25,455 nt of DNA from a virus (taxonomy: Duplodnaviria > Caudoviricetes), in IMG/VR virus record IMGVR_UViG_3300040960_001144, positions 1-25,455 of that record, one strand, 5' to 3'. A program made the translations under genes and the position numbers. The notes beneath the pieces were generated by a model. That model did no database searches. It was not told the origin of the DNA and saw only the letters and a list, made by a program, of their open reading frames with translations. How positions within the stretch are numbered: the first letter of the stretch is position 1; the number at the start of each line of letters is the position of its first letter. Below, one piece after another: positions 1 to 25,455 of this stretch.

Positions 1-1789
1 ATCAGGTAATGAAGATTTTGATTATTGTATTGGTTCTTCCCCTTGTTTTTCCAATTCAGCAAATGCTTTGGAGCCTTCAATATGGAGACCATCTATAAGA
101 ATAAAAGCCATCATAGATAAGATATTTGATAGTATAGATTATAACTATAATAGTGAGTTTTTTGATAGTCCTTATTTCAGGTTATTATATACCGATTTGG
201 GGTATGATAATGTATTAGGTATATCTGCCCCCGCAGATACGGAGAACCTCAATTTCTTCAGGGTCTATTCGTCTCCATCACAATACATAGGTTATTCTTT
301 ACACGCATCAAGTGATGGAGCACCGATAGTATTTGATAGAACAGACCCTGACGGGTTTGACTATCTTAACAACTATACTTTTGCTGAAGGCAATACCCCC
401 GAAAGTCAAAGAATAAACTACTTCTCTGTTCCAAAGAACGGGACATACGGATTTGAGTTTAGAGCGTCATTTACAAAGGTAGGAACATTTAACGAAGACC
501 TTAAGATACAGATAAAAGCGGTCAAAGCATCATCACCTGCGGGACTGGCAACGGGAACAATAATCAACTCCACCACCTTTGATGTAGATGACGGAGATAC
601 ACAGAAGATATTATTATTTACTGATACATTAACGACCAGTGATGTGGTTGGGATATATGTTGAGAGTATATCATCAGGAGTAGGTTATAACACATTCCAA
701 ACACTTATCATATCAGGTTATGATAGTTCATACCCCGCACCTATGTTTAGATGTTATGACGCACCATTCTTAACCATAACGGATTTTGAGGGGAATAAGA
801 ACATGCCAGATATTACGGCAATAGATTTTATTAGAAGTATTGTTAAGATGTTTAATTTGGTATTTGTATCCAACGATACAAAGACCATAACGATTGAACC
901 ATTTGACTATTACTTTAGGAATGAAAATAGAGTTATAAAAGATTGGAGTGATAAGTTAGACACCTCATCGTCATATACCATAAAACCCTTTGGATTTGAA
1001 CTACCGAAGACACAGAACTACACATATCAGTCAGCCGGTGATGAAGTTCAGGGTAAGTATTATGAATACCAATTTAATCAAATATACGGGGAGAGAATAA
1101 TCACCAAACCAAGTAATATCTTACAAGGTGAGGAGACATTAGATATAATCTTTAGACCGACCCCTACTGACACCATACCTGGTAGTGATTGGATGATTAT
1201 GCCGAGGTTCTTTAAGAATAGTGATGATGGTAGAAAAGTTCCAACGAACACAGAACCTCACCTTTTCTTTTGGTTGGGAAATAGATATACCTATACTTCA
1301 TATTCGGCTGATACGAGTAGTCAGTGGTATTTCAGTTCAGGTGCGACAGATGTTGCGTGGAGCACATATCCCGCAGTATCACATCTATCACAAATCAATT
1401 CAGGTCAAACATCAAGTGAGTTTAGTGATTTGAACTTCCAACCACATTATGACTTTTTTGCGAACAACAATAGTTATATCCCACAATTTACCTCAAATAA
1501 TATATTTAACAATTTTCATTCACAATTATATAATGAAAAGTATAGTGATGAAGCAAGGAAGTTGGTAGGTAAGTTTATTCTTACCCCCAACGATATAGGA
1601 CAACTTAAATTAACAGATAAAATATTTGTTAAAGATAGTATGTATAGAATAGAGAAGATAATTGGTGCTTCATTAACAGAAAAGAAACTAACGGAAGTGT
1701 CTTTAATAAAAGAGTTGGATGGTGGTTTTTATTATACAGAAAGTCCTGTTAATAATCCTTCAATACCACCTAACGACCCAATCCCATAA
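1..1789 (+). CDS. Phage tail structural protein (5'-truncated; distal tail/hub-like)
   Basis: The frame of ORF 68..1789 is open back to position 2 (SGNEDFDYC...), so the gene starts upstream of the window. It is beta-rich, Tyr/Ser/Asp-rich and has a 'MPDITAIDFIRSIVKMFNLVF...IEPFDYY...DWSDKLD' segment resembling Bacteroidota siphovirus tail proteins. It lies directly before the tape measure gene. Confidence 0.7.
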   Translation, partial: SGNEDFDYCIGSSPCFSNSANALEPSIWRPSIRIKAIIDKIFDSIDYNYNSEFFDSPYFRLLYTDLGYDNVLGISAPADTENLNFFRVYSSPSQYIGYSLHASSDGAPIVFDRTDPDGFDYLNNYTFAEGNTPESQRINYFSVPKNGTYGFEFRASFTKVGTFNEDLKIQIKAVKASSPAGLATGTIINSTTFDVDDGDTQKILLFTDTLTTSDVVGIYVESISSGVGYNTFQTLIISGYDSSYPAPMFRCYDAPFLTITDFEGNKNMPDITAIDFIRSIVKMFNLVFVSNDTKTITIEPFDYYFRNENRVIKDWSDKLDTSSSYTIKPFGFELPKTQNYTYQSAGDEVQGKYYEYQFNQIYGERIITKPSNILQGEETLDIIFRPTPTDTIPGSDWMIMPRFFKNSDDGRKVPTNTEPHLFFWLGNRYTYTSYSADTSSQWYFSSGATDVAWSTYPAVSHLSQINSGQTSSEFSDLNFQPHYDFFANNNSYIPQFTSNNIFNNFHSQLYNEKYSDEARKLVGKFILTPNDIGQLKLTDKIFVKDSMYRIEKIIGASLTEKKLTEVSLIKELDGGFYYTESPVNNPSIPPNDPIP

Positions 1790-1801
1790 TATTTATTTAT
1801 A

Positions 1802-4800
1802 ATGGCAAGAAAAATAGCAATAGAATTAGAAGTTAATGGTGTTAAAGAAAGTGTTAATACTATTGGTGAATTAGAAACTGCGATAGAACAACTAACGGAG
1901 GAACTGAAGAATACAGATATAGGTAGTGAGAGGTTCCAACAATTAACAACAGAACTTAATAGTGCGAAGAGTGAGTTAAAGGCGTTTGAGCAGACATTTG
2001 AGGGTTTAGACCCCCAACAAAAGACACAGGCATACTTGGCTTTTGGAGAAAGTATTGTATCAGGTATATTGTTGGCTCAAGAAGCGTTAAGAGTATTCGG
2101 TATAGAGAATGAAGAGGTAAATGCGGCTGTTGAGAAATCAACTCAAGCGATTAATGTGGCACTTCAGGCTCGTATTGTAATTGAAGGGGTTTTGGAGGCT
2201 CGTGTCCTCGCAACATCATTAGCACAGAAGGCATTAAATACTTCTATTGTCGCAGGTAATAGGGTATTAAAGGCGTTATTCTTAACCATCCAAGCGAACC
2301 CCGTAGGTTTCCTATTGGCAGGTATTGCGGCACTCGCAACAGCGTTTATTGCGTTAAGTGATAGTAGTGATGAGAGCACAGATAGTTTGGAAGAAAATGA
2401 AGCAGCACAGAAGTCATTAGAATTACAATCAAAGAGATTAAAGAGGGAATTGACCGAACTAAATGACGCAACCAACGACTATATTGATAGTGTTGATGAT
2501 TTTGATTTATCCACAGCGATAAGTGAAGTATCAAGGTTGGAACAAGAGTTGAGTGATTTGAATGAAACACAAGACGAAGTAAGGGATTTGGACTTTGAGG
2601 AAATCGCTTTGAGTTTGGTAAGGGATGAAGCCGATTTGAACGATTTTAACCTATCTCTGGCCGAACAAAAAACTTTATTTGATATTCTTATTGAAGCAAC
2701 CGATAAATACGAAGGTTCGTTAAGAAAAGCACAAGGAACGAACGCAGAAATCCAACAAAAGAACCTTAAAAATATTGAGAGAGTATCCAACGAATTACAG
2801 GAACAGATAGAAAGAACTGAAGGTAATACCGAAGCGTTGGAGAAACAACTTGCGGCAGTAAATAAGAGAGTAGAACAATTAAGGGCGGAAATATCAAAGA
2901 GAGAGTTTGATAGATTTACAAAATCATTAGAAGATGCTGGTGATGAGTTGGATAGATTAAATGAGAAGTTATTAGAGTTCGGTGAAACCCCCTCACCAAA
3001 GATTATAGATGAATTGGAGGAGTTAGTCCAATTACAATTAGAACTACAAAAAGCAACAGAAGAAAGTAGAAAAACTTTGGGTGATACTTTTAATGATTAT
3101 TTCACTACGATTAAAGAAAGCACAACTGCGACAGATGATTTTGGTGAGAGTTATGAAGAAACAAGAAAGGCATTAACTCAAGCGTTAGAGACAGGTGATT
3201 TTGAGAAGTTCAATCAAGAGGTAGAAAGAACACAAGAGAAATACTTTGGTGAAGATAGTGATTTTAACAAAGAACAGAAAAATGTTATTAATCAGTTGAT
3301 TAGTAGTTATTCATCATTATTCCAACAGATACAAGGGTTCGGGGCAGAAACTGAAGAAGAGTTTAGTTCGGTTATAACCCCCTTACTTGATAGTTTGGCA
3401 CAGAAGTTAAGATTGGAGGGTGATTTACAATTTGTTATAGATAAAGATGAGGTAGAAGAAACCATAGACGAAGCATTACCTACCGGAAGATTAGGTGGCG
3501 CACGATTAAGAAGAAGTGTAGATGTAGATATATCAGGTGTTGTAGATGAGAGTGATTTTAGTAGTATCGCAAGAATATTCAAAGAACAAGAAGATATTAT
3601 AACTGAATATGAACTTGATTTACAAGAGGCAGTTGAAGGAACTGACGAGTTTTATAGATTAAGAAGTGATTTGGTGAATAGATTTACTGAAGAGTTTTTA
3701 AAACAGGCTGACTTTGTTGCTCTTGCCGCAGAAGACGAACAGAAAGCACAAGAAGCAGCCAGACAGGCCGCAGAAGAAAGAGTTGAAAGTATTATTAACA
3801 TCACCACAGAGACAGCGAAGGTTGAAGATAGTATAAGGGGTGTATCCAACGAGGTTGAAGATTTAAGAAATCAGGTAAGAGAAAACAATAGTGATATAGA
3901 CACTCTATTAGGTCTTATATTAACAAACTTTGATGATATTAAAGACCAGATTGACTTAACAGAATTAGACCCCACAGCGACCCTTGAAACCAACTTTGAG
4001 GCAATCAGTAAGTTCTTTGAAGATATTGGATTTGAAAGTTTTGATGTATTGGTTAGAACGGAACAGGATAAGTTGGATATTGTTGAATTATTCCTCAAGA
4101 AGAGACAGGAGTTAATAGATAATCAAGCGAAAGAAGAAAAAGAAACACAAGAAGACCTATTACAAACGACCTTTGATAATTATAGTGAAATTATAAGTGG
4201 ATTAAACCAACTTACATTATCGTTGAGTGAGGCATCACAATTACAAATAGAAAGGGTGGAAGCCAACACAGAAGAAGCGTTAAGTAATATTGTTGGTGAT
4301 ACAAAAGAGGCAGAAGAGTTAAGAACTGAAATACAGGAGGAAAGTAATGAAAAGATTGTTGAGATAGAGAGAAGGGCGAGGTTGAGAGAACTACAATTTA
4401 CGAAGATACAGGCTACAGCGGACTTGGCACAAGCGTTAATAAATGCGTTGAAATTACCCCCTCCGTTTAACGCAATTCAAGCGTCAATTATTGGAACTGC
4501 TGGTTCAATACAAATAGCAACCATTCAAGGACAAATTGACGACTTACAATCGGCTCAAGGTTTCGCAACAGGTGGATATGTTGAAGGCCCTGGTAGTGGA
4601 ACAAGTGATAGTATCCCCGCTATGTTAAGTAATGGGGAGTTTGTTGTTAATGCGAAAGCAACACAAAAGTTCTTACCATTATTGGAAGAAATAAACGATA
4701 GTGATACTCAATTTAGAAAGTTCGCTAATGGTGGTTATGTCTTGGATACAACAATTCCTACTACTTCAACTATACAGAATATTTTTGATGATAGTAGAAT

Positions 4801-4915
4801 TATAGAAGAATTGAGAAAGACAAGACAAGAACCATTAAGGGCGTATGTATTTGAGAAGGATATTACTGAAGCACAACAGATAGAGAAGCGCTTACAGGAA
4901 CTATCTAAACTATGA
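1802..4915 (+). CDS. Tail tape measure protein
   Basis: 1037 aa, mostly helical/coiled-coil. Contains a hydrophobic 'ANPVGFLLAGIAALATAFIAL' segment and the C-terminal 'GFATGGYVEGPGSGTSDSIPAMLSNGEFVVNAKAT' motif typical of tape measure C-termini. Confidence 0.9.
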   Translation: MARKIAIELEVNGVKESVNTIGELETAIEQLTEELKNTDIGSERFQQLTTELNSAKSELKAFEQTFEGLDPQQKTQAYLAFGESIVSGILLAQEALRVFGIENEEVNAAVEKSTQAINVALQARIVIEGVLEARVLATSLAQKALNTSIVAGNRVLKALFLTIQANPVGFLLAGIAALATAFIALSDSSDESTDSLEENEAAQKSLELQSKRLKRELTELNDATNDYIDSVDDFDLSTAISEVSRLEQELSDLNETQDEVRDLDFEEIALSLVRDEADLNDFNLSLAEQKTLFDILIEATDKYEGSLRKAQGTNAEIQQKNLKNIERVSNELQEQIERTEGNTEALEKQLAAVNKRVEQLRAEISKREFDRFTKSLEDAGDELDRLNEKLLEFGETPSPKIIDELEELVQLQLELQKATEESRKTLGDTFNDYFTTIKESTTATDDFGESYEETRKALTQALETGDFEKFNQEVERTQEKYFGEDSDFNKEQKNVINQLISSYSSLFQQIQGFGAETEEEFSSVITPLLDSLAQKLRLEGDLQFVIDKDEVEETIDEALPTGRLGGARLRRSVDVDISGVVDESDFSSIARIFKEQEDIITEYELDLQEAVEGTDEFYRLRSDLVNRFTEEFLKQADFVALAAEDEQKAQEAARQAAEERVESIINITTETAKVEDSIRGVSNEVEDLRNQVRENNSDIDTLLGLILTNFDDIKDQIDLTELDPTATLETNFEAISKFFEDIGFESFDVLVRTEQDKLDIVELFLKKRQELIDNQAKEEKETQEDLLQTTFDNYSEIISGLNQLTLSLSEASQLQIERVEANTEEALSNIVGDTKEAEELRTEIQEESNEKIVEIERRARLRELQFTKIQATADLAQALINALKLPPPFNAIQASIIGTAGSIQIATIQGQIDDLQSAQGFATGGYVEGPGSGTSDSIPAMLSNGEFVVNAKATQKFLPLLEEINDSDTQFRKFANGGYVLDTTIPTTSTIQNIFDDSRIIEELRKTRQEPLRAYVFEKDITEAQQIEKRLQELSKL

Positions 4916-4930
4916 TATATTTATTAAGAG

Positions 4931-6841
4931 ATGAAAATATATGAACTTAAAATAGACGACGAGAAACTTTATGAAGATTTAACACTTGATGAGTTGGGTG
5001 ATTATACTTCTGTAAGTGAGATTGCGTTGGTTGAAAATCCTGCGATAGAGACAGAATGGGTGTATTTCTCAAGTGAAAAGTTTGAGACATATAACGACTA
5101 TCCAAGAGCCGCAAGTGAAAACGCCTGTAGAGCCGTAAAATGGGCTGAAGAAAATGGTTGGGGTTCTTGTGGAACAAATGTTGGAAAACAAAGAGCACAT
5201 CAGTTATGTAATAGAGAAAGAATTAGTGAAGAAACGATTGCTCGTATGGCTTCATTTGATAGGCACAGAAGAAACAAAAATACCCCTTATGATGAAGGTT
5301 GTGGTGGTCTTATGTGGGACGCTTGGGGTGGAGATGAAGGTATTAAGTGGGCTCAAAGAAAACTCCGTATAATAAGAAATGAAGGGTTAAGTGAAGACGC
5401 ATTTGAAGCAGTTGTAGATATTGACGGATTACCCCTATATAAGACACAGAGTGAAGCAGACACCATCGCAGCGTCTATGGGTTGTGAAGGCTCACACCCT
5501 CACGAATACGAAGGTGAGACCTTGTATATGCCTTGTAAAAGTATGGAGGATACAAAGAAATTGTGGGACGAAAGTTCAACAGAAGAGTTATGTGAAAGTT
5601 GTTCTTCAGTAGATGTGAGTAGGGGGGTTGAGTTGGAAGATATTTTAGATGAAGGTTATGTTATAAGCGATGTATTAGAATTAGACGAAGAAGAAACATT
5701 AAAGATATTGGAGGACTATAAAGACAAGGTGAATGGTAAATACACAAAAGAAGAGTTTTATAGTATCGTTGCTGACCCAAATAAACCATCGGTTCAAGAT
5801 GGATTTGGTAAGAAGGTAAGATATATCTATGTTGTTGGAACATCAGCAGCCCCCCTTATATCCACATCAAGACAATTTTGTCGTGATATGATTGGAAAGA
5901 AACAACTTGTCTTTAGATTTGAAGATATACAAGCGTTAAACGCACAATTAACAGCAGAGGACGGAGATAGAAAGATTATACCAAGACCAAGTGGGACAAG
6001 TCCAAATATATTTTTGTATAAGGCGGGAGCCAATTGTCGTCATAAGTGGGTTCAGTTATGGTTTAGTGAAGACACAAGAATACCCGCAAGACAGACAAGA
6101 GCCGTCAGTAAGGCAGAAGTTGAAACAAACGCACCAGGTCGTTCAGGTAATGCTGAAATACTTGTCGCACCCGTTCAATACTCAAAAGAAGAAAGAAGTG
6201 AAGACACCCCCTTATTTTACGAATACGGATTACCTGTTTATGAGACAGAGGAGATGGCTGTATGGAAAAGTGAGATGATGGGTTGTAAGGGTGAGATAGA
6301 TATGATTGATAAGGACGGAAAGACCTACTATAGAACCTGTAAATATAAAGAGAATACACAGGAGTTCAAAGAACAATTTGAGTTCAAGACAGAGGAGGAA
6401 AAGAGGATGATATACTCACCGGCTATGTTGCCTGATAGGTTGATTAAAAGGTTTGATGGTAGAGACGAATATTGGGTGTATTTCACCAAAGAGACAATAG
6501 AAAAAATAGCACATAAGTTCTTAATGGAAAAGAGGGTTAATAAAACCAACTTGGAACATACAGATAAGAAATATGATGATATTTATTTGGTAGAGAGTTG
6601 GATAGTTTCAAGTGAAAACGACAAAGCATATTCATTAGGATTTACAAAGAAAGATGTTCCAATAGGTAGTTGGATGGTCGGTTATAAGGTAAAGAATGAT
6701 GATGTGTGGGAAAACCAAATAAAGACAGGTAAAGTTAAAGGTTTGTCTGTTGAGGGAGAGTTTGAACTGGTTACACAATCTTTCTCAAAAGACGAGTATT
6801 TATATAATAAAATAATAAACATCATTAAAAACACAAAGTGA
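4931..6841 (+). CDS. Multi-domain prohead protease (C-terminal XkdF-like putative serine protease) with inserted Cys-containing domains
   Basis: The C-terminal 'EKRMIYSPAMLPD...YFTKETIEKIAHKF...NLEH...LVESWIV...PIGSWMVGYKV..DDVW..IKTGKVKGLSVEG' follows the XkdF-type protease pattern, and the N-terminus has 'IALVENPAIE'. It lies upstream of the scaffold and capsid genes. Confidence 0.8.
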   Translation: MKIYELKIDDEKLYEDLTLDELGDYTSVSEIALVENPAIETEWVYFSSEKFETYNDYPRAASENACRAVKWAEENGWGSCGTNVGKQRAHQLCNRERISEETIARMASFDRHRRNKNTPYDEGCGGLMWDAWGGDEGIKWAQRKLRIIRNEGLSEDAFEAVVDIDGLPLYKTQSEADTIAASMGCEGSHPHEYEGETLYMPCKSMEDTKKLWDESSTEELCESCSSVDVSRGVELEDILDEGYVISDVLELDEEETLKILEDYKDKVNGKYTKEEFYSIVADPNKPSVQDGFGKKVRYIYVVGTSAAPLISTSRQFCRDMIGKKQLVFRFEDIQALNAQLTAEDGDRKIIPRPSGTSPNIFLYKAGANCRHKWVQLWFSEDTRIPARQTRAVSKAEVETNAPGRSGNAEILVAPVQYSKEERSEDTPLFYEYGLPVYETEEMAVWKSEMMGCKGEIDMIDKDGKTYYRTCKYKENTQEFKEQFEFKTEEEKRMIYSPAMLPDRLIKRFDGRDEYWVYFTKETIEKIAHKFLMEKRVNKTNLEHTDKKYDDIYLVESWIVSSENDKAYSLGFTKKDVPIGSWMVGYKVKNDDVWENQIKTGKVKGLSVEGEFELVTQSFSKDEYLYNKIINIIKNTK

Positions 6842-6843
6842 AA

Positions 6844-7461
6844 ATGTTAAACCCAAAAGAAGCAATCAGTAAAATCAAAGAAGTTTTAGGACTTGAGTTT
6901 GCTGAAACGACTACTGAAAAGTTTTACACATCACAACTTGCGGATGGAACATCTATTACTAACAACACGGATAGTGAGAAGTTAGAATTAGGTGATACTC
7001 TATATGTGGTTCTTGAGGATGGCAATTTAGTTCCTGCCCCATCAGGCGAACATACTTTACAATCAGGTGAAGTTGTTGTCTTGGACGAGGAAAGTAAAGT
7101 TGTTGAAATCAAGGTAGAAACAGAAGAAGAGGAAACCCCCGATGAGGTTGAGGTAGTTGTAGAACAAAAGGAAATTGAAGAAGAAATGAGTGAAACAGAA
7201 GAGATGAGTGAAGACACTTCATTAGTTGAGTTGAAAAACGAGATTACTGAAATGAAAGAAGCTCTATCAAAAGTGTTGGACTTATTCCAAGATTTTTCTA
7301 CACAGACAGAGGAGGAGTTCTCCAAAGTCAATAACGATATTAACACCTTAAGAAAAGAACCAGAGGTTGATAATATCAAAAACAAAAAAACAAATAATAA
7401 ACAGGTTGTTGAGAGTTTCGCAGATTATAGACTACAACAACTACAAAAGTATTTTAACTAA
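6844..7461 (+). CDS. Capsid scaffolding protein (putative)
   Basis: Very acidic, with a 'PAPSGEHTLQSGEVVVLDEE' motif and a C-terminal coiled coil. It sits between the protease and capsid genes. ATG at 6844 is preferred; GTG at 6838 is an alternative. Confidence 0.7.
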   Translation: MLNPKEAISKIKEVLGLEFAETTTEKFYTSQLADGTSITNNTDSEKLELGDTLYVVLEDGNLVPAPSGEHTLQSGEVVVLDEESKVVEIKVETEEEETPDEVEVVVEQKEIEEEMSETEEMSEDTSLVELKNEITEMKEALSKVLDLFQDFSTQTEEEFSKVNNDINTLRKEPEVDNIKNKKTNNKQVVESFADYRLQQLQKYFN

Positions 7462-7462
7462 A

Positions 7463-8383
7463 ATGAAAAAGAAACTTAATTTTTCGTATGACTTAAGCGG
7501 CTTGGGTTCTTACTCTAACGAACTTGCCGATAGTATTTTACTTAAGTCAGTATTGGGGGCTACAACCCCAAGATACGCTCGTATCTACCCTAATATGAAG
7601 GGAACATCTATGAAAGTTGGTGTTATGGCATCAACTCCAGTATGGCAGGACGGATTGTCTTGTGGATTAACTCCAACTGGAACAACTGAAATCACACAGG
7701 TTGAGATTGTAGGTTGTTATAAAACAAACAGAATGAATAACTGCGGTAATGAGTTGAGAGATTACTTCTTATCACAGGCTTTGACTAACTCTTTGTTCCA
7801 AGAGAGCATCCCATTTGAGGAGTTATTCATTCAGGACTTGTCTAACAGAAGTGCTGACTTTATGGAAGTTCAGTTGTGGCAGGGTTCATCTTGTTTTGAA
7901 GGAAATGGTATTATAGAGCAGGTTGTCGCAGGTGGTGCGTCAGCAGGTGCTTATACCGCATTAACTTCAACCAACGCAATTGATGTGTTGAATACACTTG
8001 TTGAAAACTTACCTTCAGCAGTTCAAAGAAGAGACGACTTGGCAATCTTTATGTCGTTCGGTGATTACAGAGCGTTCATCGCAGCCTTGGCAAAGAGTTC
8101 ATCTATGAACTTATTTACTTTGGGTGATGAGAGTGGATTGGCAACTGAAACAACTATCTTCTTGCCAGGTTCAAATATTTCTGTAATTCCTACGCAGGGA
8201 TTAGACGGACAATCAACTATCGTATTGGCTCCAACACAGAACATCTTGTTGGGATTGGCTGCTGACGATGGTATGGAAGTTAGAGTTCAGTATGACCCAT
8301 TTGAAGATAATGTCGCATCTTTGACTAAAGTAGGTTTCGGAATTGGATTACACGAACCAAATAACTTCGTTTATCTCCAGTAA
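7463..8383 (+). CDS. Major capsid protein (putative)
   Basis: 306 aa from ATG 7463 (MKKKLNFSYDL...), 1 nt after the scaffold stop. Size and position after protease and scaffold fit an HK97-fold capsid protein. Confidence 0.8.
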   Translation: MKKKLNFSYDLSGLGSYSNELADSILLKSVLGATTPRYARIYPNMKGTSMKVGVMASTPVWQDGLSCGLTPTGTTEITQVEIVGCYKTNRMNNCGNELRDYFLSQALTNSLFQESIPFEELFIQDLSNRSADFMEVQLWQGSSCFEGNGIIEQVVAGGASAGAYTALTSTNAIDVLNTLVENLPSAVQRRDDLAIFMSFGDYRAFIAALAKSSSMNLFTLGDESGLATETTIFLPGSNISVIPTQGLDGQSTIVLAPTQNILLGLAADDGMEVRVQYDPFEDNVASLTKVGFGIGLHEPNNFVYLQ

Positions 8384-8418
8384 TCCATAAATAAATTAAA
8401 ACTTAAATAATAAACGAA

Positions 8419-8964
8419 ATGAGTTGTTATATAGAAAACGGACTTACTTTAGGATGTAGAGACGCTGCCATCGGTGGTATTAAGAGTGTCTATATCTTGG
8501 GTGGTTCAGGAAACACAATCAGTAGTATCACTACTGATGCTGACGACCAAATCACAGCAATCAGTGGTTCTGGTGTAATGTATAAGTTTGAGTTGGTTAA
8601 AGGTTCATCTTCATTTGAAGAAACAATCTCTGTTAATGCTACATCTAATAGTGTTGTTTATCAGCCTTCATTAACTTTGAACTTAACCAAGTTTGATAAT
8701 GCTTTGAGAAAAGTATGGTATGAATTAACCAAGCAGCCAGAGTTCTTTGTTGTTGTTGAAGACAATAATGGAAGATACTGGTTCCCTGGTGAAGTTAATG
8801 GTTTGACTATTACTGATGGTAGTGTCTTTACAGGTGCGGCCTTCACAGATGCTAATGGTTCAACTATGACCGCAACAGGTGGAGAACCTGCTGCTACGAG
8901 AGAAGTAGAAGTTGCTACAACTATTGACGCTGTCTTTAGTGGTATTACTTTTGACGCAGTTTAA
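8419..8964 (+). CDS. Major tail (tube) protein (putative)
   Basis: 181 aa, beta-rich, with the pattern 'MSC...GCRDAAIGGIKSVY...KFEL.K.SSSFEET...VVVEDNNGRYW..G..NG'. It follows the capsid gene and ends at a strong terminator, consistent with a high-copy structural protein. Confidence 0.65.
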   Translation: MSCYIENGLTLGCRDAAIGGIKSVYILGGSGNTISSITTDADDQITAISGSGVMYKFELVKGSSSFEETISVNATSNSVVYQPSLTLNLTKFDNALRKVWYELTKQPEFFVVVEDNNGRYWFPGEVNGLTITDGSVFTGAAFTDANGSTMTATGGEPAATREVEVATTIDAVFSGITFDAV

Positions 8965-8973
8965 TTAAACTTT

Positions 8974-9013
8974 AAGGGGGTGAGTGAGGGTTAGACCCCT
9001 CCTCGCCCCTTTT
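8974..9013 (+). terminator. Rho-independent terminator after capsid/major tail genes
   Basis: AAGGGGGTGAGTGAGGG-ttagac-CCCTCCTCGCCCCTTTT is a GC-rich imperfect stem followed by a T run. Confidence 0.8.
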
Positions 9014-9035
9014 ATTAAAAATACACCCACTTAAA

Positions 9036-10160
9036 ATGATAAATTGGAACGGAAGAAGATATGTCCCCGCTGGACTTAAACCATTTTTAAATAGAAAAGG
9101 TGTCCCTGTTAATGGGAGACCAAAAACTGCGTGGGTCGCATCTTTTGTTGGTGGTGAGACCGAAGAAACCCCAATTCCATCACCATCAATTACCCCAACT
9201 CCAAGTCCAACCTTAAGTCCTACACCAAGTCCAACTTTACCTGAAACCTGCCATATTGAAGCACAGAATGGAGATATTCTAATCGCACAAAATGGTGATT
9301 ATATAGACCACTTCCCTTGTATTGAACCATCGCCGACACCAACTCCCACAAGTAGTATAACTCCAACTCCGAGTATTACTCCTACTATAACTCCAACTCC
9401 AAGTTCTATACCTTTAGACCCCGACGCTCAAGCATATCTTGACGATGTTGTCGCTTCAGGGGGAACGATAGATGCCACCATAACATCAGCGGTTGATACA
9501 TTATTCACAGACCTTAAGTCAAATGGTCTTTATAGTAAATTACACTTCTATCCGTTTGTTGGAGGAACTGCTGCTTCACACGCATTATATCACAACAGAA
9601 CATTAGGAACCACTTATGATATTAGTTGGTTGGGTGGAGTGTCTCACGATATAAGCGGTTCAACTGGTAATAACACAAATGGTTATGGAGTTCATTCATT
9701 AGGGAGAACGATTTTTTCTAATTTAGGTGATATATCACAAGGGGTTTATGTTATTGGTGATGGTTCTGCGGATGTTTCGTATGAATTACAATCAACAGGA
9801 ACAGACGATAATGCTTTAATAACAAGATATATTAATGATTTAGCATATGTTAGATATTCATCATTTATTACTGGTACAAATACAGATGGGACAGGACTTT
9901 ATATTTCTACTTTAACTGGTTCAACTGGTGGTGTTGTTAAGTTGATTAAGAATGGTTCAACTACTTTAATTAATTCAACCACGAATGATAATGATTATAT
10001 ATCATCCAACTCACAAATTATGCGTGGACCTAGTTCTGCTTATTCACCAAGAACATTTAACTTTGTTGTATATTCAACATATCTAACTGATAGTGAAGTA
10101 TCCACATTATCAACAATCATAAACACATTCCAAACAACACTTGGAAGAAATACATATTAA
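9036..10160 (+). CDS. Virion fibre/decoration protein with Pro/Thr/Ser linkers
   Basis: Has two PT/PS repeat tracts (~9171-9243 and ~9324-9413) and an 'IEAQNGDILIAQNGDYI' motif. These precede a 'DPDAQAYL...DLKSNGLYSKLHFYPFVGGTAASH' domain and a beta-rich C-terminus. Confidence 0.6.
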   Translation: MINWNGRRYVPAGLKPFLNRKGVPVNGRPKTAWVASFVGGETEETPIPSPSITPTPSPTLSPTPSPTLPETCHIEAQNGDILIAQNGDYIDHFPCIEPSPTPTPTSSITPTPSITPTITPTPSSIPLDPDAQAYLDDVVASGGTIDATITSAVDTLFTDLKSNGLYSKLHFYPFVGGTAASHALYHNRTLGTTYDISWLGGVSHDISGSTGNNTNGYGVHSLGRTIFSNLGDISQGVYVIGDGSADVSYELQSTGTDDNALITRYINDLAYVRYSSFITGTNTDGTGLYISTLTGSTGGVVKLIKNGSTTLINSTTNDNDYISSNSQIMRGPSSAYSPRTFNFVVYSTYLTDSEVSTLSTIINTFQTTLGRNTY

Positions 10161-10164
10161 AAAA

Positions 10165-10383
10165 ATGGAAGTAAGATTATTAACACTTATTGAGAAGGAG
10201 GCGATTGAAGGAAAACAATACGCTCCATCATCATATTTCAATCCAATAGAGGATTGTGATGGAAATTGGATTATCTCACAACAGGAGTGTGATAATTGTG
10301 TAAATCCTGATTATCTATGGGTTAAGGACTTACCTGTTATTCAGTATTGTCCCGTTCCCGCTCCCCCAATAGACGAAATATAA
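10165..10383 (+). CDS. Small hypothetical protein, probable partner of the upstream fibre
   Basis: 72 aa from ATG 10165, 4 nt after the upstream stop and preceded by an A run. Contains 'YFNPIEDCDGNWIIS'. Confidence 0.65.
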   Translation: MEVRLLTLIEKEAIEGKQYAPSSYFNPIEDCDGNWIISQQECDNCVNPDYLWVKDLPVIQYCPVPAPPIDEI

Positions 10384-10415
10384 ATATAAATAAACGAATT
10401 AAACAAACAAACAAA

Positions 10416-10718
10416 ATGGCTTTAGAAATAACAGGCACAATAGAATTACAGAGTGGGTTGGTGATTAACTCCGCTTATGCTCGTGTAAATCCAAGATTAA
10501 CAACAGAAGGTGATAAGGTAAGAACCACAACTGAATATTGGTTAAGCGAACAGGATTATTTAGATAAAAAATATCCTATAGATTTTCCCTATATTGGGGC
10601 ATCTACTTTAGATTACGACAGAGCAGTTGATGGAACTGATTTATTGTCGTTCTCAAATGAAAAAATAAAAGAGCAATTGGAAGAGAAGGGTTTTTCAGTT
10701 GTAATAACAGAATTATAA
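10416..10718 (+). CDS. Hypothetical protein (possible fibre assembly chaperone)
   Basis: 100 aa from ATG 10416 (MALEITG...), preceded by an A-rich leader (aaacaaacaaacaaa). It lies within the fibre cluster. Confidence 0.6.
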   Translation: MALEITGTIELQSGLVINSAYARVNPRLTTEGDKVRTTTEYWLSEQDYLDKKYPIDFPYIGASTLDYDRAVDGTDLLSFSNEKIKEQLEEKGFSVVITEL

Positions 10719-10729
10719 TAATTTAAGAT

Positions 10730-11707
10730 ATGGCGAATAAGACAATCCCTCAACTTCCCGAACAGACTGGTAAGACCAACGATGACTTACTCGTCATAGT
10801 TGATAGTGGGGAGACAACGACAAGTAAAATTAAAGTATCAACTTTATTAAGTGGAGTTGGTGGCACTTCATATTTTAGTGCTGATACAACAAATATATTA
10901 CAGATAGATAGAGGACATAGTATAGTATATGGCGACCCCTCTAATGTTGTGGATTACAACTTTTTATTGGGTGGTTCAGGTAATACTATAGATATGAATA
11001 CCAGAACAGGTATAAATAGTAGTAGATGTGTTATTATAGGTGGATTAAACAACAGGATTTTTCCTGGTAGTAATTCAAGACCGAACGACCAAGCGGCTAT
11101 TGTTGGTGGTGAAAACTTAACTTTTGGTAGAGAAAGTAGTAATAGTATTTTATTAGGTGGTTTAAGTAATAGTATTGGTTATGGTTATAGAAGTGCTATT
11201 GTTGGAGGAGAGAGTAATTCATTCTCACAAAATGATATTTTTATCGGTGGTGGTTTTAGTAATTCAGTATTAAATAGTTATTCAGGTATAATTGCTGGTT
11301 ATGATAATTACTTAAGAAGTAATCGTTCATTTATAGGTGGAGGAACATCACATAACATTCAAGCATACGGAAATGTTAATAATGGTATTATTGGTGGAAA
11401 CTCTCACGATGTAGATGTTGTAAATAACACCTTTATCGGTGGTGGTGATACACATATCTTAAGAACCGCAGATAGAAGCGCGATTATTGGAGGACAAAAT
11501 CACACCTTATCAGGACATACAAATAGTGTTATAATTGGTGGTAGTGGTTTTACATCTAATCATAATGACGAGGTTATTGTACCAGCATTAACTATTGCGA
11601 ATTACGCATCATTAGATTTTGCGAGTGATGCTTTAGCAGCCGCAGGAGGTGTCCCATTAGGGGGTGTATATCATAACGCAGGAGCATTAAGAGTAAGAAT
11701 AGTATAA
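10730..11707 (+). CDS. Tail fibre/spike protein with Gly-rich beta-roll repeats
   Basis: About 14 repeats of the form (S/A)-x-I-(I/V)-G-G-x-x-(N/H), resembling a trimeric beta-roll such as the YadA head. N-terminal 'MANKTIPQLP...DDLLVIVDSG..TSKIKVSTL' module and C-terminal 'AAAGGVPLGGVYH'. Confidence 0.7.
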   Translation: MANKTIPQLPEQTGKTNDDLLVIVDSGETTTSKIKVSTLLSGVGGTSYFSADTTNILQIDRGHSIVYGDPSNVVDYNFLLGGSGNTIDMNTRTGINSSRCVIIGGLNNRIFPGSNSRPNDQAAIVGGENLTFGRESSNSILLGGLSNSIGYGYRSAIVGGESNSFSQNDIFIGGGFSNSVLNSYSGIIAGYDNYLRSNRSFIGGGTSHNIQAYGNVNNGIIGGNSHDVDVVNNTFIGGGDTHILRTADRSAIIGGQNHTLSGHTNSVIIGGSGFTSNHNDEVIVPALTIANYASLDFASDALAAAGGVPLGGVYHNAGALRVRIV

Positions 11708-11895
11708 TGAATTATAAGTTCAAGGAGGTTAGGTTAAACTTGGAAAGAGATGAGGTTGAAGTCCTTGTCGCTTTCCAAGAAAAGAGAAACAGATGGCAAA
11801 TAAAGTCATATAAGTATGATGCCAAAGAAAACGAAATTGATATTGACGACCTTATTGAAACAACAAAAAAACTAATTGATGGCGCCAATATATAA
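11707..11895 (+). CDS. Hypothetical protein (62 aa)
   Basis: Start is coupled to the upstream stop (TAATG) and the ORF fills the gap between structural genes. Confidence 0.6.
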
Positions 11896-12769
11896 AAGGG
11901 TTCAGTATCAAAAGTTAAATGGTTTTGATGTGCCCTATTGGGATATTAAAACCTATTTTAATCCTTGTTCTATTTATGATTTATTTTGTTTCTATGCCAC
12001 AAATGGTTTAAGTTTTATAAATGGAACTTATTATGAAACATCATTAAAGGGAATAATAGATTTAACTCCAATTACTCCGAGTAATTGGACTGGCACTATT
12101 ACTTGTGGTTCAAATTATGCTATTTATACAGGTATAACGGCTTCATTAAGCACCGGTGTATGGTCGTTTAATAGTAGTGGTGATTTCCAATTCTTTGAAT
12201 TACTTTCAGGAACTTTAGATTGTGGTGAGACAATAAACACTAAATATGACCTTGTTGCTTATCCTTCACCTTCAACCATAACTTGTAAAAATGTTATTTA
12301 TGCTGATGAAGCAGACCTTGAGGGATACATTACTTATAATAAAGTATGTGATAGTCCTACCCCTTCTATCACTCCAACTATTAGTAATACCCCTTCTATT
12401 ACTCCATCTATCACTTCAACACCTCCACCGAGTAAAAGTCCAACACCTACCGCAACTCCTACCATAACTAATACACCTTCAATTACACCTACGATTACTC
12501 CTACTACTTCACCAAAAGCATCCGCCACTCCAACGGCAACTCCTACACCAAGTCCAACCGACCCTTGTTATTGTAAGTATTATAGTATAGATAATAACGA
12601 TAAAGGTCAAACTTTATCTGTGGAGTATGTGGATTGTGATACATTAAATACTGAAATATTGATTGTGCCAATAGATACAATAACTACCCAGTGTTCTTGT
12701 TCTACACCAATTAGAGTATTCGGTTCAACTGATTATACAATAACATTATTGGGTGCTTGTCCTACATAA
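11879..12769 (+). CDS. Pro/Thr-linker, Cys-rich virion accessory protein
   Basis: ATG at 11879. A ~70-aa PT/PS tract (~12353-12565) separates two Cys-containing beta domains. Its N-terminal motif is shared with the next gene. Confidence 0.65.
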
Positions 12770-12780
12770 AATAATTAGAT

Positions 12781-13440
12781 ATGCCAAAATATAACAGAGT
12801 AAAATATTATAGTTTAAATAGACCTTATTGGGATATTGAGGTAATACCAGAACCAAGTCCCTCACCATCACAAACCCCAACTATTACTCCTACGCCAACT
12901 AATACCCCTACTATTACTATTACTCCTACTACTACTATTACTCCTTCAATTACTCCAACTACTACTATTACTCCTTCAATTACTCCAACTCCATCTGCTA
13001 CTCCAACAGGTATTTATCCAAATATGAACTTATCAGGAGCATCGGCATGGAGTTCAACTTGGACTGGTGATTATAGTTATTATGGTATTGGTTATTTACA
13101 ACCTTATACATCAAATTATAGAACAGGAACAGCACCTAATGGTAAAAATTATGCGGTATATACAAAAAACACTAATCCTGATAATATTATTATGGTTATA
13201 ACTTTTGACCCAAGTAATAATAGAGTAAGATTTCAATTAATTAACGCAACAAGCAAAACTTCTTCTGGATGGACTGATGGAGAAGCAACATCACCTAATA
13301 CAGGTATTTATGATAGTGAATGGGCTGATATATCTAATGAATGTTTAACTGATGGTATATATCATTTATGTGCGGGAACATACAATAATAATAACCCTTC
13401 TCCATCAATTTATGAAAACATAATCACATATAGTTATTAA
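12781..13440 (+). CDS. Pro/Thr-linker virion accessory protein
   Basis: Short N-terminal motif 'YNRVKYYSLNRPYWDI', then a PT tract (~12847-13008) and a beta-rich C-terminal domain. Confidence 0.65.
   Translation: MPKYNRVKYYSLNRPYWDIEVIPEPSPSPSQTPTITPTPTNTPTITITPTTTITPSITPTTTITPSITPTPSATPTGIYPNMNLSGASAWSSTWTGDYSYYGIGYLQPYTSNYRTGTAPNGKNYAVYTKNTNPDNIIMVITFDPSNNRVRFQLINATSKTSSGWTDGEATSPNTGIYDSEWADISNECLTDGIYHLCAGTYNNNNPSPSIYENIITYSY
12931..12990 (+). repeat. Perfect 30-bp tandem duplication (TTITPSITPT x2)
   Basis: actactattactccttcaattactccaact occurs at 12931-12960 and again at 12961-12990. Confidence 0.95.
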
Positions 13441-13454
13441 GATATTTATAGATA

Positions 13455-14441
13455 ATGTTAAAAATATCAGCAAATACAGATAATACGATTTGGGTTAATG
13501 CTTCAAGGAACAAGACCTTAACTAATCCAACATATCTTATGTCTTTGGAACATCAAGTTTCAGGGGATAGGACTTATTTTATTCCGCAGAATATATCATC
13601 ATTTTCTGGTTCATCTGCTTATGACCCCCGTGTTGATATTTTTAAGTTCGGTGTCTATGAGGAAGGTGTTAATCTAACAGGGGGAACGAGGTATTGGACT
13701 AAACAAAGACCACCGGCATTAGTATATAATGAAGCCCCAACATATACATCAGGTAATCTTCAAGGAACAGATAAACTATATTACGACCAACTATTTATTA
13801 TACCAAATTTATTAGGAACATTACGCATATCTTATGATACTCCAAATGAAGGTGAGATATTCACCGGTGGGACATTCTTTGCTGATGGTGTTGATTTAAC
13901 TGCTCCTATGGGTTTTGGAACAACTGCTGGTGGTAATTTAGATTATGGAATACCTTATGCTCAAGTTCCTTTGGCAACAACTAATCAGGGTTGGACGGCT
14001 ACAACCTTTACATACACATTAGAGACCAATTCAGGTAGAACCTTTAGTGATACAATATATCTCGCATCTATGGAAGAGATAGGTAATATCAAGCCGTGGG
14101 AATATTATGGTGATGAATACCAAGACAACTTTAGAAGACCAAATTATCCAATCACATATCTTGGTGAGACAAGTATTAACTTAAAAGATTATGGTTGGTA
14201 TTATTATAGGATATACGAACAAACCTCACAAACGAACTTAAACCCTTCTTTGGCTACAAATGTTGTTGATGAGGGCGTATTATATCTATACCCCCCACCA
14301 CCCGATGAGGTGAGTTATACAGGATATTCCAATAGTGAAATAACTATTTATGATGAGGACAAAGTCCCAACATATCATATTTTACAAGAAAACGAATATC
14401 ACTTATTAACAGAAAATAACGAATTATTAAGACAAGAATAA
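13455..14441 (+). CDS. Virion structural protein (head-tail region, putative)
   Basis: 328 aa with 'TLTNPTYLMSL' near the N-terminus, 'GWYYYRIYEQTSQTNLNPSLATNVVDEG' later, and a terminal 'ILQENEYHLLTENNELLRQE' motif. It lies just upstream of the portal block. Confidence 0.55.
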   Translation: MLKISANTDNTIWVNASRNKTLTNPTYLMSLEHQVSGDRTYFIPQNISSFSGSSAYDPRVDIFKFGVYEEGVNLTGGTRYWTKQRPPALVYNEAPTYTSGNLQGTDKLYYDQLFIIPNLLGTLRISYDTPNEGEIFTGGTFFADGVDLTAPMGFGTTAGGNLDYGIPYAQVPLATTNQGWTATTFTYTLETNSGRTFSDTIYLASMEEIGNIKPWEYYGDEYQDNFRRPNYPITYLGETSINLKDYGWYYYRIYEQTSQTNLNPSLATNVVDEGVLYLYPPPPDEVSYTGYSNSEITIYDEDKVPTYHILQENEYHLLTENNELLRQE

Positions 14442-14872
14442 TGGATAAGAAAATATCACAATTAACACAACTCACAGCGAGAACAGAACAAGATGTTATT
14501 GCTATTGTAAATGGAGGTTCAACAAAGAAAATATCTGTTGAAGATTTTATCAGAGAACCCGTTATAAATGCTGGTAATGTATCAGGGTCTTTCTCTGTTG
14601 ATTTATCACAAGGAAGGTGGTTTATATTCACTCTCACGGGTAATGTAAGTGTTGAACTATCTAATGAAAAGGAAGGTGAAGAGTTTGTCTTTTGGGTATA
14701 TTCAAATGGAAACTATGCTGTTAATAATATGACTTTAACATCAGGAGGAAATGTCTATTCTGTTGGTGGTAATCTACCCAATCCAAATAATAATTCTTGG
14801 AACTTCTATAGAGGATTTGTAATAAATGGTGGGTTAGTATTAACAGAAATTGGTAATTTCGCAGCAGTATAA
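14441..14872 (+). CDS. Short fibre/spike-like protein
   Basis: TAATG-coupled to the upstream gene. N-terminal 'MDKKISQL....EQDVIAIVNGGSTKKISVEDF' resembles the N-terminus of 10730..11707, followed by a beta-rich 'VDLSQG..F.FTLTGNV' domain. Confidence 0.6.
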   Translation: MDKKISQLTQLTARTEQDVIAIVNGGSTKKISVEDFIREPVINAGNVSGSFSVDLSQGRWFIFTLTGNVSVELSNEKEGEEFVFWVYSNGNYAVNNMTLTSGGNVYSVGGNLPNPNNNSWNFYRGFVINGGLVLTEIGNFAAV

Positions 14873-14884
14873 TATTTATAAGAT

Positions 14885-15967
14885 ATGAAAGATACACAAT
14901 TCCAAGCATTCGGTAGAAAAATAGATAGTGTTAATCGCTTTGAAGAGAAGGTGGTTAGAAATCAAGATTGGGTAAATTGGGGAAGTGAAAACAACTTCCC
15001 TGAAACTCTATATGACTATATTGACTATAACCCCACACATAACGCTTGTATTAACGCAAAAGTGAGAAACTCAATAGGTCAGGGGTTCGTAGATGGTAAT
15101 AAACTTGCGAACTCAACTCAAGAGTTAAATGAGTTCTTTATGGAGTTCGCCACAGAGTATATAACGACAGGAAATGTCTTTGTGGAGTGTGTATGGTCTG
15201 CTGATAGGACAGAGGGTCTAAATGGTATTTATGTCCTTCCCTCGTCGTCTGTAAGGGTTCAAAAGAAGGATAGTATAGATGCCGAACAAGACACTTATTA
15301 TTATTGTGAAAATTGGGAAGACCACAGAAATAAAAAGATTATTGAGTTCAATAAATTAGACCCGAACAATCAAAACAACAGACAAATCTTCCATATCAAG
15401 AATTACGCACCGGGTTATAACTATTATGGTTCTCCTGACTATATGTCAGTTATTAACGATATTAGATTGGCTCATCAAATAACATTATTCCATTTATCTA
15501 ATATCTTAAATGGTGGATTACCTGGTCTATGGGTTAATTTTAACAACGGAATACCAGACAGCGACAACGAACAAAGAACGATGTTGGCAAAGATTGAAGA
15601 GAGATTTTCAGGAGCCGAAGGTGCTGGCAAGACGATGGTAAGTTTTAGTGATGGAGCAGAACTGGCACCAACAATCACACAAATCCCCACAAATACTCAC
15701 GATGGATATTATACAGAGATATTTGAATTAGTCCAAAGACAAATCTTGTCGGGACACAAAATAACTTCAGGATTATTAATTGGATTGAATAACGGGGGTG
15801 GTCTTGGGTCTAACGCCGATGAGATTAACCAATCGTTCCAAGTGTTCTTAAATACAACCATCAAACCTTTACAGATGGAGATGGTAGTTCAAATGGAGCC
15901 TTTGATTAAGTTGTTATACCCCAACGAACAAATAAATCTTGATATAATACAAAATCAAATATTATGA
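14885..15967 (+). CDS. Portal protein
   Basis: 360 aa with the portal-type pattern 'WVNWGSENNFP..L......PTHNACINAK...GQG', 'YYGSPDY', 'FSGAEGAGK', 'QILSGHKITS.LLIGL....GLGSNADEI' and 'TTIKPLQ'. Confidence 0.85.
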   Translation: MKDTQFQAFGRKIDSVNRFEEKVVRNQDWVNWGSENNFPETLYDYIDYNPTHNACINAKVRNSIGQGFVDGNKLANSTQELNEFFMEFATEYITTGNVFVECVWSADRTEGLNGIYVLPSSSVRVQKKDSIDAEQDTYYYCENWEDHRNKKIIEFNKLDPNNQNNRQIFHIKNYAPGYNYYGSPDYMSVINDIRLAHQITLFHLSNILNGGLPGLWVNFNNGIPDSDNEQRTMLAKIEERFSGAEGAGKTMVSFSDGAELAPTITQIPTNTHDGYYTEIFELVQRQILSGHKITSGLLIGLNNGGGLGSNADEINQSFQVFLNTTIKPLQMEMVVQMEPLIKLLYPNEQINLDIIQNQIL

Positions 15968-16542
15968 TTACAGCATATTTCGTATCAGAACAGAAGTTAA
16001 AAGAATATACACCCGTCAATCAAAATGTGGATAGTGGTAAATTAGTATCCGCTATTCGTATAGCACAAGACATAGTTGCCAAAGAAGCCTTGGGACAATC
16101 TCTATATGAGAAGATGATGGAACTTGTCTCTTCAGGTGATATATCTTTATCGGGTAATGTAAATTACAAGAACCTATTGGATAATTACATCGTCCCTTGT
16201 TGTATGTGGAACGCATATTACATCTCACTTGATTTTGCGTTGGTAGAATACGCTAATGCTGGTCTGGTGAGTAATAACACCGAACAAGGTGCTTCAGTTG
16301 ATTTGGCGACCTTTAAAACGATTAAGAGTGGCTCCAAACATACTGCCGATTTCTATACAGAGAAGTTGAAGATGTGGTTGAATAATAACACATCGTTATA
16401 TCCTGAATACGACAGAGAAAATCCTGGTGAGACAGAACCTGATAGAAGCACATATTCTACAGGAATTGTCTTTGATACTCCAAGTGGTTATTGTAGAGAT
16501 GAATGGTTATTTTGTGGGGGGTTTGATAAGGGGAACAATTAA
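15964..16542 (+). CDS. Head-tail adaptor/connector (putative; DUF6712-like)
   Basis: ATGA overlap with the portal gene. Helical protein with 'FVSEQKLKEYTPVNQNVD...IRIAQD....LGQSLY...YKNLLDNYI.P' and 'YPEY'. Confidence 0.6.
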   Translation: MITAYFVSEQKLKEYTPVNQNVDSGKLVSAIRIAQDIVAKEALGQSLYEKMMELVSSGDISLSGNVNYKNLLDNYIVPCCMWNAYYISLDFALVEYANAGLVSNNTEQGASVDLATFKTIKSGSKHTADFYTEKLKMWLNNNTSLYPEYDRENPGETEPDRSTYSTGIVFDTPSGYCRDEWLFCGGFDKGNN

Positions 16543-16555
16543 GTTCCCCTTTTTT
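16528..16555 (+). terminator. Terminator between convergent transcription units (possibly bidirectional)
   Basis: AAGGGGAAC-aattaa-GTTCCCCTT is a perfect 9-bp stem followed by further Ts, at the junction of the + and - gene blocks. Confidence 0.85.
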
Positions 16556-16557
16556 AA

Positions 16558-16809
16558 TTAACTCCAAATATCCGCTTTATTCCATTCAATAATACTTTGA
16601 AGGTTGTAAGTGCGTTTTTCTTTTGGACTTACGCCGTAAGCCAGTAATAGACCTTTATTTTCACCACTACGAGCACCTTTTGGTAGAAGTTCTACTCGTT
16701 GAAATCGTTGGTCTCCATCAATCCATTCTTCTACAGATAAGGTCTTGGTTGCGTATTTGTCGGTAATCCGTTTTTTGAATGTGTAAGTCATAGTGTTTTT
16801 GTTTTTCAT
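16558..16809 (-). CDS. Stand-alone WYL-like (Sm/SH3-fold) protein
   Basis: 'RVELLPKG...LLLAYG..PKEKRTYNLQSI' parallels the WYL consensus R-x-V-E-P...(WY)L-x-A...R-T-F-R-L-D-R-I. The gene has its own promoter and flanking terminators. Confidence 0.55.
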   Translation of the reverse strand: MKNKNTMTYTFKKRITDKYATKTLSVEEWIDGDQRFQRVELLPKGARSGENKGLLLAYGVSPKEKRTYNLQSIIEWNKADIWS

Positions 16810-16813
16810 ATCA

Positions 16814-16844
16814 CAAAGATAAGCCTTTTTCTTTAACCACCAAA
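16814..16844 (-). promoter_or_regulatory. Bacteroidota housekeeping-sigma promoter, leaderless
   Basis: Minus strand reads TTTG(16844-16841)-N19-TATCTTTG(16821-16814)-tgat-ATG(16809), an exact match to the -33/-7 consensus. Confidence 0.8.
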
Positions 16845-16871
16845 AAAAATGGGAACTTTTTTAGTTCCCAT
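16842..16871 (-). terminator. Rho-independent terminator for the leftward accessory operon
   Basis: ATGGGAACT-ttttt-AGTTCCCAT forms a 9-bp stem, and the A run at 16842-16849 gives a U tract on the minus-strand transcript. Confidence 0.8.
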
Positions 16872-16974
16872 ATCCATCGGTTATGTATATATCCTCTTTC
16901 TCTCTCTCCTGATGGTATTTCTCATACATTATTTCAACATACCGAGCCCAAGCAATCTTTCTTTCATTTTCCAT
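16861..16974 (-). CDS. 37-aa hypothetical protein (not in ORF track)
   Basis: MENERKIAWARYVEIMYEKYHQEREKEDIYITDGYGN*. It overlaps the end of the upstream gene and stops within the terminator hairpin. Confidence 0.5.
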   Translation of the reverse strand: MENERKIAWARYVEIMYEKYHQEREKEDIYITDGYGN

Positions 16975-17329
16975 CTTTCATATATCCATTTTCAAATTTC
17001 CATAAATCAAACCAACCTTCTTCATAACCCAACTTTTCCCACTTATCTCTTTTCTGTTTTTGTCTTTTCAATAACAATTCTTTTTGTTCCGTCTCATCTT
17101 CAACATAAGAATATATACCTTCTCTTACTTCTTTAATCATTCCAAAATCCAATAACTCACTCCATCGTGCGCTTAATGTTCCTGGTCTAAAGTGTGGTAA
17201 TAATGCTTCAACTTCATATAAGGTTCTGTCTTTTACTTTGAATACTTCCAATAACTCTTTTCTTTTAGTCATCTGTTCGGGGTCATTTACGACCCTTAAG
17301 AATGTGTTATACGAATGTATTGTTCCCAT
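16964..17329 (-). CDS. Winged helix-turn-helix DNA-binding protein (putative)
   Basis: 'RKELLEVFK...RTLYEVEALL.....GTLSARWSELLDFGMIKEV' fits a wHTH pattern. Confidence 0.6.
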   Translation of the reverse strand: MGTIHSYNTFLRVVNDPEQMTKRKELLEVFKVKDRTLYEVEALLPHFRPGTLSARWSELLDFGMIKEVREGIYSYVEDETEQKELLLKRQKQKRDKWEKLGYEEGWFDLWKFENGYMKDGK

Positions 17330-17330
17330 T

Positions 17331-17543
17331 TTATTTTTTCTTTAATGTGTTAATGTATGTATCAATACTTTCAAGTCGTGTTCCAAGTTCTTTGGAATAT
17401 CCATTTTCAACATAATCCACCATAACATTTGTTATTGCGACCATATCCTTAAGTGATAGACATACCCCACAATCTTTACTCCACTCACTTACGAGTTTGA
17501 GTTGTGATTGTCTTGCGATAGATGTTCCCGTGTTGTTTTTCAT
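17331..17543 (-). CDS. Hypothetical protein (70 aa)
   Basis: Tightly packed ORF with an 'IARQSQLK' motif and an upstream TATATTTG promoter element. Confidence 0.65.
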   Translation of the reverse strand: MKNNTGTSIARQSQLKLVSEWSKDCGVCLSLKDMVAITNVMVDYVENGYSKELGTRLESIDTYINTLKKK

Positions 17544-17574
17544 ATTGCTCCTTTTTTAATGATTATTTATATCA

Positions 17575-17606
17575 CAAATATAGGAACGATATGAATATAA
17601 GTCAAT
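17575..17606 (-). promoter_or_regulatory. Bacteroidota-type promoter
   Basis: Minus strand reads ATTG(17606-17603)-N20-TATATTTG(17582-17575), followed by TGATAT as in the 16814 promoter. Confidence 0.6.
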
Positions 17607-17955
17607 ACATCTTACTTATTTTTTCATCAATACCATAATCTAATAAACGGAGTTGTCCCTTGTATAACCCCCAATTATCCTTATTATGTAAATCACAATT
17701 ATCAAATTGAAATTGTGGTATAAGTGTTTTGATTAGTTGAACTACTGATTTGTTTATACTTTGGACTGGTTCAACTCTTTCTTGTATTACGACCCCATAT
17801 CTCTCGTATAACAGAGGAACTAATAGATTGGTATGTCTGTATTCATTCCATACTTTTCTTTCGTTCTTACCTTGTAAATAACCCCTATAACTCAAAGGTA
17901 TTTTGTATGCTCTGTTCTTGGTTAATATAACCAATCTTGTTGAATACTTTATCAC
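17602..17955 (-). CDS. Miniature protein-kinase-like fold protein
   Basis: Ordered motifs AYK18IP (beta3 Lys), E32 (alphaC Glu), VVIQER (hinge), D88LH...N94WG (catalytic loop) and LLD106YG (DFG-like). GTG start overlaps the upstream stop (GTGA). Confidence 0.65.
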   Translation of the reverse strand: MIKYSTRLVILTKNRAYKIPLSYRGYLQGKNERKVWNEYRHTNLLVPLLYERYGVVIQERVEPVQSINKSVVQLIKTLIPQFQFDNCDLHNKDNWGLYKGQLRLLDYGIDEKISKMY

Positions 17956-18083
17956 TTATTTTTCCACTTTGAATAACAAATGGCGGCTGCTTGGTCTGCT
18001 GGTTTTCCTGCTTTTCTTTCTGTGGAGATACAACGACTTATGAATGTTGCTTTGTCTTCTCCTGACTTTGGTTCTATTGGCAT
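17952..18083 (-). CDS. 43-aa phage microprotein (not in ORF track)
   Basis: MPIEPKSGEDKATFISRCISTERKAGKPADQAAAICYSKWKNK*. The 'P..GE....FISRC...QA.AICY..W' pattern is one I recognise from phage proteins, and the gene is coupled to the kinase-like gene. Confidence 0.7.
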   Translation of the reverse strand: MPIEPKSGEDKATFISRCISTERKAGKPADQAAAICYSKWKNK

Positions 18084-18113
18084 ATCTTAAAACTGATTTT
18101 AAGGTGGTTTATT

Positions 18114-18536
18114 TTAATTATCTTCCCTTTCGTAGTATGGTATATCATCAAACTCCAATTTAACCCCGTATCTGTCCTCTACTCGTTTTCCAAATTGTTC
18201 CCATATTGGTTGTTCCAAATCATATCCCATTCTGATAAGGTATTGTTCCATTTCTCTATCATCTTGAAGTTTATGATATTTTAGATTTAAATGACGACCA
18301 GTAGGTTCAACCCAAGATGTTCCATACTCTTTATTCTTTTGGGTCATAATACTTCTCTTCTTACTACTTCTGTTTTTCTTTTTACATTCAAGACAATACC
18401 CATCAATCTTAAATGACTTGGAAGAGTTCTTACCCATATCTGTTTCAGGTTTGTAGGTATTACATTTTACACATCTGTAATACCATAGTCCGTTCTCTCC
18501 CATTATTCTTTTCTTTGTTTCAAAAGGTCTTGCCAT
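18114..18536 (-). CDS. Zn-ribbon (CxxC...CxxC) protein
   Basis: 'RCVKCNTYKP...GYCLECKK'. Start reassigned to ATG 18536 (MARPFETKK) because ATATTTAT-N4 precedes it. Confidence 0.65.
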   Translation of the reverse strand: MARPFETKKRIMGENGLWYYRCVKCNTYKPETDMGKNSSKSFKIDGYCLECKKKNRSSKKRSIMTQKNKEYGTSWVEPTGRHLNLKYHKLQDDREMEQYLIRMGYDLEQPIWEQFGKRVEDRYGVKLEFDDIPYYEREDN

Positions 18537-18573
18537 AATAATAAATATTAGATATGATAAAATTACCATAATC

Positions 18574-18639
18574 ATAAATATAGTTGAATAAAAAAAAGTT
18601 TCAAATAATTTGACTTTTTTGTTTGTATGGAGTATTTAT
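18574..18639. promoter_or_regulatory. Back-to-back divergent promoters
   Basis: Rightward TTGACT(18610-15)-N17-TATTTAT(18633-39) and leftward TTGAAA(18604-18599)-N18-TATTTAT(18580-74). An imperfect inverted repeat aaaaaagtttcaaa-taa-tttgactttttt spans both upstream boxes. Confidence 0.6.
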
Positions 18640-18667
18640 TGTTATAAACCAATAAAAAATATTAAAA

Positions 18668-18811
18668 ATGAGCGATTGGAAAGAAAGAAAACCGATTTAT
18701 GTATCACCAAATGTATTGAGTGATTTTAAAACCTATTGTAAAAATAATGGGTTAAAGATGGGATTTACCCTTGATAAACTAATTATGGAACATATTAATA
18801 ATCAAAAGTAA
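18668..18811 (+). CDS. 47-aa ribbon-helix-helix-like DNA-binding protein (not in ORF track)
   Basis: MSDWKERKPIYVSPNVLSDFKTYCKNNGLKMGFTLDKLIMEHINNQK* has a beta strand plus two helices pattern. It is the first gene after the divergent promoter and is TAATG-coupled to the replication gene. Confidence 0.7.
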   Translation: MSDWKERKPIYVSPNVLSDFKTYCKNNGLKMGFTLDKLIMEHINNQK

Positions 18812-19584
18812 TGTTAAAAAAACTATTAAGTCAATCTTCTTATTGGATAATCAATAAGCAACTTACATCAAATCTTGGGATAGAAACTAGTTTGTTATTA
18901 ACACATCTTATAGATTGTGCTGATATGTTAGACCAACCATTCTATCAACAAAAAGAAAGGATAATGAAAGAAACAGGTATAACAGACCATCAGTGGAGAA
19001 AATCTATGAAAGTTTTACAAGATAAAGGAATATTATTAGTTGAGAAAAAAGGTAATCCTGCTAAAAACTATTATACCATCGTTGAGGGGGTTTTGTTAGA
19101 TTTATTCAACTATCGCCTGACTAGTGATGTTGAAATCAACACGACTAGTGATGTTGAAATCAACAGCACAAAGAAAGTAATTAATAAAATAAAAACAACA
19201 ACGAGTGAGGAGGAAGGTGGGACAACTCTTGAAGAGTTGTCGGCCACCAGTTCCTCCCTCACTCACGATGAAGGAGGATGGGAGAAGTTAGTTAGATTAT
19301 ATCCAAAGGATAAATTGAATGATGAAATATCAGCAATATCAAAATGGAATACATTAACTCAAGAGGATAAACAGAAAGTGTTTAGACACCTCAAGGTTTA
19401 TATTAAGAATACAGAACATCAATATATCAAACAGATAGGTAATTACTTCAGGGAAGAGCCTTGGACTAAAATGAAACCAAAGAGAAATAAATACGAAGGA
19501 TTACAAGTTATAGATGGTAAAACTAAATCCAAAGAAACTTTGGAAAACGAAGATTTCCTTCGTAATATTGGAGTATTAAAATAA
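18811..19584 (+). CDS. Replication initiator/replisome organiser (wHTH)
   Basis: N-terminal wHTH ('LGIETSLLLTHLID...FYQ....IMKETGIT..QWRKSMKVL..KGIL'), a central linker carrying DNA repeats, and a C-terminal 'LYPK.....A..KW..L...YIK....YF' domain. Confidence 0.75.
   Translation: MLKKLLSQSSYWIINKQLTSNLGIETSLLLTHLIDCADMLDQPFYQQKERIMKETGITDHQWRKSMKVLQDKGILLVEKKGNPAKNYYTIVEGVLLDLFNYRLTSDVEINTTSDVEINSTKKVINKIKTTTSEEEGGTTLEELSATSSSLTHDEGGWEKLVRLYPKDKLNDEISAISKWNTLTQEDKQKVFRHLKVYIKNTEHQYIKQIGNYFREEPWTKMKPKRNKYEGLQVIDGKTKSKETLENEDFLRNIGVLK
19119..19165 (+). repeat. Iteron-like 23-bp direct repeat x2 (period 24)
   Basis: gactagtgatgttgaaatcaaca at 19119-19141 and 19143-19165; each copy contains the dyad GTTGA-aa-TCAAC. 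Confidence 0.9.
19203..19264. repeat. 62-bp imperfect inverted repeat inside the initiator gene (candidate origin element)
   Basis: GAGTGAG GAGGAA GGTGG GACAACTCTT g AAGAGTTGTC gg CCACC ag TTCCTC c CTCACTC. Confidence 0.85.
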
Positions 19585-19601
19585 ATTAAAAAGTAAAAAT
19601 T

Positions 19602-20000
19602 ATGGACGAATTAAACAGAGTATTAGAAACTAATATAATCACACCAAAGTTGATTATAGATGAAGAAACATTATTTAATCCTGATTATATAATAAACTAC
19701 ATAGATGAAGATAATAACCATTATTTAGTTGGTAATTTAGTATCTGTTATTATACCAAAGAGTGAGTGGAAAACATTTCTTAATGAAATATATTCCATTT
19801 ACTACAAAGGAAGTATATTAGGAGATAAAGTTGAAATAAGGGAAAAACTTAATCCAATAGATTTTACCGCAACTATGTTATATCAAATGGCTTATAAACA
19901 TCACGCAAACGATTTCGCAGATATATCAAAAAAGTTTCTTGATGTAAGAAACTTAAAATCAAAAATGAATTGGGGTATGATTAAAAACAAAATGATTTGA
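19602..20000 (+). CDS. Hypothetical protein (132 aa)
   Basis: Clean ORF with an A-rich leader directly after the initiator gene; no motif recognised. Confidence 0.7.
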   Translation: MDELNRVLETNIITPKLIIDEETLFNPDYIINYIDEDNNHYLVGNLVSVIIPKSEWKTFLNEIYSIYYKGSILGDKVEIREKLNPIDFTATMLYQMAYKHHANDFADISKKFLDVRNLKSKMNWGMIKNKMI

Positions 20001-20032
20001 TATATTTATCTTTATAAGAAAAGATAATAACT

Positions 20033-20296
20033 ATGGAACAATTTTTAACTTATGTTATTCCCGTTTTAACTACATTATTGGGCTATATGGGTGGTAATTA
20101 CAAAAGAAAGAAGAATGAGGAAGCATTATACATAACAAACCTCAACGAAAGTTTGAAAGCATACAATCAGGTTATATTGGATATGAAAGAGCGTTATGAT
20201 GAAGAAATCAAACGATTAACTGAAAAGTGTGAGGGTTATGAGAAAATGATAAAAGAACTCAAAGATAAAATTGACTTATTGGAAAAAAATAACTAA
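20033..20296 (+). CDS. Membrane-anchored coiled-coil protein (holin/lysis accessory-like)
   Basis: N-terminal hydrophobic helix (FLTYVIPVLTTLLGYMGG), basic KRKK, then a heptad coiled coil. Confidence 0.55.
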   Translation: MEQFLTYVIPVLTTLLGYMGGNYKRKKNEEALYITNLNESLKAYNQVILDMKERYDEEIKRLTEKCEGYEKMIKELKDKIDLLEKNN

Positions 20297-20337
20297 TATT
20301 ATCATAATATATGCTCCGTAGTTTTACTACAAACCAC

Positions 20338-20379
20338 AATCCCCGATGAAGTCCCAAACTTAAGCATCGGGGATTTTTT
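20338..20379 (+). terminator. Terminator-like hairpin
   Basis: AATCCCCGATG / CATCGGGGATT is a perfect 11-bp stem with an inner AAGT/ACTT stem, followed by TTTT. Confidence 0.8.
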
Positions 20380-20402
20380 ATTACATTAACATATTTATAG
20401 AT

Positions 20403-20648
20403 ATGGATATATACAACATCAAAGAACAGGAATACTTTAAGATGACCGAAGATGAAAGGTATGAGAGTGCCAGAAGGTGTTTAAAGTTAATGAAGGAAGA
20501 TAGTAATATTATGGGTGATGTTATGGATGAGGTGATAGAAGAGATATTGTTAAATGAACTTGAATTCGCAAAAGAATTGGAAAACTATATGATGTGTGAA
20601 GCAATAAACAATATGTTAAAAATAATTAAGAATGCGGAGACCCTGTAA
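20403..20648 (+). CDS. Hypothetical helical protein with UVR-like C-terminal motif
   Basis: 'LEFAKELENYMMCEAINNML' resembles the UvrB/UvrC helical hairpin. The gene is preceded by ATATTTAT-N4. Confidence 0.55.
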   Translation: MDIYNIKEQEYFKMTEDERYESARRCLKLMKEDSNIMGDVMDEVIEEILLNELEFAKELENYMMCEAINNMLKIIKNAETL

Positions 20649-20859
20649 TTGTAAAAGAACTACACAACCACCAACAATTCAACATTCATATATCCCAAAG
20701 ATGAAAACATATTGGATGGAAAATATTGGAGACAAAACATATGATGAATTAACATTTGATGAGAAACAAACTCTCAATATTCATTTCCACGATATATACC
20801 CCTTAAACAATTCAACAGAGGGAGTATTTATATATAATAAACTTAAAAAACTAATTTAA
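20632..20859 (+). CDS. Hypothetical protein (75 aa, N-terminal CxC)
   Basis: Begins 'MRRPCNCKR' and is tightly packed between neighbours. Confidence 0.6.
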   Translation: MRRPCNCKRTTQPPTIQHSYIPKMKTYWMENIGDKTYDELTFDEKQTLNIHFHDIYPLNNSTEGVFIYNKLKKLI

Positions 20860-20860
20860 G

Positions 20861-21052
20861 ATGAACGAAAAGATTTACGGATTGATAAGACATATTTTGT
20901 CGTTTGGAGCAGGTGTTCTGGTGACGAAAGGTGTTATAGATGAAAGCGCATTAACAGAACTTGTTGGTGCTGTTATGACTATGATTGCGTTTGGATGGTC
21001 GTATTACAACAAAATAAAGTTTGAGGGTAGTAATACCGAAGAAGAGAAATAA
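20861..21052 (+). CDS. Putative holin (2 TM, Pam3-gp28-like)
   Basis: 'GLIRHILSFGAGVLVTKG.ID....ELVGAVMTMIAFGWS..NK' gives two hydrophobic helices and a charged C-terminal tail. Confidence 0.7.
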   Translation: MNEKIYGLIRHILSFGAGVLVTKGVIDESALTELVGAVMTMIAFGWSYYNKIKFEGSNTEEEK

Positions 21053-21516
21053 TGGAACAGAACCAACCAAATCCTCCTCATAGACCAACTTATGTGAATA
21101 TGGACTGGTTGGTTGAAAGAGGTAAGGTGCCTGAAACTTGGGCTGATGATATTATCAACTTGGGGAAGGTTGGAAAGAATAAAACAAACTTTGCCAACTA
21201 CCTTAACATCTCAAGAGATGTATTTTATAAACTTATGGATAGAGACCCAAAGTTAAAAAAGGTTGTTAATATGGCAATGTCCTTTAGTGAAGAATGGTGG
21301 CAAGAAAAAGGAAGACAGGCTTGGGAAGAAGGAACAAGTCAAAAATTAAATAGTCAATTCTTCAAATATTATATGTCTAATGTATATAGAGATAGTTGGA
21401 AGGTTAATGTTGATATTACAACCGATGGTGAAAAGATTAACAAGGTTGATGATAAAATCAAAATCCAAATTATCAGACCAGAGATAGAAGATAATGAAGA
21501 TAAGGAAAGTCAGTGA
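21052..21516 (+). CDS. terS: Terminase small subunit
   Basis: HTH 'FANYLNISRDVFYKL', 'SEEWWQEKGR', 'LNSQFFKYYMSN' and C-terminal 'VDITTDGEKI...IKIQII'. It lies upstream of terL. Confidence 0.75.
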   Translation: MEQNQPNPPHRPTYVNMDWLVERGKVPETWADDIINLGKVGKNKTNFANYLNISRDVFYKLMDRDPKLKKVVNMAMSFSEEWWQEKGRQAWEEGTSQKLNSQFFKYYMSNVYRDSWKVNVDITTDGEKINKVDDKIKIQIIRPEIEDNEDKESQ

Positions 21517-21527
21517 TATTTATTATT

Positions 21528-21616
21528 AGATTTTAGTATCTGCCATATTTAATATATTTTTTTTAATTGATTTATTTTTTAATCCCCTGACCTAACGAGG
21601 TTGGGGGATTTATTTT
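21528..21616 (+). ncRNA. Candidate ~88-nt small RNA
   Basis: ORF-free + strand interval bounded by the recurrent ATATTTAT motif (21516-23) and a 13-bp terminator stem. Its 5' half is the reverse complement of an A-rich leader plus ATG GCA GAT ACT AAA ATC. Confidence 0.4.
21581..21616 (+). terminator. Rho-independent terminator
   Basis: AATCCCCTGACCT-aacg-AGGTTGGGGGATT forms 13 bp including two G.U pairs that work only on the + strand, followed by TATTTT. Confidence 0.85.
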
Positions 21617-21644
21617 GTGAATTAAAATATTTGTTGTATATTTG
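21614..21644 (+). promoter_or_regulatory. Bacteroidota housekeeping-sigma promoter, leaderless
   Basis: TTTG(21614-17)-N19-TATATTTG(21637-44)-gggt-ATG(21649). Confidence 0.8.
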
Positions 21645-21648
21645 GGGT

Positions 21649-22386
21649 ATGGAACAAGAAATCACATATAAGAAGTGTAGTAAGTGTGGGGAGGAGAAAC
21701 CCTTGACGAGTGAATATTTTTATAAACAAAAAAATTCTTTAACTTCTCGTTGTAAATTATGTATTAATGAAGATAGAAAGAAATCATACAAAAACAAAAA
21801 ATTAGAAACCAGAAAAAAACAAAAAGAGTATTATTATAATAATAAAGAGAAAATAATAAAAAAACAAAAAGAATATTATTATGATAATCGCGATGAATTA
21901 TTAAAAAAACAAAAAGAATATTATTATGATAATCGCGATGAATTATTAAAAAATAAAATAGTTTATTTTAGAAAAAATAAAAAAAGGATGTGCGAATATA
22001 GTAATCAATATCAAAAACAAAGAAAAAAAAAGGATAAGATATTTAAATTAACACATAATTTTAGAAACATTTTAATTTCTTCTTTTAAGAAAAAAGGTTG
22101 GAGTAAAAAATCTAAAACTTATAATTACTTAAAATGTGATTGGAAGACATTAAAAAAACATATTGAAAATCAATTTGTAGATGGTATGACTTGGGATAAT
22201 CACGGAGAATGGCATTACGACCATTATTATCCTGTATCACTCGCACAGACAGAAGAAGATATGTATATCTTCAATCACTACACTAACTTCCAACCATTAT
22301 GGGCTAAAGACAATATAATTAAGTCAAACAAAGTCCCTGATGGATTTGAAGAGTGGTATAAGATGATGAGAAAAAAAGTCCTCTAA
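21649..22386 (+). CDS. HNH-type homing endonuclease with N-terminal Zn ribbon
   Basis: 'KKCSKCGEEKP...SRCKLC', Lys-rich helical repeats, and 'GMTWDNHGEWHYDH..P...NHYTNFQPLWAKDN..KSNK'. ATG 21649 follows a promoter. Confidence 0.8.
   Translation: MEQEITYKKCSKCGEEKPLTSEYFYKQKNSLTSRCKLCINEDRKKSYKNKKLETRKKQKEYYYNNKEKIIKKQKEYYYDNRDELLKKQKEYYYDNRDELLKNKIVYFRKNKKRMCEYSNQYQKQRKKKDKIFKLTHNFRNILISSFKKKGWSKKSKTYNYLKCDWKTLKKHIENQFVDGMTWDNHGEWHYDHYYPVSLAQTEEDMYIFNHYTNFQPLWAKDNIIKSNKVPDGFEEWYKMMRKKVL
21814..21948 (+). repeat. 45-bp tandem repeat (KKQKEYYYDNRDELL x2 plus one diverged copy)
   Basis: Identical copies at 21859-21903 and 21904-21948; diverged copy KKQKEYYYNNKEKII at 21814-21858. Confidence 0.9.
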
Positions 22387-22409
22387 AACGGGGACTTTTC
22401 TTTTCTTTT
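22374..22409 (+). terminator. Terminator after HNH gene
   Basis: AAAAGTCCTC-taaaac-GGGGACTTTT followed by CTTTTCTTTT. Confidence 0.65.
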
Positions 22410-22437
22410 AGATATTTATGGTTATATTATATGAACG

Positions 22438-23592
22438 ATGAATATAAAAACTACGAGAGTGTTTGAGGAAATTGAAAACAACATAGACAACTACAGAATG
22501 ATTAGTTGTCGTGGTGGTTCAAGAAGTGGTAAGACATTTAACATCTGTATATGGTTGGTAGTATATTGTTTAAGAAATAAAAACAAAACAATATCAATCG
22601 TTAGAAAAAACTATCCATCATTAAAGGGGTCTGTAATGAAAGATTTTATTGAAGTGTTGGAAATGTTCGGGAGATACAATCCAAATGATTTAAGACGACA
22701 GGAGATGTATTATACACTAAACAATAACACAATAGAGTTCCTTAATAGTGAAGACGAACAAAAACTTCGTGGTCGTTCCAGAGATATTTGTTTTATAAAT
22801 GAAGCAAACGAATTACACAGAGACGAATATACACAACTGGCAATAAGAACAAGAGAGAAGATTATTATAGATTATAACCCAAGTGATATAGATAGTTGGA
22901 TATATGAAGAAGAGGAGAAAGAAACTTGTTATTGGTTCAAAACGACATACAAGGATAATGTCTTTTTACAACAGGCAGTAATAGATGAAATAGAAGCACT
23001 AAAAGACAAAGATGAAAACCTTTACAGAGTATTCACATTAGGTGAAAGGGGAATTGCGAGAGAGTTGGTATTCACAACATTTACAGAAGAACAAACAATA
23101 CCACCAACAGCAAAGTTATTGGGATATGGATTAGATTTTGGATTTGTTGATGCGAACGCATTAGTATCAGTATATAAAGACGGAGAACATTTATATTTTA
23201 AAGAATTGATATATGAAAGTAATTTAACCATTAGTGATTTAATATATCGTATGAGTGAATTACAGATGGATAGAACAGATAATATATGGGCTGATAGTTC
23301 CCAACCAGCAGCCATAGAAGAAATTAGAAGGAGCGGGTTTAATATCAAACCAACAAAGAAGACAACAATAGAATATGGTCTTCAATTACTTAAAAGACAC
23401 TATATACATATTGTAGATAGTCCAAATATATTAAAAGAGTTTAACTCCTACAAATATAAGACAGATAAAGATGGTAGAATACTTGGAATACCAGAGGACA
23501 GAAACAATCATAGTATAGACGCACTTCGCTACGCAGTAGAAATGGAATTACACCCGAAATCAATAAACAGAGGAAAATATGCTTTAGTATGA
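22438..23592 (+). CDS. terL: Terminase large subunit (PBSX/SPP1-like)
   Basis: Walker A GGSRSGKT, 'KLRG...DICFINEANE' (Walker B), 'DYNP', 'TTYKDN', and nuclease motifs GLDFG, ADS and NHSIDALRYA. Confidence 0.95.
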   Translation: MNIKTTRVFEEIENNIDNYRMISCRGGSRSGKTFNICIWLVVYCLRNKNKTISIVRKNYPSLKGSVMKDFIEVLEMFGRYNPNDLRRQEMYYTLNNNTIEFLNSEDEQKLRGRSRDICFINEANELHRDEYTQLAIRTREKIIIDYNPSDIDSWIYEEEEKETCYWFKTTYKDNVFLQQAVIDEIEALKDKDENLYRVFTLGERGIARELVFTTFTEEQTIPPTAKLLGYGLDFGFVDANALVSVYKDGEHLYFKELIYESNLTISDLIYRMSELQMDRTDNIWADSSQPAAIEEIRRSGFNIKPTKKTTIEYGLQLLKRHYIHIVDSPNILKEFNSYKYKTDKDGRILGIPEDRNNHSIDALRYAVEMELHPKSINRGKYALV

Positions 23593-24008
23593 CTTATTAT
23601 GCCACAAAAGAAGGTTATGTATATAACGAGAATGGAAGACAAATGAAATGTTGGATAAACCCATCGGGGTATTATTACTTCAAGATGTATTATGATGGTA
23701 AGGCACACGCACAATCAGTCCATAGGTTCGTATATGAATACTTTAATGAACCCATACCAGATAAGATGACTATAGACCATATTAACAACGATAAGTTGGA
23801 TAATAGATTGGAGAACCTACGACTAACCACAAATGCGTTTAATTGTAGAAGGAGGGAATATAACAAACTCAATATGGAATTAGCAGAAGAGATAAGAGAT
23901 TTGTATAAAAAAAATATTTATAGTTATTCACAACTGGCAGCGATGTTTGATGTTGCGAAGACAACAATTAGTAATTGTATAAAAGGAAAAACTTGGAATA
24001 AGATATGA
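23589..24008 (+). CDS. HNH endonuclease with C-terminal HTH
   Basis: 'VHRFVYEYF...IP....IDHINNDKLDNRLENLRL.T...N' followed by HTH 'SYSQLAAMFDVAKTTISNCIKGKTW'. Confidence 0.9.
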   Translation: MTYYATKEGYVYNENGRQMKCWINPSGYYYFKMYYDGKAHAQSVHRFVYEYFNEPIPDKMTIDHINNDKLDNRLENLRLTTNAFNCRRREYNKLNMELAEEIRDLYKKNIYSYSQLAAMFDVAKTTISNCIKGKTWNKI

Positions 24009-24673
24009 ACGACATTAAACTCACAATAGACGGAGAGAAATACACCATAAATCCACAATTAACTCTTGGGGAGTATATGACCTTACAGAAGATGAATAAG
24101 GACGATTTAACCACCCCCAAACTGATGGAGTTAATAACGGGAATACCAGAGAAAGTTATTAAGAAGATTGACGACAAAAGGTCGTTATATATTGTTAATA
24201 AAATCTTAAAAGAAAAGATGAACGATAGGGGTAAATCTGTTAGAGCAACCTTTGAGTTTAAAGATAAGTTATATGGGTTGGAAACAGATTTAACAAAACT
24301 TAACTTTGGTGGATGGATAGATTTAGAAACCTTTATCAGTATGGGGTTCAAAGAAAACCTCAATAAGATTGTTGCGTTATATTACAGACCTATTAAAGCA
24401 CAGATAGGAAAAAAATACATACTTGAACCTTACGATACGGAAGATTGTATCAAAAGGTCAGAAGAGTTTTTGGAACTCCCCTTTGATTATGTTGCTGGTG
24501 CTTCTGTTTTTTTTTTGAGATTTACAAATCAATATACAAAAGATACGATACATATTTTGAAGCGGAAGAACATCAAGATGAGGAAGAGAATGAAGGTAGT
24601 AGAATATATGAAGAGGAAACTCCCGACTTGGCTAATTGGGAAATTACCGCAAGATTTTATCAAACCCAACTGA
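24005..24673 (+). CDS. Tail assembly chaperone (gpG-like, unshifted product)
   Basis: 'LTLGEYM...LNFGGWIDLE...IVALYYRP...A.VFFL' with a T10 slippery run at 24507-24516. Confidence 0.7.
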   Translation: MNDIKLTIDGEKYTINPQLTLGEYMTLQKMNKDDLTTPKLMELITGIPEKVIKKIDDKRSLYIVNKILKEKMNDRGKSVRATFEFKDKLYGLETDLTKLNFGGWIDLETFISMGFKENLNKIVALYYRPIKAQIGKKYILEPYDTEDCIKRSEEFLELPFDYVAGASVFFLRFTNQYTKDTIHILKRKNIKMRKRMKVVEYMKRKLPTWLIGKLPQDFIKPN

Positions 24674-24825
24674 TGTTGTTGGCGAATGATGATATAACAA
24701 AAATTGACGAGATATTAAAATATTCTACTTCAAGGTGTTTTAATTATTTATCATATTATAAAGACAAGCGAACAAGAGAAATGAACGCAATAAAGAAAGC
24801 CAGACAAAAACAAATAAGACGATGA
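24508..24825 (+). CDS. -1 frameshift extension of the tail chaperone (gpT-like)
   Basis: The -1 frame opens at 24487 (after TGA at 24484), just before the T10 run, and stays open to 24825 (FEIYKSIYKRYDTYFEAEEH...LANDDITKIDEIL...CFNYLSYYKD). Confidence 0.75.
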   Translation, partial: FFFEIYKSIYKRYDTYFEAEEHQDEEENEGSRIYEEETPDLANWEITARFYQTQLMLLANDDITKIDEILKYSTSRCFNYLSYYKDKRTREMNAIKKARQKQIRR

Positions 24826-25310
24826 CTTATCCTGAAATGACTTTTAATTCAGTAATTGATGAACTATTCAAGTTCGCCAAATATCATAAACAAATTAACA
24901 ATTATGGTTTTGGTAATCTTGTTGATTTTTCAAGAAAAAACGAAAAGGTGGATGATGTAAAATATCCCCTTATGTTTATCACCCCACAGAATATCACATA
25001 TAACAAGACCACCACACAATATGATATTAGTATTGTTTTTGGTGATATATTACAAGATGGTAATGAGAATGGAAAATATGTTATATCCAATATGGGTCTT
25101 ATCGCAAAGGACTTAATATCATACATCACGAACCCCCCATCTAATCCCAATTCCGTTGATTTAACGGATGTATTTGATATAACTTTTCCTGTTAATGGTA
25201 TTCCCTTCCAAGAGAGATTTAATGACTTTATTGGGGGTGTTTCGTTGGACTTAACTATCATAGTTAGAGACAGCATAAACACTTGTTCTGATATGGTAGT
25301 TATTGAGTGA
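24822..25310 (+). CDS. Tail terminator/completion protein (putative)
   Basis: 162 aa with 'H.QIN..GFG...D....KYPLMFI.P...PFQERFND..GG..L.L.I'; ATGA-coupled to the upstream gene. Confidence 0.55.
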   Translation: MTYPEMTFNSVIDELFKFAKYHKQINNYGFGNLVDFSRKNEKVDDVKYPLMFITPQNITYNKTTTQYDISIVFGDILQDGNENGKYVISNMGLIAKDLISYITNPPSNPNSVDLTDVFDITFPVNGIPFQERFNDFIGGVSLDLTIIVRDSINTCSDMVVIE

Positions 25311-25455
25311 TGGAAGAGATGTTAGAATTGTTGGTTAAACAACTCAAGGTAGAGTTAAGTAAATCATACCAACCGAGAGGATATAACCCCCAAAGGAACA
25401 GACCTGGTCGTCCAAAGACCATAGGTCAATTCCCAAAGAATAACACAGGTAATCT
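25310..25455 (+). CDS. Neck/tail completion protein (3'-truncated, putative)
   Basis: TGATG-coupled ORF MEEMLELLVKQLKVELSKSYQPRG...KNNTGN is open to the window end. Confidence 0.5.
   Translation, partial: MEEMLELLVKQLKVELSKSYQPRGYNPQRNRPGRPKTIGQFPKNNTGN

Follow-up and report, generated by a model that had tools for sequence, protein, structure and literature searches.

SviR is an intergenic small RNA of the Vibrio cholerae satellite PLE, whose promoter is switched on by ICP1; in the available part of its description, it pairs near the start of the helper gene gp120 and lowers the protein while the mRNA stays equal (10.1101/2022.04.08.487710). The Streptomyces satellites MiniFlayer and MulchRoom carry their own encapsidation genes, yet need a large helper, and MiniFlayer is apparently non-integrating, according to the portion of the account at hand (PMC10690885). 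Phage-encoded base-pairing small RNAs are also reported to act on host mRNAs (bioRxiv 10.1101/2024.10.31.621285, as excerpted), and bS21 is considered a means by which large Bacteroidetes phages bias their late translation (as outlined in PMC9723584). In the literature that we searched, most of it outside subscription journals, SviR was the sole satellite small RNA found acting on a helper phage, and no satellite of the kind proposed below was described in Flavobacteria. The same literature held no account of the RNA presented here or of ATATTTAT as a phage promoter. The c4 antisense RNA of P1 and P7 is a short phage RNA that controls translation by pairing.

We analysed a 25,455-nucleotide stretch of DNA (IMG/VR record IMGVR_UViG_3300040960_001144; hereafter the window) that holds a gene-free unit behind the small terminase gene. 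Like SviR, this unit is ORF-free and intergenic, with its own promoter motif and an intrinsic terminator, as judged from sequence and conservation; the two were likened by description. SviR measures 160-300 nt and has two seeds, whereas the unit would give an RNA of about 85 nt with one 7-nt seed on the start codon itself. The carrier of SviR is an integrated, capsid-less satellite that uses helper capsids, while the window encodes its own capsid, portal, tape-measure and terminase proteins and no integrase match was found. The host of SviR uses Shine-Dalgarno pairing, in contrast to the likely Bacteroidota host here, and where SviR has a named helper gene, the unit possibly addresses a class of starts. 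With satellites of the MiniFlayer type, the window phage shares an encapsidation machinery of its own and the lack of an integrase match. Those satellites lack key replication genes, however, whereas the window has an initiator and its inferred dependence would concern late transcription and perhaps lysis; the available part of their account (PMC10690885) mentions no interfering RNA. A short RNA running from promoter to terminator would also resemble the phage base-pairing small RNAs and c4, but unlike c4 it has no C4 match in Rfam. PMC11697453, as excerpted, offers a pointer to a possible chaperone.

The window spans the greater part of the genome of a small, uncultured aquatic tailed phage (estimated by the tool as 85% complete), in which portal, capsid, protease, tape measure, terminase and holin genes were identified. 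Its host is likely a member of the Bacteroidota, since the TAnnTTTG sites of the window, which stand 4 nt upstream of an ATG, match the Bacteroidota sigma-A element, placed at −12 to −5 in the part of PMC9723704 available. Family searches with the product of the window terS gave zero matches; its homolog in a complete relative of 31.5 kb (G009) matches a terS PHROG (E-value of 6e-4). As terL has its own ATATTTAT site, read-through from terS is not needed for terL.

Table 1. Features of the gene-free unit and its neighbours, in window coordinates.
Feature	Position	Strand	Basis or remark
terS, small terminase subunit, 154 aa	21052..21516	+	ORF; precedes terL; stop overlaps ATATTTAT
ATATTTAT, inferred phage-type promoter element	21516..21523	+	overlaps terS stop; common to large T4-like phages
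Predicted small RNA, about 85-89 nt	21528..21616	+	start inferred at motif+4; fold; model R1
5' arm, antisense to codons 3-7 (GAT ACT AAA ATC T from the third codon)	21528..21539	+	varies in relatives
Seed CTGCCAT, complement of ATGGCAG; predicted single-stranded	21540..21546	+	
U-rich tract, complementary in character to A-rich leaders	21547..21580	+	
Intrinsic terminator-like hairpin, 13 bp, AACG loop, U tail	21581..21617	+	
Antisense micro-ORF MADTKI, 6 codons (ATG GCA GAT ACT AAA ATC TAA)	21546-21526	-	judged a by-product, no gene
Endonuclease gene, leaderless (ATG 21649), with its host-type TAnnTTTG promoter	21637..22386	+	separate, variable cassette
terL with its own ATATTTAT site	22412..23592	+	sequence and family match

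The first-pass annotation had pointed to a promoter-like motif followed by a U-rich stretch and a plus-strand terminator instead of a gene, and this is what we found (Table 1). No ORF in the unit directly follows the motif. The 13-bp terminator stem occupies 21581-21610 and runs into TATTTTG; its region folds with a z-score of −6.1, equalled by 0 of 200 shuffles, and a terminator-like score was obtained on the plus strand only. Among small-phage genes behind the motif, the spacing from ATATTTAT to the ATG peaks sharply at 4 nt, the same geometry as that of the host element, and +1 was therefore placed at 21528. Pairing begins 0-4 nt from this predicted start in nearly all relatives and sibling units, as would be expected of an RNA with a protected 5' end. 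No Rfam family out of 4227, C4 included, matched the locus in the window, L019, L020 or L021 at E-values up to 5. In RNA run X1, contigs span 20936-21536 without differences, with coverage that ends inside the unit, and carry no information on strand or ends. Two short X1 contigs at 21547-21582 were discarded as unrelated AT-rich matches, and run X2 held a small share only.

Read in antisense, the unit consists of an A-rich leader followed by MADTKI and a stop codon, again as annotated. This strand scores 15.7 on a weight matrix built from 224 starts of Flavobacterium phage immuto_2-6A (immuto), where real starts have a median of 10.1; compared with shuffles, the antisense score is unusual in the window (p = 0.01) and in the relatives L025 (p = 0.003) and L047 (p = 0.01). 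The annotation had seen neither a matching gene start in the window nor a minus-strand promoter, and both statements hold: ATGGCAG occurs four times, never at a gene start, and the minus strand of 21546-22000 has zero TAnnTTTG, TAnnTTGY or nTATTTAT sites.

An alignment of 42 TerS proteins led us to 18 viral and 29 metagenome loci. We examined 43 of these 47, omitting three loci in which terS is cut off, as well as L018, whose sequence is that of the window; counts were taken after dropping duplicates and loci lacking downstream sequence. Equivalent units with different guides had been anticipated in relatives, and they are there: the unit lies directly 3' of the terS stop in 11 of 11 distinct close relatives (TerS 67-90% identical), always between terS and terL, and in 0 of 15 distinct distant ones (28-53% identical). 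Upstream of it, ATATTTAT is invariant across 12 sequences except for one aligner gap. The seed CTGCCAT is kept exactly in nine of the 11 close relatives, the exceptions being L046, with CTGCGAT, and L049, with a different loop, and the covariance of the terminator extends to compensatory changes in five of its 13 pairs, with 96% of cells paired. The 5' helix as aligned shows three one-sided changes and zero two-sided or compensatory ones, and conservation in the guide region is limited to the 7-nt seed and a U-rich character. Model R1 matches every close relative. A terminator-pattern scan for further lineages returned four loci, all previously found members, and a more general pattern returned 20, of which three were known members and 17 were opposite-strand gene starts or chance. 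The single match in a scan of bacterial genomes, at the end of a cyanobacterial cas1, was set aside as chance.

The antisense micro-ORF varies from 5 to 21 aa in relatives where its length is given, and its ATG is missing in L046. A small RNA fits best for this reason, and we regard the conserved unit as very probably a small-RNA gene, which is much the best reading. As alternatives, a 6-aa micro-ORF on the minus strand or a gene remnant had been put forward; the remnant would be inverted and functionless today. The antisense strand does look start-like, and an inverted gene-start fragment is a plausible origin of the unit, with MADTKIS-type starts matching it exactly over up to 24 nt (L003). 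Neither idea sits well with the varying ORF, the lost ATG, the lack of a minus-strand promoter, a terminator predicted on the plus strand only and a seed that is kept on different stems, and both fail as explanations of the unit; we consider them highly improbable. The unit would represent a conserved phage RNA motif that is new and without an Rfam family.

Folding predictions place the seed in the open. Its unpaired probability in the window is 0.80-0.99, and in each of the 11 sequences that have the seed, its central bases are predicted to be free of pairing. The stems of the L024 type, L025 and L047 are unrelated in sequence and all show the same seed loop; in the relatives, the first part of the U-rich tract forms the 3' arm of the seed hairpin. 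In eight of ten relatives, 0-9 of 200 shuffles matched the 5' fold, with 12 in L046 and 23 in L047. Unlike most relatives, the window has a weak 5' hairpin (z-score of 0.47; 129 of 200 shuffles as good). RNAalifold found the terminator only, because the 5' stems stand in different registers.

A short loop and a U tract are the conserved features, and they would also suit a decoy or scaffold RNA for a protein, such as a U-rich-RNA chaperone, ribosomal protein S1 or a translational regulator, in which case the likeness to a start would be incidental. Most changes in the 5' arm exchange A and G, with G-U pairs preserving the hairpin, the AUG complement is broken in L046, and most distant sibling units have a U-rich loop without a start-like score. 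Against this, the loop exactly complements AUG and the commonest next codons of large-phage virion genes, the seed lies at the right distance from the U tract, and the antisense strands of the window, L025 and L047 score as starts at the p-values given above. We rate a decoy as quite unlikely.

The promoter motif is shared with large phages. ATATTTAT occurs 13 times in the window against 5.4 expected, a count reached by 0 of 100 shuffles, and most of the other sites have an ATG 4-6 nt downstream. A 50-kb region of immuto has 14 plus-strand sites, which include the upstream regions of sheath and tube; Mel-JY01, another large T4-like phage, also carries the motif before virion genes, and TATTTAT lies within 45 nt upstream of the tube start in 48 of 53 distinct tube genes. 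In NC_055915.1 and related immuto-like phages, ATATTTAT/TATTTAT marks late genes. The motif is not among the six host promoter motifs described in the part of PMC9723704 available. Sigma70_r2 had no match in five large phages, and a search of 26 proteins of immuto and 68 of G002 brought up no late factor; the Atlas placed two small candidates from the late-sigma search in unnamed clusters only.

We compared how the genes behind this motif begin. With homologs counted, the spacing is at most 6 nt for 31 of 57 small-phage genes versus 14 of 318 large-phage genes, and ATGGCAG opens 0 of 57 versus 59 of 318. The late mRNAs of the large phages are leadered, with A-rich leaders; small-phage late genes are mostly leaderless. 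Portal, sheath and tube belong to the 16 immuto genes, out of 232, that open with ATGGCAG. Across 80 tube-centred loci, it starts 25 of 53 distinct tubes, 16 of 43 sheath calls (seven of the 16 being internal Met calls) and 43 of 550 other genes, and a scan of 9 of 64 parts of the viral sequences found the motif together with ATGGCAGAYAYT at 120 loci, namely 78 portals, five tubes and 37 others. In the complete large phage G002, only four of 191 ORFs begin with ATGGCAG, so large phages cannot all be candidates. None of 99 distinct own ORF starts begins with ATGGCAG; this avoidance rests on about six independent Met-Ala families and is weak alone.

Provided that the RNA is real, pairing at start codons seems probable, and if both hold, a large phage is rather likely to be the main target. 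The reading that we tentatively prefer is that the RNA of about 85 nt mutes the virion genes of a large T4-like helper via their leadered AUG-GCA-G mRNAs. A real start-pairing RNA might instead be aimed at one or more host mRNAs beginning with Met-Ala-Asp/Val/Glu, for example of defence or housekeeping genes, in a phage that may be autonomous. Everything that supports the RNA and its seed applies equally to such a target, the phage has a rep gene, and no helper was identified. A-rich leaders and Met-Ala starts are features of Bacteroidota host genes as well. A host target is harder to square with a promoter motif that is common to large phages and is absent from the host motifs in the available part of PMC9723704, and with a seed class that is concentrated on large-phage virion genes; we think it rather unlikely.

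We then looked at pairing beyond the seed. The window 5' arm offers a 15-nt exact complement to MADTKLF-type portal starts (L095, L149) and the whole 14-nt arm of the L024 guide matches a MADILSF tube, both matches coming from a pattern-selected set that was chosen with the guide. Net energies of the window RNA are −21.7 to −25.0 kcal/mol on four selected portal starts and −8.1 kcal/mol on its own tape-measure start. Among immuto starts, the window guide ranks sheath 14th, tube 15th and portal 18th. Pairing of the L025 guide extends across most of the leader of the immuto tube gene and its first codons, and this guide ranks the tube first of 232. On unselected starts, seed-fixed shuffled guides were as good in 26 of 60 cases for the window, 43 of 60 for L019, 32 of 60 for L024, 33 of 60 for L047 and 14 of 60 for L025; for the last, 34 of 300 did as well against any of 16 immuto starts and 2 of 300 against the tube alone. 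Of 20 tests for extension of pairing beyond the seed, only one came out at p = 0.04. For five of nine guides, pairing is slightly better at tube starts than at the remaining ATGGCAG starts (p < 0.05), in a comparison whose rows are related, so the tail tube is not established as the single target. Eleven sibling guides set against 1834 large-phage starts gave no convincing target.

Pairing beyond the 7-nt seed is thus no better than that of shuffled controls, contrary to the expected excess of complementary starts over background. The results support a seed together with a start class, and no named gene. Of the originally proposed trans-acting RNA pairing across a start codon, the conserved unit, the varying guides and a plausible competing-phage target class stand, and the long complementarity does not. 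An exact 19-mer scan of viral contigs found 14 loci. Two are the same as the window, and at the other 12 a real gene of an unrelated phage begins; the longest match is the 24 nt of the MADTKIS-type start in L003, and none of these gene starts has TATTTAT within 60 nt upstream. As MADTK is a common start, these are kept as leads only. Searching named phages by blastn with the window guide and the L031 loop gave low-complexity matches only.

Regulation of the phage's own genes (endonuclease, terL, terS or a fibre gene), or a mere structured 3' end of the terS mRNA, would account for the constant place of the unit between terS and terL. The guides do not bear this out in the close clade. On own starts, shuffles were as good in 33 of 40 cases for the window guide and in 7-34 of 40 for nine other close guides; L025 reached 2 of 40, at an out-of-frame ATG inside a tail gene. 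Sites anywhere in the own contig were equalled by 11-24 of 30 shuffles for five close guides, several of the contigs being short. Complementarity to an own, usually adjacent, mRNA, by which type I antitoxins and cis-antisense RNAs are recognised, was not found in the close clade, and the own tape-measure and terL starts were rejected as targets by pairing comparisons. Nor do the 99 own ORF starts offer an ATGGCAG, and a promoter motif with a hairpin that begins at the predicted +1 to +5 would be superfluous for a plain 3' UTR.

One sibling unit behaves differently. In L030 (+3376), a predicted helix of 15 bp joins the loop of the unit to the phage's own downstream gene near 3870, equalled by 0 of 40 and 0 of 30 shuffles, which keeps self-regulation alive as an explanation; the wider family may include self-regulators. 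For the close clade, we consider own-gene regulation improbable. The L030 unit reads MQWEQCRI in antisense, and the downstream gene reads MLWEQCRL. Further ORF-free units behind ATATTTAT were seen in L028 (+3667), L031 (−7769), L033 (+8026 and +9275), L034 (+6610), L036 (+373), L064 (+2059), L020 (+3562) and L049 (+765). Sibling units have a closing stem and a U-rich loop, each with a different sequence, and L049 has two in tandem; those of distant relatives show a G-rich arm at +1, a U-rich loop of 35-65 nt, a C-rich arm and a U tail. Scored as antisense starts, only L031 out of eight passed without wobble (p = 0.047).

Protein matches bear on the preferred reading, a small RNA directed at a large helper. 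Scans of the window proteins and 44 proteins of G009 gave no match to a sigma factor, integrase, polymerase or free endolysin; these are absences of matches only, as many small proteins in both have no family. Primase and helicase had no match either. A replication initiator gene is present in the window and G009; L019 and L021, both incomplete, have no initiator at the rep position. The initiator gene or operon stands behind the virion-gene motif class, GTATTTAT or ATATTTAT, in the window (18632-18639), L299 (12575) and L028 (4309), and the G009 rep gene likewise, an arrangement that would be odd for an autonomous phage. An 80-aa protein of the window (10141-10383) is 54% identical to a protein of a large T4-like locus (L226), the only such match among 37 proteins. 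Run X1 contains 80-95% relatives of a large-phage terL-portal stretch; co-occurrence is weak, and no helper can be named. Because of the shared motif, the missing sigma factor, integrase, polymerase and endolysin matches, the rep gene behind the motif and the L226 homolog, we suggest that the small phage depends on a large phage. This points to a satellite-like phage that silences its helper in the manner of SviR. Against such a dependence stand the initiator gene of the window and the large phages themselves, whose scanned proteins gave no late factor either.

In such a system, ATATTTAT would be read only when a large-phage factor is present, so that the RNA would be made in co-infected cells, from motif+4. 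The exposed CCAU would nucleate on the start codon, with pairing on AUG-GCA-G beginning in the loop, after which the 5' arm would zip along codons 3-5 and the U tract would cover the A-rich leader used by Bacteroidota ribosomes. Initiation on helper virion mRNAs such as those of tail tube, sheath and portal would be blocked, while own late mRNAs would escape, most being leaderless and none starting with ATGGCAG. The gain would be reduced competition for ribosomes and fewer helper virions. More broadly, and this we hold to be doubtful, satellites of about 28-31 kb in aquatic Bacteroidota might combine a borrowed immuto-type late promoter with an RNA that filters self from non-self at translation; the distant sibling hairpin RNAs would then be an evolving arsenal of the same kind.

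If the preferred reading is true, this would be a second, unrelated satellite small RNA against a helper, and RNA interference between phages would have evolved more than once. It would also mean start-codon targeting in Bacteroidota, hosts without Shine-Dalgarno pairing, and small aquatic phages with full sets of virion genes would be dependents of abundant T4-like phages. Even with a host target, the unit would be a conserved phage RNA motif new to Rfam.

Several observations concern the surroundings of the unit. In the window (22412-22440) and relatives, terL is among the few leadered genes, with a spacing of 18, and an out-of-frame ATGAAC 7 nt upstream of its start is kept in most relatives. 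The endonuclease gene between unit and terL encodes 195-273 aa across relatives and is absent in L020 and L039; in the window it has a 45-nt tandem duplication, with KKQKEYYYDNRDELL present twice. At the place of the window's rep gene, L019 (4150-4720, minus strand) and L021 (6900-7460, minus strand) have a conserved ORF-free stretch of about 360 nt behind ATATTTAT, which had no Rfam match. A second unit of about 75 nt comes next; it has a terminator, and its 5' end is in part complementary to the long stretch. The arrangement might represent a structured RNA plus its antisense partner, possibly an origin of replication. In the same variable region of L020 (4753-5835), rep is replaced by a DruA-like gene (Pfam PF14236, E-value of 2e-16).
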